From the NCBI GenBank assembly GCA_021513715.1, contig CP084167.1:32001-96000 (forward strand): DNA of 64,000 nucleotides, read 5' to 3'. The DNA is from Candidatus Heimdallarchaeum endolithica. Its GTDB lineage: Archaea > Asgardarchaeota > Heimdallarchaeia > Heimdallarchaeales > Heimdallarchaeaceae. A model generated the notes under the pieces. It had not been told where the DNA came from, searched no databases, and saw only the letters and a program-made list of their open reading frames with translations. Of the stretch, positions 1 to 64,000 are shown one piece after another. How positions within the stretch are numbered: the stretch's first letter is position 1; each line of letters begins with the position of its first letter. The translations under genes were made by a program, and so were the position numbers.

Positions 1-1
1 A

Positions 2-100
2 ACTGTTTTATTATGTTATGAAAGAGATCCAGAATTTTGTCATAGAAGCGTTATAACAAGTGAGTTAAAAAGAGATGGTTATCATATTGTTCACTTGTAA
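2..100 (+). CDS. DUF488-family protein, C-terminal fragment (gene starts before the window)
   Basis: Frame 2 reads TVLLCYERDPEFCHRSVITSELKRDGYHIVHL*. LLCxExxxxxCHR is the C-terminal DUF488 motif. Confidence 0.75.
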   Translation, partial: TVLLCYERDPEFCHRSVITSELKRDGYHIVHL

Positions 101-946
101 TTAAAAGAACTCTGTTATCTTTCTATTTTTTCTTTTTGGTGGATAATATAAACTGATAATAATCCAATTATTGTAGCTACTTTCTGTTCCTATTATAAAA
201 TGTAAATTTTTTTCAGTCATTTCCTTTATACATTTATATTTTACTGATTTGTGAGCTTTTTCTATCCCTTTACTTTTTTTTTCTTTTCTCCAAAGTTCCA
301 AAATTTCCCAATCTTCTATCATCATTTTATGCCCTTTACATCGGTTGTCATTGCATTTAAAGACATACCTAAAAATAAAAGGTATATGTTCTACAGGTCT
401 AACTTCAGCTTCATAGTCTCCAACTAGTGTTGTTTGTTTACCATTAATTAGTTCTTTTTCCCATTTTGAACCTCTTTCTTTAGGTTCTATAAGAAAATCG
501 TCTACACTCTTTGGCTTTATGATTGCAATAGTTTTAACCTTATTTTTTCTCAAATTATCTATATCTTCAATCGATTTACTCTTTGTCGGTAGAACTAACT
601 TGTTTCTTTTTTCCCATGAGGGGTCATTTTTTGTATCTGTAAGCGTTTGATCTATAATTTCAATTGATTCCATTTTAATCTTGAAACTATCTTTTCGAGA
701 TAATTTCTCTTTAGCTGGGGCAATTTTTGCCTTTATACGAGTAAATTTTTTTAGTTCGCCATAATGTTTTTTATAATAATCTAAACTTACAGGATATATT
801 CTTATCCACTTATACCTATTTTGCTCTTTTATCAAACCCGCTGTACATATTAGCGTTTCATACTTTTTACTTAAAATTGGTTATGTTTTAACGATTATGT
901 ATATCTCTTTTTCAATATAAGGATCTTCCTTCTTTTTTACATCCAT
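101..946 (-). pseudogene. Conserved hypothetical protein (VKTYP...CTAG...WIRIYP family) with an in-frame TAA
   Basis: ATG at 946 gives MDVKKKEDPYIEKEIYIIVKT*PILSKKYETLICTAG, in frame with ORF 101..835. The stop at 881-883 replaces the expected Tyr of VKTYP. The C-terminal part has FRYVFKCxxxxCxGHxMMIEDWE. Confidence 0.7.
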
Positions 947-1244
947 TTTAAGAAAATTCATATTTATCTACGCAACCACTAATGTTTTTATTAAATGAAT
1001 TAGTTAATAATCTATTTTTTGTTACTTTTTATTCATAATTTGAATCCACTAGCTATTTAATAATTGTCCACAGAATCAATTAACTGTTTTCCAAATGGAT
1101 AAAGCTTTTTCTTACTTGATAATTGTTCATCACATGCAGTTTCAAAAAATAAAAAGTGTTAAATGAGATCTAATATGAACCAATTAAAAAATCTTTGAGA
1201 TTCATGTTTTAGTATAAGCAAAAATTTTTTTTGTTTTATCTGTT

Positions 1245-1730
1245 CTATCTTACTCCCATATTCCAAGCTAATCTTTTTGCTGTTACTCTTTCCCATTTGT
1301 TCAAAGCACTTTTTGCTGAAATGGTTTCTGTTAAGAACGTATGTGGGAAATCTTTTATGAATTTGATCAAATCTTCCTTACTTTCTACTTTTTCTAAAAG
1401 GGCAGGTGTGATAAAGAATGTTACTGAAAAACCTGGTTCTGGTTCCGACATTACTATCCCTGTTTCTTTAAATAGTGTTTTGCAAATTCTTTTTAACAAC
1501 ATATCATCGAATGGATCTTTTATTTCTATTATTAGCGATATTAGGCTAGAATTTTTTGTTTTTTCTATTAGCCCATTTTCTAAAAAATATTGTTTTAGTT
1601 CCATTTTTTGGCATTCTTTACAAACCACACATGGATAGTTTATTCCTTTCATTGGACAAATAAAGTTGGAAACATTAAATGCTTCTCTTATCTTTCTTTC
1701 ATCATCCCAAAACTCGCTCTGTGAAGACAT
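1245..1730 (-). CDS. Hypothetical protein with an N-terminal Cys cluster (CPMKGINYPCVVCKEC)
   Basis: 161-aa ORF with a GGAG-type RBS upstream and normal composition; family not recognised. Confidence 0.55.
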   Translation of the reverse strand: MSSQSEFWDDERKIREAFNVSNFICPMKGINYPCVVCKECQKMELKQYFLENGLIEKTKNSSLISLIIEIKDPFDDMLLKRICKTLFKETGIVMSEPEPGFSVTFFITPALLEKVESKEDLIKFIKDFPHTFLTETISAKSALNKWERVTAKRLAWNMGVR

Positions 1731-1786
1731 TTGCTACTCCTTTATTTTTTTTTACTATATTAAAGATTTATTGATAACTAAAGAAA

Positions 1787-2233
1787 TTAAACATAAAAGA
1801 TTTTTTCACTTTGTTTTATTAATTTCTTATCTCTTCTTATCCAAGTAGGATAGGAAAAAGCTTTCATATTTTTAGAAATAGTCTCCTTTAATTCCCACAA
1901 ATAACGAAAGCTCTCTTCTATATTTTCATCAAAAGATTCTAAAAACTTTTTTGAGGATTTTTTGAACTTCTTTAATCTCTCTGTTGCCTTAACAGGATTA
2001 GCTGTTCCTCTTGTCTTTTTAAATTCTCCTTGCCATTCATAGAATTCTTTAAGATTGTAGTGATATTTCATTTCAACTATGATTAATTCTAAATCTGCAC
2101 GAATATTCCATAAAGCTTCTCTATTCTCGCTTGGAGGGATATCTTCTTTATTCAATGAAGAACGAACACGGGAGTATTTGTTAAGTATCTTCTTTATTCT
2201 TTTTTTTAGATCTTCTTTGTTCACTTGAAGCAT
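1787..2233 (-). CDS. Hypothetical basic helical protein
   Basis: 148-aa ORF; no recognisable motif. Confidence 0.6.
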   Translation of the reverse strand: MLQVNKEDLKKRIKKILNKYSRVRSSLNKEDIPPSENREALWNIRADLELIIVEMKYHYNLKEFYEWQGEFKKTRGTANPVKATERLKKFKKSSKKFLESFDENIEESFRYLWELKETISKNMKAFSYPTWIRRDKKLIKQSEKIFYV

Positions 2234-2343
2234 TAAGGAAGAAATGAATAGCCTTGTTTAAAAGTATTCCTTTTTTCTTAATTTAGCATTTGAAACAGAA
2301 TAGGTCTAGAAACACTATTAAATACTTGAATTTAGGAAAACAC

Positions 2344-3528
2344 ATGCAATCAGTAAAAAGATTCAACAAAGAATTTCTTATTGATGAAAACTTGATCTAT
2401 TTGGATTCAGCAACAACAGGGAGACTACCCAAAGAATCTTTTGAAGAGATGTCTTCCTTCATACTTGAGTGTAATGGTTTTCCTCGTGGAGCAACACATA
2501 AACTAGGTATTTGTGCAAGCAAAGCATTGAGAAAAGCTAGAGAAAGCATAAGTGAATTTTTTAAAGTTAATCCTAAAAATCTATTTTTCTTACCTAGTAT
2601 TGAAGTAGCTCTAATAAACAACATTTTCTCTCACAACTGGGCAGAAGGAGAAGAAATAATTACAAGTGTAGCAGAAGAACATTCAATTCTTGCTCCTATT
2701 TTAAAAGGTAGTAAAAAGTTTGGTTATTCAGTAACTTATCTTACTTTAGAAGATGAAAAAGATATTATAAAAGCTCTAAAAAATAAAATAACTGAAAAAA
2801 CAAAATTTGTCATTCTGTCTGCAGTAACTTATATAATAGGTTCAAAAAGAGATTGGAGAAAAATAATAGAAATAACAAAAGAGAAAAAAGTGAAATTTAT
2901 TTTTGATATAAGTAAAATAGTAGGACACGAGCCTTTGTACTTTAAAGATGAATGTCCTGATGCAGTAATCTTTTCATCTTCTGTGGGAGCTTTAGGTTTA
3001 CCAGGAGTTGCAGTACAAATATCAAAAGATGAATATATTCAAGAATTTGACCCAGTTCTTGTAGGTTCAAATTCTATTAGATTGATGAAAAAAGATGAAT
3101 ATGAACTGGCAGCGCCTTCTCTTAAATATGAACCAGGTGTACCAAATCTACCCGGAATAATAGCTCTAGCAAAAAGTTTGGAAGTATTAAAAGAGATAGG
3201 GCTAGAAAAAATAAAAGAACATGAGAACAAACTAAAAAAAATAATAGAGTCAAAAATAAAAGAAGACCCTAATATAGAAACAATCACTTTAGAAGGGATA
3301 GAAAAAGGGCCAATATATACATTACAAATTAAAGGATTTGACCCTTATGACATAGCAATAATACTGGAAGATGTGGGTAATATAATAGTAAGAGCAGGAT
3401 CTTTTTGCTCACACTTGTTAATGGATGAACTAGAAAAAGAAAATGTGCTACAAATATCTACTCATGTATTCAATACAGAAGAAGAAATAAATAAATTATT
3501 TGAAACATTAAAGATGCTAAATGAATAA
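2344..3528 (+). CDS. Aminotransferase class V / SufS-like cysteine desulfurase homolog with a degenerate active site
   Basis: YLDSATT, EEHS, EPGVPN and VRAGSFCS align with SufS motifs. FSSSVG replaces FSGHK. Likely start is ATG 2344. Confidence 0.85.
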   Translation: MQSVKRFNKEFLIDENLIYLDSATTGRLPKESFEEMSSFILECNGFPRGATHKLGICASKALRKARESISEFFKVNPKNLFFLPSIEVALINNIFSHNWAEGEEIITSVAEEHSILAPILKGSKKFGYSVTYLTLEDEKDIIKALKNKITEKTKFVILSAVTYIIGSKRDWRKIIEITKEKKVKFIFDISKIVGHEPLYFKDECPDAVIFSSSVGALGLPGVAVQISKDEYIQEFDPVLVGSNSIRLMKKDEYELAAPSLKYEPGVPNLPGIIALAKSLEVLKEIGLEKIKEHENKLKKIIESKIKEDPNIETITLEGIEKGPIYTLQIKGFDPYDIAIILEDVGNIIVRAGSFCSHLLMDELEKENVLQISTHVFNTEEEINKLFETLKMLNE

Positions 3529-3712
3529 TTAATCTTTTACATCATTATCACCTTCTATTTTTCTTTATTTTTTTGCATTTAATGTTTTAAAATGTTAGTT
3601 TATTTAGACAATGTAAAAAAAAACAACTATAAACAAAGAAATAAAGTAAAAAAAAACTTCTAAGTTTAAAATAGTTTAAATTTTTGTCCAAATTAGTTAT
3701 TTCTCAATTTTT

Positions 3713-4210
3713 CTAGGTACTTAACCATTTGTTAATATTTTCTCCATTATACTCTCTTGGATCTTTATATCTTATTCCCAAATGCTTGAAACACTTTTTA
3801 TCGCTTGATAACATGACAATGTTATCAATGTCTTTGGTTAATAAAGATATTTCATCAACGTCACAATTACATAAATTAAAGTCAATAATACTAAAATTTC
3901 TTAAAAATTTTCTAACATCATTATTGCTTAAATAGAGAATATCTATTCGATTTTGATTGAAAAAACGCATTATTCTTTTTATTTTATTATTAAAATCATT
4001 CCACGTTAGATCCTTAAAGATTGTACATCGTAGATTCTTTATTATTTCAAAAAAAACTGTCATTGTAATATACATTCTTTTATTGTGTTCGACCATTTCA
4101 TATAAAAATTTTGAAACTGAATTGTAAGCTAGTTGCTCTGAAGTTAAATCTCTGAACATATCAATAATAACTGTTGCATCAATGGGATAATAATGTTCAG
4201 GATAATACAT
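3713..4210 (-). CDS. PIN-domain (VapC-like) ribonuclease/toxin
   Basis: Acidic PIN pattern: IDATVII, VFFEI, DVDEISL and LSSDKK. Confidence 0.75.
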   Translation of the reverse strand: MYYPEHYYPIDATVIIDMFRDLTSEQLAYNSVSKFLYEMVEHNKRMYITMTVFFEIIKNLRCTIFKDLTWNDFNNKIKRIMRFFNQNRIDILYLSNNDVRKFLRNFSIIDFNLCNCDVDEISLLTKDIDNIVMLSSDKKCFKHLGIRYKDPREYNGENINKWLST

Positions 4211-4211
4211 T

Positions 4212-4589
4212 TTAATCTTCTACTAATGATTTCATTGCTTTCTTAATTTCTTCTGCACTTGATGCAATTTTCCCCATTTCTATTGTTTGTATTTTTTCAT
4301 CAACAATTTGAAACCATAATTTAGTTCCAACCTTCCAATTTAATTCTCTAATTATTTCTTTAGGTATTTTTACAATATTACCTGGTTGCAATATTGCTTC
4401 TTTTTCTATTCTAATTGGTAAATGTTTTATAGGCTCATTTAACTTTCTTGTGATTTTTAACTCTCTGCTTTCCTTAATTTCATAAAAATTGGTATATTGT
4501 TCATTAATCTCAAGACCATTAAATGATACATTTTCGTATTGTTCATCATATTCACTTTCATAAAGGCTTGTTCTACTCATTTCTCTCAC
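4212..4589 (-). CDS. AbrB/MazE/SpoVT-family DNA-binding protein (putative antitoxin) with an acidic N-terminal extension
   Basis: GNIVKIPKEIIRELNWKVGTKLWF matches the AbrB swapped-hairpin motif. The gene ends 1 bp upstream of the PIN gene. Confidence 0.75.
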   Translation of the reverse strand: MREMSRTSLYESEYDEQYENVSFNGLEINEQYTNFYEIKESRELKITRKLNEPIKHLPIRIEKEAILQPGNIVKIPKEIIRELNWKVGTKLWFQIVDEKIQTIEMGKIASSAEEIKKAMKSLVED

Positions 4590-5197
4590 CGTTCTTCAAT
4601 TTTAATCTTTATTTCGTTTAATTTGCTAATCAATTTTTCTAATTCAATTTTAGAAAGTGATAGTGTTACTATCCTTGGTTCAAGCTGGTTAGCAATGTAA
4701 TAAAGATAAAGATTTGCTTGAATTTCTTCTATATCGCTATTTTTACCAATGTAAATTTTTTTTGAGATATCATAATCAATTTTTGCTAGAACATTTGAAA
4801 CTCTGTTTGTGGCTGAAATTAGATAAATTTTCAACTCTTTGTTTAGTAAATTGATGATTTTTTTAAGCTTTTCAATTGTTTCACTAGAATATTTTGTTAT
4901 CTTAATTTCTCCATTCTTAAATTCATCATATATTGCAGCGATGATATTAGTTAGTAATATGCCAATTTCTTTACCAGATAAACCAATTTCTTCTTCAGGT
5001 TCAAAATATCGAGCGATTTTAATACCAAAACCATCTTCCATTGTGTCAATTCTTATCGTATTCTCTTTTATTGCATTTTGAATTATTTTGCTTAATTGTT
5101 TAGTTTGATTGATATCAAACTTTTTAATTATTTCTTCATCTTTTTGTATTCTTTTATTTTTTGCTTCAATGATATCATTTAAGTTTTGGTTTTCCAT
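4586..5197 (-). CDS. Putative COMMD-like protein (helical N-domain plus C-terminal COMM-like domain)
   Basis: The C-terminal ~70 aa (VLAKIDYDISKK...ANLYLYY...IVTLSLSKIELEKLISKLNEIK) follow the COMM three-strand plus helix pattern. Size is 203 aa. Overlaps the AbrB gene by ATGA. Confidence 0.55.
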   Translation of the reverse strand: MENQNLNDIIEAKNKRIQKDEEIIKKFDINQTKQLSKIIQNAIKENTIRIDTMEDGFGIKIARYFEPEEEIGLSGKEIGILLTNIIAAIYDEFKNGEIKITKYSSETIEKLKKIINLLNKELKIYLISATNRVSNVLAKIDYDISKKIYIGKNSDIEEIQANLYLYYIANQLEPRIVTLSLSKIELEKLISKLNEIKIKIEER

Positions 5198-5581
5198 AAT
5201 TTGTTCTTTCCTTAGATTATTTGATTCCTCTAAACTTAAATAGTTTTAGACTAATATTAATTTTTTTTTAGGAATAATTTTAAATGTTACTTACCTTTTT
5301 TTAAATAAAAGTTACTCTTTTAATCTACATTCTATCTTTCAGGTGAAACACAAAAGTAAGAAAAGATATGTTACTTATGAATTATTGTTCAATTTTGTAT
5401 TATAACAATTTTAATTTTTCACATTTTTATTTTATGTAGAGTTTTTATCAAAAAATTATAATGAAGTTACTTTGTTAATTGATGTTATCCTTTTTAATAT
5501 TGATAATTTTAAAGGGTCACCTTAGCTTCTTCATGGCATTGCTCACGCTTCACCAAATGCCTTACGATCATCCCCATATAT

Positions 5582-5605
5582 TTTGTACGTACAAATGTAC
5601 GTACA
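5582..5605. promoter_or_regulatory. Tandem palindromes TTTGTACGTACAAA + TGTACGTACA (candidate operator)
   Basis: A perfect 14-bp palindrome (5582-5595) is followed directly by a 10-bp copy (5596-5605), with a 12-bp period. Confidence 0.4.
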
Positions 5606-5884
5606 ATAAAATCATTTTACTTCTCTCTTCTAAATTTTTCTAAAGATGTCTTTTTATTAAATATTAGAAAGTGGGATGATTCTTCGTTAAAGTTAACCAT
5701 TTTGTTTTTCAAAAGGAAGTATATAAAATAACTGTAAAACTTATTCAAGAAAAGAAATATACTGATTTATTTCGTGAGGAGAAGAATAAAAAAAAGTAAT
5801 TGTGCAGATATTGCCTATTCTCTCATAAAAAAACTAAAAGAAATGAACAAAAAAGAGTATAAATCCTATAAGCATTACAATTAA

Positions 5885-6265
5885 TCAAATGATAAACAGA
5901 TACAGATCTAATGTTTTTATTGTTAAAGAGTTAAGCATTTCTTGAGCCTTTGTCTGATTTATTTTCTTCATTTTAAGAAAAACTAGTAGTAACGAGATGA
6001 AAATTATAGCTATAGAAATAAAACATAAAATTATTCCAGAAATAACTATTATTAGATCATTAATTAAAATCTCATTATCACGTAATTTCTGAAATGCAAG
6101 AAGGGAAATTAAAGCAAATAACAAAGTAAAAAAAGTTGCAATTAAAACTTCTATTCCTAGTTTTAATAGTATAGGAGTTAACTTTTTACCATCATATAAT
6201 CTATATTCAGAAAACTGTTTACTATCGTATAATTTAGATTCAGTATCAGATTCCGAGTTATTCAT
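5885..6265 (-). CDS. Small membrane protein (2 TM)
   Basis: 126 aa with two long hydrophobic segments. Confidence 0.55.
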   Translation of the reverse strand: MNNSESDTESKLYDSKQFSEYRLYDGKKLTPILLKLGIEVLIATFFTLLFALISLLAFQKLRDNEILINDLIIVISGIILCFISIAIIFISLLLVFLKMKKINQTKAQEMLNSLTIKTLDLYLFII

Positions 6266-6377
6266 TGTATTTCACTTTAATTAATGTTAAATATTTATAT
6301 TTTTTCACCAGAATCTCAATAATTAAAAGTGCTAATGAACCTATTACTCCTAGAAAGCAGAAAAACAATTAGCATGT

Positions 6378-7235
6378 TTATACTTTTAATTCTACTTTGA
6401 CAAAATCCTCTCTTTTCATCATTTTTTGCCATCCATCAATTAAGTATAATAAATTTAGAATAAATAATAAAACTGCTTGGATTATAAGTATAAAATATTC
6501 TCTTCCTTCTAATAGAGGATAAAGTCTATTCCAATTATTGTGAATATCTCCGTTCTTAATCTCCATAAACATTCCATCTAAAATTATTGTAAAGATGAGT
6601 AAGAGAGGAAGTTGTAAGAATAAACCTAATATAAAAGGCTTGGCTTTAGCTTTGACCAGCTTTTTTTCATTAAGATAACCTGTAATTGTAATAAATCTAG
6701 CAACAGACCAATAAGCTGCTGTGAACATGGTAAATAAAGCAAGAACTATAATTAAGCCTATAAGTAGTCCTTCTATTATATTGGGAGAATAAGAAAAGGG
6801 TGAGGGTTTATCAGGATAATTCTCAAAGAATCTATTTTCAAGTTTTTTTACAGAACCACTATGGTGAATGATAAGGAGTAGTATAATGCTTAAGATAAAA
6901 ATTTTGCTAACTTGAATTAGAGAAAGAGACCATTTACCTAAAAAAATCTTTATCCTGTCATCCTTATTTTTCCATTTTAACACTATAGATTCGTGATCAA
7001 AAAGAACATAAACTAAAGTATAGCACACTACGATAAAGATAAAGGCCTTTAAACTATCGAGAAAAAAGTAGTAAAAGTTAAAACTACAGTTTAATATGCT
7101 AAAAAAGAATAAGTAGATAAAGAACGTAACACCTACACTAAATTGCATAGAATTAAATCTATTACGCAATCCTTCATTACTTCTTATGAAGTTCATAGTT
7201 CTTTTGGGTGATGCTAAATTATTCATAAATGTCAA
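6378..7235 (-). CDS. Multi-pass membrane protein
   Basis: 285 aa with about six hydrophobic helices. Confidence 0.65.
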   Translation of the reverse strand: MTFMNNLASPKRTMNFIRSNEGLRNRFNSMQFSVGVTFFIYLFFFSILNCSFNFYYFFLDSLKAFIFIVVCYTLVYVLFDHESIVLKWKNKDDRIKIFLGKWSLSLIQVSKIFILSIILLLIIHHSGSVKKLENRFFENYPDKPSPFSYSPNIIEGLLIGLIIVLALFTMFTAAYWSVARFITITGYLNEKKLVKAKAKPFILGLFLQLPLLLIFTIILDGMFMEIKNGDIHNNWNRLYPLLEGREYFILIIQAVLLFILNLLYLIDGWQKMMKREDFVKVELKV

Positions 7236-7295
7236 ATCGTTTTAAATTCTTATCTTTAAAATCTTACTTAATACAATAAAATGAAAAAAATGGAG

Positions 7296-7463
7296 TTAAC
7301 CAATTACAACGTCATCATCTGCTATATCAAAAGTAAAACCAGTAACCCACGAAGCAACTAAAAGGATTGATGCAGCTACTCTAAGTGTAGTTGCTAAACC
7401 TGCTGCTCCTAAAGCATCTGCTACATGTATTATTGAAAAAATTCGAACAAGATTAATGTAAAT
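7296..7463 (-). pseudogene. Start-less C-terminal gene remnant, Gly/Ala-rich and hydrophobic
   Basis: Open frame IYINLVRIFSIIHVADALGAAGLATTLRVAASILLVASWVTGFTFDIADDDVVIG* with coding-like composition and no ATG. Confidence 0.35.
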
Positions 7464-7692
7464 TTATTCACTTAATGTATTTCAAGTAGATGGCTTAATT
7501 GAGAGTGCACTCGGGACAAATATGCCGTAATTCCGTGCAAGTAAAATTAAAAATAAAGAATATAAACAAAAGCCAAAAAAGATTGTGAAACTGTTATGAT
7601 TTTATTATTTGCTATAATAGTTGTGTTTGTTATTTACAGTGGACTGTAATTTTGTTACTTTTCATCAAAATGAAAAAAAAAACAGAAAATAG

Positions 7693-8199
7693 TTAATCAT
7701 TTTCTCCTTGTTTCAGAAATTTTTTTACTAAAGCACGATAGTATGGCTCTAAAACAAAGTTAATTTCCCTCTTTAACAGCTCACCACGATTATAAAAACT
7801 GGTCAATTGTGGAAAACTAGAAAATAGCAAAGTTTTAACTTCAATGTGGATTTTACTGGCGATATCAGAATTTTCAACATACTCTGTGTCGCAAAGTAAG
7901 ACAAACAACCCATTGTCAGGTGCCTTTGAAATAGTGATTATATAAGTTTCAAAAAACATCTTGTTTATATTGTCTCCTATGATCTCTTTGGCAAAACTGT
8001 TAATTGCTGTTAACAGTCCTGATACTAAAATGCTATCTGACAGAGATTTTTTTCCTTGTTCTTTTTCAAGTTTAAGTTTATCTTCATCATATGGGTAGTT
8101 AAGGATAGGGATTCCACTGCTATCTATTAACAAGAAAGAAAAAATTGGCCTAGGATAAGGATGCCATGGAGCAGTTCGACCATTTTCCATAGTTATCAT
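7693..8199 (-). CDS. Longin/roadblock-like domain protein (copy 1)
   Basis: FLLIDSSGIPIL...DSILVSGLLTAINSFAKEI is the typical Asgard longin/roadblock-like pattern. GAGGT RBS upstream. Confidence 0.75.
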   Translation of the reverse strand: MITMENGRTAPWHPYPRPIFSFLLIDSSGIPILNYPYDEDKLKLEKEQGKKSLSDSILVSGLLTAINSFAKEIIGDNINKMFFETYIITISKAPDNGLFVLLCDTEYVENSDIASKIHIEVKTLLFSSFPQLTSFYNRGELLKREINFVLEPYYRALVKKFLKQGEND

Positions 8200-8264
8200 A
8201 ATTTTAACCTCCCATTTTTACCTCCTTCAGTTGTAATAAATTGAAAAAAATAAAGAAATTTTTA

Positions 8265-8573
8265 CTATCTTCTGAATAATCTGAATCTACGACGACGTTT
8301 TTGCTGTTTGATATCAAATTTCTGTAATAATTCCATTGACAAATGATTTCCCACATCCGCTACACGATGAGGATAGTATTCTTTATAGATCTCTAAAATT
8401 TGATTAACTAGCATAGGAAGATCTTCTTTAGTTAGTTCTTCAGGTTTCTTATTAATCTGTTGACATGCCAACTCAACAGTATAGTAAGCTGACATTGAAA
8501 CTTTTGCTTCTAAGGCTTCAACCACTCTATAAAATATCTGTTTTTTCAATCTTAATGCTTCACTTTCACTCAT
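8265..8573 (-). CDS. Small helical protein with a polybasic-aromatic C-terminal tail (copy 1)
   Basis: Helical core ACQQINKKPEELTKEDL; tail KRRRRFRLFRR. Likely start is ATG 8573 after a GGTGA RBS. Confidence 0.7.
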   Translation of the reverse strand: MSESEALRLKKQIFYRVVEALEAKVSMSAYYTVELACQQINKKPEELTKEDLPMLVNQILEIYKEYYPHRVADVGNHLSMELLQKFDIKQQKRRRRFRLFRR

Positions 8574-8582
8574 TTTTTTCAC

Positions 8583-9176
8583 CTAATTTTCTGATTCTTT
8601 ATGCGAAATAGCATATATACATTCACAATTTTCCAACATATGCTCGATCTGTTCTTCTGATAGTCCCAATGCTTCTATTTCTCTTTTGCATAGTCTCATT
8701 TTTCCTCCTCTTTTACAACCAAGATGGATATAGTTGAAAACATATTCCCCATTTACAGTCATTGAAGAGATTATCATCTGTCTTATCTGCTGTGATATGA
8801 AGCAACCTATATCTAAAAAGCAGTTTCCTAAATTGTCTCCTGTTTGAAAATTTTTTAACACTTCATCAACTTTAAGATCGCTGTCATCATTGGCTAGCAT
8901 ATCTGCCATTGTTTCGCCAATTTTGCAAGTTTTCACAGCAATAATGTTTGCACCTATTCCCTCCACATCTGTTGTAGAATAATCGTCTACATAGGTTAAA
9001 GGAGAATTATTGTTGTGTATATCATCATAAAATTCCACTTCTGAAGAATAGTTTTTATTGCCGACTTCATCTACAATTTCTTTACCCAATTTCATTACTG
9101 CCATTACAATTTCATTAATGGACATACCCTCTTTCAGGTATTTTCTGATTTCCTCCTTACTAAATTTGCCCAACAT
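8583..9176 (-). CDS. Cys-rich putative ligand/metal-binding protein, possibly V4R-like (copy 1, intact)
   Basis: 197 aa with Cys in VKTCKI, IGCFISQQIR, HLGCKRGG and CECIYAI. Translationally coupled to the next gene. Confidence 0.6.
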   Translation of the reverse strand: MLGKFSKEEIRKYLKEGMSINEIVMAVMKLGKEIVDEVGNKNYSSEVEFYDDIHNNNSPLTYVDDYSTTDVEGIGANIIAVKTCKIGETMADMLANDDSDLKVDEVLKNFQTGDNLGNCFLDIGCFISQQIRQMIISSMTVNGEYVFNYIHLGCKRGGKMRLCKREIEALGLSEEQIEHMLENCECIYAISHKESEN

Positions 9177-9315
9177 TACACATCACCAGTTTATGAGTAG
9201 AATTGTAGTATTCTTACTCTGCTGACAAGTATATCTCGAGCAAGAACTAAAATAATTAAAGTAAGTTTTCTAATTTATTTTTTTTTATAAAGGCAAAATA
9301 CCGACATTATTCATA

Positions 9316-9498
9316 TCACCCGGAGTATCGTAGTAGTATTGAACATGTCTTTGGTTTCCTCAAACTCTCTCTTCCCCTGTTCCTTTATCGTTTACCCTTC
9401 AAGATTTTCTTTATGCTTTACAGTTCTCTCCTCTGTTGCAACTACCTTTTACTTCTTCGGACCGTTTAGTAGGTGAAAAAGAATTTTTGGACATGCTT
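9316..9498 (+). mobile_element. 3' remnant of the IS5-family element (right end with IR)
   Basis: Aligns with 13431-13614, including AATTTTTGGACATGCTT. Lies between the two copies of the duplicated module. Confidence 0.85.
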
Positions 9499-9557
9499 TA
9501 AATAATAAACAAACAAATAAATGCACTTTCTAAAGAATAAAAAAGAAAAAAAGATTG

Positions 9558-10064
9558 TTAATCCGTTTCTCCTTGGCTTAGAAATTTTTTTACTAAAGCA
9601 CGATAATATGGCTCTAAAACAAAGTTAATCTCCTTTTTCAAGAGAGCTCCACGATTGGAAAAAGCAGTTAGTTGTGGAAAACTAGAGAATAATAAAGTTT
9701 TAACTTCAATGTGAATAGTATTTGCAATATCGGAATTTTCAATATACTCTGTGTCGCAAAGTAAGACAAACAACCCATTGTCAGGTATCTTTGAAATAGT
9801 GATTATATAAGTTTCAAAAAACATCTTGTTTATATTGTCTCCTATGATCTCTTTGGCAAAACTGTTAATTGCTGTTAACAGTCCTGATACTAAAATGCTA
9901 TCTGACAGAGATTTTTTTCCTTGTTCTTTTTCAAGTTTAAGTTTATCTTCATCATATGGGTAGTTGAGGATAGGGATTCCACCGCTTTCAATCAACAAGA
10001 AAGAAAAAATTGGTCGAGGATAAGGATGCCATGGAGCAGTTCGACCATTTTCCATAGTTATCAT
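9558..10064 (-). CDS. Longin/roadblock-like domain protein (copy 2)
   Basis: Near-identical paralog of 7693..8199. Confidence 0.75.
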   Translation of the reverse strand: MITMENGRTAPWHPYPRPIFSFLLIESGGIPILNYPYDEDKLKLEKEQGKKSLSDSILVSGLLTAINSFAKEIIGDNINKMFFETYIITISKIPDNGLFVLLCDTEYIENSDIANTIHIEVKTLLFSSFPQLTAFSNRGALLKKEINFVLEPYYRALVKKFLSQGETD

Positions 10065-10090
10065 AATTTTAACCTCTCTAAAAATATTGT

Positions 10091-10399
10091 TTATCTTCTG
10101 AATAAGCTGAATCTACGACGACGTTTTTGCTGTTTGATATCAAATTTCTGTAATAATTCCATTGACAAATGATTTCCCACATCCGCTACACGATGAGAAT
10201 AGTATTCTTTATAGATCTCTAAAATTTGATTAACTAACATAGGAAGATTTTCTTTGGTTAGTTCTTCAGGTTTCTTATTAATCTGTTGACATGCCAACTC
10301 AACAGTATAGTAAGCTGACATTGAAACTTTTGCTTCTAAGGCTTCAACCACTCTATAAAATATCTGTTTTTTCAATTTTAATGCTTCACTTTCACTCAT
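10091..10399 (-). CDS. Small helical protein with a polybasic tail (copy 2)
   Basis: Near-identical paralog of 8265..8573. Confidence 0.7.
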   Translation of the reverse strand: MSESEALKLKKQIFYRVVEALEAKVSMSAYYTVELACQQINKKPEELTKENLPMLVNQILEIYKEYYSHRVADVGNHLSMELLQKFDIKQQKRRRRFSLFRR

Positions 10400-10408
10400 T
10401 TTTTTCAC

Positions 10409-11000
10409 CTAATTTTCTGATTCTTTATGCGAAATAGCATATATACATTCACAATTTTCCAACATATGCTCGATCTGTTCTTCTGATAGTCCCAATGCTT
10501 CTATTTCTCTTTTGCATAGTCTCATATTTCCTCCTCTTTTACAGCCAAGATGGATATAGTTGAAAACATACTTTTCATTTACAGTCATTGAAGAGATTAT
10601 CATCTGTCTTATCTGCTGTGATATGAAGCAACCTATGTCTAAAAAGCAGTTTCCTAAATTGTCTCCTGTTTGAAAATTTTTTACACTTCATCAACTTTAA
10701 GATCGCTGTCATCATTGGCTAGCATATCTGCCATTGTTTCGCCAATTTTACAGTTTTTCACAGTAATGATATTTGCTCCTGCACCTTCAACATCCGTCGT
10801 AGAGTAATCATCTACATAAGCTAAAGGTGACTCGTTGCCATGAATATTGTTGTAAAATTCCTCTTCTGAAGAATAGTTTTTATTGCCGACTTCATCTACA
10901 ATTTCTTTACCCAATTTCATTACTGCCATTACAATTTCATTAATGGAATACCCTCTTTCAGGTATTTTCTGATTTCCTCTTTACTGAATTTGCCCAACAT
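10409..11000 (-). pseudogene. Cys-rich V4R-like protein (copy 2), doubly frameshifted
   Basis: 592 bp versus 594 bp for copy 1. Single-base deletions near 10947 (GACAT>GAAT) and near 10683 (TTAACA>TTACA) split it into ORF fragments. Confidence 0.8.
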
Positions 11001-11358
11001 AATACACCACCAATTCAAAAGAGCCTTAAATGTCTAGTTAAACCTCTAATGAAGGTTTTGTTCTTGTAAAACAAGAATCATTAAATTATTAACGTCACAA
11101 ATTTTATATCTTGTTGTAAGGGCAAAATTTAATTTAAAAAAGAACTGTGTTCTGATAAGAAATACAGTATTTTACACGTGTTTGAAGTATATGTGAACAT
11201 TTTTACCTTCATTTTAAATTTATTAAAATAATCAGTTAAAAAAACAAAAAATTAAATGCTTTATCATTATATTTTTAAGCTAGAATCTCTGAACATATGT
11301 TATCAATTTAATTAATTGAATATTTAATAGATGTCTTTTATAATTTCTTATTTAAAAT

Positions 11359-12534
11359 CTAAACACTTTTTCCTCTTGAGTAAATGTATAATGTAGCTTT
11401 TTCATCAAATTCTTCTAACCATTCTTTCACTTCATGAGAAAAAGACTGCAAATCACTATCACTAATATCTAAATAATAAAGGTTTTTCAATTTTGATATG
11501 TTTTTTGGAAGATCTTTTAATTCATTACCATAAAGTTTCAAAGTCTGTAGAGTTTTAATATAACATATTTTCTCTGGTAAGTACTTGAGTTTATTATTAC
11601 CTAGATCAAGTATTTGAAGACTTGTTAGCTTATCTATATTATTTGGTAATTCGCTTAACTGATTACTTTTGAGGTCTAATATATTTAATTTGGTTAAATC
11701 ACTAATACACTCTGGTAATGATGATAATTTATTTCCTGCTATGTTCAATAGTTTTAAAGTTTTTAATTTGCAGATTGATTCTGGAAAAGTAGTTAGGTTA
11801 TTATACGCAAGATGAAGAAGATACATGCTTCTTAATTTTTTAAAGTTGTCAGGTAAATTATGAAGAGAATTATTGTTCAAAAAAAGCTTTTGAAGCCTGC
11901 TTAATTCTCCAATACTTTCTGGTAAAAATTCGATATTGTTAAAAGTTAACTCCAACATTTCTAAATATCTTAAATTTCCTATAGTATCAGGTAGAAAGGT
12001 TAAACAGTTTTTGTTTACACTTAGTTCCTTTAACTTTTTTAAGTTATCAATACTTTCAGGTAAAGAAGTTAATTTATTGTTATATAAGTTCAAGACTTCT
12101 AGTTCTGATAAATCACCAATTGATTCTGGGAGAGTTGTTAAATTATTTCCACAAATTGTTAATTCTTTCAAATTTTTCAAATTAGTGATATTTTCAGGTA
12201 AATATTTGAGTTCATTAGAAGTCAATTCTAAAACTTGGAGTTTAGATAAATCACCAATTGATTCTGGAAGAGACTTCAAATTGTTTTGCCTTACATATAA
12301 TTCTACTAAATTTGTTAGTTCACCAATGGACTCTGGGAGAGATTCTAGTTGATTATTGTTAATTTGTAACGTTTGCAGATTTTGTAATGAAATTATGTCA
12401 TGAGGAAACTTTGTTAGTCCTTGTTCGTATAAACCAATTCCTGTAATTGTTTGATTTTTATAAGTTATTCCAAAGGTTTTATGTTGAATACTATCAACTA
12501 CAGGCATTTTATCAAAATCAAGTTTTTCTTGCAT
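11359..12534 (-). CDS. Leucine-rich repeat protein
   Basis: About 14 23-aa repeats of LxxLxLxxNxLxxLPExIGxLxx. Confidence 0.95.
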   Translation of the reverse strand: MQEKLDFDKMPVVDSIQHKTFGITYKNQTITGIGLYEQGLTKFPHDIISLQNLQTLQINNNQLESLPESIGELTNLVELYVRQNNLKSLPESIGDLSKLQVLELTSNELKYLPENITNLKNLKELTICGNNLTTLPESIGDLSELEVLNLYNNKLTSLPESIDNLKKLKELSVNKNCLTFLPDTIGNLRYLEMLELTFNNIEFLPESIGELSRLQKLFLNNNSLHNLPDNFKKLRSMYLLHLAYNNLTTFPESICKLKTLKLLNIAGNKLSSLPECISDLTKLNILDLKSNQLSELPNNIDKLTSLQILDLGNNKLKYLPEKICYIKTLQTLKLYGNELKDLPKNISKLKNLYYLDISDSDLQSFSHEVKEWLEEFDEKATLYIYSRGKSV

Positions 12535-12610
12535 ATTGCAACTCCTTATATTATCTTACAAAACATATGAAGAATTGTATTTAAATAAAACTCTTTTTTT
12601 TAATTCAATT

Positions 12611-13614
12611 AAGCATGTCCAAAAATTAATTTTTATTAATGTGGGGGTTTATGTCGGAATTATGACTTACTTTCAGATCATAGACCCCCACAAAGTAAGA
12701 GAATTCATAATCATTAATGAACCTTTCCTTAAGAAACTGGTGAAAGAGGAACCGAGAGAAAGTAAGAGAGGGAGAAAAAGAATAGCAGAAAGGTGGGTGA
12801 TACTGGCTTTAGCAATTATTGCGAGAATAGAAGGAATAGCTTGGAGGAAGTTAGAGGAAAAGTTGGCTTTATGCGATTTTTTGATAGAAGAGGGGTGGAT
12901 GAAGAAGATTCCTTCCAAATCTACTTTTCATGCAGTGTGGAGAGCGACAGAAAGTAAGTTGCTGGAGCGGTGGATAATAGATTTAGGTAGGGAAATAGTG
13001 AGGAAAAAAGGCTTGAAAGCTATGGCGGTGGATAGTTCAGGGTTTAAAATTCGTCAGGCTTCTGTTTGGCGTTTTCTCAAGTGGGCAAGAGGAGGACTAA
13101 AGAAAACCTCTAAACTTTTCTGGAAGATACACCTTATAGTTGGTTTACCCTCTCGAGCTATAGTCTCTCTCGCTCATTCTGCTAGTAACACTCACGATAG
13201 TAAAGTCTTCGGTTTGCTCTGGCAGAAACTTCCTTCTGCACTCTTGAGACCTTTCTTGCGATTTTATGGAGACTGTGCCTACTGGACAGAAAATATCGTT
13301 GGACTTCTTAGCCAACATTCCTTTTTCCCTGTTATTCCCCCAAAAAGTAATGCTCGTTATCCCTCTCCTCCTCCCCTCGGACCAATAGTTCAAGCTCATC
13401 GTCTCTACCCTGGTCTGTATCGTCGTAATCATCACCCCGAGTATCGTAGTAGTATTGAACACGTCTTTGGTCTCCTCAAACTCTCTCATCCCCCAATCCT
13501 TGATCGTTTACCCTCCACCATCCTCTCTACCTTGTACAGTTCTCTCCTCTGTTACAACTACCTTTTACTCCTTCGGACCGTTTAGTAGGTGAAAAAGAAT
13601 TTTTGGACATGCTT
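12611..13614 (+). mobile_element. IS5-family (IS903-like) insertion sequence, apparently intact, ~1.0 kb
   Basis: 17-bp perfect IRs AAGCATGTCCAAAAATT / AATTTTTGGACATGCTT. Flanking direct repeat TCAATT (12605-10 and 13615-20), or TTCAATT if the right end is 13613. Confidence 0.9.
12662..13585 (+). CDS. DDE transposase, IS5 family (307 aa from ATG 12662)
   Basis: VDSSGFK, WKIH, HDS, YGDCAY, VIPPKSNA and YRSSIEHVFGLLK parallel IS903-type motifs. The ORF-track start at 12536 lies outside the IR. Confidence 0.9.
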   Translation: MTYFQIIDPHKVREFIIINEPFLKKLVKEEPRESKRGRKRIAERWVILALAIIARIEGIAWRKLEEKLALCDFLIEEGWMKKIPSKSTFHAVWRATESKLLERWIIDLGREIVRKKGLKAMAVDSSGFKIRQASVWRFLKWARGGLKKTSKLFWKIHLIVGLPSRAIVSLAHSASNTHDSKVFGLLWQKLPSALLRPFLRFYGDCAYWTENIVGLLSQHSFFPVIPPKSNARYPSPPPLGPIVQAHRLYPGLYRRNHHPEYRSSIEHVFGLLKLSHPPILDRLPSTILSTLYSSLLCYNYLLLLRTV

Positions 13615-13654
13615 TCAATTTTACAAATAAAGTTTATTCAAAAAATATAAACAG

Positions 13655-14689
13655 TGTTTACTCAATAGACTTGGGTTACACTTTTGAGCACTAGAGATAC
13701 ATAGGGGTGTTTCATGAATCTTTCTCCTGGGGTGAGGAAGTTAAGAGACTGGTGAAGACGACTAAAATTGTAGTAAGAGCGGTAGGTGAAGAGATCTGCG
13801 TTGCAGTATTTTAGACCTAATCTTTCTATCTCACGGATGATGGTTGGGTCACATGTAGTCTTTCTACTTTTCCACATGTTTTGGGGTGAAAAACTCTAGC
13901 TCTGATGTACTTTATTCCATCTGTTTAGTTTGGCACAAACGGGAGAAGGTACTTGTTTCTCCTCTAACGGAAGAGAAGAGTGCTCCATTGTCCGTGAGGA
14001 TAGACTCGGGGTAACCGTATCTTTTATTGCATCCTCTAGCAAACTTATTATCTGCTCTTTTCTTGGTGCAAAAGGGTGGAGTTTAGCTCCTAGGCTAAAT
14101 CGTGAGTGGTCGTCTATCAAGGTTATTTGATGTCGTCTATCCTTGTTCTTCTACCCAGAATGGTCCTTTCACATCTATTTGTCAGAATTCGTTAGGTTTT
14201 TGACGTTCAAAACTCTTGTATCGAGGTCTCTTCCTCTTTTTTCTATTAACCCATAAAGGAAGACCTAACTCTTTTATTACTTTCGTCACTGTCGTCTGGG
14301 AGAGTGCTTTTCCTTCTCTCTTCAACAAATAAGCTATCTTCTCTACATTCATTCCTTGTTTTATTCTTAACTCCCTTATCCTCTCTTTTAACTCCTCATC
14401 TACTTTCCTGTGTATAGTTTTTGGTCTGGAAGATCTATCTTTCCACCATTCTCCTTCAGGGTTCTCTTTGAACCTCTTCAACCACTTATACACAAACTTC
14501 CTACTCACCATATTCTTGTGAGCTACCTTTTTTATCTTCTCTCCTTCCAAAGCTTTTTTAACCACAATCTTTCTTAGTTTCTCCAGGTTACGTTCGTTTT
14601 TGTTCATAATATATCACTTACCCACGTAACCCACTTCTATTTATTTGTTACCAATGTGGTTGAGTATACAAATGTGAGTGGAGTATACA
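13655..14689 (-). mobile_element. IS481-family element with a decayed transposase
   Basis: HTH N-terminus (VYKWLKRF..SSRPKT), then PNEF*QID (TGA for W), IDDHSRF, TDNGA and HPKTCGKVERLH spread over shifted frames. Ends TGTTTACTCAA (13655) and TTGAGTATACA / GGAGTATACA (14670 / 14689). Confidence 0.85.
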
Positions 14690-14742
14690 AAGAATTTTAA
14701 TTTAATGATAATACTTATTAGAGTACATGAAATCTCCAAATT

Positions 14743-15198
14743 GTGAGTGAATTGGATATAGAACATAGTGCTGGTATAGTTATTTATAACTCTGGCAGAT
14801 ATTTATTATTAAATTATGGTCGTAGTTGGAATTCTCCTGATCGTTGGGGTTTAACCAAGGGTCACATTGAAAAAGGAGAAACAATAGAACAAGCTGCTTT
14901 AAGAGAAGCTTACGAAGAAACTGGAATAAAACAGATAAAAATCTGTAAGGGATTTAAGAACAAAGTTACTTATTACTTTAATCGAGGAGATAAGAGAATT
15001 AAGAAAACAGTTGTATATTTAATCGGTTTAACAGAAACAACCAAAGTTCATATTTCAGCTGAACATACTGGATACTACTGGGCTAGTTATGAAAAAGCTT
15101 TAGAGATGCTAACTTTTGAAAATACAAGAAGAGTAATTAGGGCAGCAGAAGAATATCTGAGAGAAAACGATCTAGCTGTAGATTTCTATGATGATTAA
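14743..15198 (+). CDS. NUDIX hydrolase, asymmetric Ap4A hydrolase-like
   Basis: Nudix box KGHIEKGETIEQAALREAYEETG, plus SAG, KTVVY and SAEH motifs. Confidence 0.88.
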   Translation: MSELDIEHSAGIVIYNSGRYLLLNYGRSWNSPDRWGLTKGHIEKGETIEQAALREAYEETGIKQIKICKGFKNKVTYYFNRGDKRIKKTVVYLIGLTETTKVHISAEHTGYYWASYEKALEMLTFENTRRVIRAAEEYLRENDLAVDFYDD

Positions 15199-15244
15199 TT
15201 TATAAAGAAAAAATGTACTATAAGAAGTTTCTAAAGGTGAAAAA

Positions 15245-15811
15245 ATGGTACTAACTGAGGCAGATTTAGTAGCAAAGACTCCAATTAAAAAACCAAAAAC
15301 ATTTAATCCACTTGGAGCAGTTCTTACAGGATTCTTTATAGCTGAAGGCTTTGTATTAATATTTAATTCTTTAGTAAATAAATCAATAAATGCTTGGTAC
15401 AGTCTCCTAGGAACTGTTTTAGTCCTTTTTTCAATACTGTCCTACTCAATTTCTGTTTCATTAACAACAAAGAAGATAGAGTTTTTCAGACAATTAGAAA
15501 AAACCTATGACCTAAAAAAGAGTTTAATTGTTGAATCTATTTTATTTTACATAGGTTTTACTCCTGTATATGGGTTCTTTTTTGCCTATGGAGTGAAAGG
15601 TGTTCCTCTCTGGGTCTTTTTTGCAGTAATTGTTTTTTCTTGCCTTACATTTTCTGTATTTATGATCTTTAATATTCATTTATTACAAAGAGAAGAATCT
15701 AGAATGTTTCACCTTTTACAATCCTTCTATCAACCCAAAAAATGGCTATTATTGCTTATTTCAGTACTAATAATTGTTTCATCTCTAGTTTTTCTCATTT
15801 TTGTTTCTTAA
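15245..15811 (+). CDS. Membrane protein (~5 TM)
   Basis: Hydrophobic helices; GGTGA RBS upstream. Confidence 0.7.
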   Translation: MVLTEADLVAKTPIKKPKTFNPLGAVLTGFFIAEGFVLIFNSLVNKSINAWYSLLGTVLVLFSILSYSISVSLTTKKIEFFRQLEKTYDLKKSLIVESILFYIGFTPVYGFFFAYGVKGVPLWVFFAVIVFSCLTFSVFMIFNIHLLQREESRMFHLLQSFYQPKKWLLLLISVLIIVSSLVFLIFVS

Positions 15812-15842
15812 AAAATAAAGAGATAAAAACAGTAGTTAAGCA

Positions 15843-16223
15843 CTAATAAGAGAGAATTTTAAATCCTTGTCTCAAAATAGAATCTTGAAGTTCTTTAAAA
15901 GCTTTTAATGCTTCATTAAAGTCTGTTTTTGATACTTTTGTTTCTACTGACTTTAGTCCTGCACCTCGAAACTTCCACAACTCTACACTATACATAAATT
16001 TCTCTGGATCTGGAATGTGTAAACCTGACCTATCGTATACATATCCTGATCTTTCCCCAAAAGAGAGCATTAGAATAAACCAATAATGTGGTCTTACATC
16101 TTCATCATCAGAAGGCTTTTCAAGAATAATTGTTTCTTCCATCTGTGCACTTTTTGTTTCTGCAGACAATTCCAATTTCTTTAAGTTACGATAAACTTCT
16201 GGAGGTAATTTACGAATTGACAT
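15843..16223 (-). CDS. Hypothetical protein, possible WGR-like domain
   Basis: YSVELWKFRGAG...DFNEALKAFKELQDSILRQGFK resembles WGR topology. Likely start is ATG 16223. Confidence 0.5.
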   Translation of the reverse strand: MSIRKLPPEVYRNLKKLELSAETKSAQMEETIILEKPSDDEDVRPHYWFILMLSFGERSGYVYDRSGLHIPDPEKFMYSVELWKFRGAGLKSVETKVSKTDFNEALKAFKELQDSILRQGFKILSY

Positions 16224-16389
16224 AGTTTTGTTCACCTAATATGAAACAAAAGATATTATGATACATAAAGTTACCTTATTAAAAATTTTTTGAATGGAGT
16301 TTCAAAATGCATTATCAGAATCAGATTTAAAAAGGATTTATAAATGAATATCTCCTTATATAATTAAAATAAGAAAAGAGCGCAAGAAT

Positions 16390-18972
16390 ATGGAAAAACC
16401 TCTCTCTATCATAATTACAGATGTAGACTTTTTTATTCAAGAGTCAACAGAAGAGAGAAATGAGCCTGTTATTCGAATTAAAGGGCGTAACAAGAAAGGA
16501 GAAGTTGTTGTTTTCCATGTTAAAGGGTTTTTCCCCTATTTTTATGTTAAAGATTTACCTCAAACACAAAGCACGATACAAAATTTACTACAAGTTAAAC
16601 CTGAATTTGGAGATTGGATCATAAGAACTGAACATGTTTTAAAAAGGACTTATTATCAATTAAGACCTATATATTTATACAAGATTTTAGGTAATAATCC
16701 TTGGAAAATTAGAGGTTTTAGCAGGTTTCTTATGAATAAAGGGATAAAATGTTATGAGAATGATGTCCCTTTTGTTTCCAGATTCTTAATTGACACTGAT
16801 CTACGTGCATTAAATACTGTGATAGTTTCAGAGTATGAATTCTTGAAAAGAGAGAATGAAATTGACTATTATACAACTTATTATTCAAATATTTCTCCTT
16901 CAGAGGAAGAAACAGAGTATTTTCCATTAGTTGTAGCTTTTAAAATATTCATTGAGTTATCAGATAAAGGAGAAAAGAAAACACGAGCTACTTACTTAGA
17001 AGAAGGGACTAGACGGATAATAGGAGCTAGTATTACTTGGGGAAAAAAAGGAGAAATAAAAGGTAAGAAACACTTTATTTTAGAAAATGACTCTGATGAA
17101 GAGGAAGTAAAACTTATTCTTGACTTCTGGAATTTTATTCATTCTTTATCTCCTGATGTATTAGTCAGTTTTAAAGGAAACTCAATAGACCTTGCATATA
17201 TTATAAAGCGAATGAACCATTTTGAGCTCCCATTAAGTATTTGTAGCCCTTATTCTAATGGGAAAGTAAAAGAGCCTACCACTTTCTATGGTTACCGAAT
17301 TTCAGGTTACATGGTCTATGATCTAGTTTCAAGATCTAGATGGATGAGATTAAAAACTGGTCAATCTAGATTAACTGATCTTGTTGCTGCATATTTAGAT
17401 GAGAAGAGGAAAGTTACTTCAAGTGAAATAAACAATTTGTGGATTGATGCAAAAGTTAAACACGATTCTCAAGCTAATCTGAAACTTGAGAAAACAATTG
17501 ATTCAGATAGCGCTTTTATCTATAAACTCTTTGTTGTTTTAGGTTTTGATGAGTGGTTAGAGGTGATGAAAATTGTGGGTATTCAACCTTCAAAAGGTAT
17601 CTATTCTACTGCTCGTCATCTTGGAGAATTTGAATTAATGAGAGTTATACACAAAAATAACACGATTATTCCTAGTCTTCCTTCCCCTAAAGAAAAAGAA
17701 AGAAGAAAAATAAATAGACCTTTGGCTGAAGGAGGATTTGTTATGGAACCAAAAGGAACATTACATAGGGCAGTTTTAATAGCTGATTTTACAAGTATGT
17801 ATCCTAGTGTAATAGTCACACATAATATAGGAGGGGAAAGTTTCAAAGGTCTAACTTACAGTTACTATGAGCGTTTTTATCATAAACCTGAAACAGCGTT
17901 AAGAGTGATGGAAAAGAAGTTGTTATCTGAACGAAAAGAATTGAAAAAAGAGATAAAAGAGTTAGAATTATTCATTCGTTCTTTTCCTGAAAAGAAAGAT
18001 GAGATTAATAATAAACTTAGAAAAATGAAAATAAAATCTAGCGCCTTAAAAGTAATAGCAAACTCATTATATGGAAGTCACAACTATATAGGTAGCAGAT
18101 TTTATAATACTGATATTTCAAATGCTATTACTCACTTTTCTAAAGTCTATATTGAGAAAGTAGCTAAACTTGCTCAAGACTTCAGTGGGGGAAAAGTTGA
18201 AATTGTTTATGGAGACACAGATAGTGCTTTTCTCAAACTTCATGATGAAGAAAGTGTTTTTTCAGCTTATGAGAAGGTAAGAAGGGGAGAGCAATTTAGC
18301 CTTGATTATGTTCCTGAAGCTAAAGATTTGCTCTATTACATCAATTCGAAACTTCCTGAAGATATGACACTTGAATTCGTTGATTTGGCCTTGAGGATTG
18401 TTTTTGCTAAAGAAACGAAGAAAAGATATAGTTATGTTAGTGTTGTGACAGGAAAATTGGAAATTATAGGTTTTGAAGCTATACGTTCAGATTTTAGTTC
18501 TTTTGCAAAGAAAGTTCAAACACTTGCTTTAGAGAAATTATTACGAGAAGGAAGTTATGAAAAAGCAAAAAGGGCTGTTATTAATTTCTGTAAGGAATTC
18601 CAAAAAAAGAAAGGAAAAGAACTTTTCCAACTTGTAACAATATATGGTCCTGTTAGAAAGCATCCTTCAGAATATAAAAGCAAAACTCCTGCAATTGCTG
18701 CTTTGTTAGAATATTCCAAAGTTAAACACATTTCTATAGAAGAGTTGCAAAAAGAATATCAGCGTTTTCCATATGTTATTGTTAAAGGACCAGATGATAA
18801 AAATATCCACAAAAGAGCTAGGCATCCTTCTCTTATTAAATCAATAAATGAAATAGATCGAGACTATTACATTGAACAAGCTTTACGCTCTATTCAAAGG
18901 ATTGGAATAGAAATTAAACCTTCAGAAATTGCTTTAGATGCAATTTCAATATTAGATTTTTCACTAGATTAG
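16390..18972 (+). CDS. polB: Family B DNA polymerase with a degenerate 3'-5' exonuclease
   Basis: Polymerase motifs DFTSMYPS, KVIANSLYG, YGDTDS and KKRY are intact. ExoI reads AFKIF instead of AFDIE. Confidence 0.93.
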   Translation: MEKPLSIIITDVDFFIQESTEERNEPVIRIKGRNKKGEVVVFHVKGFFPYFYVKDLPQTQSTIQNLLQVKPEFGDWIIRTEHVLKRTYYQLRPIYLYKILGNNPWKIRGFSRFLMNKGIKCYENDVPFVSRFLIDTDLRALNTVIVSEYEFLKRENEIDYYTTYYSNISPSEEETEYFPLVVAFKIFIELSDKGEKKTRATYLEEGTRRIIGASITWGKKGEIKGKKHFILENDSDEEEVKLILDFWNFIHSLSPDVLVSFKGNSIDLAYIIKRMNHFELPLSICSPYSNGKVKEPTTFYGYRISGYMVYDLVSRSRWMRLKTGQSRLTDLVAAYLDEKRKVTSSEINNLWIDAKVKHDSQANLKLEKTIDSDSAFIYKLFVVLGFDEWLEVMKIVGIQPSKGIYSTARHLGEFELMRVIHKNNTIIPSLPSPKEKERRKINRPLAEGGFVMEPKGTLHRAVLIADFTSMYPSVIVTHNIGGESFKGLTYSYYERFYHKPETALRVMEKKLLSERKELKKEIKELELFIRSFPEKKDEINNKLRKMKIKSSALKVIANSLYGSHNYIGSRFYNTDISNAITHFSKVYIEKVAKLAQDFSGGKVEIVYGDTDSAFLKLHDEESVFSAYEKVRRGEQFSLDYVPEAKDLLYYINSKLPEDMTLEFVDLALRIVFAKETKKRYSYVSVVTGKLEIIGFEAIRSDFSSFAKKVQTLALEKLLREGSYEKAKRAVINFCKEFQKKKGKELFQLVTIYGPVRKHPSEYKSKTPAIAALLEYSKVKHISIEELQKEYQRFPYVIVKGPDDKNIHKRARHPSLIKSINEIDRDYYIEQALRSIQRIGIEIKPSEIALDAISILDFSLD

Positions 18973-19085
18973 AATAAACTTTTTTTAAAAATTAAGATAG
19001 TATAGAAAAAAATTTTGTTCTTTTTTGATTTTTGCTTGATAAGTTAATTTTTTATATGTTAATAAAAGTATTAAATTAGAAAGAG

Positions 19086-19325
19086 GTGAAAGTATTGGCA
19101 CGATGTCCTGATTGTGGAGGAGAAGTTAAGTACAAGGCTCCTTTTATGGTTTGTATGGATTGTGGTCTTTCGTTTAGACGAGATGAATTTGAAAAAATGG
19201 AGAAAAAAATAAAGCAGGAATTAAAAACTGCAGTTGGTTTAAGTGAAGAAGAAAAGCAAAGAGAAGACAGGGAGAAAAAGCGTTCTTATTATCGTTGGTT
19301 GATGAAAAGGGAGGACGAGGATTAG
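19086..19325 (+). CDS. Small zinc-ribbon protein
   Basis: CPDCGG...CMDCG with a charged helical tail. True start may be TTG 19095 after GAGGTGA. Confidence 0.75.
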   Translation: MKVLARCPDCGGEVKYKAPFMVCMDCGLSFRRDEFEKMEKKIKQELKTAVGLSEEEKQREDREKKRSYYRWLMKREDED

Positions 19326-19326
19326 A

Positions 19327-19587
19327 ATGACGATTATTGCTCAACATCTTAAATGTGATTTAAGAAAAAAATGTGCATCATGTAGCAAATATCTTTTTTC
19401 TCCAAAACAAAGAGCTAGATATTTTTACTGCCCAGAGTGCAAATATGACATTCTTTGTGATAGAGGGTTGATTCAGAACTTTACTACAGATAAAAATGGA
19501 ATGATTAAAAAGCAAAATCTATGTATGATCTGTAGAACTGAAGTTGAAGAAAGAATGTGGCCCGATGATAGCGAGAATATTGAATAA
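19327..19587 (+). CDS. Small multi-Cys zinc-finger protein
   Basis: Eight Cys, including CASC, CPEC and CMIC. Coupled to the previous gene. Confidence 0.7.
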   Translation: MTIIAQHLKCDLRKKCASCSKYLFSPKQRARYFYCPECKYDILCDRGLIQNFTTDKNGMIKKQNLCMICRTEVEERMWPDDSENIE

Positions 19588-19610
19588 AAATAAAAAAAGA
19601 GAAATTAAGT

Positions 19611-20987
19611 TTAATGTATAACATAGAGACCTGGGTCATCCATGACATAGATTGTTGCATCTGGATTTTTATCTAAATATGCTTTTACTTCTTTTCTTAA
19701 AGCTTCCAATGGATCATCATCTGGTTGATTAATTGGAACAATTCTATAATCTTTTACCATTTCTGGATCCATTGTTGAAAGAAGTTTTAGATTTCCTTCT
19801 CCAATCGTTTTGACAATTCTGAGTAAATCTACCGGCTTTTGGTTACCAATTTTGAAGGTCTCTTCACTGCAATAGTTGTCAAGCACATATTCTAAAGCTT
19901 GCTGAAGTTCCATGTCTTTGCTTTCTTGCATAACTTTTTCATAATTAGCGTTTCCTATTCCATCGGGACATGGAGCTACTGCGATGATTTCTCCCTTTCC
20001 ATCTTTTCTACAAGCATTCCAAGCAGCGTGAATTCCTTTTCCTGTTTGATAAAGATTTATTCCCCATGATTGATTTCCTATGATAACAAGATCACTAGGT
20101 TTTTCTACCTCTACAGTTCTCATTGGAACAATATTTTTTACTCCTTCTTCATGTAAAGCTATTAAATCTCCTGCGTTGATATAGACTATTTCTCCTTCAG
20201 TTACTATAGTATCTATACCGAAAATAGTTACTTTTTCTTTGAGTATTTTTACCATCTCTTTAATATCAGAGATTACAGGATTTGTGTCATCTGCATTTCC
20301 TAATCTACAACCCGGAACAAAACCTAGTTCACGATCAAACATACGTGGATGATTGATTCTTACTGTATCTCTTGCAGCAATACCAGGGCAGATTTCTTTA
20401 ACTGTACCTGCGACTCCAGCAAAATAATGCAATTCAGTATCTGTAATTGGGATAAGAATTGAACTTTCAAAAGCCAGTCTGTTGAAACCCATAGGTGTTC
20501 CTGCTGGACTAGTTCCAATCATTTCTACATCTTTATCACAATCATGAATTACAACTAGTTCTCTATAATCTTTGAGTATTTCTTCTCCGAAAATCTTTGG
20601 TAATTCATCTTCTCTTGGCTTTCTATGTGTTCCAGCAGCTACTAAAAGGCGGATATCCTCTTTTGCAACCCCTAAATCAAGTAATTTTTTCATGAAATAA
20701 GGTAGTACTTTTTTAGTATGAACATTGGGTCGTGTATTATCGTCAACTGCTATAACAATAAGCTTCCCAGGTTCATATTTCTTTTTTACAAGTTCTGTAA
20801 AAGTTATATCGTATCCTATAGGATTTTCAAGTACGTGATCGATAGCTTCCTCTAAAGTTCCTTCATACTGTTTTTTTCTACTAAATTCAGGAGGATGCAA
20901 AAACTTTGTTTTTTCTTTATACTCACTTGGAATAAAGTGATTAAGAAATTTGTCCCCCCATGATATAGGTGTATCTAAATATTCCAT
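19611..20987 (-). CDS. larA: Nickel-pincer-dependent lactate racemase LarA family
   Basis: DDNTRP, AAGTHR, HYFAGVAG and NLYQTGKG motifs. Confidence 0.88.
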   Translation of the reverse strand: MEYLDTPISWGDKFLNHFIPSEYKEKTKFLHPPEFSRKKQYEGTLEEAIDHVLENPIGYDITFTELVKKKYEPGKLIVIAVDDNTRPNVHTKKVLPYFMKKLLDLGVAKEDIRLLVAAGTHRKPREDELPKIFGEEILKDYRELVVIHDCDKDVEMIGTSPAGTPMGFNRLAFESSILIPITDTELHYFAGVAGTVKEICPGIAARDTVRINHPRMFDRELGFVPGCRLGNADDTNPVISDIKEMVKILKEKVTIFGIDTIVTEGEIVYINAGDLIALHEEGVKNIVPMRTVEVEKPSDLVIIGNQSWGINLYQTGKGIHAAWNACRKDGKGEIIAVAPCPDGIGNANYEKVMQESKDMELQQALEYVLDNYCSEETFKIGNQKPVDLLRIVKTIGEGNLKLLSTMDPEMVKDYRIVPINQPDDDPLEALRKEVKAYLDKNPDATIYVMDDPGLYVIH

Positions 20988-21231
20988 TTTCTTTCACCAG
21001 AAGGTTATTTCTAAGGTTGAGGAACAAAACCTAATATAAATTTTTGTTAAGAGATATATAAGAAGTTATTAATTGAAGCTTAATCTAAATTCATTTCCTT
21101 AATACTTTTTTTTTAAAAGTAATAAAAAACTTATTCTTTTTTCGCTTTAAGAAATAGTAAACTCAATGATTTAACAAAAGTGTTTTATCTTCTTCAAAAA
21201 ACAGTACCATAAGATAGTTTAGGAGATTAAA

Positions 21232-22119
21232 ATGAAAATTATTCCTGGTCCAGCTTCAATTGAACTCGCAGAAAGAATAGCAAAAGATCTTGGTCTTTCA
21301 ATAGTGAAATATAGTTACAAACATTTTTATGATAATGAAACGTATTTAAGAGTTGATGAAACAGTTAAAGACGAAGCAATATTAATAATACAGTCTACAC
21401 ATTTTCCTCAAGAGAAACATTGGTTAGAGCTGTTTATACTTTGTTCTACACTTAAAGATTTAGGGGCTTCTGAAGTAATAAGCATAATTCCTTATCTATC
21501 CTATGCAAGAGCTGATAAAAGAAAAATAGAGGGTGAAGCACTTTCTCACCAAATTTTAATTGAACTTTTAGAGAAGAGTGGTTGTGATTGCGTTATAACA
21601 ATGAATGTTCACAATCCTGAAGCTTTCTATTCTTCTTCTAAAGGAATTGAAAAGATAAATATTAATCTCTTTCACCATATTGGAGCTGAATTAAAGAATA
21701 AGTACAAAAACTTCGTTGTTGTTGGACCAGATAAAGGAGCAGAAGAAGATGTAAGAACATTAGCTAAACTGCTGGAAACAGATTATCTCCTTTTTGAAAA
21801 AGAAAGAGATGCTTTAACAAATGAAGTAAAAATGAAAACGCCAGATTATAATTTTGAGAATAAAGATGTTTTATTGGTTGATGATATAATTACTTCAGGA
21901 GGAACAGCAAAACTTGCTTCCAAGCTTATTTTGGAAAAAAAACCACGAATACTTCAGTTTTTGTGTATTCACGCTTTATCCAAAGATGAAGTTTATTTAG
22001 AATTGAAAAATATGGGAGTAGAAAAAATAATAAGTACAAACACAATTCCTAATAAACAAATAAAACAGTTGGATATCGCTCCTTACATTGCTAAATATAT
22101 CAAAGAAAAGTTTCTTTAA
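21232..22119 (+). CDS. prs: Ribose-phosphate pyrophosphokinase (archaeal type)
   Basis: PYLSYARAD, GPDKGA and VDDIITSGGT motifs. Confidence 0.93.
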   Translation: MKIIPGPASIELAERIAKDLGLSIVKYSYKHFYDNETYLRVDETVKDEAILIIQSTHFPQEKHWLELFILCSTLKDLGASEVISIIPYLSYARADKRKIEGEALSHQILIELLEKSGCDCVITMNVHNPEAFYSSSKGIEKININLFHHIGAELKNKYKNFVVVGPDKGAEEDVRTLAKLLETDYLLFEKERDALTNEVKMKTPDYNFENKDVLLVDDIITSGGTAKLASKLILEKKPRILQFLCIHALSKDEVYLELKNMGVEKIISTNTIPNKQIKQLDIAPYIAKYIKEKFL

Positions 22120-22154
22120 TAATAATTTACTCTTTATTCGATCTTTATAACCTC

Positions 22155-23204
22155 GTGATTAATATGAAAAAATATCTTGTTTATCTTTCTGGAGACTATC
22201 TCGATTTAGCTTTTGAAGAGTTAAAAGCTAGTTTAGAAGCAGAAAAAATAGATTATTTTAATATAGAACTAAACTCCCAAGTTGCTGTTTTTGAAAGCCA
22301 AAACTCTCCTTTAATTGCTGTAAAACGTTGTGCTTATTCACATTTCTTAGCTGAACTTTGTTTTATAGGAGAGATCGAAAATAATAGGCTAAACATTCAA
22401 GTTCTTACTCTTCCAGAGCTAGAAGAAAAAAAATCGATAAGAGTAAGAATCAATAAGGTAGGAAAGAAAAAGACGAGTTTTAGTACTTCTAAAATGGAAA
22501 AAACTATTGCAAAAGAAATCTATGAACATTATCAAAACCACGATTTTGAAGTTGATCTTATAAATTCAGATTATACTTTTAGAGGAATATGTGTAGAAAA
22601 CAAGTTATTCGTTGGTTTTGAACTATATATTCAAGATAAAAAAGAAATTGTTAAAAGAGAACCAGGAAAAAGACCAGTGTTCAGACCAGGAGCAATGAAA
22701 GTTAAATTTTCTCGTTCTCTTGTTAATCTCTGCAGAGTTAAAAGAGATTCGATTTTTTATGATCCTTTTTGTGGAGGGGGAGGGTTATTGCTTGAATCTA
22801 CTCTTTTAGGAGCCTATTCTATTGGTTCAGATTTGGATTACAGAGCAATAGAATGTTCAAAAATTAACCTAAAAGCTTATGTTCAAAAAAAATACGCGTT
22901 AATAGTAGCTGATTCTAGAAAATTGCCAATTATTTACGCTGATGCTATTGCAACAGATCCTCCTTATTCTATACAATCCTCAACGCATGGAGAAGAAATT
23001 CTTTCTTTGCTTTCTAAATTCTTAAAAGAAGCTCAAAATATCTTGAAGAAAGGTTCTTATTGTGTTTTTTGTTCTCCTAAAAAGAATCAACCAGAAAAAA
23101 TAATAGATTATTTTCCTAGCTTTCATTTAAAAACAATGATTGATACTAGAATACATGGGTCATTAACTCGACGCATAATTGTATTGGTGAAAAATAGTGA
23201 CTGA
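22155..23204 (+). CDS. trm11: THUMP-domain tRNA (guanine(10)-N2)-methyltransferase, Trm11/TrmG10
   Basis: THUMP N-domain; DPFCGGGG SAM motif; TDPPY. Confidence 0.85.
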   Translation: MINMKKYLVYLSGDYLDLAFEELKASLEAEKIDYFNIELNSQVAVFESQNSPLIAVKRCAYSHFLAELCFIGEIENNRLNIQVLTLPELEEKKSIRVRINKVGKKKTSFSTSKMEKTIAKEIYEHYQNHDFEVDLINSDYTFRGICVENKLFVGFELYIQDKKEIVKREPGKRPVFRPGAMKVKFSRSLVNLCRVKRDSIFYDPFCGGGGLLLESTLLGAYSIGSDLDYRAIECSKINLKAYVQKKYALIVADSRKLPIIYADAIATDPPYSIQSSTHGEEILSLLSKFLKEAQNILKKGSYCVFCSPKKNQPEKIIDYFPSFHLKTMIDTRIHGSLTRRIIVLVKNSD

Positions 23205-24132
23205 GAAAGTTGAAGTAGTTTTCTTAGGTACGGCAGCTTCATTACCTCAGAAGAATAGAATGCAAAGTTGCACTGCTATTAGGTTTAGAGATTATACCTT
23301 AATAGTAGATATGGGAGAAGGTGCTCAAAATCAAATTAGAGAATACAAGATTAAAACTTCAAATAAAGTTTACATTCTTCTAACTCATTTACATGCAGAT
23401 CATACAATTGGTTTAGTAGGTTTCTTGTCTAGTAGAAACTTGTTAAAAATAGAAAAAAAAATCACTGTAATTGGGCCTCCAGGGACAAGACGTTTTTTTT
23501 ATTTTATGTTCTTGTCTTTCAACTTTCTTCCCAAATTTGAACTAGAAATCATAGAAACAGAAGGAGAAATTGTCCTTAATATCCAGGATTTCTCAATTAA
23601 ATCTTTTAAAGTTAGACATTCTTCTCCTGTAAATCTAGGATATAAAATAACTTTTTACCCTACTTCCTTCGCTAAATTTAATCCTGAAAAAGCAGAAAAA
23701 AAAGGTATTCCAAAAGGATTACTTTGGAAAAAACTGCAAGAGGGTTTCTCTGTAGAGGTTGATGGAAAGAAGATTCTACCATCTGAAGTCTTAGAACCAA
23801 GACAGTCAAAAGAAGTAAGAATCACTTTTTCTGGTGATACTCGCCCTTGTGATAGTTTAATTAATAATGCAAAAGAAGTGGATTTGTTGGTTTGTGATGC
23901 TACTTATCCTGAAGAATGTGGTGAAAGAGCAGAAGAATTTTTGCATTCAACAATTGAAGAAGCTGCAGTAGTTGCAATGAAAGCAAACTGTAAACAGGTA
24001 GTTTTCACACACTTTTCAGAGTTTTATACTGATTTTGAATCGAGTTTAAATAGAGCAAGAACTATTTTTCAGAACTCTTCATTAGCTGAAGAAGGAAAAA
24101 GAATAATCTTAGATTTTTCCTACAATTCTTAA
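23197..24132 (+). CDS. rnz: Ribonuclease Z
   Basis: FLGT, DMGEG, THLHADH, flexible arm GIPKG, SGDTRP and HST motifs. Confidence 0.92.
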   Translation: MTEKVEVVFLGTAASLPQKNRMQSCTAIRFRDYTLIVDMGEGAQNQIREYKIKTSNKVYILLTHLHADHTIGLVGFLSSRNLLKIEKKITVIGPPGTRRFFYFMFLSFNFLPKFELEIIETEGEIVLNIQDFSIKSFKVRHSSPVNLGYKITFYPTSFAKFNPEKAEKKGIPKGLLWKKLQEGFSVEVDGKKILPSEVLEPRQSKEVRITFSGDTRPCDSLINNAKEVDLLVCDATYPEECGERAEEFLHSTIEEAAVVAMKANCKQVVFTHFSEFYTDFESSLNRARTIFQNSSLAEEGKRIILDFSYNS

Positions 24133-24584
24133 GAAAAACTATAAATCTCCCTAAAACTTCTAGGACTTAATTCTTTTCCTTTTTCAGTTTTTGGAGCCAG
24201 CCAATCTAGGATCTCTTCTGCAGTGTTTTTCTCTGTTTGTAAGCGAATTTCAACATGACCAAAAGGTGATGAAGTATCTTCTGTTACTACTGCAATTCTT
24301 TTAGAATAGAGAGCTTGTTTATGTAAATATAAAAGTAATGTATATTCATCTTCAATAACTGCGCAAGCTCTTACAGTATCTAAGAATTTCTTTTGCCTGA
24401 TATCAGAAAAGATTCTCTTAAGCAGTCCAATGCCAATATTTGAAGAGTATAAGAAATTGTTTTCTCCTTCTTTTATTAATTTTAATTTAATTTTTTTATC
24501 AAAAAGATTTTCAAAACATTTCTCGATTTTTTCTTTTTCTTCAGTTGGATAGATAGGAGTTTTAACAGAGATTGTTAAAGTCAT
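24129..24584 (-). CDS. UPF0201/DUF54 RNA-binding protein
   Basis: IYPTEEKEKI, LDTVR, HKQA and DWLAPKT motifs. Usual partner of UPF0200. Likely start is MTLTISVK. Confidence 0.8.
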   Translation of the reverse strand: MTLTISVKTPIYPTEEKEKIEKCFENLFDKKIKLKLIKEGENNFLYSSNIGIGLLKRIFSDIRQKKFLDTVRACAVIEDEYTLLLYLHKQALYSKRIAVVTEDTSSPFGHVEIRLQTEKNTAEEILDWLAPKTEKGKELSPRSFREIYSFS

Positions 24585-24588
24585 TTTT

Positions 24589-25158
24589 TTATACCTGCTC
24601 AAAGTGATTGAAAAAATCATAAACTTTCTTTTTGAAATCATCAAAATTGCTGTTATTTTCGATCATATAATTGGCATAAGCTATAGCTTCTCCAAGTCCT
24701 ACGCTTAATTCTATTTGATCTCTTCTATTAAACTCTTCAATAGTTGAAGGAGCATCAGAGCGTTTTCTTTTCTGTAAGCGGTTTAATCTCAACTTAGAAT
24801 CAGCATGAACTGCTAAAACAGAGAACAGATTTTCAAACTTTTGTCGAAAAGTTACTACTTCAGCTTGACTGCGAATACCATCAATAATAAATTTACTTTT
24901 TCCTTCTTTGGAAATTTTTTCTATTTCATCAACAGTTGCAAGAGCTACAGCATTAGGTCCATGCCTTTTTCTTAGTTCCTGCATCATCAAGTTACAATTT
25001 TCAGGAGTTGGTTCTTTTCCCTCCTCTCTAACTTTTTGTCTAATAACATCTCCCATAATTACAATAGTATAACCAAAATCTTTCCCTATCTTTGCTAATT
25101 CTGATTTTCCTGAACCAGGCATACCAGTAATTCCTATAACTCTGAAAATATTACTCAT
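24589..25158 (-). CDS. UPF0200 P-loop kinase (dephospho-CoA kinase-like)
   Basis: GITGMPGSGKS, MGDVIR, IDGIRS and RxRSD motifs. Confidence 0.85.
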   Translation of the reverse strand: MSNIFRVIGITGMPGSGKSELAKIGKDFGYTIVIMGDVIRQKVREEGKEPTPENCNLMMQELRKRHGPNAVALATVDEIEKISKEGKSKFIIDGIRSQAEVVTFRQKFENLFSVLAVHADSKLRLNRLQKRKRSDAPSTIEEFNRRDQIELSVGLGEAIAYANYMIENNSNFDDFKKKVYDFFNHFEQV

Positions 25159-25266
25159 TCGCTTCAGTTTCTTTAAAACTAAAGCGAATAAAAAGATTTA
25201 GATTATTTGTAGAGACATAATATAAATTACAAAAAAAAATATATAGACACCTTTTTTTTTAATTCT

Positions 25267-25833
25267 GTGAAAAGAGTATTTATATCAATTGATGTAGAAA
25301 ACGAAAAAGTAATTCAAAATATTAAGCAAGTTCAAAAAGAACTTTTAGAGACAGGGTCATCTATCAAGCTTGTTGAACTCTTTAACTTACATCTTACTTT
25401 AGAGTTTCTTGGTGAAATTAATGAGAAAGAAGTAGAGTACGTAATGGATATTATTTCAAGCTTATCTTTTGCTGAATTTAGCCTTTCTTTTCACTGTCTA
25501 GTGAGTTTACCTAATGAGAATTATATTAGAGTAATTGCTACAGAGGTTGGAGGACAAGTTGATATTCTTAAAAACCTTCAAAGTGAATTGAGAACAAAAC
25601 TAAAGAAGGGGCGATTTAAAGTTGATAAAAGAGCCTATACTCCCCATTTGACTATAGCAAGAGTGAAGTCTAGTAAAAACAAAGAAAAAATACTTAAACT
25701 TCTACATTCAAACAAAGAAAAAAACTTTGGAACAATAAAAGTAGATTCAATTAATTTGAAAGAATCTATTCTCACTCCTAAAGGTCCCAAATATATTACT
25801 TTATTCAAAAAAAAGGTAGAATCTAATGTCTAA
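25267..25833 (+). CDS. thpR: RNA 2',3'-cyclic phosphodiesterase (2'-5' RNA ligase family)
   Basis: Two HxT motifs (LHLTL, PHLTI) and SILTPKGPKY. Confidence 0.92.
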   Translation: MKRVFISIDVENEKVIQNIKQVQKELLETGSSIKLVELFNLHLTLEFLGEINEKEVEYVMDIISSLSFAEFSLSFHCLVSLPNENYIRVIATEVGGQVDILKNLQSELRTKLKKGRFKVDKRAYTPHLTIARVKSSKNKEKILKLLHSNKEKNFGTIKVDSINLKESILTPKGPKYITLFKKKVESNV

Positions 25834-27316
25834 AAGTGTTAATGAAGAAATAGAAAAAAAAATGGATGAAATAGAGAATGCTGTAGTTGAGCAGCTTATT
25901 ATTGATGAAGAATTTCATATGGAAGTAGAAGAGATATTAAATATTCTGATTGAAAAAATAAATTCTGATCTATCTTCAATAGGTGTAATAGGTAGAGTAG
26001 AAAAGCAGGGTTCTTTTGTGAGAAGAACTTACTTAAATGAAGATGACACTTATGACTTGGTTTTAATTCTGAAAAAAGATGAAAAACCAAATGTCCCTAG
26101 AATATTAGATTTATTAGTTGAAAGACTGAAGAATGATAGGATACAAAAACAACCAATACAAATTACAAAAATTGTAGGTAAGTTACCCTATTTAAGAATA
26201 ATTGCTAATGGAATATTGGTTAATTTATTTGTAGGATTTGATATTTCTCCTGAGCAATCTAAAATGTCAATCTTTGACTTGATTCCTCTACATACAAGTT
26301 ATATAATCACACATATGAGTTCTAATGAAAAGAAAGATGTATTACTTTTAAAGAAATTTATGAAAAGTATTGGTGTTTACAGAAATGAAATTGGTGCTAT
26401 AGGTTTTAATGGATATTTGTGTGAATTATTGATTCTCTTTTATGGTTCGTTTCGAAACACAATAAAAGCTATTGCTAAATGGAAACCTCGTGTCTTAATA
26501 GATATGAAGAAAAATAAACAAGTAATTGAAGATGTTGATGCTCAAACAATTGAGCTTCTAGGCGGATATTATCCACTTTACGTGTCTGACCCTCTCGCTC
26601 CAAGAAATAATGTAGCTGCTGATGTTTCGATTAATCAATTTAATTCAGTCATTTCAGCTGCAAATGTCTATTTGTATGCACCTAGTTTGTCATTCTTTTT
26701 ATATCAACCTGTAACTCTTCCTTCTTTTGAGACTCTAGTTCAGAAAATAAAGATGTCAGGTAAAACAATCCTAGTTTTAAGTTTTTATAGAAGACATCAG
26801 GAATCAGAAATTTGTTGGCAACAAGCATTGAACATGAAAAAAGCTTTTACTAAAGAACTTGAGAGAAACAGATATCTGATAGAAAGAATTCAACCATTTA
26901 TAACTGATGAATATTATGGTATATTTATTTCTCTATTCAAATCTAAACCTCAAGTGACTGTTAGGAGAGAAGGCCCATCAATTTTTGATGGAAAAGCTTC
27001 TGCAAACTTTCTAAAAACCTTTAGTACTCATGTGGATGTCGTTTCTGGTCCTTATATAGAAAACCAAAAATGGGTGATCTATTTTGCAAATAGAGGGCAA
27101 GATGTTATACTTTTTCTACAATCATTAGTTCACTCTAATACTTTTATCTTGGAAGTTGATTCATTTCTAAAACTGGAAATAAAAAATAAACTAAAGATTC
27201 ATTCTGTTGAAACAACCTTGAAAGACCTGTATAATACTGACATTGAATTTGCAGAACAATTTTATCTTTTTGTAGAAAGAAAACCTTTGTGGATTTTGAA
27301 TATAGGAAAACAATAA
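25826..27316 (+). CDS. cca: Class I CCA tRNA nucleotidyltransferase homolog with a degenerate catalytic site
   Basis: QGSF..T.L, PYL, LLKKFMK.IGVY, GFNGYLCELL.YGSF and DP..NVAA motifs. Overlaps thpR as is common in archaea. Confidence 0.85.
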   Translation: MSKSVNEEIEKKMDEIENAVVEQLIIDEEFHMEVEEILNILIEKINSDLSSIGVIGRVEKQGSFVRRTYLNEDDTYDLVLILKKDEKPNVPRILDLLVERLKNDRIQKQPIQITKIVGKLPYLRIIANGILVNLFVGFDISPEQSKMSIFDLIPLHTSYIITHMSSNEKKDVLLLKKFMKSIGVYRNEIGAIGFNGYLCELLILFYGSFRNTIKAIAKWKPRVLIDMKKNKQVIEDVDAQTIELLGGYYPLYVSDPLAPRNNVAADVSINQFNSVISAANVYLYAPSLSFFLYQPVTLPSFETLVQKIKMSGKTILVLSFYRRHQESEICWQQALNMKKAFTKELERNRYLIERIQPFITDEYYGIFISLFKSKPQVTVRREGPSIFDGKASANFLKTFSTHVDVVSGPYIENQKWVIYFANRGQDVILFLQSLVHSNTFILEVDSFLKLEIKNKLKIHSVETTLKDLYNTDIEFAEQFYLFVERKPLWILNIGKQ

Positions 27317-27425
27317 GCATCTTTTTTTCTTTTTCTTTATTAGTTTTTTTAATTTAAAACTGTTCTCTGTTTAAACAATAAGTAAACTTTTATATAAAAT
27401 GTTTTACAAATAAAGATGAATCAAG

Positions 27426-27782
27426 ATGAATGAATTTACAGGAATAGCAAAAATAATTTTTGATGAACTAATGGAGGAAATAGAAGAAGAACTTGAAGAA
27501 ACCTTCAGTAATCTGCTTTCTGAAGATAAACTTACAAGTCTAATAGAAACAATACAAGAAAATACTAAAGTAGAAGTTACAGAAATAATAAATGAAAACT
27601 ATTCTGAAGAGATGAATGCTGTAAGAAAGATGATACTAGGAGAAAAACTTTCAAGAATTGTAACAAGAGAAACAAGAAAAGTGTTAGAAAAGTTATCTTT
27701 GGAAATAATTAGTTTATCAATGGGATTAATAGAAACTCTAAGAAACGAAATTATTGGAGAGGTTTTTGAAGAAACAGAGTAA
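27426..27782 (+). CDS. Acidic helical hypothetical protein
   Basis: 118-aa Glu-rich ORF. Confidence 0.65.
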   Translation: MNEFTGIAKIIFDELMEEIEEELEETFSNLLSEDKLTSLIETIQENTKVEVTEIINENYSEEMNAVRKMILGEKLSRIVTRETRKVLEKLSLEIISLSMGLIETLRNEIIGEVFEETE

Positions 27783-27995
27783 AAAAAATATTTCCTCCCC
27801 AATCTTTTTCTCTTTTACTAACATAACTTTTGTATAATTTTTGTGTGAGTTAATTTTGCTATCAGGAAAGGCTTATGATTTTTCGAAAAGTATTGATATC
27901 TTTTGTAGTTTTAATATAATTAAACCAAAAAAAAGTAGTAGGACTTTCTTAAATAGAAAAGAGAAGGAAATATAATTTTTTAATTATTTAACTTC

Positions 27996-29627
27996 TCAAT
28001 AAACTCTTTTTTTATCTTTGAAAACAAATAGTTTTTTTGGGTCTATATAGACTTTTATCGTATCACCGACTATTTTTGAGATTATTTTATCTAGTCCTTC
28101 TACAACATCAATAAGGAGAATAGTTTCGTCTTTAAGTAATCCTGTTAATTTGGCTTCTTTACCTAAATATTCTATCGTATGTATCTCGATTTCTAATTCA
28201 AAACAACCATCAATATTCCTCAGATAGACGTCTTCTGGCCTTACAACGATCTGTAATTCTGATCCTTTATCAATCTCCTCTTTGATTTCTATATTGATTT
28301 TTTCTCCTCCCTTTAATTTAGCAACTCCATTTCCTTCGTAATTACCTACTAAGGTTGTTGATTCACCAATAAATTGAGCTACAAAGAGTGTTTTTGGATC
28401 GTCCCATACTTCTCTAGGCTTACCATATTGTTCAATATATCCAACGTTCATAACAGCTATGCGGTCACTAATTGCTAATGCTTCAGTTTGGTCATGGGTT
28501 ACATATACTGCAGTCATTCCTATTTTTTTAATTATAGAACGAATTTCTGTTCTGAGTTCTTTTCTTAGTTTAGCATCTAGATTACTTAAAGGTTCATCAC
28601 AAAGTAGAACATCAGGTTCAACAACTATAGCTCTGGCAAGAGCAATCCTTTGTTGTTGACCTCCACTTAACTCTGGAGGATTTTTATATGCTTGGTCTTC
28701 AAGATGAACCATTCTAAGAGCATCAAAAACTTTCTTTCTTCTAAAAGCCCAATCAGGATCTATTTTTTCTTTTGCGTCTAAATATGCTTTATTACTTTCT
28801 GAAAAAGGAAGCTTGATGTATTTCCATAATTTAATTAAAAACCAAGTAACCTTTGCAATTGATGATGAATGTTTTTCAAAGTATTCTTTCTGTTCTTTTT
28901 CTATTGTTTCAGAGACATATTCATAGGTTAAAGGATGGAAAATAAAGAAAGGTCGAGTAAAAGGAAACAGTAGAATATAAATTGGTTTCCTGTATTTTAT
29001 TTTCTCTTCTTTTGTTTTTGATTCTGGTAACCAATTAGGGAGTTGTCTGACAACATAGGTATAGTGATCTCTAATTGCTTTCTTTAAAGTTTTAAGAACA
29101 TATTTGATGTTTTTAAATTTGATTTTTGGGTCATTAAGAGTTTGTTCAACTTCTTCAGCAGATAATTCCCAACAAGTGGCTGTTTCTTTTCCTTTACAAA
29201 AGCTAACAATGTATTCAGCAATCTGTTCTAACTGTTTTGTTGCACCATAACTTGAGAATGAAATTTCAGTAATTATTTCTTTCTTTTCTTTAATGAAGAA
29301 AACAATTTTTTCCTTTAATCTTAATTTCAGTCCATACTCGACATTACCAAAAATAGTCATATGAGGCCATAAAGCATAGTTTTGAAAGATCATTGCAGTG
29401 TTTCTTTTTTGTGGAGGAAGTAAAGTAACATCTTTATCCCCTAAAAATATCTGACCTTCAAAAGGTTCAACGAATCCAGCTAACGAACGAAGTAAAGTGG
29501 TTTTTCCACAACCACTAGGACCAAGTAAAGTGGTTATCTCTCCATCAGGTATTTCTAAATCAATATTTCTTACTGCAATAAAATCATCATAAGCAATTCC
29601 AATATTTTTGTATTTTACAGAAACCAA
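27996..29627 (-). CDS. ABC transporter ATP-binding subunit (MalK/PotA/FbpC type, TOBE C-terminus) with a ~185-aa insertion
   Basis: GPSGCGKTT, FQNYALWPHM, LSGGQQQR, CDEPLSNLD and VTHDQ motifs. Confidence 0.9.
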   Translation of the reverse strand: MVSVKYKNIGIAYDDFIAVRNIDLEIPDGEITTLLGPSGCGKTTLLRSLAGFVEPFEGQIFLGDKDVTLLPPQKRNTAMIFQNYALWPHMTIFGNVEYGLKLRLKEKIVFFIKEKKEIITEISFSSYGATKQLEQIAEYIVSFCKGKETATCWELSAEEVEQTLNDPKIKFKNIKYVLKTLKKAIRDHYTYVVRQLPNWLPESKTKEEKIKYRKPIYILLFPFTRPFFIFHPLTYEYVSETIEKEQKEYFEKHSSSIAKVTWFLIKLWKYIKLPFSESNKAYLDAKEKIDPDWAFRRKKVFDALRMVHLEDQAYKNPPELSGGQQQRIALARAIVVEPDVLLCDEPLSNLDAKLRKELRTEIRSIIKKIGMTAVYVTHDQTEALAISDRIAVMNVGYIEQYGKPREVWDDPKTLFVAQFIGESTTLVGNYEGNGVAKLKGGEKINIEIKEEIDKGSELQIVVRPEDVYLRNIDGCFELEIEIHTIEYLGKEAKLTGLLKDETILLIDVVEGLDKIISKIVGDTIKVYIDPKKLFVFKDKKRVY

Positions 29628-29900
29628 CTTTTTCTACCTTGACCGCTTTTATTTTAATTTTGAAGTTAAGTTTAAAAGTTTTTTTAGAATAACCTTTCCG
29701 TTAGATAGACAAATAAAAGAAATAATATGAAGAAGAGATATTTAGAAAATTTATCCTTAGAATACTTTAGATTCGTATAAATATTACTAATCATACATTT
29801 ATAGTAATTTTAACTAAAAAGATAAAAATTAATAATAGATTCAATTCATATTATTGTTAACTAAATTAAAGTTTTAACATAATTCAAGCTTGGGGTAAAA

Positions 29901-30902
29901 ATGGAATTGCAAATGAGTAAAAACATTACTGAACTATCAAACAATCTTACTCTCTTAAAATATAAATTCCAAAACAAATTTGAAAGAGGAATTGGTTCTC
30001 CAAATAGCCTAATTGTTGAAGAAGATGATGAAATAGCGATAATAGATCCTGCAACTTGGACACACAATTTAAAGTTATTTTTGAAGTATAGAGATATAGA
30101 TAAAATTAAAGATAATTATTCAGTAAAAAAGATATTTTTGACCCATGAGCATTGGGATCATATATTATCTAGTAGTTTCTATCAAGAAAAACTTGGTTTT
30201 ACAATTTTGTGCCATAAACTAGAAAAAGATGCAGTTGAAAATGAAGAAATTCTTTTTACTCATATGTTTGACGATTACTCTATTTTAGAAAAAGAAATGA
30301 GAATATCTACAATATCTAAGAAAATTATAAAAAAAGCCATAACCTGGATGTGGGGACCGTATAAGCCTATGAAAGTTTCAAACACTCTAAAAGAAGGGGA
30401 TAGTTTTTTTGATAATCCGCAAATAAAAGTAATTGAGACTCCTAGCCATACTTTAGGTTCATTAAGTTTCTATATTCCTTCAGAAAAAATATTGTTTTCT
30501 GGAGATTTAATAGACTTAGAACTAGGTGTAGGACTAGATTTAAACAACCCCCATTCAAGTGTAAAGGCAGGATTGCGTTCTTTAGAGAAAATAAAAAAAC
30601 TTGATGTAGAAAAATTAATACCTGGACATGGAGAAATAGTAGAAGGAAAGAAAATAATACAAGACCTAATTGAAAAACGAATTCAAGAAACGAATTGTGT
30701 TTATAATAAGTTAATAGAACTCCTAGAAACAAGTCCTAAAACTTTAAGGAGTCTAATAATTGGAGTCTTTCCTGAAAGTAGATGGAAAATTAATGTTTAT
30801 TATTTACGTAAATATTTGATTTTTGCCTATCTGAATGAAATAAATAAAACAAAGGGTTTAAACATAGAGCAAAAGATGAATAAGACTCTAATTTCTTTAT
30901 AA
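29901..30902 (+). CDS. MBL-fold metallo-hydrolase
   Basis: THEHWDH, TPSHT, FSGD and PGHG motifs. Confidence 0.88.
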   Translation: MELQMSKNITELSNNLTLLKYKFQNKFERGIGSPNSLIVEEDDEIAIIDPATWTHNLKLFLKYRDIDKIKDNYSVKKIFLTHEHWDHILSSSFYQEKLGFTILCHKLEKDAVENEEILFTHMFDDYSILEKEMRISTISKKIIKKAITWMWGPYKPMKVSNTLKEGDSFFDNPQIKVIETPSHTLGSLSFYIPSEKILFSGDLIDLELGVGLDLNNPHSSVKAGLRSLEKIKKLDVEKLIPGHGEIVEGKKIIQDLIEKRIQETNCVYNKLIELLETSPKTLRSLIIGVFPESRWKINVYYLRKYLIFAYLNEINKTKGLNIEQKMNKTLISL

Positions 30903-30908
30903 GAAAAA

Positions 30909-33881
30909 TCAAAGAGGAACAAGGATATCGTACAAATTATTATCTCCTACTTTTTCTTTTAATAGTTCTTTTAATTTTTGATTAATATCACGATAAAAAT
31001 GGAGTTTCATTTCAGAACTTAATTGCCAAGTGTTCAACTCTTGATTTACAATTAAAATATTTTCTTTCATCCTTTTAATGGCATCTTCCATTGAAAAAAT
31101 TGATGAGAAAAGGATTCCTAGTTCTGAAATGTTTAGATTTATTGTGTTAGGTGTTAAATTTTGAACTTTTTGTAATAGTGAAAGAGTATATTTAAGTTCT
31201 GGAAAACTGATTAATTGTCCTTTCAATTCTTGGATTGTAAATTGTCCTATAATGTTAGCATCGATTAACTGTCTAAAAGGTTCAGTAAGTTCGTTGTATT
31301 CTCTAAAATAAGAAACGGTATAAAGATTTTCTAGTTGTTCTCTTATTTCCTTTGTAATAGTGTCTAATGATTTATTTGGTTCTTTATTTTTCAGAGCTAA
31401 ATTGATAGTAGAAGATAAATGAACAAGAGAATCTTGGATAACATCAACTTCTTCATTTTCAAGAAGTTTGATTTTAAGAATATCAAAAGGCAACTCTGGA
31501 AGAGCTATATAGAACTCTTCTTCAGTATCATTGTTATGTAATGAGTCATCTAGTAGAAACTCTCTAAAATAAAGAGAAAACTTTGATAATTGTCGTTTTA
31601 AGCTTTCACTTCCCACAAAAGCTTTTTTCCTTAAACCTAACTGTTGTTTTAAAATTTCTAATAAAGATGGTATCTCAATTTTATTAAAAACAACTTTATT
31701 TTTATCCAAAGAAGGAACCCATTTGTCTGAGGAGCCATATTCAACAGCTATTCTTCCTGCAGTAGTTGTTTCTGAAAATAATGCTTCCATTCCATAACTA
31801 AGAATTAAATTAGTTAGTGGAATATATGTAGCTTCACTTTTTCCAACTACTGCAATTCTGATAAAACCATATCCTGGGTAGATAGAATAATTTCTTACAA
31901 TTTCACGAAGATCATTATTTGTAATTAAGGATAATGTCATTGGATGTGTTAATTCTATGGTGTTTCCTACCATGAAAAAGTATCCTATTTCAAAAAAGTC
32001 TTGATATTTATTGAGAGGAGGAAGAAATCTAACAATATTATCGATTGTTATTATTAAAGGAGTTTCAACAAGCTGTAGAAGCTTCTTATATTTTATTTCT
32101 ACATCAAGTTCTTGGAAACGTTCTTCATTTAATGTTCTTATGAGAAAATCTAAAAATTCACAATTGTTAATGAAATACTTCTTATTTTTATAAGAAAAGA
32201 GAATTCCGTTTTCCAAATTATTGTTCTCAATTTCATCAATAACTGAAAGAAACTTGTCTATTGAAATTTCTTCTTCTTTTAGCGTTTTTTCCTGTTTTTT
32301 TAGACTTACAGCAATTACAAACTTATTGATGAAGTCTATATCCTTGTTTTTTTCTGCAAACTCTTCTAAGATTTTATAGTTTATTGAATATTTTACATTT
32401 GAAACGCTAAATGAGAATTTTTCATTTTCTTGATCAACTGAATCCCTGATTTTTGAGAAGTTTTTTGCCATTATTTTTCTATTTAATTCTATATAAGCTA
32501 TCATCTCTTTAAAAAACTGTAACTCATCTTCAAAAAAGGCATAATCTATATCGATATTGTTTACAGAATGTTTGGTTAGATTCTTTATTATCGAAATAAA
32601 GAAAGCTTTCATTCTGGTATCTTTCATTGATGCTTGTTCTACAATATCAAGTAAAATCTTAAGTTCTGGAGAGTTAGAACTCCTTTTTTCCATTTCAGAA
32701 AGGATTTCATGAGAAGTTAATTCTTTGCTTTTTTTCTCACCAAAAGTGTGTTGAATTGAGGATCTAGGATTGTAAGAATATCTGAGAATCTCTGATACTT
32801 TTTTTACTTTAAATCCTATATTACGAATTTCTTTGATCCAATTTCCTGTTTCTAGATCACTAGCAAATGAAAAAAGATTAAGAAATTTATCTTGACTAAG
32901 TTCTAAGATTGTTTTATTTTCAAGTTGTTCTGTGTCTATTGAATGTTGTTTATTTGCTTTATATAAGACATGAGCAAAATAAGCCATCACAGTTATACCA
33001 AAAGCTCGTTTTCTTTTTGAAAAAAGTGATTCTTCAGGATTTTCATTTAAAATTCGAATAAGTTCATTAGAAAAACTGTTCAATAGTCTAATGTTAAAAA
33101 ATTCATTATTTTTTTCTTGTTTTGCTTGACTTAAAGGAAAAATTGATGGAACCATGAAATTGTCTAATATTTGTAGTGATTCATTTTCCTCCTTTATTTT
33201 TCTGAATCTATCATAATTGTCCTTTATTTGAGAAGAAAAGCTACCCATAAAAAGTGATAGAGTTGGAAAAAATGGTTCTTCTTTCTTTGAGTTAATAATT
33301 GAAAGTAGCACTTCTGTCTCAGAAACAAAAGAGTTGAGCATTTTTAGAATGATTAACGTTCGAGAATCAATTTCTCTTGTATCTACTGATACACCAATAT
33401 GCAATGAAGATTTAAGGAAAGATTCTATTTCATTCATCATACTGTTTATAAGTTCACGTAATTTTGTTCCATCATCTTCAATTGATCTTAATGTAGGATT
33501 AAACAAACATTTTCTATACATTACAGCAGCTAAATTTTGCCAATCTTCAAATTCTTCAATATTTTTCTCAAGAACAGATAGAAAGGTATTAAGAAATTCT
33601 TCACCATAAAAACTGAATTTAGGAATGTTAAAAAGATGACTGAAAATCTCATTAGTATTGAATTTTTTCAATCGTTTATCTTTTTCTGAAGTTTCTTCCT
33701 TCTCTTCTTTTTTTCCTCCCTTACTTGATAAAACTTGCTTAATAATTTCTCTTGCTGGTTCTTGTGCTTTGTTTCTACTTAGCCCATAAGTACGAATAAG
33801 ATAGGTTACTACTAACCCAAAAGCGTCATCTCCATTTTCAATGATGTTTTCTTTAAGTTCATCAGTAATAAAGTAACTCAT
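30909..33881 (-). CDS. Large hypothetical protein (990 aa)
   Basis: Long uninterrupted ORF; no motif recognised. Confidence 0.7.
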   Translation of the reverse strand: MSYFITDELKENIIENGDDAFGLVVTYLIRTYGLSRNKAQEPAREIIKQVLSSKGGKKEEKEETSEKDKRLKKFNTNEIFSHLFNIPKFSFYGEEFLNTFLSVLEKNIEEFEDWQNLAAVMYRKCLFNPTLRSIEDDGTKLRELINSMMNEIESFLKSSLHIGVSVDTREIDSRTLIILKMLNSFVSETEVLLSIINSKKEEPFFPTLSLFMGSFSSQIKDNYDRFRKIKEENESLQILDNFMVPSIFPLSQAKQEKNNEFFNIRLLNSFSNELIRILNENPEESLFSKRKRAFGITVMAYFAHVLYKANKQHSIDTEQLENKTILELSQDKFLNLFSFASDLETGNWIKEIRNIGFKVKKVSEILRYSYNPRSSIQHTFGEKKSKELTSHEILSEMEKRSSNSPELKILLDIVEQASMKDTRMKAFFISIIKNLTKHSVNNIDIDYAFFEDELQFFKEMIAYIELNRKIMAKNFSKIRDSVDQENEKFSFSVSNVKYSINYKILEEFAEKNKDIDFINKFVIAVSLKKQEKTLKEEEISIDKFLSVIDEIENNNLENGILFSYKNKKYFINNCEFLDFLIRTLNEERFQELDVEIKYKKLLQLVETPLIITIDNIVRFLPPLNKYQDFFEIGYFFMVGNTIELTHPMTLSLITNNDLREIVRNYSIYPGYGFIRIAVVGKSEATYIPLTNLILSYGMEALFSETTTAGRIAVEYGSSDKWVPSLDKNKVVFNKIEIPSLLEILKQQLGLRKKAFVGSESLKRQLSKFSLYFREFLLDDSLHNNDTEEEFYIALPELPFDILKIKLLENEEVDVIQDSLVHLSSTINLALKNKEPNKSLDTITKEIREQLENLYTVSYFREYNELTEPFRQLIDANIIGQFTIQELKGQLISFPELKYTLSLLQKVQNLTPNTINLNISELGILFSSIFSMEDAIKRMKENILIVNQELNTWQLSSEMKLHFYRDINQKLKELLKEKVGDNNLYDILVPL

Positions 33882-33934
33882 TGTCTAACTTTACAAAAAA
33901 AGACTTTCCTTTAAAATCTATTGATTCTCTAAGA

Positions 33935-34068
33935 AAGCATGTCCAAACATTAATTTAATCAATGTGGGAGGTTGTGTTGGTTGGAAATAAGTCTTCTTTC
34001 CTAATATTAAAACCGCCAAAAGGTAAGAGAGTTCTTAAAGGTTAATAAACCTTCCTTAGAGCACTGGT
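33935..34068 (+). mobile_element. IS5-family left-end remnant (variant)
   Basis: Begins AAGCATGTCCAAACATTAAT, resembles the IS left end from 12611 onward, and stops after ~135 bp. Confidence 0.8.
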
Positions 34069-34263
34069 CGTAGTGTCTAGTTTTTAGTTTTTTTAAAAAG
34101 ATGTTCTCGTCGATTAAAATTTCTTCAAACAAAAATATTATGACCTTTCATAGTGTATTTCGTGGAGAAAGTTTATTAATCATCCACCCTTTAGTTTAAT
34201 TAAAAAAAAGTGTAACCCCTCTATGTGGAGTTATCATTAGTTAATTGAAAAGAAGGAGTTTTT

Positions 34264-37200
34264 ATGATAAAAAAAAAGAATAAAAAAATTCTATTTGTAT
34301 TGATGCTGACATTATTATTAAATTCCATTGCAACTAAAATGGATAAACACGAAGAATTACTTTTTCAACCTAATGTGAACTCTTCGATTAACAACATTAG
34401 AGATGTCACCTTATCCCTTAGTGAACACGAAACAATACAAATATCTTCAGATAGTGATTTCAGTGCTTTTCCTGGTTCAGGAACAGAGGAAGATCCCTAT
34501 ATTATTGAAGGATACAACATTACAACTGATGCAGATAATGGTATTCATATCCAAGACACTACAAAATACTTTATTATACGCAATTGTTATATAGATGCTT
34601 ATAAACGAGGAGTTTATATTTCAAATGTTGCCAACAATACAGCAAAAATCATTAACAATACTATAACAAACAATAACTACGATGGAATATACTTGCGTTA
34701 TTCTGATTTTGCTACTATTACTAATAATACTATAACAAATAATGGGCAAGGAATATACTTGGGGGATTCTGTTAATGCTACTATTACTGGTAACACTCTA
34801 ATAAACAATAACGGGAATGGAATACAAGTGGCTTGGTCTTCTAATTTTGCTACTATTACTTGTAATACTCTAACAAACAATACCGGGGATGGAATATACT
34901 TGGAATATTCTTCTGATTTTGCTACTATTACTTGTAATACTATAACAAACAATACCGGGGATGGAATATATTTATATTCTTCTGATTTTGCTACTATTAC
35001 TTGTAATACTATAACAAACAATAACGAGTATGGAGGAATATACTTGTATGGAGGAATAAACATAGGTTGGTCTGATTTTGCTACTATTACTTGTAATACT
35101 ATAACAAACAATAACTGGGTTGGAATACACTTGGCGGGTTCTTCTAATGCTACTATTACTTGTAATACTATAACAAATAATGACTACGATGGAATATACT
35201 TGGAATATTCTTCTGCTAATGCTAATATTACTTGTAATACTATAACAAATAACGGGAATGGAATATACTTGTATTATTCTTCTGATTTTGCTACTATTAC
35301 TTGTAATACTATAACAAATAACGGGAAGGGAATATTCTTGCGTTCTTCTGATTATGCTTCTATTACCGACAATACTATAATAGACAATAACGACGATGGA
35401 ATATACTTGTATTCTTCTGATTATGCTACTATTACTTGTAATACTATAACAAATAACGGGAAGGGAATATTCTTGCGTTCTTCTGATTATGCTTCTATTA
35501 CCGACAATACTATAATAGACAATAACGACGATGGAATATACTTGGAGGGTTCTGCTAATGCTACTATTACTTGTAATACTATAACAAACAATAACTACGA
35601 TGGAATACACTTGGAGGATTCTGCTAATGCTACTATTACTTGTAATACTATAACAAACAATACTATAACGGACAATGACGGGGTTGGAATAGGTTTGTAT
35701 TATTCTGCTAATGCTACTATTACTGATAATATCTTTATTAATGATGGACTGCTTATTTATAGCGATGAAATTAGTTTTTATTCCTCTTTAACTGTAGAGG
35801 ACAACTTGGTAAATGGAAAACCTTTAGGCTATTTTTTCAATGCTTCTAATATGGTTATTGATCAATCGGATTACTATGGTCAGCTTATTCTAATTAACTG
35901 TTCTCATCTTACCATTGCTAACCAAAACTTGAGTTATACTGATATTGGTCTATTTGGATTGTATTGCAACTATCTAAATATTACCTATAATATTATAACA
36001 AATAACAGGTATGGAATAGATTTGTGGTATTCTTCTTCTGCTACTATTACTTGTAATACTATAACAAACAATGACTGGGAGGGAATAGGTTTGTGGTATT
36101 CTTCTTCTGCTACTATTACTTGTAATACTATAACAGACAATAACTGGGAGGGAATACACTTGGAATATTCTTCTTCTTCTGCTATTATTACTTGTAATAC
36201 TATAACAGACAATAAAGACGAGGGAATAGGTTTGTATTCTTCTGCTAATGCTACTATTACTAATAATACTATAACAAACAATAACTACGATGGAATATAC
36301 TTGGAGGGTTCTGCTAATGCTACTATTACTTGTAATACTATAACAAATAATGACTACGATGGAATACACTTGGCGGGTTCTGCTAACGCTACTATTACTT
36401 GTAATACTATAACAAACAATAACTACGATGGAATAAAGTTGCATTCTTCTGCTAATGCTACTATTGTAATGAATTTAATTTTGAACAATACGGAATATGG
36501 AATATACTTGTATTACTCTTCTGATTTTGCTACTATTACTTGTAATACTATAACAAACAATGACTGGGAGGGAATATTCTTGCGTTCTTCTGATTATGCT
36601 TCTATTACCAACAATACTATAACAAACAATAACTACGATGGAATATACTTGGAGGGTTCTGCTAATGCTACTATTACTTGTAATACTATAACAAACAATA
36701 ACTACGATGGAATACACTTGGAGGGTTCTGCTAATGCTACTATTGTAATGAATTTAATTATGAACAATACGGAATATGGAATATACTTGTATTCTTCTGC
36801 TAATGCTAATATTTACTCTAATTTTTTTATAGATAACAATTTTCAAGGATCCTCTCAAGCTTATGATTCTGGTCAAGAAAACATATGGTATAACAATACA
36901 ACACAAATAGGTAATTATTGGTCTGATTGGAATGGCATAGGTTCTTATCCTATTGATGGTTATAGCAACTCTGTTGACCTTTATCCTATTAATGATACTG
37001 ATAGTGACGGAATTGATGATGGAGAAGAAGTTAATACTTACGGTACTGATCCTTTAGATTCTGATACTGATGGTGACGGAATTGATGATGGAGAAGAAGT
37101 TAATGCTTATAGTACTGATCCTTTAGATTCTGATACTGATAGTGACGGAATTGATGATGGAGAAGAAGTTAATACTTATGTTACTAACCCTCTCAAAACT

Positions 37201-39363
37201 GATACTGATGATGATGGAATTGATGATGGAGAAGAGGTTTACACTTATATTACCGATCCTTTAGATTCTGATACTGACAGCGATGGTATGCCTGATGGTT
37301 GGGAAGTAGAGAACAGTTTGGATCCTCTAGCTGATGACTCTTCTTCTGACCCTGATTCTGATGGTTTAACTAATTTAGAAGAATATTCAAACTCCACCAA
37401 CCCTAATGATTCTGATACTGATAGTGACGGAATTGATGATGGAGAAGAAGTTAATGCTTATAGTACTGATCCTTTAGATTCTGATACTGATAGTGACGGA
37501 ATTGATGATGGAGAAGAAGTTAATACTTATGTTACTAACCCTCTCAAAACTGATACTGATGATGATGGAATTGATGATGGAGAAGAGGTTTACACTTATA
37601 TTACCGATCCTTTAGATTCTGATACTGACAGCGATGGTATGCCTGATGGTTGGGAAGTAGAGAACAGTTTGGATCCTCTAACTGATGACTCTTCTTCTGA
37701 CCCTGATTCTGATGGTTTAACTAATTTAGAAGAATATCAAGCTGGTACTGATCCTTTAGATTCTGATACTGATGCAGATGGTTTATCTGATAGTGACGAA
37801 GTTACCACTTACAATACTGACCCTAATGATTCTGACACTGACGGTGATGGTATGCCTGATGGTTGGGAAGTAGAGAACAGTTTGGATCCTCTAACTGATG
37901 ACTCTTCTTCTGACCCTGATTCTGATGGTTTAACTAATTTAGAAGAATATCAAGCTGGTACTGATCCTTTAGATTCTGATACTGATGCAGATGGTTTATC
38001 TGATAGTGACGAAGTTACCACTTACAATACCGACCCTAATGATTCTGACACTGACGGTGATGGTATACCTGATGGTTGGGAAGTAGAGAACAGTTTGGAT
38101 CCTCTAACTGATGACTCTTCTTCTGACCCTGATTTTGATGGTTTAACTAATTTAGAAGAATATCTATCAAATACCGACCCTAATGATTCTGACACTGATG
38201 GTGACGGAATTGATGATGGCGACGAAGTTAATACTTATGGTACTGACCCTACATTGTCTGATACTGACAGCGATGGTATACCTGATGGTTGGGAAGTAGA
38301 GAATGATTTAGACCCCTTAACTGATGATTCTGCAGAGGATCCTGATTCTGATGGTTTAACTAATTTAGAAGAATATCTATCAAATACCGACCCTAATGAT
38401 TCTGACACTGATGCAGATGGTTTATCTGATAGTGACGAAGTTACCACTTACAATACTGACCCTAATGATTCTGATACTGATAGTGATAGTATACCTGATG
38501 GTTGGGAAGTAGAGAACAGTTTGGATCCTCTAACTGATGACTCTTCTTCTGACCCTGATTTTGATGGTTTAACTAACTTAGAAGAATATCAAGCTGGTAC
38601 TGATCCTTTAGATTCTGATACTGATGCAGATGGTTTATCTGATAGTGACGAAGTTACCACTTACAATACTGACCCTAATGATTCTGACACTGACGGTGAT
38701 GGTATACCTGATGGTTGGGAAGTAGAGAACAGTTTGGATCCTCTAACTGATGACTCTTCTTCTGACCCTGATTCTGATGGTTTAACTAATTTAGAAGAAT
38801 ATCAAGCTGGTACTGATCCTTTAGATTCTGATACTGATGCAGATGGTTTATCTGATAGTGACGAAGTTACCACTTACAATACTGACCCTAATGATTCTGA
38901 CACTGACGGTGATGGTATACCTGATGGTTGGGAAGTAGAGAACAGTTTGGATCCTCTAACTGATGACTCTTCTTCTGACCCTGATTTTGATGGTTTAACT
39001 AATTTAGAAGAATATCTATCAAATACCGACCCTAATGATTCTGACACTGATGGTGACGGAATTGATGATGGCGACGAAGTTAATACTTATGGTACTGACC
39101 CTACATTGTCTGACACTGATGGTGATGGTATGCCTGATGGTTGGGAAGTAGAGAATGATTTAGACCCCTTAACTGATGATTCTGCAGAGGATCCTGATGG
39201 TGATGGTTTAACTAATTTAGAAGAGTATCAAGCAAGTACAGACCCCCAAATACCTAATACTCAGGGTAAAAAAATAAATACAACTGCTATTATTGTTATT
39301 GCTTCAGTTTTTGGTGCTGTTAGTATTGGAGGATTAGTTTTTCTATTTATTCGACGAAGATAG
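34264..39363 (+). CDS. Large membrane-anchored surface protein: NosD/CASH right-handed beta-helix repeats, TSP3-like DxDxDG Ca-binding repeats and a C-terminal TM anchor
   Basis: Signal peptide; [13 protein letters not shown] cap; 22-23-aa [20 protein letters not shown] coils; DTDxDGxxDGxE repeats; TM helix followed by RRR. Confidence 0.92.
34660..36830 (+). repeat. Intragenic ~66-69-bp tandem repeats (beta-helix coils) in two blocks
   Basis: The core GCTACTATTACTTGTAATACTATAACAAACAAT recurs, and some multi-unit duplications are near exact. Confidence 0.9.
36990..39245 (+). repeat. Intragenic TSP3-like tandem repeats (a 351-bp duplication, then 213-bp units)
   Basis: GGTTGGGAAGTAGAG occurs at 37297, 37648, 37861, 38074, 38287, 38500, 38713, 38926 and 39139. 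Confidence 0.92.
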
Positions 39364-39524
39364 CCCATTTTTCTATTTTTGTAATTTTTTTCTTTTCTCT
39401 TTTTCATTATCTGAGACTATTTCTTACTTTTTATTATCAACTTTTTCTTTACTGATTTTTTATTGTGGAGAATCAAGAAGAGCATTTCTTTTAGGAGGAA
39501 TGACAAGAATGAGAGCAGGTTTTT

Positions 39525-39783
39525 ATCTCTCTCAACTTCCTCAATCCAAGCTATTCCCTCTATCCTTGCAATCGCTACCAGAGTTACTATTACCCACCTC
39601 TCTGCTATCCTCTTCCTATCTCTCTTACCAGTTCTCGAAGGTTTTTTTACAAGTGCTCTAAGGGGGGTTCATTAACCTTTAATAACTCTCTTCCCTTGTG
39701 GGTTTTCTAATATTAGGAAAGAAGATATTCTTCCAACCAACACAATCCCCTACATTAATAAGAATTAATTTTCGGATATGCTT
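39525..39783 (-). mobile_element. IS5-family left-end remnant (variant) with decayed transposase 5' sequence
   Basis: The reverse complement starts AAGCATATCCGAAAATTAAT and encodes remnants of RKRIAERWVI..IARIEGIAW. Confidence 0.8.
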
Positions 39784-39789
39784 TCTAAG

Positions 39790-40797
39790 AAGCATGTCTT
39801 AAAATTCCTTTTCACCTGCTAAACGGTACGAAGGAGTAAAAGGTAGTTGTAACAGAGGAGAAAACTGTAAAGAGTAGAAAGAATAGTAGAAGGTAAAAGA
39901 TCAAGGATGGGGGAAGAGAGAGTTTGAGGAGACTAAACCAAAGACATGTTCAACACTACTACGATACTCGGGTGGTGATTATGGTGATAGAGATCAGGGT
40001 AGAGACGATGAGCTTGAACTATTGATCCAAGAGGAGGAGAGGGATAACGAGCATTACTTTTTTGGGGAATAACAGGAAAAAAGGAATGTTGGCTAAGAAG
40101 ACCGACGATATTTTCTGTCAAGTAGGGGTAGTCACCATAAAATCTCAAAAAAGGTCTCAAGAGTGCAGGAGGAAGTTTCTGCCATAGCAAACCGAAGACT
40201 TTACTATCGTAAGTGTTACTATTAGAATGAGCTAGGGAGACTATTGCTCTGGAGGGTAAACCAATAATAAGGTGTATGTTCCAGAAAATTTTGGCGGTTT
40301 TCTTTAGTGACCCTCTTAACCACTTGAGAAAACGCCAAACAGAAGCTTAACGAATTTTAAACCCTGAACTGTCCACCGATATTGCTTTCAACCCTTTTTT
40401 TCTCACTATTTCGCCCCTTAAATCTATTATCCTCTGCTCTAAGATTTTACTTTCTGTTGCTCTCCACACTGCATGAAAAGTAGATTTAGAAGGAATATTC
40501 CTCATCCACCCCTCTTCTATCAAAAAAGCGCATAGAGACAACTTTTCCTCTAACTTCCTCCAAGCTATCCCTTCTATTCTTGCAATGATTGTTATTGCTA
40601 ATATTACCCATCTTTCTTTCTGCTATTCTCTTTCTCCCTCTCTTACTTTCTCTCGTTTCCTCTTTCACCAGTTTCTTAAGGAAAGGTTCATTAATGATTA
40701 TGAATTCTATTACTTTGTGGGGGTCTAAAATCTGGAAATGTGTCATACTTCCGACATAAACCCCCACATTAATAAAAATTAATTTTTGGACATGCTT
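39790..40797 (-). mobile_element. Full-length but inactivated copy of the IS5-family element
   Basis: Both IRs are present (one mutated). The transposase is split by stops and frameshifts into ORFs 40486..40767, 40347..40541 and 39933..40190. Confidence 0.9.
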
Positions 40798-40874
40798 TAA
40801 ACTATAAATAAACTAGTTAAAATTTTTAAAATTACTATTATCTAGAGTACTACAGAAAGAAAAAAGTAGAAAAA

Positions 40875-41741
40875 CTAATCAATCTTTTTCCCACAATTTA
40901 TACAAAACTTTGAATCAGGAGAATTTTTTGTTCCACAATAAGGACAAAATTCTGATTTATCTTTAAGTTTTGAAGTAGTTTTAGTTTCATATAATGGTCT
41001 TGAATAGGAATAAGACGTATATTGTGGCACTTTGTGAAGAGATGAAATTTGAGCATTATTTGCTACAAAAAACATGCTTATAATAAACAATAATTTAATT
41101 ATTAAAGCTAGAAACTGAAAAATAGAATAAAATATGTTTGTATAAATAGTCACTGGAGAAATATGTAATATGTTTAAGATTGATATTACAATATCAATTA
41201 TCAACGACATAATTTTGATAATTACATAAATGAAAATTGGCCATATAACTACTCTATACTCCATTCCTTGATTCATCTTATTTATTGAAAGGACAAAGAA
41301 AATATTAAGAAAAATTATACATATCAGTAATAAAATGTAAAATATCAAATAGAATATTATTAAGAATTCTGAATACATTATTAGGAATTGGCTTAAAAAT
41401 AGTCCAATGTTAAATAATGTTAGTATTATTGCTAAAATAGTGAATAAACCAAACATAAAACTTTCTTTACTTTTTTCTATTTTTTCTATAGATCTATTTA
41501 GATAAAGAAAAGAGAAATAAAGTGGAAGTGTTAACAAGGAAGATAAAATGGCTCCTAATGCATTAATCCATAAATATTCATAATTTGTACTATTTCTTAT
41601 ATAGCTCAATTCAATAAAAAAGAAAACATAACTAACAATTAGAATTACAAGAAAAGAGATTCCAATATATCTAAAACCAAGTTTTATTTCTCTTACAACA
41701 TTTTTTTCATTTTCCATAACTGCTGAACTAACTTTCTCCAT
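40875..41741 (-). CDS. Membrane protein with a C-terminal double zinc ribbon (paralog A)
   Basis: About six TM helices; CPYCGTKNSPDSKFCINCG. Confidence 0.85.
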   Translation of the reverse strand: MEKVSSAVMENEKNVVREIKLGFRYIGISFLVILIVSYVFFFIELSYIRNSTNYEYLWINALGAILSSLLTLPLYFSFLYLNRSIEKIEKSKESFMFGLFTILAIILTLFNIGLFLSQFLIMYSEFLIIFYLIFYILLLICIIFLNIFFVLSINKMNQGMEYRVVIWPIFIYVIIKIMSLIIDIVISILNILHISPVTIYTNIFYSIFQFLALIIKLLFIISMFFVANNAQISSLHKVPQYTSYSYSRPLYETKTTSKLKDKSEFCPYCGTKNSPDSKFCINCGKKID

Positions 41742-41995
41742 ATATAAACGTTTTCAATAAAAATTGAGGAATATCTTCTTTTTTTCAAAGTATTAGACGA
41801 AGTATAGAATGATCACAATATTTTTGAATAGTAAAAGTTTTTTCAAAATAAAGAGTAAACTATTCGTAAGAGTAGTTTCTCGATTTTAACAAAGAGAGAT
41901 TTCAGAATTCATTTTCTCTTATGAAGATCATTCAAATGGAAAGAAATTTACTATTCAAGAAAGAAACGAATACTAAGAATTCTCTTATTTTAATG

Positions 41996-42850
41996 CTAAT
42001 TCATCTTTTTTCCACAATTTATACAAAACTTTGAATCAGGAGAATTTTCTGTTCCACAAAAAGGACATAAATTTATTGATTTTTTGGATTTGCCAGCATA
42101 TCCTGAATACGCATAAGGAGTATATTGTGTCTCATGATATAATGAAGAAGTTTGAGCATTATTAGCTACGAAAAACATGCTTATAATAAATATTAATTCA
42201 ACAACTAGATCTATAGTTTTAAAGAAAGAATATAACATGCTGGTGAATAAAGCATAAGAAGAGAGTTTTAGTATAATAAAAACTTGAATTATTAGCCTAA
42301 ATATTGCTCCGATTGAGTTAATAGTTGCATATATTACAATTGGCCAAATAATTACTCCAACTTCCATTTTACTATTCATTTTACTTATTGAAAGAGCAAA
42401 GAAGATATAAACGAAAATGAAGCATATCTGCAAAATAATGTAAGATATATTATAAATGTTATAATATTTATCAGCATTTTCTACTAAGAATTGAGCTAAA
42501 AATAATCCAATATTAAAGAATATTAACATTACTGCAATTGTTGTTGATATTCTAAATATAGTGTTTTCTTTGCTTTTTTCTATTTCATCTATTTTTTTGC
42601 TTAAGTACAAAAAACTAAAGTAAATCAGAGTAAACAACAATGAAGAAATATTACTACTGCCAATATATATTAAATAATAGTTACTATGTGATAAATTATT
42701 ATGTAAATAATTACTTAAATAGCTTAGCTGAAAAATTAGAAAAGCAAGATTAGTAATAAAAGCTAAAAGAGAAGTAACCCCTATAGTTCCGAAACCACGT
42801 TTCAGTTCATTTATTAGAGTTTCTTCATTTTCCATAATTAATCTCTCCAA
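41996..42850 (-). CDS. Membrane protein with a C-terminal double zinc ribbon (paralog B)
   Basis: Same architecture as paralog A; CPFCGTENSPDSKFCINCG. Confidence 0.85.
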   Translation of the reverse strand: MERLIMENEETLINELKRGFGTIGVTSLLAFITNLAFLIFQLSYLSNYLHNNLSHSNYYLIYIGSSNISSLLFTLIYFSFLYLSKKIDEIEKSKENTIFRISTTIAVMLIFFNIGLFLAQFLVENADKYYNIYNISYIILQICFIFVYIFFALSISKMNSKMEVGVIIWPIVIYATINSIGAIFRLIIQVFIILKLSSYALFTSMLYSFFKTIDLVVELIFIISMFFVANNAQTSSLYHETQYTPYAYSGYAGKSKKSINLCPFCGTENSPDSKFCINCGKKMN

Positions 42851-42953
42851 AGCTAAATATATAAAGATTTACAATTTTTATCTTTTAATTTCATCAGAAA
42901 ACCAGTTAAAAGCTAATAATAATACTTTTTAATAGATAATTTGTTTCAAGGTT

Positions 42954-43691
42954 ATGTGTAGATTATTCTTAAAAATAGGAAAAAATTTAGAAAAGAATGC
43001 TATTTCAGAGTTTATTCTTTCTTGTGAAGATTATCTAAAAGGACCTAAACTAGATATTCACGAGCGAAATAAGGATCAAACATTTCCTCATCCTGATGGT
43101 TTTGGTTATTCTGTTCTCAAGAACAATAGTTTTTCAACTTTTCACTTTCTTGAACCTATTTTTTCCACTTCTATAGATATTTACTCAGAGGTAGAGAAAG
43201 GTGAAATTGCTCTAATACATGCAAGAAAAGCTTCTCCAGGTATTGAAATCGATATCAAAAATAATCATCCATTTGAGCAGAAATTTCAGGGAAAAGAGTG
43301 GGTTTTTATGCACAATGGAACAATAAAAACAGAAATAATTTTTGATAAAAATAAGTTTAATCCTAAAGGAACAACAGACTCTGAAAAATATTTTTTTAAA
43401 TTACTTGAACTTATAGAAAAAAATGGTTCATTGTCAAGTAAAGCAGTTTATAATTTAATAAAAGAGTGGGATTATAGCGGTGCAAATTTCATTTTAGCTA
43501 ATAATGAAAAAGTTTGGGTTGGTGTTTTCTTCAAAAAATATCCTTTGTACTACACAATGAAACTATATAATTCTGATTCAACCATTATAGTTAGTTCATG
43601 CTATCTTCCCTCACTTGGTGAAGCTAAATTATTAAAAAATAATTCATTAATTGAAATAGATATTAGAGAAATACAGATATTTCAAAAATAA
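42954..43691 (+). CDS. Class II glutamine amidotransferase (YafJ/EgtC-like)
   Basis: N-terminal MCRL, HPDGFG, HARKAS, NNHPF, HNGTI and GTTDSE motifs. Confidence 0.9.
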   Translation: MCRLFLKIGKNLEKNAISEFILSCEDYLKGPKLDIHERNKDQTFPHPDGFGYSVLKNNSFSTFHFLEPIFSTSIDIYSEVEKGEIALIHARKASPGIEIDIKNNHPFEQKFQGKEWVFMHNGTIKTEIIFDKNKFNPKGTTDSEKYFFKLLELIEKNGSLSSKAVYNLIKEWDYSGANFILANNEKVWVGVFFKKYPLYYTMKLYNSDSTIIVSSCYLPSLGEAKLLKNNSLIEIDIREIQIFQK

Positions 43692-43699
43692 ATTCTACA

Positions 43700-45082
43700 T
43701 CATTCACTAACAATAAAGCCATATTCTTCCTTAGTTTCTTTTAATTTACTTACTACAAAATCTCTTTTTTTGACAAAAATAATCAACACTATAGTAGCAA
43801 TAATTGCTAACAATGAAGTAATTAAAAATAGATACTCAACACCAAAAGCTTGTAATCCTATGAAAGAAAAATCTTGCTCACTAAATTTATCGTAGAGAAT
43901 ACCACCTAAAATAGGTCCAAGAATTGAACCAGTATTAAAGAACATTTGAACATTACCAAATTCTAATCCTCTTTTTTCAGGTTCTACAAGATCAGCTTGC
44001 AAAGCTCTAAATGAAGGCATATTCATTTGTTGAACTATTTGTCTGGCGGTAAATAGACCTATAATTACGAATATCGAGAATTTAAAACCAGCAAAACCCA
44101 TAAGAATACCTGAAAATAACCCAGTAAATAGTACAACTACTTTTTTGTTTGTTCTATCACTAACCCAACCTCCTATTGGATTAAAAATAACTCCAATTAA
44201 ACCAACAATACCAAAAATTGTACCAATAAATTCTTCTGATAAATTGTAAAATTGGTAGAAAAATAAAGAAAAAATAGGAAAGACCATTGCGAAACCAAAA
44301 CCATTAGAAAAAGCCATAATAAAAATAGCTCTTAAACTTACAGTTCTTTCTTTCCAGAATGAAGGTCTTAAGAAACTTGGAATTCCTAAATTAGATAAAT
44401 TAAAGGTAGTCTTTATTACTAAAACTACTGCATGCCAAATTTCTCTAATTGACATTCGTGCTTTATCTGTTTTAGGATCAATTACTAGTATATTAAAAAT
44501 TACAAAACCAATAAAAGATAATCCACCCATCATAAAAAAAGTGAATTGAAAAGCCTTAATTTGACTCGATACAAACAGTTTAGCAAACCAAATAAGGACA
44601 GAACTTAGAAAAGGGCCTATTGACCATCCTAAAGTCATGCTCATCATAAACCAACCTAAGTTCCTTCCTCTCTTTTCCTCTTTTGAAACATCTACAACTG
44701 CAGATTCAGCAACAGGCCAAACAAGAGCTGAAGCAATACCCTGTACAAATCTAACAGCAAAAAGAGCGTAAAAACTTGTAGCCAAACCAAATCCAAAAGT
44801 TAGGATAACATATAAACCAAGACCAACAACAATTATCGCTTTTCTCCCCTCTTTGTCACTCATTCGCCCATAAAAAGGTGCAAGAAAAGCTCTTGAAATC
44901 ATCATTGCAGAAGTAAGCAAACCTATCTGTGTAACTTCACGAATAATAATAAAACCTAAGTCTATGGGATAGAAAAACAATGAAGAATAAATCGAGAGAA
45001 AAGGCATTATTGCACCAAAACCCAAGTTTACTATGAAACTAGAAAGCATTAACCCAAATAGTGTTCGCTTATATTTGTCCAT
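43700..45082 (-). CDS. MFS transporter
   Basis: Motif A GRMSDKEGRK, RFVQG and GWVSDR; about 12 TM helices. Confidence 0.92.
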   Translation of the reverse strand: MDKYKRTLFGLMLSSFIVNLGFGAIMPFLSIYSSLFFYPIDLGFIIIREVTQIGLLTSAMMISRAFLAPFYGRMSDKEGRKAIIVVGLGLYVILTFGFGLATSFYALFAVRFVQGIASALVWPVAESAVVDVSKEEKRGRNLGWFMMSMTLGWSIGPFLSSVLIWFAKLFVSSQIKAFQFTFFMMGGLSFIGFVIFNILVIDPKTDKARMSIREIWHAVVLVIKTTFNLSNLGIPSFLRPSFWKERTVSLRAIFIMAFSNGFGFAMVFPIFSLFFYQFYNLSEEFIGTIFGIVGLIGVIFNPIGGWVSDRTNKKVVVLFTGLFSGILMGFAGFKFSIFVIIGLFTARQIVQQMNMPSFRALQADLVEPEKRGLEFGNVQMFFNTGSILGPILGGILYDKFSEQDFSFIGLQAFGVEYLFLITSLLAIIATIVLIIFVKKRDFVVSKLKETKEEYGFIVSE

Positions 45083-45155
45083 GAAATAATCCGTTAAAAA
45101 TTTTTTTTAAATGTTTGGATATTTAAGATTATAAAAAGTAAAAAAAGAAAGAGAT

Positions 45156-46163
45156 TTAGTATTTTATTCTAGGGTCAATAAACACATAAGTTATATCTGT
45201 TAGCAATCTTGCTATTAGGAACAAGAATGGAAATATGGTGTTAGTAGCCATCATCATTGGAAAATCTCTCATGAATGCTGCTTCCAAGAAGTATGTTCCT
45301 AACCCTGGCCAACTAAAAACTGTTTCAATCATCACTGAGCCTGATAACAATCCTGGTAGTGAATTTCCAATAATTGTTACAATTGGTAGTAATCCATTTC
45401 TAAATGCATGCTTATATATTACAGCTCGTTGTTCTACACCTTTTGCCATTGCTGTTTTTATATAATCTTGCCGCAATATTTCTAACAATTGTGACCTTAT
45501 TAGTCTAGCCATAAATACAAGTCCCCCTAGTGTTAGGGACAGAAGTGGCAGAAGCATAAATTTATAGAAATGCGGATTAAGCAATAATGGTTTATCAAAC
45601 GCTTGTTTATTTGAAACTCCTGTAAATCCAAACAAAACAAAACTTACATACATTAATAACTTTGCCAACCAGAATAAAGGCATTGAATAGCCTAATAACA
45701 TTGCAACAGTTAAAGACTTATCCCAGAAAGACCTTGATCTAGTTGCTGACACTACACCAATTGCAGTTGAAAGCAGTAAGGAAAGAACAAAAGATAAAGC
45801 ATTTAGCGTTACAGTATATACAGCATGTCTTTTTATGATGTCTGCAACAGGTATTCCTTCCCCTCCTTGAGTGTTTGACCAACTTCTACCAAAATCAAAA
45901 TGTAATAAATCAGTCATAAAAGAAACGTATCTTTCAAACCATGGAACAGTATAATAATTTGGGGACATTAATCCCATTTCAATTGCTGCTTTATTGTAAG
46001 CATTATTATAACATTCAGGAGTTTCACACTTGATTAAGCCTACTCGAACAAGAACAGGATCTCCAGGAGCAATGTTGATCAAGGTAAAATTCATCAAAGT
46101 TATGGCAATCATAACAGGAACTATGTACAAAATTCTCCGTAAAATGTAACCTTTTAAACTCAT
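45156..46163 (-). CDS. Oligopeptide/nickel ABC permease, OppB/DppB-like
   Basis: YILRR, APGDP, DFGRS, DYIKTAMAKG, HAFRN, ETVFSWPGLG and DPRI motifs. Likely start is ATG 46163. Confidence 0.9.
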   Translation of the reverse strand: MSLKGYILRRILYIVPVMIAITLMNFTLINIAPGDPVLVRVGLIKCETPECYNNAYNKAAIEMGLMSPNYYTVPWFERYVSFMTDLLHFDFGRSWSNTQGGEGIPVADIIKRHAVYTVTLNALSFVLSLLLSTAIGVVSATRSRSFWDKSLTVAMLLGYSMPLFWLAKLLMYVSFVLFGFTGVSNKQAFDKPLLLNPHFYKFMLLPLLSLTLGGLVFMARLIRSQLLEILRQDYIKTAMAKGVEQRAVIYKHAFRNGLLPIVTIIGNSLPGLLSGSVMIETVFSWPGLGTYFLEAAFMRDFPMMMATNTIFPFLFLIARLLTDITYVFIDPRIKY

Positions 46164-46458
46164 TATCAGCTCACTTTTCAACTCACAAATTTTTGAAACA
46201 TTTATCAACTTAGTTTTTAGTACAATTTTTGTATGCAAGTTTTGCTCTCTAGAAAACTCTTTGGAGAAAAAACAAAAAACAAGTTAACAGAAAAGAATAT
46301 TGAGCACTCTTCTGCCATTATTTGACATTTTTAAAGAATTTCTCTTTATTTTATGTAAAAAGATATTTTACTTAATATTATTATAGTACATGAATTGTAA
46401 AAAATCATTTTGTCCCTTAATAGTCAAATTTAATAACTATTAGTTCAATTATTTCAAT

Positions 46459-48111
46459 ATGACGGAAGTAGAAGAGATAAAGCATCATTCTAAGTGGTTA
46501 GATATTTTAGCAATAATTGTCGTTTCTCTTCTATTTCCAATAGTTGTTCTTTCAAAGATTTTACTTATTCTCTCTTATATCTTTATCCCAAGAAGTATTA
46601 CTGAACTAGTCCCAGCCTTAAACATTCAGCGAAAATATCTTCTTTATCTTTCAACGATTCTTGCAAGTAAAGAAGAAAAAGAACTAGCCAATGTTCAAGA
46701 AACAATAGATAATATTCTCCTAAAACAAGAAAAAATAAGAGATGCCTATCCAATTCAAAGAAGTGTTGGAGAGCTTTTTGATAAATTCTCTACTTTCTCA
46801 CTTTTTGTTCTTCTACCCTTATTTGTCTGGAAACAACCCTTTTTAGAGAAATTCAGCTATATCAATCCAATTATTTTAGTTTTAGTTTTTAGTACGGTTC
46901 AAGGAATGCTAAGTGCGATTACTGCTTCTTTTGGACCATTTTTCAAATTATTTCACAAGATGAGTATGATAATGCTCAAATACAAGGCCTATAGAGCAGC
47001 TTATTACTATCAAAAACTAGAAGATCTTTTTGCTTTACCCTTCCTTGCATCAAGGAGTTCATATCGTTTTATTGATGCTCCTCCTATTTCTAAAGAGACT
47101 TATGAAGATTTTAAAATTGATTTACATCAAGATGTAGATGCAATTAAAAGAAGGGTTATGGATTTTTTGAATATATATGGAGCGAATATGAGTAAAGAAA
47201 CTCAAGAATTATTTAATCAATATTTATCTAAAATTGATCAAGAGAGACTTGATATGCATAAAATAGAGGATTCTATTGCTCGAGCTTTTGCTTTGCTTAT
47301 TTGGAAAAGGCAGTCAAGTTTCTTTCCTTGGAAAAAAAATCCAGCAATCAAGCAATTTGCCAAAAAAAACAACCTAAGTTATAAAGAAGCAAAAAAAGCT
47401 TTAAGTTTCATTGCTAGCAAATTAAGAGATAAATTTGTTTCTGATGAATTTTATAACTCAATCCTTCTCACAGGAAGTTTAAGAGGTATTTATGAATTAG
47501 AAAAAAAATTTAACATAGATTTACAAGATAGTACTTTCAGTCAAATAGCTTTTTCTTTAGCTCTTGGAGGACAAAGATACATTTTGGATTTTTTTACAGA
47601 ATATCATTGGTATATCAGAGTTTTAATATTCTTCCGTAATTTACTTGTTTTCTTGTTAGGGCCAGTATTAGCTATAATTGAAATTTTCATAGATTATTTA
47701 AAACACATTAAATCAGAAACAGAATTTTTCTTAAGTAAAAAAGAAAAGAATTTTCTGAGAATTTATGTAAAAACTCGATTTAATGAAATGAAAAAGGAAT
47801 TTATTAAAAAGTTGACCAAAAAAAGTTCAAAAAAGAATGAAAAAATAAAAATAAAAAATGAGAAAAAAGGAATAATTGCTTTATTTAACATTCTAAAATT
47901 AATAATTCAAATCGTTTTAGCTTTACCATTAAGTTTGTATTATATAGGAAGAGCACTAGTTTCCATTTTTAAATTCAATTGGTTAAAAAAGAAAACTGAA
48001 AAAGAAATCACAACTAGAGCTTTTGAAAAAGAATTAGCAACTTTTGCACTTGCATCAATGTATCAAGAAATCTATGACAAACTAGTCTTGAACACCTATT
48101 ATTATTCATAA
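46459..48111 (+). CDS. Membrane-associated hypothetical protein
   Basis: 550 aa with several hydrophobic segments. Confidence 0.65.
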   Translation: MTEVEEIKHHSKWLDILAIIVVSLLFPIVVLSKILLILSYIFIPRSITELVPALNIQRKYLLYLSTILASKEEKELANVQETIDNILLKQEKIRDAYPIQRSVGELFDKFSTFSLFVLLPLFVWKQPFLEKFSYINPIILVLVFSTVQGMLSAITASFGPFFKLFHKMSMIMLKYKAYRAAYYYQKLEDLFALPFLASRSSYRFIDAPPISKETYEDFKIDLHQDVDAIKRRVMDFLNIYGANMSKETQELFNQYLSKIDQERLDMHKIEDSIARAFALLIWKRQSSFFPWKKNPAIKQFAKKNNLSYKEAKKALSFIASKLRDKFVSDEFYNSILLTGSLRGIYELEKKFNIDLQDSTFSQIAFSLALGGQRYILDFFTEYHWYIRVLIFFRNLLVFLLGPVLAIIEIFIDYLKHIKSETEFFLSKKEKNFLRIYVKTRFNEMKKEFIKKLTKKSSKKNEKIKIKNEKKGIIALFNILKLIIQIVLALPLSLYYIGRALVSIFKFNWLKKKTEKEITTRAFEKELATFALASMYQEIYDKLVLNTYYYS

Positions 48112-48267
48112 CTAACTTTACTGAATTAAATAAATTTCTACATTTACTCCTTTTTCTTATAATAATATAAATTTTAGGCTGTTAATATTTAGAAGAATAT
48201 TTGTGTAATTTATAAATGATACCGTTACAATCAAAAAATATATTTATTAAAAGAAACTAGTTATCTT

Positions 48268-49326
48268 ATGAAACTTAATAAATTAAATAAAAAAGCAGTT
48301 TCGCCAGTTATTGCAGTTGTTCTGCTAATTGCTTTAGTTACAGCAGCAGTAGCTATAGTATTTTTTGTAGTTTTACCAATGGTTCAAGGTGATCCCCAAC
48401 TTGTTGTTTTAAAAATTACTCCAGGAGACACTAATTCTGATAACAGAGTTGATAAACTAATTATTGACTACCAAAATATTGGTGCGGGAGAAGCTATCAT
48501 TTCAAGCATTACATTATATAAATATAATACTTCAATCACATGGGATATAGATAAAACGCTTCCTCATTCTATAAAACCAAATAAACAAGATGTTATTATT
48601 CTAACAACTTCAGATCCTACTGAACAGTTAAAATATCCTGACATTGCATACCTTGAAACCAATTACGGTGATGGAATTCTTTTAAGAACAGATATTACTA
48701 TCGACTCTGACTTCTCACCAGTAACTCTAATCTACTCAGAAGATTTTAACTCTTATTCAGATGGTTATTCTCCAGCAGAATGGACATATTTCTTTGTAGC
48801 ACAACATAATCCTACTGGAACTCACACTATTAATGATTGGCAAGTTCAAAGTGGTTCTCTTAAAGTGATGGCTAATGATTGTTCTTATATCATTCTTAAT
48901 TCAAGTACAGGTTATTACTATACTAATGTTAATATGAGCTTTGATCTTAAAGCAAACGACGATGATGAACTTGGAATCATCTTTAGATGGCAAAATGATG
49001 GAGGAAAAGAAAAATATTATCTAGTAAGCTATACTAGAGATCATGGTTTATCAGATCATTTTGGCGGAGATAATCCTACAGATGGGGAAGTAACCTTATC
49101 ATATGTTGAGAACAATGTAATTACTGTTATTGACAGCGCTTCATTCAGTAGAAATGACAACAGTTGGTATAATTACAGGTTAGTTACTGATGGTTCATCA
49201 ATAAAAGTATACATCAATGATGTTCTATACATTGATACAACAAGTACTCTAATTTCTGGGGGATATATTGGTCTTGCATCTGCTGCAATGAATGGAGCTG
49301 AATTTGATAATATTCTTGTATGGTAA
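48268..49326 (+). CDS. Archaeal type IV pilin/archaellin-signal protein with a C-terminal ConA/L-lectin-like (DUF1080/TSP_C-like) domain
   Basis: Class III signal KKA/VSPVIAVVLLIALV; YSEDF...DDDELGIIFRWQ...GYIGL...FDNILV. Confidence 0.85.
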   Translation: MKLNKLNKKAVSPVIAVVLLIALVTAAVAIVFFVVLPMVQGDPQLVVLKITPGDTNSDNRVDKLIIDYQNIGAGEAIISSITLYKYNTSITWDIDKTLPHSIKPNKQDVIILTTSDPTEQLKYPDIAYLETNYGDGILLRTDITIDSDFSPVTLIYSEDFNSYSDGYSPAEWTYFFVAQHNPTGTHTINDWQVQSGSLKVMANDCSYIILNSSTGYYYTNVNMSFDLKANDDDELGIIFRWQNDGGKEKYYLVSYTRDHGLSDHFGGDNPTDGEVTLSYVENNVITVIDSASFSRNDNSWYNYRLVTDGSSIKVYINDVLYIDTTSTLISGGYIGLASAAMNGAEFDNILVW

Positions 49327-49396
49327 AATTTTGATTTTTTCTTCTTTTTCTTTTTTGAATTTAATACTCATTCTTAAACTAAAAAAAAAAAGAATT

Positions 49397-50542
49397 TTAA
49401 TATACACCTAATTGTTCATCTTTCTTTAAGATTCTTCGAGGGTTTCTTATTCCATCTCTATTGCCGTATATCCCTTTTCCTTTAATTAATTCACCGTAGT
49501 CTCCATGTTGAATTAATGCAGGAATTACGCATTCTGGGCTTACTCTTTGGCTTACAACAGTTCCTTCTTCACCATAGCTTCCACGTTGACTAATATCATT
49601 TTCATCTTTAGTTACAAACATGTTCATTCTCTCCCAAGGATAATAATCTAGGTCATAGTTTTCATTTGGCAATTCTGTTTGCATTGTTGGTCCAAAAAGC
49701 GATTGTCCATAGTAACCTGCAAGAGGTAGTTTTAATTCTTCTTTTACTAGTCTGTGTGTTTCTTGAGACATAGGAACACCTCCATGTATTATAGCTTTGA
49801 GATTTCCATGTTCTTTCATTTTTTTGATTATTGGATACATTTTCTCTACAATCACACCAGTTGTAATAACAATTCCAATGTTACTGAATTCTTGCTCTAT
49901 TAAATTCTGTACCTGAAAATTCATGTTTTCTAGATATAACTTTGCTGCATTAGGATCTTTCATCATTGAGACTTTTATGAATCGAGGGTCAAGATCTATG
50001 TGATAAATCATAGATTCCATATCTCTATCCCAGTATTTTACTACCCACTTCCCAGCCATATGGGGACCAGTAGGAAGCATCGATAGGACATTTAAGCCTC
50101 TTGGGATTTTATGAGCATCGATCATTCTTAAAGCTGCTTGACTTGCAACTGGAAATGTAGGCAGTTCAATATCATATGGGTCCAATTCTCCTGGAAGAAG
50201 AGTCATATCTTCAAGAAACACAGTTTTTTTTGGTTTCCCTGTTGTTCCTCCTGTTTCAACTAGAGGAGTAGCTCTATGTCTACTTTTCTTTGCCCATTTA
50301 AAAGCCCATTTAGTAGTTGTGTGATAAATAGACTTTCTAAACTCATCAGGCTTAACATCGCCAAAAAACTCTGTAAGTTCTACCCAGTTTCTTACGTCTC
50401 CTTTCTTTACATTTTTATTTTTTGCTAAATTAATCATCATTGGAGACCCATATTCTTCATCTATTGCGATATTTACGCATTCTTCAATAAAATCACTTAT
50501 TTGATTTTTACTTGTTGTTTCACTTTTGGTTTCAGTAATCAT
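49397..50542 (-). CDS. EhpF/GriC-like adenylating (LuxE-related) subunit of a carboxylate reductase
   Basis: ETGGTTGKPK, PTGPHMAG, IDLDPRFIK and terminal GVY* are characteristic of EhpF/GriC-type proteins. Confidence 0.82.
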   Translation of the reverse strand: MITETKSETTSKNQISDFIEECVNIAIDEEYGSPMMINLAKNKNVKKGDVRNWVELTEFFGDVKPDEFRKSIYHTTTKWAFKWAKKSRHRATPLVETGGTTGKPKKTVFLEDMTLLPGELDPYDIELPTFPVASQAALRMIDAHKIPRGLNVLSMLPTGPHMAGKWVVKYWDRDMESMIYHIDLDPRFIKVSMMKDPNAAKLYLENMNFQVQNLIEQEFSNIGIVITTGVIVEKMYPIIKKMKEHGNLKAIIHGGVPMSQETHRLVKEELKLPLAGYYGQSLFGPTMQTELPNENYDLDYYPWERMNMFVTKDENDISQRGSYGEEGTVVSQRVSPECVIPALIQHGDYGELIKGKGIYGNRDGIRNPRRILKKDEQLGVY

Positions 50543-50639
50543 TTTTTCACCAATTATTTATTCTATAATTTATTTATAAATGAGGAAATTTTCAAAAAAA
50601 ACTGCAATTTTTCTGCAATTATTAACGGAATATAATTAA

Positions 50640-50699
50640 TTAAATAAAACGATGTATGTTTGCAAAAAGGGGAATAAAACTTTTTATTGGGTCAAACAT
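50640..50699 (-). CDS. Possible 19-aa peptide MFDPIKSFIPLFANIHRFI
   Basis: ATG 50699 to TAA 50640. Shares 13 bp around the start with the upstream TPR gene. Confidence 0.25.
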   Translation of the reverse strand: MFDPIKSFIPLFANIHRFI

Positions 50700-50801
50700 C
50701 TTTGAGTTTTATTCCTTTTTTTCTTTTCTTATCCTCTATTATTCTCTATAGTTGTATTGAACAAATATATATAAACCTAAAGAAAATAATTTAAAAAAGT
50801 T

Positions 50802-52496
50802 CTAATTCTTATTATTCATAAACTCTTGAATTACTTGTTTTGATTGTTCTTCGTATTCTTCTTGTAAAGCGATTTTCATGAAATCTTCTTTTAGCTTTTC
50901 TGCTAAACACTCTGAATTAATAAGAAGTTTGTACATCTTTATTTCTTCATTAAGTTTGATAAACTTTAATTTTTTACTTTCATTTTCAAGTTCAGATAAA
51001 CCTTTTAACACTCTTTTTTTATTTTTCACTTTATCTTGTAGATACAAGTCAATTAGCTTATAAATTTTAAATTGTATTTTATAAATTATTACTTCTGTAT
51101 TTTGTATTTCGTTTGTAAGCTCTTCAATAAGAGAATGAAAATATCCAAATAACCCTCTTGATAATAGTATTTTGCATGATTCAAGTTTATTAATAATAGA
51201 GTATTCTTGAGTAAAGGTTCTCTCTTTTAATTCTGCATGTAACTCGGATAATCTTTTTTCAATTTCTTCTTTTGGGATATCATCAACAAAAAGCAGATTT
51301 GCTACTAGTTCAATGTAGTCATGTTGTGTTCCATCTTTTTTTTCTATAAAATATTCAATTAATAAGTTTTGATCCTTTAAAAATAGAAATTCTTCTTTTT
51401 TTACTAATTTTGATAATTGTTCTTTTAGATTAGGAAACACCTCTTCTGAAAAATCTTTATCCATTACATAGTAAATAAATCTTAAAGTCAAATAAAGTTT
51501 GTATAAATAGTAGTCATGGGTTTTTTTATCTATTTTATTCTCTAATTTTGCAAGTATTTGATACAATTCTTTCAAATATTCCATAGATTTTTCTATATTT
51601 CCTTTAAAAACAGAAGAACGGGCTAAAAACTTCAAACTTTCTAAAGCAAAGAAATAGTAAGGGTAAATAAGGTTTGCTTGTTTCTGAAAATCAAATGAAA
51701 GTTTAAAGTGTTTTTCAGCAAGAGAGTATTGCTTTAACAAATAATAACTTTTACCCAATCTGAAAGTAATCATAATTTTTATTTCAGAATGTACTTTTTC
51801 CAAAATATTTTCATTTTCAATTTCTTGCATAAGTTCTTTTGCTTTCTCATTTTGTGCTTGCCTTATTAAAAAAAGAATAAAAATAGACTTTATTACTAAA
51901 TATGACCTGATTTTTTCGGTGTTATAAAAGTAATTAATGACTTCATTCCAGAAAGAGAGATTGCTTTTTGACAATTTTTTCATTAACTCGGGATAAAAAG
52001 AGAGATATGAAAAAGCAATATCGTAAAAAATTTCTCTGTTTTGTTCTTTAAATTTTTTTGCTATTTGGAATGCTTCTTTGATTTTTTTGGTAGAAAGTTC
52101 AAATTTTTTTTCCATCTTAAAAAGTACTGCATCAATTCGTGTTTTTAATGCTTGAATTTCTGGGATATTTCCATATTTAGATGAAATCTGTTCAATTTCT
52201 TCAGATAGTGATTTTAGTAACGAAGGTTCAAAAAACATTGCTTGTGAATATAAATGATTTAATAAAAGAAAATATTTTAAAATGTAAGGCTTTTTTTGAC
52301 AAGTATTGTTTTTTTTGATAAAAGTATGAAATTCTTTGTATAGTTTAAATAAATCAACACTTCGTTCATTATAGTTAAGAAAAAATAACTTTTCATAAAT
52401 ATCTTCAATTTCTTTGCTTTTAAGGTCATGAAGTGAAGAGAAAACAAGATTTTCTAAATTTTCTTTTATCTTTTTAACTTTAGAAGGGTCAAACAT
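50802..52496 (-). CDS. TPR-repeat protein
   Basis: Helical repeats, e.g. FRLGKSYYLLKQYSLAEKHFKLS and LARSSVFKGNIEKSMEYL. Confidence 0.75.
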   Translation of the reverse strand: MFDPSKVKKIKENLENLVFSSLHDLKSKEIEDIYEKLFFLNYNERSVDLFKLYKEFHTFIKKNNTCQKKPYILKYFLLLNHLYSQAMFFEPSLLKSLSEEIEQISSKYGNIPEIQALKTRIDAVLFKMEKKFELSTKKIKEAFQIAKKFKEQNREIFYDIAFSYLSFYPELMKKLSKSNLSFWNEVINYFYNTEKIRSYLVIKSIFILFLIRQAQNEKAKELMQEIENENILEKVHSEIKIMITFRLGKSYYLLKQYSLAEKHFKLSFDFQKQANLIYPYYFFALESLKFLARSSVFKGNIEKSMEYLKELYQILAKLENKIDKKTHDYYLYKLYLTLRFIYYVMDKDFSEEVFPNLKEQLSKLVKKEEFLFLKDQNLLIEYFIEKKDGTQHDYIELVANLLFVDDIPKEEIEKRLSELHAELKERTFTQEYSIINKLESCKILLSRGLFGYFHSLIEELTNEIQNTEVIIYKIQFKIYKLIDLYLQDKVKNKKRVLKGLSELENESKKLKFIKLNEEIKMYKLLINSECLAEKLKEDFMKIALQEEYEEQSKQVIQEFMNNKN

Positions 52497-52654
52497 CTAA
52501 ATGAAATAGAGCTTTTATACAGATAAATATTACTGTTCTCATTTTATCATAATAAAACAAAATAAAAGTAACTTTTTTCTTTCTAACATTACTAAATCCC
52601 TAAAAGTTCTAAATAACTTTAAAAAGTAAAATCTTTATTATTTCTTGAGCGACG

Positions 52655-53506
52655 ATGGAACATAGCGAATTTAAGTGGGATGTTGAGAATCAACCCAGAT
52701 CACGTATTAGTGTTATTGCTGTTCATAGTCAAAAAGGTGGTCCTGGAAAAACTACTATTTCTGTCAATTTAGCTTTAGAATTTGCAAAGAGGAATAAAAA
52801 AACTCTTTTTGTAGATTTAGATATAGGTGGAGGAACAGCTCAACATGTGTTTAACATTTCTAAAGAAGAAATTAAGTTAACTATTAATGACATACTACTT
52901 GGAAACAAGAATTTTAACAAGAATAACGTTAATCATACTGAAATAGAAAACTTAGATGTAATAGTTTCAAAAGAGGATGTAGAATTTGGTTCAGGCCTAT
53001 TAAATCTAATGAAAGAGATTCAGGATAATGCATTTTTCAGATTAATAGAATTTGTTAATACTGTAAAAAAGAATGGTTATGACTGTATAGTTTTTGATTG
53101 CACACCAGGATGGAAAATTGAAAGTTTATATGCATTATGTGTAAGCGATATTAATCTTTTTATCCTCAGACCAAGTACTTTCAGCTTCAAGGGAGCAAAG
53201 TACATGCTAAATAAGATGTATAGGGAAATTGATGTTTTATCATCTGCAAAAACAAAAAAACCTTCTACTTACTTCATTTATAACCAAACTCCTTTTGATA
53301 AAGAGTCAGAGGTTGAAGAAATATTAGAAAAATGGAAAAAGGAAATTGTTGAAGCATATAAACCTAAGAAAATAGAATTTCTAAAAGAAATACGATATTC
53401 TGATGAAATTAACAATCGCACAATCAATGGTAATTATTTTGCTCCTGAAGGTTCTGAACTTCACTTATCTATTCAGCAAATAACAGATAAATTAGAAAAA
53501 AAATAA
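52655..53506 (+). CDS. MinD/ParA-family ATPase
   Basis: Deviant Walker A KGGPGKTT, VDLD and FDCTPG. Confidence 0.9.
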   Translation: MEHSEFKWDVENQPRSRISVIAVHSQKGGPGKTTISVNLALEFAKRNKKTLFVDLDIGGGTAQHVFNISKEEIKLTINDILLGNKNFNKNNVNHTEIENLDVIVSKEDVEFGSGLLNLMKEIQDNAFFRLIEFVNTVKKNGYDCIVFDCTPGWKIESLYALCVSDINLFILRPSTFSFKGAKYMLNKMYREIDVLSSAKTKKPSTYFIYNQTPFDKESEVEEILEKWKKEIVEAYKPKKIEFLKEIRYSDEINNRTINGNYFAPEGSELHLSIQQITDKLEKK

Positions 53507-53543
53507 TTGAAAGAAATCGATAACAACTTTCTATAAAATAAAG

Positions 53544-54886
53544 TTACAATTCTTTTAGTTCCAATTTGACTATTTTTCTTTTCCATTTATTGAACTCTGT
53601 TACTTCTGTTGGATAAGAGAGAGAGAGTTTTTCAATCTTTTTAGCAATTAGAATCATTCTTATTAGTCTAAGCATGAGTTTAGGTTTTTTTAACGCTTTA
53701 ATGAATTTACTAAAAATGGGTGGTTTATAGCCTAAATCACCTAAAACACTATTAACATCTTCTTGAGTTATAATACCACTAGCAAATAAATATTCAAAGT
53801 CTAAAATAGGATATTTTTTCATGAATTTGTGGATAGCTATCCCCATACTTCCTAAATAACCAAATTTTTGCCAGATATCTATATTATATTGCCACAAACT
53901 TTCTTCAGAAAAATCTCTTCTTGCAAATGCGGAGATAATTGTTCTTGCAGCATAATATCCAGATAATAGAGCTAGACCATGCCCTTCTCCATTTATTGGA
54001 TTTGCTAATGCAGCAGCATCACCACAAACAATCAAATTTTCTCCCACCATTGAATACAGAGGTAAACGACCAGGAAGTAAATCAGTATCATGTCTAATAA
54101 CTTTACACTAAGGAAAAATCTTTTCTCTAATTTTTTCTAGAACATCACTTGGGTTGATCTTCTTATTCTGTTCATTTATTAACCAACCTACTCCTACGTT
54201 CAACTTTGTTTTACCTTTTGAAAAAATCCAAAAGTAACCAGGAGGAGGAAGTTCAGGATGAAGTTCTATCCTCATTTGTTTCTGAAAAGAATGTTCTTCT
54301 TTTGTTTGAATAATTTCTCTACATGAAACTATAGTTTCCTCTCTACTAACTTGGTTAATTTTAGGAAATATATCACTAGGAAGCTGTTTTCTTATTATTG
54401 CAGTATATCCAGAACAATCTGTTACTATTTTGGAATAATAATGCTTCTTTTTTCCTGTCTTATCTTTAGTAACTACACCAACAATTTTTCCTTCTGTAAT
54501 GATAGGTTCCACGGCTTTTGTTTCTGTTAATATAGAAATTGTTGGGAAATTTTGCACATTTTTAATAATTGTTGGCCATACTTTAATCTATCAATAGTTC
54601 TACATTGAAAAGCGATACTTATTTCAAACTTGTTTGCAGAAGAGAGATGAACTGTTTCTAGTTTCTCACAAACAGATTCAGAATTTGGTTCTTCTATCTG
54701 ACAAAGAGTTTTTAGCTCTTCTGTTCTTTCGAATCCTAAAGCATCCCCACAAGTTTTTTCTCCTATTAATTTTATAGATTTTTTTTCAATTAATAATGTA
54801 CTTAGCTTGTTTTTTCCTAAACAATAAGCAAGACTCAATCCTGCAGGACCTGCTCCAATAATAATAACATCAAACGAAGAATTCAA
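53544..54886 (-). pseudogene. Geranylgeranyl reductase-family FAD oxidoreductase, interrupted
   Basis: IIGAGPAG, KTCGD, PGYFWIF and CGDAAALANPINGEG motifs. One frameshift in the T5 run at 54559-63 and an in-frame TAG at 54108-10. Confidence 0.85.
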
Positions 54887-55022
54887 ATTTACCGCTTTGC
54901 TATAATTTGTATGTTAAAAAAGTTTTCTCCAAATATGATTTAATGAACTTTATAATTTCAAATGAAGCCTTTTTATAAAAGTTCATTGATTACAATTATC
55001 AAAACAAACTTTCTATAATACT

Positions 55023-55646
55023 TCAGAAAGAGGAAGAATTAAAACAACTCATCTTTTTATAAGATTTTTCAACTTTTTTAATTATTTTATTGAAAACCTT
55101 TGAAATAATAACTTGTTCTAGTTTTATTCCTACTATTTCTGAATACTTTTTCAAAATGTAGAAATTTTGGTAAAGCGATAAATCTTGATCTGCGTTTTGG
55201 CTTAATAGACCTAAAAGTTGGTTTAAGATGTTTTTATCAAAATCAAATTTTCTTAAAATTTGTAAATGAGCTTCTTCTATTGCTTTTTTTTGAAATAGAT
55301 GTATAGATTCTGATAATGCGAACATGAACCTTAGGCACTCTGATTCTTCACCTTCAGCTAAAGCTTCAGATTTTATTTTATAAATAGAATAAACTTCCTC
55401 AAAATCAATTCCTAAAATACTTGTTAGAGATTGAATAAATTCTAATTCACTTTTTTCTTCCCATAATTTTGTAATAGAAAATATCTTATCATACATTTTT
55501 TTTATTATTTCTGAACTGCTACTTATTTTCATTTGCTTTTTTGATGTTCTATCTATAAGAAAGAAAGGTTCTTTGAAAAATTGTTGTTGAAGTAAATAAT
55601 TTATCACGTCGCTTATATTACACTGTTCTAAGGTCATCATGTTCAC
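55023..55646 (-). CDS. Hypothetical helical protein
   Basis: 207-aa ORF. Confidence 0.6.
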   Translation of the reverse strand: MNMMTLEQCNISDVINYLLQQQFFKEPFFLIDRTSKKQMKISSSSEIIKKMYDKIFSITKLWEEKSELEFIQSLTSILGIDFEEVYSIYKIKSEALAEGEESECLRFMFALSESIHLFQKKAIEEAHLQILRKFDFDKNILNQLLGLLSQNADQDLSLYQNFYILKKYSEIVGIKLEQVIISKVFNKIIKKVEKSYKKMSCFNSSSF

Positions 55647-55758
55647 AAAGTAGAATTGCTTTATAATAAGAAGTCTTTTCTTATTTATATATATTTTTAG
55701 TTATCCACAAATGTTATACAAAAAAGCGAAAAAGAAAAGGTAAAAGTGAAATCACCAA

Positions 55759-57444
55759 CTATAATTTGCTTTTTTTAGAAATAAAAATAGACTTTATCCT
55801 TTCTTTATAAAAAACAAATAAGAAGGAAATTATAATAACTAAAAAATAAATACTGAAGGCTACTATCCATTTCCACCAGATATAGTTATTAGCCCAACAC
55901 AAACTTAATGTTGCTACAGAAAGGGTCATTAACAGTGCTATTGGAGCACTTTTCTTAATCACTTCTCCTTCAATTCCTACTTCATCTATTACAGCAGCTG
56001 CATTTTGTATCTTTGCTGGTGATAGAACAGAAGCTAATCCTCCCCCTACACCATTAGCTGTTCCAACAGCGACAGCTATTAAACCTATTTGTTCTGAAGC
56101 TGTTTTATGCAAAAGAGTGAACATTGCAATAGATGATGTTTCTGAACCACTTACAAAACCGCCTAGTAAACCAATAAATGGTACAATTAAAGGATAATAT
56201 TTGCCAAAAGCGTTTGCTGACGCTGTAGCTAAAATATAGATAATGTTATTTTCAGTAATTTTGAACCAAGAATTATTTTGAAAGATGTATCCTGAATAAA
56301 TTAATAGAAAAGCGACAGCAAAATAGATTGCTGCTGCATAAACAGGACGATAGCTTCTCTTTATCCATTTTTTAGCAGTTTGCACAAGATGTTCTTTTTT
56401 CCAGCCTAAAACAGGAATTGAAAGTATCGTTGCTACAAGAACCCAGAAGTAAGCTTGCTCTAGAAATCTTGTAGTGATAACAATTTCTCCTATTGTAAAT
56501 GCAAAAGGTAGTTGATTATGAAATAAATTAGAAAGAAAAGGTATAAAGTTTACTAAAGACACGAAAAGTATGAGTAATATCCATGGAAACATAGCTCTTA
56601 CTAATGACATTGATTGATCTATTTTCTTTTCTTCTTCTGTAACTACGCTTTTGTCTATTATTTTTACCTTTTTAATTAATGCTAAAATTACTAAAACTGT
56701 AGCAGTAATTATTCCAGATACAACTCCAGTAAGCTTGACTATACCTAAATAATTTGAGATAATAGCTGACACTCCAGCTGTTAATCCGCCCACAATTCCA
56801 AAAGTAAACCCATCTTTACTAAAAAGTAAATCTTTCCCTCCTGCAAGATAGAGCATACCTAAAGCTATTCCTAAAGAAACTAGCGGCATATAATAACTAA
56901 AAGCTATTCCTGATTCTTTCAAAGGAATGTTCATAAACTCTGCAAAAAATACAGCAGGAACAGCAAGTAAAGCATAAGTACATAGAGGGTCATAACCTAT
57001 TGATGGAAGAGCAACTGCTGCAAAAGCGCTATAACCCATAGCTGCTAGAACAGGAGGTAGCATTGTAACAGGTGTTGCACCAATTGAAACAAGAAAAGTT
57101 CCAAATGAGAGATTAATTAACATTATTTGAAAAGCTTTATTTCCTCCACCTATTTTTTTGAACGAAACTACTATCTTAGCAAGAGCTCCAGTCTTTTCCA
57201 TATAAGTCATCATTAAAATGCTTGTTAAAACCATCAAACTAATTGGAAAACTCTTAGCAAGACCGCCTATAGAAGTGAGAAAAGCTATTTTCCAATTTGT
57301 TTTAAAATAAAAAATCGATAGAACTAAGAAAAGTACAAATATTAAGGTTCCAGTAGTATCTGCTTTCCATTTAAATTTTATTAACAAAACGGAAGCTATT
57401 AGAAAAGGTAGTAGTATTAACAAAATGTCAATTACTAAACTCAT
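55759..57444 (-). CDS. lctP: L-lactate permease family transporter
   Basis: Highly hydrophobic; GGFVSGSETSSIAMF and SVLSPAKI motifs. Confidence 0.85.
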   Translation of the reverse strand: MSLVIDILLILLPFLIASVLLIKFKWKADTTGTLIFVLFLVLSIFYFKTNWKIAFLTSIGGLAKSFPISLMVLTSILMMTYMEKTGALAKIVVSFKKIGGGNKAFQIMLINLSFGTFLVSIGATPVTMLPPVLAAMGYSAFAAVALPSIGYDPLCTYALLAVPAVFFAEFMNIPLKESGIAFSYYMPLVSLGIALGMLYLAGGKDLLFSKDGFTFGIVGGLTAGVSAIISNYLGIVKLTGVVSGIITATVLVILALIKKVKIIDKSVVTEEEKKIDQSMSLVRAMFPWILLILFVSLVNFIPFLSNLFHNQLPFAFTIGEIVITTRFLEQAYFWVLVATILSIPVLGWKKEHLVQTAKKWIKRSYRPVYAAAIYFAVAFLLIYSGYIFQNNSWFKITENNIIYILATASANAFGKYYPLIVPFIGLLGGFVSGSETSSIAMFTLLHKTASEQIGLIAVAVGTANGVGGGLASVLSPAKIQNAAAVIDEVGIEGEVIKKSAPIALLMTLSVATLSLCWANNYIWWKWIVAFSIYFLVIIISFLFVFYKERIKSIFISKKSKL

Positions 57445-57466
57445 ATCCTTTAAAAAACGAATAAAA

Positions 57467-59521
57467 TTAAAAATGTTCTTGAATCTTTTTAAAAATAGTT
57501 TCAGTTACCCCCTCTTCTTTTAGAATGGGGTATACATCTATAGCATAATTGATCAATCGTGATTTACTATCATGGGTGTAAAAATTGGATATTAGAGAAA
57601 AAGAAAAATTTCCTAAAGGAAAAATTGTTGCAATAAATCCAGAATTGAAAACAAAACGACAATCATTATTGTTATTGTTTACTTTTTCCACATGAATCTC
57701 TTTTGATATCTTGAAAATAAGAGAAACCATTCCTCCCAACAACTCATTTGAAAGAAATAAATTATCCTCAACAAAATTGTAAGACAGTAATACTTTTTCT
57801 TCAGTCGAGTCAATTATTTGTAAAACAAGTAAATTCTCCTTTAATGGAGTAAAAGTTCTGATAATCTCAAAAAAATCTATTTCTGTAAGAACTAAGTGGT
57901 TTAAATCATAATGATAACTATTAACTAATTTTGTTATTTGGCTAGTCTTTTTATTACAATTTGCAAAAAGTTCAACTTCAATGTTGTTAATAATTTGTAG
58001 TAAAATAGAATCAGAGATATTAAATTTGGCTAAAGACTCTTTGATATTGTAGAAAAAAGAGTTAGCTTTATCAGGGAAATCTAAAATAATGAAAAATTGA
58101 GAAATTTGAGTAGTATAATTAATCCACTGAAAAAGACTGAAATATCTTTTTAATACATTATTGCTTTCCTTAAAAATATGAATTATATTGTTTACAATAG
58201 TATTTTTTTCATCATAAATCCTAAATTTTAGGAGATATACTCTAATTAGAATAGAATTTCTTTTAAGAAGACAATAACTACTTTTTAATGTAGAAATTTC
58301 AATATAGTTTTCTAATAGTATTTTTTCTGCATTCCAGATATTTTCTTTTAATAATTCAATTTGAGCCGTTCTTATCTTATATTCAAAAACATATCCTGAG
58401 TTTTCTTCAAGATTTAAGATTTTTTCTATAAAATTCTTGAATAAAATGAGATATTTATTAGCTTCTTCAGTATTTTTGATAGTTAAATAATAATCAAAGG
58501 CAACAGTATAAAGTTGAACCACTTCAAAATTGAATTTATTAGCTAGTTTAAACGATTTCTTCAAATAAGACTCTGAATTTTCAAAATGGTTCAATATCAA
58601 AAAAATTTTACTTAAGTATAAATAAATCCTAATTAAATTTTGAGAAATGTACTTTTTCTCAAAAAAATACATAGTTTCAATCAAGATATCCAAACTTTCA
58701 TCAACATACCCTTTTTGAAAACGTATATAAGCTAAATTTGCCTTTTCGATATTCTTTCTAATTTCAATTTTTAATAATTCAAAAATATTGAAACTTTTTC
58801 TATATAAAATTTCAGCGTTATCTAAATCAAAATAAAATATAATTGATGCTAGTTCTGAAAAAATACAACCTAAAATATACTGATCTTCTAGTTCTTCATT
58901 TTTCAAGATAGTAATCGCTTGAGAAAAAAAGTTTTTTGCTTCTATAATCTTGCCTTTCTTATTATTAATTTTACCTTTCACATACATTAATATTGAATTA
59001 TAATAAGCGATTATTCTTTCTGGGTATTTATCTTTCAAACCTTTAATAATTGTTCCTGCTTTATTTAGTAGAGAATCAATTGGTTCTATTTGATTACAAT
59101 TAAGATGGAATTGTATTTTTTCAATGATATAATCGAAATAGAGAAAAGGAGAAACTTCAGAATTGTTAATAAAAGATTCATCTAAAAAATAAATTAATTC
59201 CTTTGCATCATTGCAACCCATTTCAGTATTTAATAAACCCAAATAATATGTTCCAACCCATATATTCATGTATTGAGAATATAATTGCTCTAATTTTTCT
59301 TTAAAATTGTACATTTTTAGTATATACGCTATTTTACTTTGATAAATAGGGGAAAGTCTAGATTCGATTATTTCTGACCAATTATTCACAATAAGACTAA
59401 CAACATCTACAAGATTAGGAGATTCATGATCAAAAAATACATTTTCTCTATCATCCTCAAAATAATAGTTAAATCTAAATAATTCTCCTAATTGCAAATT
59501 AACTTCTGCTTTTTTTGGCAA
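57467..59521 (-). CDS. TPR-repeat protein with a C-terminal longin/roadblock-like domain
   Basis: TPR helices, then LLVLQIIDSTEEKVLLSYNF...NELLGGMVSLIFKISKEI. Confidence 0.75.
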   Translation of the reverse strand: MPKKAEVNLQLGELFRFNYYFEDDRENVFFDHESPNLVDVVSLIVNNWSEIIESRLSPIYQSKIAYILKMYNFKEKLEQLYSQYMNIWVGTYYLGLLNTEMGCNDAKELIYFLDESFINNSEVSPFLYFDYIIEKIQFHLNCNQIEPIDSLLNKAGTIIKGLKDKYPERIIAYYNSILMYVKGKINNKKGKIIEAKNFFSQAITILKNEELEDQYILGCIFSELASIIFYFDLDNAEILYRKSFNIFELLKIEIRKNIEKANLAYIRFQKGYVDESLDILIETMYFFEKKYISQNLIRIYLYLSKIFLILNHFENSESYLKKSFKLANKFNFEVVQLYTVAFDYYLTIKNTEEANKYLILFKNFIEKILNLEENSGYVFEYKIRTAQIELLKENIWNAEKILLENYIEISTLKSSYCLLKRNSILIRVYLLKFRIYDEKNTIVNNIIHIFKESNNVLKRYFSLFQWINYTTQISQFFIILDFPDKANSFFYNIKESLAKFNISDSILLQIINNIEVELFANCNKKTSQITKLVNSYHYDLNHLVLTEIDFFEIIRTFTPLKENLLVLQIIDSTEEKVLLSYNFVEDNLFLSNELLGGMVSLIFKISKEIHVEKVNNNNNDCRFVFNSGFIATIFPLGNFSFSLISNFYTHDSKSRLINYAIDVYPILKEEGVTETIFKKIQEHF

Positions 59522-59575
59522 TTTAAAAAATCTTTGTTAGTCTTAGTCCAAAAATAAAAAATTAGATTAGAATAA

Positions 59576-59597
59576 AGGAGAAGAATATTCTTCTCCT
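59576..59597. promoter_or_regulatory. Perfect 22-bp palindrome AGGAGAAGAATATTCTTCTCCT
   Basis: Self-complementary; lies in the divergent intergenic region between the TPR-longin and GriD-like genes. Confidence 0.55.
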
Positions 59598-59742
59598 GCA
59601 GATATGGGAGCAAGAGGTTATCTCGTGCTAATTTGTGGGTATTTATTCTATAACTATTTATCTTATAAATTCAAAAGAAAAAAGTAGACAAAAAAATTTC
59701 CTTCTTTATAAATGATTCTTGTAATTAATAATTGAAAATAAA

Positions 59743-61173
59743 ATGAGTTCTTTACTAAGTGATTTACCAACATTAAGAAATGGTACAGAATATTTAAGTT
59801 CAACAAAGGTACCTTTGAAAGGAATAAACGGAAAATTTCTTACTAACATAAGTTTTTCTCCTGAACTTCATATACAAATGGCAATTCCAATAAACAGAGG
59901 AATAGGTTTTCGAAAACTATCAAAAATACCAATAGATGATCTCATTGATATCTATGTTGAAGCTGGAAAGATTTTCTCAAAAGAAATGGTAATAGGTGGT
60001 CAAAGCACTACGCTTGAAGATTGGAACAAACTAATCACTTTATCAACAGGAATGCCTATTTCTGTGGTTAGAAACGCTGTAGGAATGATACCTTCTTTTT
60101 TCAAGAAGGAACAATTAGAACGTTTTCTCACTGCTAACAGTCCTACAGGTGAATTGGAAGTATATGATAAGTTAATGGGAGTTAGAGGAAAAACAAAGTT
60201 TGGTTTCGCTCCAAGAGGAAAAAACGTTGGTGTAGCTCTTCCTGGCAATCATCCTGCAGTAGCTTTATTTGGAGCACTAATTCCATTATTCAAGATTCCT
60301 GCAATAATACGCTCATCAAGCAGTGAACCTTTTACAAGTTATAGAATTTGTAAATCTTTATGGGAAGCAGGAATACCTTCAGAAGCTCTTTTTCACTTTG
60401 TGACTACTCATGCAGAAGTTGATACTTTGGTGACAAAAAGCGATTTAGGAATAGTATTTGGTTCAGATTGGACAATTCAAATGTATGGGAAAAACAATAA
60501 AATTAAAGCTTACGGGCCAGGTAGATCAAAAATACTAGTAGATGCTGATAAGATGAGTACATATAGAATGCGTCAAGCTCTTGATATCGCTTATAGAAGC
60601 ATAACTTATGATGGAGGAAGAGGATGTATTAATGCATCAGGAATAATTTATAATTCAGAAGAAGGATATGATGAATTTAAACACAAACTCGCTAGAAAAC
60701 TAGCTAAGATAGAGCCTTATCATCCTCTTGAAGAAGAATCCCAACTTCCTGCTATGACAAAAGAAGCAGCAATAAATTTAGCAAGTTATATTAATCAAAG
60801 AATGAAAAATACGAAAGATCTAACAGCTGAATATAGGGGATACGATGATTTCCTCTATCTAAATGGAGAATTTGGTTATTTACTTCCAATGCTTTTAGAA
60901 ATTGATGAGAATCATAAGATGCGAACAGATGAATATCCTTTCCCATTTGGAACAATAACAAAAGTTGAGGAATACTTACCTCATGAGCTAGTTAGAGATA
61001 CGCTTGCTTTAAGTGTTATTACAGATAAAAAAGAAAAAGTAAAAGAATATCTATTAGAACCATCGATTCACAAAGTGTTTGTAAATGAGAGTTCTTTTTT
61101 GATGGATTTAGCTGCTCCTCATGAAGGGTTTATGAGTGACTTTCTTTATCAAAAGAAAGCAACTAATTTATAA
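59743..61173 (+). CDS. EhpG/GriD-like aldehyde dehydrogenase-fold (LuxC-related) reductase subunit
   Basis: LPGNHPAV, SSSEPFT, VFG, YGPGRSKIL, GGRGCINAS (catalytic Cys), EYPFPF and PHEGFMSDFL motifs. Confidence 0.82.
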   Translation: MSSLLSDLPTLRNGTEYLSSTKVPLKGINGKFLTNISFSPELHIQMAIPINRGIGFRKLSKIPIDDLIDIYVEAGKIFSKEMVIGGQSTTLEDWNKLITLSTGMPISVVRNAVGMIPSFFKKEQLERFLTANSPTGELEVYDKLMGVRGKTKFGFAPRGKNVGVALPGNHPAVALFGALIPLFKIPAIIRSSSSEPFTSYRICKSLWEAGIPSEALFHFVTTHAEVDTLVTKSDLGIVFGSDWTIQMYGKNNKIKAYGPGRSKILVDADKMSTYRMRQALDIAYRSITYDGGRGCINASGIIYNSEEGYDEFKHKLARKLAKIEPYHPLEEESQLPAMTKEAAINLASYINQRMKNTKDLTAEYRGYDDFLYLNGEFGYLLPMLLEIDENHKMRTDEYPFPFGTITKVEEYLPHELVRDTLALSVITDKKEKVKEYLLEPSIHKVFVNESSFLMDLAAPHEGFMSDFLYQKKATNL

Positions 61174-61238
61174 CAAATTTTTCTTATTTTTTTACTTATA
61201 TTCTCAAAATCTCTAAAAAAAGAGAAAGAGTTAGAGCT

Positions 61239-62762
61239 TTATAACCCTAATATAGCTTTAACTAAAGGTAGAAGCACACCAAAGGAGGCAAGTAATCTAG
61301 GTCCCCATACTTGTAAAATAGTTTTGAAATCAATTACTACTCGCATATTGAACATTTGTGTTTCTAGAGGTTCTTCTTTTTCTCTAAACTCAATAGCAAT
61401 CATGTTACTGCCTATATTTTCGCTATGTACTGAAAACCATATACTTGTTCCTTGATAAATAATCCCAGTAACAAGTTTAACAAGAAAGCGTAAATCTGGT
61501 TTTTCATCAAAATCATAATCTTCAGGAATTAGGATAAAATCATCGTACTTACGTATTTTAAATGACATCTCAAAATCATGGGGAGAGAGATCATCAGCTC
61601 CAACAAAACTTAAAGAAATAAAGGGAGAGTAGTCAGGATTTTTGTTTCTATTCCATACGAAGAAGATAATATCTTGGCTTTCTTCTTTCTTTTGAGTAGG
61701 TGGAACTGCACTAGTAAACCAGTATTTTTTCGCATTCATTACATAAGGAGTTTCTTTAAGAGTAAAAATAATTCTGTCAATAATCAAAAATAAATCCCTA
61801 TTTTTCTTGAGTAAAATTGAGAATATTTTTTTCCAAGTTTCTAAATTAAACTCATATTTGTAAAATAGATTATCAATCCTTTCTTCAGGAATAATCCTTT
61901 TTATTTCACTCCTTAAGATGTCAAAATTAATTAAACTTGGAAATCGATGGTGCAAATAAAAAAGAATTAGAATATTTTGAACTGCTAAATTTTTTCTTTC
62001 TATTAGAAAATCAATTTTAGGAGCAAAATCCTCGTTTAATTCCTTAACTGACTTTTCACTCCATTTCAAGAAATAGATTCGTGTTATAGGATCAAGCAAA
62101 GTGAATACTGCATCATGAAAGTATGAATTTAAAACATATTTATGTCTTGAAGGTTTATAGTATTTTAACAAAGTTCCAATTCTTAAATCAGCAATTGAAG
62201 GAATACGAAAAATCAATGCTGCTGCAATTGTAAAAAACAGAAAGCTCAAGGTTAGATAAAGATTAAGAGATGCTAGTTTTTCTTCACTAATAATATAATT
62301 AAAAAATCTCGCAAACTCTTCTTTGATTTTAATAGCAAAATAAAAAAACAGCCAAGATAAAATAGCAAGAAAAAGGATAACAAAAATGAAAAAATTACTC
62401 ATTTTATAACGTCTCTCCAGATTCCTGAAACCTTCAGCTGACTCTATTGGTTTTCCTTCTTCTTTTAGTTTTTTCACTTCATTGTCGAATGATAGTGAGA
62501 CAAAAATAGCATTTATTGAGAGCAATAAACTATTTCCTAAAAGCACTCCCCAACCGATATTGATTGCTAACAAAAAAGAAGAAGAGGTTATTGCTGCTAC
62601 TGATACTCCTTCCAGCGAGATTATTCCTATAAGAAAAATGGTTACTATAAAAGACAAAATATAACCTATAAACCTTGAGTAAAAATTAATTAATTTAGCT
62701 AAATAAAGCACCATAGTTAAAGATAATATTGTAGTTTTATATATGTTTACTAATATTTTCAA
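61239..62762 (-). CDS. Membrane protein of unknown function
   Basis: N-terminal TM helices, a soluble domain and a C-terminal TM helix. Confidence 0.7.
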   Translation of the reverse strand: MKILVNIYKTTILSLTMVLYLAKLINFYSRFIGYILSFIVTIFLIGIISLEGVSVAAITSSSFLLAINIGWGVLLGNSLLLSINAIFVSLSFDNEVKKLKEEGKPIESAEGFRNLERRYKMSNFFIFVILFLAILSWLFFYFAIKIKEEFARFFNYIISEEKLASLNLYLTLSFLFFTIAAALIFRIPSIADLRIGTLLKYYKPSRHKYVLNSYFHDAVFTLLDPITRIYFLKWSEKSVKELNEDFAPKIDFLIERKNLAVQNILILFYLHHRFPSLINFDILRSEIKRIIPEERIDNLFYKYEFNLETWKKIFSILLKKNRDLFLIIDRIIFTLKETPYVMNAKKYWFTSAVPPTQKKEESQDIIFFVWNRNKNPDYSPFISLSFVGADDLSPHDFEMSFKIRKYDDFILIPEDYDFDEKPDLRFLVKLVTGIIYQGTSIWFSVHSENIGSNMIAIEFREKEEPLETQMFNMRVVIDFKTILQVWGPRLLASFGVLLPLVKAILGL

Positions 62763-62795
62763 CAGACAGGTTTTTTACAAGTCAATTCATTTGAT

Positions 62796-63767
62796 CTATA
62801 ATAACCAAGAAATATCATACGATTCTGTTTTTTTGTCTAATAATAAAAGAAGATTCTCTTGTTTTAGTTGTTCTACTTTATCTTTAATCACATCTTCACT
62901 GTAGCTCTCTAAATGATCAAATAGCTCTTCTAGAGTAATTCCGTTCTTTTTCCTATTTTTTATACAAATTATTAGTATCTTCTTTTTTAGCTCATCGTCC
63001 ATCGTTAGTATTTCTTGTAAACCATAGAAGGCAGGTAAAGTATTTGTTTCAATTATATGTGTTAGTTGTAAGGAAAAAAGTTTGATTGTTTCTTCATTCA
63101 AGTCCTCTTCAAAACTTAACCATGTAACATATCGTTCAATTAAAAGACTAGCTTTGTCTTGTACTGTAGAAAATTTTGTATAATTTACCTTGTCAAAAAG
63201 CAATAATAGGCAAGTTGGAACTAAACCAAAATCTCCTTGAAGATAGAAAATAATAGGTACAATCCAAAAGTCTAATTCTCTAAAATAATCACTTTTAAGA
63301 ACTATATAAGGCATGTTTTCTTTTTTTGTATATAATTTTTCAACACTTTTCATCGCTTTATCTTTAAGTTTTTTTAGTGAGGAAGAAGAAAAGTCTGATT
63401 TATCGAATAATATTAGTTTATCTTGATTTCTAATATATCCTAGAACGTTTACTGTAGGTAAAGCTTCTTTATTTTTTATTACGTCTCTGATTGTTATTGT
63501 AATTTCTTCAGGAAGTGTTTTTGTTGGAAATTGTTTTTTCAAAAACCCAAGAGTTATAGTTCTATTAGAACTTAATTGCTTTTTTAGATATTGAGGACCG
63601 GGTAAAAGATCATGTTCAACTGTACCTATTATTGTATCACCAGTTTCAATGAAACTCAAGTGAGAGGGAATAGAAACTCGATTAAAACTAATAACTGATA
63701 ATTTTAGAGTAATTGGTAATATTTTTGTCTCTTCACTTTCATTATTTGCTGGAGTTGGTTTGGTCAT
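62796..63767 (-). CDS. Hypothetical protein, possible uDENN/longin-like region plus C-terminal winged helix
   Basis: GTVEHDLLPGPQYL, and wHTH-like GITLEELFDHLESYSEDVIKDKVEQLKQENLL. Confidence 0.55.
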   Translation of the reverse strand: MTKPTPANNESEETKILPITLKLSVISFNRVSIPSHLSFIETGDTIIGTVEHDLLPGPQYLKKQLSSNRTITLGFLKKQFPTKTLPEEITITIRDVIKNKEALPTVNVLGYIRNQDKLILFDKSDFSSSSLKKLKDKAMKSVEKLYTKKENMPYIVLKSDYFRELDFWIVPIIFYLQGDFGLVPTCLLLLFDKVNYTKFSTVQDKASLLIERYVTWLSFEEDLNEETIKLFSLQLTHIIETNTLPAFYGLQEILTMDDELKKKILIICIKNRKKNGITLEELFDHLESYSEDVIKDKVEQLKQENLLLLLDKKTESYDISWLL

Positions 63768-63859
63768 TCTAATTACTTAGAGATTTTTTACATTATAAAC
63801 TTACTTAACTATTTTTCTCTACTTTTTATATCATTTGAAAAATTATTTTATTGGATGAG

Positions 63860-64000
63860 ATGGTTATAAATCAGCAAGTAAATAAAGAAACAACACAAAT
63901 TCAGAAAGAAGAATGGAATAGAGTAAAAGATCTTTTTCCTTTTCCAGAAATAAAAAAAGATCAACTTAGCTTTATTAACAGAGTACTAACTACAAAAAAC
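63860..64000 (+). CDS. N-terminus of a probable XPD/Rad3/DinG-like helicase (truncated by the window)
   Basis: MVINQQ...LFPFPEIKKDQLSFI resembles the FPF/Q-motif. Confidence 0.5.
   Translation, partial: MVINQQVNKETTQIQKEEWNRVKDLFPFPEIKKDQLSFINRVLTTKN

Follow-up and report, generated by a model that had tools for sequence, protein, structure and literature searches.

Prokaryotic COMMD-like proteins, which are defined by structure and not by sequence, have been described with two PDB entries (9q6a/9q6c; Liu et al., Nat Commun 2026, PMC13392464); they form rings of 8 or 10 subunits, and their function was stated as unknown (PMC13392464). For an Asgard COMMD homologue a homodecamer has been modelled, and Asgard COMMD-like proteins have been read as hints of eukaryote-like compartmentalisation (PMC12962969, likewise of 2026). 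Together, these two papers established that such proteins are encoded in bacteria as well as archaea, the Asgard archaea included. The gene neighbourhoods published so far hold type VI secretion-like genes in Myxococcota and other genes in Chlamydia and Haloarcula, toxin–antitoxin (TA) genes being unmentioned. Besides, among TA systems with more than two genes, the toxin–antitoxin–chaperone (TAC) systems carry a third, SecB-like protein that attaches to an antitoxin extension and works with a number of toxin families (Bordes et al., 2016, PMC5105189), and this extension was reported to require aromatic residues and to be absent from two-gene relatives (PMC5105189).

Here we report a locus of Candidatus Heimdallarchaeum endolithica in which a COMMD-like gene is followed by an antitoxin-like and a PIN-like gene. 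It lies in a stretch of 64,000 nucleotides (positions 32,001 to 96,000 of contig CP084167.1), which is referred to as the window throughout. In our assessment, the best overall explanation, with a probability of roughly 0.6, is a mobile, accessory three-gene TA-type module in which the COMMD-like protein is the third component. Prokaryotic COMMD-like proteins are already in the literature since 2026, and it is their link to TA genes that appears to be new: in the collection of papers searched, none joined COMMD-like proteins with antitoxins, and the only co-mention of the COMM domain with toxin–antitoxin was in an unrelated optogenetics review.

Layout of the locus

Reading of the ORFs confirmed that three co-directional, tightly packed genes occupy the minus strand at 3713-5197 (Table 1), and the 1-nt gap at 4211 between genes 2 and 3, as given in the initial annotation, is correct from the sequence. 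The ATGA overlap that had been placed at 4586-89 between genes 1 and 2 had to be withdrawn, as the minus strand reads GTGA at these positions. For gene 2, the probable start codon is the ATG at 4580. GGTGA stands upstream of this codon and may be read as a Shine-Dalgarno-like site; an alternative GTG start at 4589 would lead to a product of 125 aa (4589..4212). The 122-aa form is found letter for letter as an entry in the ESM Atlas, and the same form is called on the sister contig L040. Scanning the cassette together with its borders for Rfam families and tRNAs gave no matches.

Table 1. Coordinates of the features of the locus, numbered along the window.
Feature	Coordinates	Strand	Description
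Gene 1	4586..5197	minus	ORF, 203 aa; COMMD-like; predicted helical N-domain (HN-like), then C-terminal COMM-like domain
COMM-like domain of gene 1 (residues 134-203)	4589..4798	minus	Three long antiparallel strands and a C-terminal helix, by DSSP of the model
Gene 2	4212..4580	minus	ORF, 122 aa from the probable ATG start at 4580; antitoxin-like
N-terminal extension of gene 2	4416..4580	minus	About 55 residues, rich in Glu/Tyr/Phe, little conserved, low-confidence model
AbrB/MazE/SpoVT-like core of gene 2	4260..4406	minus	Matches to PF04014 and TIGR01439, both below cut-off
Gene 3	3713..4210	minus	ORF, 165 aa; divergent PIN-like putative nuclease toxin
GGTGA	4586..4590	minus	Putative ribosome-binding-like site; overlaps the gene 1 stop and stands 5 nt upstream of the gene 2 ATG
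AT-rich leader upstream of gene 1	5198..5330	minus	No ORF; presumed promoter/operator
Accessory cassette	3529..5499		1.97 kb; present in the window and in L040, missing from G015 (closed genome, same genus)

Predicted folds of the three proteins

Gene 1 is predicted to have the two-domain architecture of COMMD proteins, i.e. a helical N-domain and a COMM domain with three strands and one helix. The AlphaFold2 model (pLDDT 87, pTM 0.72) shows an N-domain of five helices with an inserted beta-hairpin at residues 48-61, followed by a C-terminal block (pLDDT 84-95) for which DSSP assigned three strands (136-150, 155-168 and 174-181) and then a helix (183-202). These are the three-stranded antiparallel sheet and the subsequent extended helix by which a COMM domain is recognised, and the C-terminal segments that the initial annotation had quoted as a COMM pattern are those that form them. 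In a Foldseek search of the PDB, ranks 1-21 were all COMMD or COMMD-like proteins with a probability of 1.0, including the bacterial octamer 9q6a as the best match (E 1.3e-4) as well as the human Commander rings, and chains comprising the COMM domain only were matched with TM 0.72-0.81 and rmsd 2.1-2.6. A second structure comparison yielded Z 8.1-8.6 for COMMD proteins versus at most 5.6 for other folds; gene 1 could be superposed with 69 residues on 8esd_S, a COMM-domain chain of 70 residues (rmsd 2.5, Z 8.6), and with 70 residues on 6bp6_A, the COMM domain of COMMD9 (rmsd 2.3, Z 8.1). Over the whole chain (residues 11-203), 168 residues could be aligned to 8p0w_H and 160 to 9q6a_B at Z 8.5, the rmsd being high (6.8-8.4). 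In addition, a search of the ESM Atlas returned, as independent model matches, COMMD10/3/9/6 clusters and bacterial clusters bearing PF07258. The COMMD-like identity proposed for gene 1 from its letters is thus borne out by the AlphaFold2 model, both structure comparisons and the ESM Atlas.

The Pfam COMM_domain (PF07258) did not match gene 1 of the window, it matched one of eight family members (E 0.055) and none at the Pfam threshold, and a scan of 400 genomes of the phylum with it gave nothing above the cut-off. As no family member reaches the Pfam COMM_domain threshold, membership is based on the fold predicted from a six-sequence alignment. The family itself is tiny: an exhaustive HMMER search gave five remote homologues (28-34% identity), and at 50% identity the family makes up six clusters out of 1.8 billion representatives. 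A word-based homologue search with gene 1 retrieved only itself, phmmer against the PDB sequences gave nothing meaningful, tblastn against phages gave no match, and Foldseek against viral models (BFVD) gave no convincing one. A PADLOC match of gene 1 to LeoA (E 0.002, over a helical stretch) was dismissed as coiled-coil-type noise.

Gene 2 is an AbrB/MazE-like core behind an apparently disordered extension of about 55 residues, although this assignment is weaker than that of gene 1. The AbrB motif that had been noted in it does exist, but at the level of sequence it stays below threshold: Pfam MazE_antitoxin (PF04014) was matched with E 0.0019 and 18.6 bits (cut-off 24.7) and TIGR01439 with E 0.0054 and 16.4 bits (cut-off 28.3), while three of six gene 2 homologues matched PF04014 sub-threshold (best E 4.8e-4) and the gene 2 profile found MazE in the PDB at E 0.09. 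Weak AbrB/MazE matches of this kind were obtained from four libraries, and they fall on the same residues. Furthermore, the profile picks up short ORFs from a further 52 genomes of the phylum, and all five of the retrieved ORFs that were tested match PF04014 (E 4e-17 to 2e-8). In these 52 genomes the matches run through positions 29-133 of the 136 positions of the profile, mostly about 50-130, and never through its N-terminal end. The boundary recurs in the ESM Atlas model of gene 2 (mean pLDDT 0.46), where residues 53-121 match AbrB/MazE/PrlF clusters with TM 0.45-0.70 depending on the matched row, and where the structural matches begin at residue 51-54 in five of six rows. The extension is not found in ordinary AbrB antitoxins of the same phylum, and among the 400 genomes the full-length gene 2 profile gave matches only in the two that also have gene 1.

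Gene 3 appears to be a divergent member of the PIN-like proteins in which conserved acidic residues are retained, and is likewise supported less strongly than gene 1. The PIN motif ascribed to it held up in part, as the fold matches are consistently VapC/PIN, but the Pfam PIN families did not match the copy in the window and matched its homologues only weakly (PIN_12 with E 8e-5 and 23.5 bits, cut-off 32; PIN with E 1.5e-3 and 19.6 bits, cut-off 23.6). Alignment with hhalign to four PIN domains of the same genome gave a probability of 67% (E 5e-5, 61 columns), and the gene 3 profile found no PIN match among the PDB sequences. With the gene 3 model (pLDDT 74), the first 48 Foldseek matches in the PDB were essentially all PIN-fold proteins, the best E being only 0.015. 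A second look returned Z 7.0-5.0 over residues 5-117 only, a Z level that the tool calls common, with VapC toxins as the best matches apart from rank 1 (a PcrIIC1 chain) and rank 4 (the cyclodehydratase RohQ). Asp11, Thr13, Asp17, Thr49 and Glu55 are invariant in six sequences, and Glu120 as well as Ser135-Ser136-Asp137 are kept in the five full-length ones. The putative catalytic acidic positions were assigned from the order of the motifs (D-T at strand 1, T...E, G-E-x-S-L-L and S-S-D), which would make Glu, in place of the usual Asp, the third of them. Members of this PIN-like family comprise 165-179 aa, and Cys62, Cys114, Cys116 and Cys141 are conserved in most of them.

Gene order, toxin exchange and distribution

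Gene 2 stands directly after gene 1 in all seven divergent lineages examined (23-38% identity), usually with an overlap of 14-26 nt, while the toxin family varies. The order gene 1, gene 2, PIN-like gene is observed in the window, L001, L002 (which ends at a contig edge), L007, L040 and the distant L039, and the order gene 1, a longer gene 2, ParE/RelE-like toxin in L003-5, L006, L009 and L010, with ParE_toxin matching L009 and L010 above its cut-off (27.4-27.5 bits). The initial annotation had made its case depend on gene 1 homologues being linked to PIN genes, and such PIN-like neighbours were found in five lineages, two others carrying ParE/RelE-like genes. The first gene of L039 falls just short of Pfam COMM_domain (21.5 bits, cut-off 22.4), and for its middle gene the match to the gene 2 profile has a probability of 94%. 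Because hhalign of the gene 1 family against this first gene gave a probability of 4%, it was counted as a positional and COMM-like analogue and not as a proven homologue; tblastn with it against plasmids gave no match. Pairwise identities among the gene 1 sequences correlate with those among the gene 2 sequences (Mantel r 0.93), which shows co-inheritance only. Genes 1 and 2 are an invariant co-inherited pair, and the third gene is exchangeable, being either PIN-like or ParE/RelE-like.

The cassette with gene 1 is present in two of 400 genomes of the phylum. Positions 1213-3528 of the window correspond to 169-2487 of G015 at 95% identity and positions 5500-6376 to 2497-3373 at 85%, which amounts to a precise 1.97-kb presence/absence difference from this closed genome of the same genus. 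The GC content of the cassette is 23.6%, versus 28.5-29.4% in the flanks. In L040 the copy adjoins phage-type genes (Bro-N and ORF6C/Rha-type), and in L003 a plasmid-type gene. No direct or inverted repeats marking the ends of an insertion were found, and a 15-nt repeat at 3701/5628 was rejected as a target duplication, as it extends over conserved flank. An ARPC4-like gene, which fits an Asgard origin, lies 2 kb from the cassette.

Comparison of the window with the L040 copy, which is 93-97% identical, gave dN/dS values of 0.12, 0.11 and 0.08 for genes 1, 2 and 3, similar to that of the neighbouring aminotransferase gene (0.09). All three genes are under purifying selection. Given that homologous trios occur on unrelated contigs and that their dN/dS resembles that of the aminotransferase gene, the three genes represent more than a chance arrangement. 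As in type II TA systems, the genes are small, adjacent, tightly coupled and co-directional, and their distribution is patchy and mobile. We regard it as highly probable that the three form a tripartite TA-type module with a COMMD-like protein at its head. Counting against this reading are the published neighbourhood surveys, in which TA genes are unmentioned, the small size of the gene 1 family, its sub-threshold COMM_domain scores and the weak PIN assignment for the copy in the window.

Proposed mechanism, alternatives and comparison with known systems

How such a module might work can be sketched by analogy. Gene 2 would repress the operon as a dimer of its AbrB-like domain, as in VapBC-type systems, and the C-terminal tail of gene 2 would block the nuclease of gene 3. 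A putative ring of the COMMD-like protein would hold the antitoxin by its apparently disordered N-terminal extension and in this way control antitoxin folding, stability or release, a grip comparable to that of the SecB-like chaperone on the antitoxin addiction extension of TAC. Upon loss or titration of the ring, for instance through stress or an invading element, the toxin would be set free, RNA would be cleaved and growth would be arrested. A role of gene 1 specifically as chaperone or gate is a tentative proposal and on balance doubtful; COMMD folds are not known as chaperones, which counts against it.

The same parts could also serve abortive infection against viruses or plasmids, with the COMMD-like ring as a sensor of invader proteins that releases the nuclease and the TA-like pair as the effector arm instead of an addiction device. 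This alternative, which overlaps with the best explanation instead of excluding it, is in our view unlikely. It would agree with the patchy accessory distribution, the precise indel relative to the same-genus genome, the low GC content and the Bro-N and ORF6C/Rha-type phage genes abutting the sister copy in L040, and TAC systems are reported as active in phage defence (bioRxiv 10.1101/2024.02.24.581848; PMC11618068); however, no PADLOC model was matched except the weak LeoA one mentioned above, no recognised defence genes stand immediately beside the cassette, and the sequence data give nothing to tell sensing from chaperoning.

It is very unlikely that gene 1 is instead a regulator or nucleic-acid binder, which would place its beta-beta-beta-alpha domain on DNA or RNA (cf. 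PC4, Pur-alpha and Whirly) and act as a co-repressor of the operon and not as a partner of the extension, in the manner of the third genes of omega-epsilon-zeta or paaR-paaA-parE. A separate regulator is part of known three-gene TA systems, and the C-terminal domain of gene 1 does align with Pur-alpha (Z 5.5-5.6) and with PC4/Sub1/Whirly (Z 3.4-4.9). Nevertheless, the COMMD matches are about 3 Z units higher and span both domains (160-168 residues aligned), no Pur-alpha or PC4 protein is found among the best 50 Foldseek matches, and a DNA-binding-type AbrB domain is already provided by gene 2. The adjacency of genes 1 and 2 in seven lineages while the toxin family changes, together with an N-terminal extension of gene 2 that is present only alongside gene 1, argues against gene 1 being a co-transcribed passenger with an unrelated role (e.g. 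membrane or scaffold, as suggested for Asgard homologues of COMMD) next to an ordinary VapBC-like pair. Such a passenger would suit the published view (PMC12962969) that Asgard COMMD-like proteins may mark complexity of an endosomal type, but the cassette is missing from the same-genus genome and from 398 of the 400 phylum genomes, which is at odds with a core cellular role, so that we give this option hardly any weight.

With the mobile three-gene TA-type module as the preferred reading, an Asgard-type COMMD-like gene leads a small, mobile and strain-variable cassette, which offers a testable context for prokaryotic COMMD-like proteins and possibly a new kind of third component for tripartite TA systems. 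It also calls for caution in counting such COMMD-like genes as evidence of endosomal machinery. One might go further and speculate that COMMD-type rings in prokaryotes are generally dedicated handling or sensing parts of mobile TA and defence cassettes, with varied antitoxin folds and toxins in archaea as well as bacteria, and that the Commander COMMD ring descended from a component of a conflict system and not from a trafficking machine. We consider this generalisation decidedly improbable; if true, Asgard COMMD-like genes would not signal endosomal complexity.

Compared with the described prokaryotic COMMD-like proteins, gene 1 has the same size of about 200 aa, the same predicted order of a helical N-domain followed by a COMM domain at the C-terminus with three antiparallel strands and a long helix, and the same occurrence as one gene per genome. 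Like them, it shares less than 20% identity with eukaryotic COMMDs and is therefore detectable by structure only. The gene 1 family differs in the additional beta-hairpin of the N-domain, in which Gly56-Phe57 is invariant, and, in contrast to the published neighbourhoods, its neighbour is always an AbrB-type antitoxin-like gene.

With VapBC systems, the cassette has in common small adjacent genes on the same strand, an antitoxin ahead of the toxin, the 1-nt gap and the patchy and mobile distribution, as well as an antitoxin with an AbrB/MazE-like domain followed by a short C-terminal tail and a PIN-like protein whose predicted fold finds its best matches in VapC toxins. It departs from them in that a third, larger gene precedes the pair, that gene 2 carries its AbrB-like domain in the C-terminal half, behind the extension of about 55 residues, that both domains score beneath the Pfam thresholds, and that the PIN-like protein is longer (165-179 aa) with conserved Cys residues in most members.

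The cassette resembles TAC systems in having a third operon-encoded protein and an antitoxin extension that is confined to gene 2 copies linked to gene 1. In both cases the same third component goes along with unrelated toxins, namely HigB, MqsR and HicA in TAC and PIN and ParE/RelE here. The chaperone gene comes last in TAC operons, whereas gene 1 is the first of its operon. The antitoxin extension is C-terminal in TAC (PMC5105189) and N-terminal in gene 2. Both differences speak against the mechanism sketched above. SecB entries are absent from the best 50 matches of either PDB search with gene 1, and the third protein, SecB-like in TAC, is COMMD-like here, which makes the likeness between the two one of design and not of membership.

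The cassette and its genomic setting

The initial annotation described three coupled genes at 3713-5197. These were confirmed as a row of minus-strand open reading frames, predicted to encode a COMMD-like protein (gene 1), an AbrB/MazE-like antitoxin-like protein (gene 2) and a PIN-like protein (gene 3), and the single base separating genes 2 and 3 was confirmed as well. The overlap between genes 1 and 2, reported there as ATGA, reads GTGA, with the stop codon of gene 1 overlapping a GTG. A GGTGA motif is located 5 nt upstream of the gene 2 ATG at 4580, and we take this ATG as the start because the resulting 122-aa form is present in the ESM Atlas and is also the version called on L040, a sister contig from a JGI metagenome.

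Genes 1-3 and annotated neighbours (window positions)
Feature	Position	Strand	Description
Gene 1	5197..4586	minus	ORF, 203 aa
Gene 2	4580..4212 from ATG, or 4589..4212 from GTG	minus	ORF, 122 or 125 aa
Gene 3	4210..3713	minus	ORF, 165 aa
Aminotransferase class-V gene	2290-3528	opposite to genes 1-3	nearest neighbour on one side
ARPC4-like ORF	1245-1730	minus	161 aa; PF05856, eukaryotic ARP2/3 complex subunit, E 1.3e-9, above cut-off
Leucine-rich-repeat gene	11359-12534		neighbourhood annotation

On the other side of the cassette genes, a gene-free leader is followed by small membrane-protein-like ORFs. The genome consists of one 3.33-Mb contig, and the ARPC4-like and leucine-rich-repeat neighbours are compatible with an Asgard-type archaeon.

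Of 400 genomes searched in this phylum, two matched the gene 1 profile. G015, a closed genome of the same genus, aligns to window 1213-3528 at 95% identity and picks up again at 5500, lacking exactly the 1.97-kb cassette (3529-5499) and carrying about 25 unrelated bases instead; the GC content of the cassette is 23.6%, versus 28.5-29.4% in its flanks. L040 is 91% identical across window 1812-5811, with the cassette at the same position. Comparison of the window with L040 gives dN/dS of 0.12, 0.11 and 0.08 for genes 1, 2 and 3 with dS of 0.15-0.27, and the flanking aminotransferase gene gives 0.09 with dS of 0.25; the cassette has thus been kept by selection and has resided at this site for some time. 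As the G015 flank is closer than that of L040 and yet cassette-free, loss in G015 appears to be the simpler reading.

Past window position ~5811, the sequence adjoining the L040 copy (L040:184-2070) is swapped for Bro-N and ORF6C/Rha-type phage genes plus another, separate MazE-type gene, suggesting that the cassette neighbourhood is an insertion hot spot. Upstream of the module on another contig (L003:1151-3684), a small ribbon-helix-helix gene accompanies a 791-aa protein with PF27228, a family named after a Methanothermobacter plasmid gene, which hints at a plasmid-like element. Besides, the cassette ends directly beside a stretch of ~90 nt on its right (5514-5606), which is almost unchanged in G015 (2513-2600) and matched nothing in Rfam and tRNA scans. 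A ~190-nt element at 9315-9505, with at least 11 dispersed matches in G015 at 83-90% identity, resembles a dispersed repeat and may be a miniature mobile element.

Predicted folds of the three proteins

Searches of sequence libraries (Pfam, NCBIfam-type and PDB sequences) returned no meaningful match for gene 1, and its family is very small: searching 1.8 billion representatives exhaustively with HMMER yielded five relatives only (28-34% identity). The proposal that gene 1 is COMMD-like was nevertheless borne out by its predicted fold. The AlphaFold2 model, built on a 6-row alignment (pLDDT 87, pTM 0.72), comprises helices 3-26, 29-44, 75-95, 105-117 and 120-131 with a hairpin at 48-61, followed by long strands 136-150, 155-168 and 174-181 and a helix 183-202. 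COMMD proteins occupy ranks 1-21 in a Foldseek search against the PDB, among them the octameric bacterial COMMD-like 9q6a (E 1.3e-4), human Commander ring subunits and the isolated COMM domain of COMMD9 (TM 0.72, rmsd 2.1). A second-look structural aligner gave Z 8.1-8.6 for COMMD entries, aligning 69-70 residues with COMM domains (rmsd 2.3-2.5) and 160-168 over both domains, versus Z of at most 5.6 for the best unrelated folds (Pur-alpha, PC4 and PX). With the ESM Atlas's own model, COMMD10, 3, 9 and 6 clusters ranked after three unnamed bacterial clusters (TM 0.50-0.55), and its language-model features retrieved bacterial clusters with PF07258 in 23% and 45% of members. No family member reached the Pfam COMM_domain threshold; published prokaryotic COMMD-like proteins likewise fall below it, having been found by structure at <20% identity (PMC13392464). 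The models thus point to gene 1 as a new member of the known COMMD-like family.

The AbrB motif proposed for gene 2 received concordant, albeit sub-threshold, matches: residues 72-105 gave weak but mutually consistent hits to MazE_antitoxin (E 0.0019) and the AbrB TIGRFAM (E 0.0054), the same residues matched MazE/PemI chains in a profile search of the PDB (E 0.09-0.14), and three of six homologues matched the same Pfam family (PF04014). When 400 genomes of the phylum were searched with a profile built from eight gene 2 sequences, full-length matches were confined to the Heimdallarchaeum endolithica genome and G011, the two with gene 1. In 52 other genomes, short ORFs matched only across profile positions 29-133 of 136, mostly ~50-130, and all five of those tested proved to be unambiguous PF04014 members (E 4e-17 to 2e-8). 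The ESM Atlas model is poor overall (pLDDT 0.46), with residues 53-121 matching AbrB/MazE/PrlF clusters. The first ~55 residues, which show little conservation and an abundance of Glu, Tyr and Phe, are apparently a disordered extension, present in the 400-genome search only beside gene 1. We therefore consider gene 2 to combine a predicted AbrB-like core with an extension private to gene 1 neighbours.

The PIN motif assigned to gene 3 fared less evenly, as a Pfam scan gave no match for the window copy, while its homologues matched PIN_12 (E 8e-5) and PIN (E 1.5e-3) below the cut-off. Over its N-terminal 61 columns, the family profile aligned with the four PIN domains that can be recognised elsewhere in this genome (probability 67%, E 5e-5). 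Strands and helices alternate in PIN-domain order in the model (pLDDT 74), and virtually all of the first 48 Foldseek matches in the PDB have the PIN fold, with VapC toxins in the majority, though the matches are weak (best E 0.015); a Cas9-associated PcrIIC1 chain ranks first, and SMG6/EST1A, HARP RNase P and FitB also appear. The second-look aligner gave Z 7.0-5.0 over residues 5-117. D11, T13, D17, T49 and E55 are invariant in the family alignment, and E120 and an S-S-D137 motif are kept in all full-length members; we infer catalytic positions among these conserved residues and regard gene 3, with moderate confidence, as a putative PIN-like nuclease. C62, C114, C116 and C141 (gene 3, 3716-4210, minus) are common to the closer PIN-like homologues and absent from the distant P0012; a metal site acquired on top of the PIN fold may be their role.

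Conserved order and exchangeable putative toxin

A gene 2 homologue lies directly behind the gene 1 homologue on every gene 1-bearing contig. Of the five lineages reached through gene 1, four show an overlap of 14-26 nt between the two genes, and L007 has a 2-nt gap. The third gene is PIN-like in the window, L040, L001, L002 (where the contig end cuts it) and L007, and ParE/RelE-like in L003-5, L006, L009 and L010, the latter two scoring 27.4 and 27.5 bits for ParE_toxin (cut-off 23). Where the third gene is ParE/RelE-like, gene 2 has a greater length (153-174 aa) and its C-terminal tail ends K-G-K-x-x-S-W-E-E/D-L. A more distant trio, L039 (198, 121 and 157 aa), was reached only via its PIN-like gene (27% identity) and brings the total to seven lineages; its first gene scores 21.5 bits for Pfam COMM_domain at residues 148-188, just under the cut-off of 22.4, and the gene in the middle is recognised by the gene 2 profile (probability 94%, E 1.3e-7). 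Pairwise identity values for gene 1 and for gene 2 co-vary (Mantel r 0.93, with none of 5000 permutations as high), which demonstrates that they are inherited as a unit and says nothing on binding.

Two divergent modules occur in G011, a genome from the same taxonomic family: L009 on contig C1 and L010 on contig C19. Each consists of gene 1, a long gene 2 and a third gene of ParE/RelE-like type, with 34% identity between the gene 1 copies. At L003:5064-5345 and L010:717-998, the ParE/RelE-like reading frame stays open and is conserved from directly past the gene 2 stop (TAG in L003), with no ATG, GTG or TTG before codon 41; a GGAGAGG closely precedes an ATC codon. Translation may involve read-through, re-initiation or a non-canonical start.

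A putative tripartite toxin-antitoxin system

COMMD-like proteins of Bacteria and Archaea, Asgard included, were described in 2026 with their function given as unknown and in neighbourhoods that are secretion-system-like or otherwise different from the present trio; the words toxin and antitoxin are absent from both papers (PMC13392464, PMC12962969). Our literature search found no paper tying COMMD-like or COMM domains to toxin-antitoxin systems. The combination of a COMMD-like protein, an extended AbrB-type antitoxin and an exchangeable toxin is therefore a putative new form of tripartite toxin-antitoxin system, all three family assignments being drawn from predicted structures or sub-threshold sequence signals with shallow 6-8-row alignments.

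In VapBC and MazEF, the antitoxin dimerises through its DNA-binding domain to repress the operon and uses a C-terminal tail to inhibit the toxin. By analogy, the AbrB-like domain of gene 2 would dimerise and repress the operon, and its C-terminal tail would block the toxin; the tail differs between PIN-linked and ParE/RelE-linked forms, which fits toxin-specific neutralisation. In gene 2, it is the N-terminal extension whose occurrence follows that of gene 1, so contact with the COMMD-like protein would most obviously be made there. Prokaryotic COMMD-like proteins assemble as 8- or 10-subunit rings (PMC13392464), and a homodecamer was modelled for an Asgard COMMD homologue (PMC12962969). The main alternative is that the COMMD-like protein acts as a sensor in defence against invaders, and this role would be compatible with a ring that holds the antitoxin. 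Given the co-occurrence of the extension with gene 1, the published rings and the precedent below, we propose that a gene 1 ring may hold the gene 2 extension, so setting the stability or availability of the antitoxin. The nearest design precedent for such a module is the toxin-antitoxin-chaperone system, in which an antitoxin extension prone to aggregation is bound by a SecB-like protein, an arrangement common to HigBA, MqsRA and HicAB modules (PMC5105189).

Follow-up and report, generated by a model that had tools for sequence, protein, structure and literature searches.

To our knowledge, only a couple of bacterial antibiotic pathways are known to contain two-protein carboxylate reductases of the GriC/GriD type. 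In the grixazone pathway of Streptomyces griseus, GriC is described as forming an acyl-AMP and GriD as reducing it, which converts an aryl acid into an aldehyde (Suzuki, Ohnishi, Horinouchi 2007, J Antibiot 60:380, as cited in PMC10179220). EhpF and EhpG come from the D-alanylgriseoluteic acid (phenazine) cluster of Pantoea (Enterobacter) agglomerans, with structures 3HGU, 3HGV and 3L2K for EhpF. LuxE lacks the ANL C-terminal subdomain, has a short flexible tail and passes its acyl group to the catalytic Cys of LuxC (PMC9157457; PDB 7XC6). The acyl group is carried on Cys364 of LuxE, and the associated motif is TRxxKGCxLS (PMC9157457). The present analysis concerns a predicted EhpF-like/ALDH-like gene pair that is conserved in a whole family of Asgard archaea, Heimdallarchaeaceae, outside biosynthetic clusters.

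Layout of the locus

The window is the whole stretch of DNA that was analysed, 64,000 nucleotides from the genome of Candidatus Heimdallarchaeum endolithica. Proteins 98% identical to those encoded here likewise have source names from Heimdallarchaeaceae. The features discussed below are as follows.

49397..50542, minus strand: EhpF/GriC-like putative adenylating subunit, 381 aa (truncated ANL fold, motifs, EhpF matches)
50572..50591, minus strand: core promoter in front of the EhpF-like gene, AAATTTCCTCATTTATAAAT, with a pyrimidine-rich element in the BRE position and then a TATA box; 29 nt separate the end of the 20-mer from the ATG
52655-53506: ParA/MinD-type ATPase, between the two subunit genes
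53544-54886: FAD-dependent geranylgeranyl reductase, between the two subunit genes and split into three ORFs here
55759-57444: LctP-family permease, between the two subunit genes
59694..59713, plus strand: core promoter of the ALDH-like gene, AAATTTCCTTCTTTATAAAT, an exact pattern match with the same ATG spacing as the promoter of the EhpF-like gene
59743..61173, plus strand: EhpG/GriD-like putative ALDH-fold reductase subunit, 476 aa (motifs, Pfam, ALDH-fold model)

The EhpF-like and ALDH-like genes are each present in a single copy in this genome. They are divergent, pointing outward, with 9.2 kb between them. A first-pass annotation made from the sequence had given the same coordinates and orientation, and both were borne out, as was the presence of the MinD/ParA ATPase, FAD reductase and LctP permease between the pair. 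All motifs that it had read were also found: ETGGTTGKPK, PTGPH, DLDPRFIK and a terminal GVY in the 381-aa protein, and PGNHP, EPFT, GPGRSK, GxxCxNAS (as GRGCINAS) and PHEG..DFL in the 476-aa protein.

No substrate or product pathway genes were recognisable near either subunit gene. The genes between 43.7 and 63.8 kb of the window include no Pfam families matching the scaffold genes phzA-G or griI/griH, in agreement with the earlier remark that phenazine or other scaffold genes are missing from the window. A phenazine or grixazone biosynthetic gene cluster was rejected on this basis. A PhzA/B search of this genome was empty, and the control genomes were equally empty.

The EhpF-like protein

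By sequence, the top PDB match of the 381-aa protein is EhpF (phmmer, E 2.5e-13), and no other adenylating enzyme matched. The predicted structure (pLDDT 89) led to the same protein. The top five matches in a fold search are EhpF chains (TM 0.72-0.79, E 2e-23 to 4e-21), and PaaK ligases form the next tier (E 1e-15, TM about 0.6). The PaaK matches are 8 orders of magnitude weaker than those of EhpF, which speaks against an ordinary phenylacetate-CoA ligase; the annotation of this gene as an EhpF/GriC-type adenylating half is upheld. The protein contains an ANL N-terminal domain without the C-terminal subdomain, which is the EhpF/GriC arrangement. Pfam returned no match, AMP-binding included, and NCBIfam returned just one far-sub-threshold match to a fatty-acid-CoA ligase.

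In an alignment with the EhpF homologue of the Pantoea ehp cluster, one haloarchaeal member and metagenomic members, no variation occurs in the columns of the P-loop, DPR, YG and the terminal GVY, and PTGPH is invariant only at P157 and G159. Motif conservation is similar in a 23-sequence alignment of the EhpF family. The Heimdall EhpF-like clade carries an extra ~17-20 aa after the P-loop. Sequence and predicted structure place the 381-aa protein in the EhpF/GriC family, a small group of truncated adenylating enzymes.

The EhpF-like family is tiny, with 273 clusters among 1.8 billion representative proteins. Some distant members carry a fused class-III aminotransferase or Zn-ADH, enzymes that consume aldehydes, and other fusion partners among the long members are an alpha/beta hydrolase and SCP2. 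A fusion of EhpF-like and ALDH domains (a Rosetta stone) was sought among the long family members and none was found.

The ALDH-like protein

The 476-aa protein scores above the cut-offs of both Pfam Aldedh (41.8 bits) and Pfam LuxC (41.7 bits, cut-off 21). Its model (pLDDT 92) has the ALDH fold, with TM 0.78 to ALDHs; the fold search gave generic ALDHs only, with no EhpG or GriD chain among the matches listed. Pantoea EhpG is matched by BLASTP at E 2e-24, with GPGRSK identical and PH[DE]G..FL aligned, and the Halalkalicoccus partner protein at E 3e-46. The phmmer match to LuxC reached only E 0.41.

Across 23 ALDH-like sequences, N169, C295, E397 and G258/G260/S262/K263 of GPGRSK are invariant and P259 is nearly so. 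In the 476-aa protein Asn169 lies in PGNHP, Cys295 in GRGCINAS and Lys263 in GPGRSK. K263 aligns with the general-base Glu of the ALDH ELGG motif, and the hydrolytic general base is, as far as the alignment indicates, missing and occupied by Lys263 instead. With the ALDH fold, the EhpG motifs, the catalytic Cys and the oxyanion Asn all kept, the proposal of an EhpG/GriD-type reductase half stands.

The motif columns of both subunits are invariant or nearly so in the Heimdall proteins, their bacterial and haloarchaeal relatives and the Pantoea EhpF/EhpG homologues. Because the same columns are conserved across relatives, the motifs are family signatures and not chance strings.

Distribution and partnership of the two families

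Adjacency of the two families was checked locus by locus. They are adjacent in 9/9 loci examined outside Heimdallarchaeaceae (L032, L033, L034, L035/36, L037, Pantoea L038, Halalkalicoccus L039, Streptantibioticus L040 and Asgard G063), where the first-pass annotation had said that such genes are usually neighbours. Within the family this immediate adjacency is lost, in the present genome and in relatives where the distance is measurable (3.1-21 kb). In some draft genomes the two genes sit on different contigs.

Among 24 other Heimdallarchaeaceae genomes, 15 contain both genes, 5 contain neither, and 4 are discordant drafts, all 81-90% complete (three with only the EhpF-like gene, one with only the ALDH-like gene). 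In 16 genomes of sister families neither of the two protein families turned up, the lone match to the ALDH-like protein there being a distant ALDH with 27% identity. The two subunit trees are parallel. In both of them the Heimdall clade is monophyletic (100/100), and its sister is in each case the adjacent L033 pair. Across genera the EhpF-like and ALDH-like proteins retain 47-58% identity.

A shared core promoter

Both genes have one core promoter pattern, AAATTTCCT-NN-TTTATAAAT, which ends 29 nt before each ATG. Because the pairs' own promoters supplied such patterns, the test lies solely in how unique each one is across its genome. The 18-base pattern has two exact matches in the 3.33 Mb genome, and both are these promoters. 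The 57-nt segments from promoter to ATG are each other's best ungapped match (40/57) among 6.6 million positions. None of the intervening genes of the locus has the pair's promoter. It is also not a general consensus: upstream of 144 strong TATA boxes, C makes up 8-21% per position.

In other lineages the promoters of the pair are alike within a genome and different between lineages (TTTCCT, CTCGAG and TACCAC variants). The lineage-specific variants of G012, G014 and G024 are essentially restricted to the EhpF-like and ALDH-like genes, and the G021 variant has three exact matches, two of which are the pair's genes. The ALDH-like gene of G003 has a promoter with no obvious resemblance to that of its EhpF-like partner. 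The promoter of a Rad51 paralogue matches a wider pyrimidine-rich class in G000, G001 and G020. In G014, however, the Rad51 paralogue has a CTCGAG-type promoter and the pair a TACCAC-type one. Co-variation of promoters at the level of the class was therefore rejected, and co-variation at the level of the pair stands.

The unique promoter pair probably keeps the split genes co-expressed in Heimdallarchaeaceae. A broader possibility is tentative and on balance doubtful: the pair could be part of a Heimdallarchaeaceae-specific transcription programme in which a pyrimidine-rich element replaces the purine-rich BRE and is read by a dedicated TFB-like factor. The pair's variant would then co-evolve with this factor, or with a regulator specific to the pair. 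In this genome 9/24 sites of the pyrimidine-rich class fall within one 45-kb stretch, where the Rad51/RadA paralogue also lies, itself bearing a near-match to the element. If such a programme exists, the aldehyde would have a regulated function linked to stress, recombination or the surface, and not one in secondary metabolism.

The promoter likeness might instead be a leftover of duplication or gene conversion at the time the operon split, with no selected co-regulation; the pairing of the enzymes is compatible with this. The similarity in G000 spans the entire 57 nt to the ATG, and the region is prone to rearrangement (an inversion and variable inserts), both in favour of a leftover. This explanation is nevertheless unlikely. 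While the proteins diverged to the level given above across genera, the promoters remained alike in each genome and different in each lineage, and without selection, conversion would have had to recur between loci that the drafts place on separate contigs. In G014, moreover, the likeness is limited to about 22 nt of core promoter.

Proposed function of the pair

The two genes probably encode the two subunits of a carboxylic acid reductase of the GriC/GriD or EhpF/EhpG type that acts in trans. Direct support comes from family membership and the catalytic residues, from the partnership of the families in other lineages, from co-occurrence and parallel trees, and from the promoter that the two genes share; against it stand the 22-27% identity to the characterised bacterial proteins and the separation of the genes. 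The chemistry, the direction of the reaction and the contact between the subunits would be as follows. With ATP, the 381-aa subunit would turn a carboxylic acid into an acyl-adenylate, and the acyl group would then move to Cys295 of the 476-aa ALDH-fold subunit. Since the latter appears to have no hydrolytic general base, the thioester would be reduced instead, with NAD(P)H as the reductant, and an aldehyde would be released. An ancestral operon would have been pulled apart in Heimdallarchaeaceae, and the two copies of one genome-unique core promoter, changing together between lineages, would maintain co-expression.

The two proteins could also be independent by now, the first an acyl-adenylate ligase with another acceptor (forming an amide or ester) and the second an ordinary ALDH or acyl-CoA reductase. 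Such a separation would fit the distance of 3-21 kb between the genes in every Heimdallarchaeaceae genome where it is measurable, the three drafts with the EhpF-like gene only and the one with the ALDH-like gene only, and the generic ALDHs that are the sole kind of hit among the matches listed for the fold of the 476-aa protein. All of the discordant genomes are incomplete drafts, though, and independent proteins would hardly be expected to keep a genome-unique common promoter that co-varies between lineages, strong co-occurrence with parallel phylogenies, adjacent families in all nine of the other loci and an invariant Lys in place of the general-base Glu. Independence thus has a low probability, and the trans-acting reductase is preferred.

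Neighbouring genes

The first-pass annotation had described the pair as wrapped around, and coupled to, TPR/longin and MinD genes. The TPR label of the flanking proteins is weak: the 684-aa protein has sub-threshold TPR matches and the 564-aa protein only one at E 0.026. Structural matches of the C-terminus of the 684-aa protein to longin/sedlin-type clusters (TM 0.49-0.68, feature score 0.77) make its longin-like character no more than a lead. The synteny does not extend beyond the genus. In four other genera, neither of the two TPR-like proteins has a homologue near the pair, and the sole neighbour to recur is a ParA-like gene, in a single further genus (G005). What lies between the two subunit genes is different in every genus and includes beta-helix proteins, HD and DegV domains, a phosphodiesterase, HepT/MNT toxin-antitoxin pairs, helicases and ABC transporters. 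Even G000 and G001 differ by the inversion of a segment of two genes.

An integrated system, with the flanking TPR/longin proteins and the MinD/ParA ATPase sensing or organising a purely conjectural aldehyde signal, is consistent with the arrangement retained in the sister species G001, with the ParA-like gene (39% identity) and weakly similar large protein that flank the EhpF-like gene of G005 and with the weak longin/roadblock-like structural matches mentioned above, but in view of this turnover and of the lack of the pair's promoter on any intervening gene it is very improbable. From sequence comparison, the TPR and MinD genes between the pair look like bystanders.

Significance

Asgard archaea are the closest known archaeal relatives of eukaryotes. 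No literature linking Heimdallarchaeia to carboxylic acid reductases was found. Conservation of the pair outside biosynthetic clusters suggests a role in the core or conditional physiology of Heimdallarchaeaceae. The putative reductase is a candidate for a new, compact biocatalyst. The split genes with their private promoter, which co-varies with lineage, also offer a natural test case for how archaea co-regulate genes that are not linked and how promoters other than the canonical BRE/TATA are recognised.

Comparison with known systems

The PaaK-type phenylacetate-CoA ligases have the N-terminal ANL domain in common with the 381-aa protein. PaaK enzymes possess the C-terminal subdomain and use CoA.

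The LuxE/LuxC fatty acid reductase is similar in architecture, and the 476-aa protein exceeds the Pfam LuxC threshold. Membership in this system was rejected, as the LuxE Pfam family (PF04443) has no match in this genome and the acyl-carrying Cys is missing: there is no invariant Cys in the Heimdall EhpF-like clade or in the wider family alignment. In this the EhpF-like family is unlike LuxE, which makes a direct hand-off of the acyl-AMP more likely.

GriC/GriD, likened here by description only, appear to follow a similar two-protein logic of an AMP-forming subunit and an ALDH-like reductase. The Streptomycetaceae locus L040 has an adjacent EhpF-like/ALDH-like pair, and the Heimdall locus is without the 3,4-AHBA pathway context.

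The Heimdall pair differs from EhpF/EhpG in that its genes are non-adjacent, in the insertion of ~17-20 aa after the P-loop of the EhpF-like protein and in sequence, with an identity of only 22-23%. The truncated ANL fold, P-loop, PTGPH, DxDPR and terminal GVY are common to EhpF and the 381-aa protein, and PGN, EPFT, GPGRSK, the Cys motif and PH[DE]G..FL are common to EhpG and the 476-aa protein.

Identity of the two proteins

The closed genome (3.33 Mb, about 28% G+C) carries single copies of an EhpF-like gene (adenylating half, GriC type) and an ALDH-like gene (reductase half, EhpG/GriD type), which are transcribed away from each other. Proteins sharing 98% identity with those analysed have Candidatus Heimdallarchaeaceae as their source name. 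The ORF check agrees with the first-pass annotation in coordinates and outward orientation, and every motif quoted there was found in the two proteins. The pair and the genes between them are, in window coordinates:

49397-50542, minus strand: EhpF-like gene, 381 aa
between the pair: 564-aa helical protein, TPR signals marginal only
between the pair: ParA/MinD-type ATPase
53544-54886, minus strand: digeranylgeranylglycerophospholipid reductase gene, split into three ORFs
between the pair: 207-aa protein without significant Pfam or NCBIfam match
between the pair: LctP-family permease
57467-59521, minus strand: 684-aa TPR-like protein, TPR matches sub-threshold
59743-61173, plus strand: ALDH-like gene, 476 aa

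The 381-aa protein is unrecognised in a Pfam search. Among solved structures, the sole adenylating enzyme it matches is EhpF (E 2.5e-13), the atypical, truncated ANL enzyme encoded in the phenazine cluster of Pantoea. In a fold search with its AlphaFold model (pLDDT 89), EhpF chains came first (TM 0.72-0.79, E 2e-23) and PaaK-type ligases followed only at 1e-15, so the protein is not best matched by an ordinary phenylacetate-CoA ligase, an outcome that the first-pass annotation had named as counting against its reading. When it was aligned with the EhpF homologue from a Pantoea plasmid, one haloarchaeal member and metagenomic members, the P-loop, DPR, YG and the final three residues G-V-Y were invariant, as were P157 and G159 of the PTGPH motif. 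The family is small: among 1.84 billion representative proteins a profile search found only 273 members. The Heimdall clade is clearly separated, scoring 541-705 bits where other members reach 221 or less.

In Pfam the 476-aa protein scores above threshold for Aldedh and also for LuxC, and its model is a confident, complete ALDH fold (pLDDT 92, TM 0.78). It matches Pantoea EhpG (E 2e-24; GPGRSK identical, PH[DE]G..FL common to both) and the partner of the Halalkalicoccus EhpF-like gene (E 3e-46). Across 23 Heimdall and other sequences Asn169, Cys295, Glu397 and the GPGRSK residues G258, G260, S262 and K263 are invariant, and P259 is almost so. In the HMMER alignment Lys263 stands where an ordinary ALDH has the general-base Glu of the ELGG motif. 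Judged from these residues, the protein is probably a thioester-reducing enzyme and not a hydrolytic aldehyde oxidiser.

Partnership and distribution

Outside Heimdallarchaeaceae, the EhpF-like gene directly adjoins a homologue of the 476-aa protein in all nine loci examined: five contigs from metagenomes, the ehp cluster of Pantoea, one plasmid of Halalkalicoccus, one megaplasmid of Streptantibioticus, and an Asgard genome from a different family. Together with the EhpF best match and the EhpG motifs, this adjacency supports the proposed EhpF/EhpG (GriC/GriD)-type carboxylate reductase. Of the 24 further family genomes, both genes are present in 15 and absent from 5; the remaining 4, which are all drafts (81-90% complete), are discordant. 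A search of 16 sister-family genomes turned up neither protein's family; the single match there to the ALDH-like query was a distant ALDH with 27% identity. Among 201 sampled Asgard genomes the EhpF-like family is limited to Heimdallarchaeaceae and one other genome, in which the pair is adjacent. Both protein trees recover the Heimdall clade at 100/100, and in each its sister is the metagenomic pair L033, whose genes are adjacent; this fits a single acquisition of the gene pair followed by separation.

In the six genomes with both genes on one contig the spacing is 3.1, 4.3, 9.2, 10.3, 11.4 and 21 kb. In the large genus g4 the two genes are on separate contigs, many of which end a few kb from the genes. 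HepT/MNT-type toxin-antitoxin pairs recur close to both reductase genes in g4 and a second genus, g2 (loci L046, L048, L052, L055, L043 and L026), which marks the region as variable. A 1699-aa beta-helix/NosD/TSP3-repeat protein is encoded at 34264-39363 (plus strand); in other genera its relatives recur beside the reductase genes or between them, and may be what causes draft assemblies to break there.

A promoter shared by the pair

The pattern AAATTTCCT-NN-TTTATAAAT occurs exactly twice in the genome, once upstream of each reductase gene, and both copies end 29 nt before the ATG. When the 57-nt promoter-to-ATG segment of each gene was slid across the whole genome on both strands, its best match was the other gene's segment, in register (40/57; next best 38). 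A general promoter consensus was ruled out as the source of this likeness: the sequence in front of 144 strong TATA boxes is rich in A/T, and C accounts for 8-21% of bases, depending on the position.

For other lineages, too, patterns were taken from the pairs themselves, and the test was their uniqueness within each genome. The two reductase genes alone are matched by TCGAGYTTATAAATGAA in G012 (one mismatch allowed) and by TACCACNTATATATAYYAATTT in G014 and G024 (two mismatches allowed); in G021, two of the three exact matches to a 17-mer are the reductase genes. Reversed control patterns gave 0 or 1 matches. The promoters are thus alike within one genome and different between lineages, which is read as probable selection for co-expression of the two subunits.

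A looser class of sites, TTTCYY-N2-3-TTTATAAA, is represented 24 times in the genome; nine of these lie within one 45-kb stretch, each of the nine in front of an ORF. Most of these ORFs lack a Pfam family; one has a sigma-70 region-4-like HTH. Clustering is similar in the sister species G001 (7 of 19 sites inside 53 kb), and in G014 the pair's promoter variant departs from the wider class. On the window's contig (genome G000) the stretch and one gene within it lie at:

G000:C1:82-128 kb: cluster of looser-class sites, from window 50.5 kb to about 32 kb past the window end
G000:C1:122082-123170 (L069:183-1271), minus strand: Rad51/RadA paralogue (HHH_5 + Rad51), about 27 kb beyond the window end

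The paralogue has a TTTCC-type near-match, two mismatches from the pair's pattern. Its G020 orthologue has a CTCGAG-type promoter variant, and in G002, G005 and G012 the paralogue is about 30-60 kb from the reductase genes.

The divergent intergenic region that separates the 684-aa TPR-like gene from the ALDH-like gene contains a perfect 22-bp palindrome, AGGAGAAGAATATTCTTCTCCT, at 59576-59597, which lies some 100 nt upstream of the promoter shared by the pair. Its right half at least is kept in G001, and it could be an operator.

The genes between the pair

The first-pass annotation described the pair as wrapped around TPR/longin and MinD genes and suggested that it may be coupled to TPR/longin sensing. 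The ParA/MinD ATPase, FAD reductase and LctP permease it listed are present, while the TPR signals are marginal or sub-threshold and the longin-like C-terminus is weak: residues 560-684 of the 684-aa protein resemble longin/sedlin/roadblock-type folds at TM 0.49-0.68. Structural matches to this part also include Asgard clusters made up of TPR proteins, 636-744 aa long (TM 0.55-0.57).

The TPR/ParA/permease/TPR arrangement is kept only in G001, of the same genus. In other genera the genes between or around the pair encode beta-helix surface proteins, HD, DegV, phosphodiesterase, PAS histidine kinase, HepT/MNT toxin-antitoxin pairs, helicases and ABC transporters, and phmmer found no relatives of either TPR-like protein in these neighbourhoods. 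The one gene that recurs is ParA-like and adjoins the EhpF-like gene in G005 (39% identity). The intervening genes also lack the pair's promoter. Being neither conserved nor under that promoter, they are treated as bystanders in a rearrangement-prone region, and the functional coupling is not supported.

Relative to the flanking sequence, a two-gene segment (48268-50542) has opposite orientations in this genome (G000) and in G001; it holds a pilin-signal/DUF1080 lectin-like protein gene and the EhpF-like gene. The digeranylgeranylglycerophospholipid reductase gene is interrupted twice, by a frameshift near 54527-54557 and by an in-frame stop that falls between 54050 and 54108, and its G001 counterpart is intact (447 aa); the broken copy is either a pseudogene or the product of sequencing errors.

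Proposed mechanism and comparison with known systems

By homology to GriC/GriD (Suzuki et al. 2007, as cited in PMC10179220) and EhpF/EhpG, and by analogy to LuxE/LuxC, the proposed enzyme would adenylate a carboxylic acid, transfer the acyl group to Cys295 and reduce it by hydride to the aldehyde. LuxE holds the acyl group on a tail cysteine (PMC9157457), whereas neither the Heimdall EhpF-like clade nor the wider family alignment has an invariant cysteine. The family-wide G-V-Y terminus lies on the low-confidence tail of the 381-aa model and, speculatively, is a candidate docking or lid element comparable to the mobile LuxE tail.

EhpF-like domains of other organisms (proteins P0127, P0157, P0149 and P0164/P0210/P0226) are fused to class-III aminotransferase, Zn-dependent alcohol dehydrogenase, alpha/beta hydrolase and SCP2 lipid-binding domains. 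Hints to the substrate are weak and diverge: the LctP-type carboxylate permease that this genus has between the two genes, the Na+/solute symporter and SDR adjoining the haloarchaeal pair, and the aminotransferase, alcohol dehydrogenase or SCP2 fusions of distant members.

A literature search found no account of the proposed Heimdallarchaeaceae carboxylate reductase pair. The enzyme system as such is known and barely studied; what is novel here is its split, promoter-linked form, conserved across Heimdallarchaeaceae.
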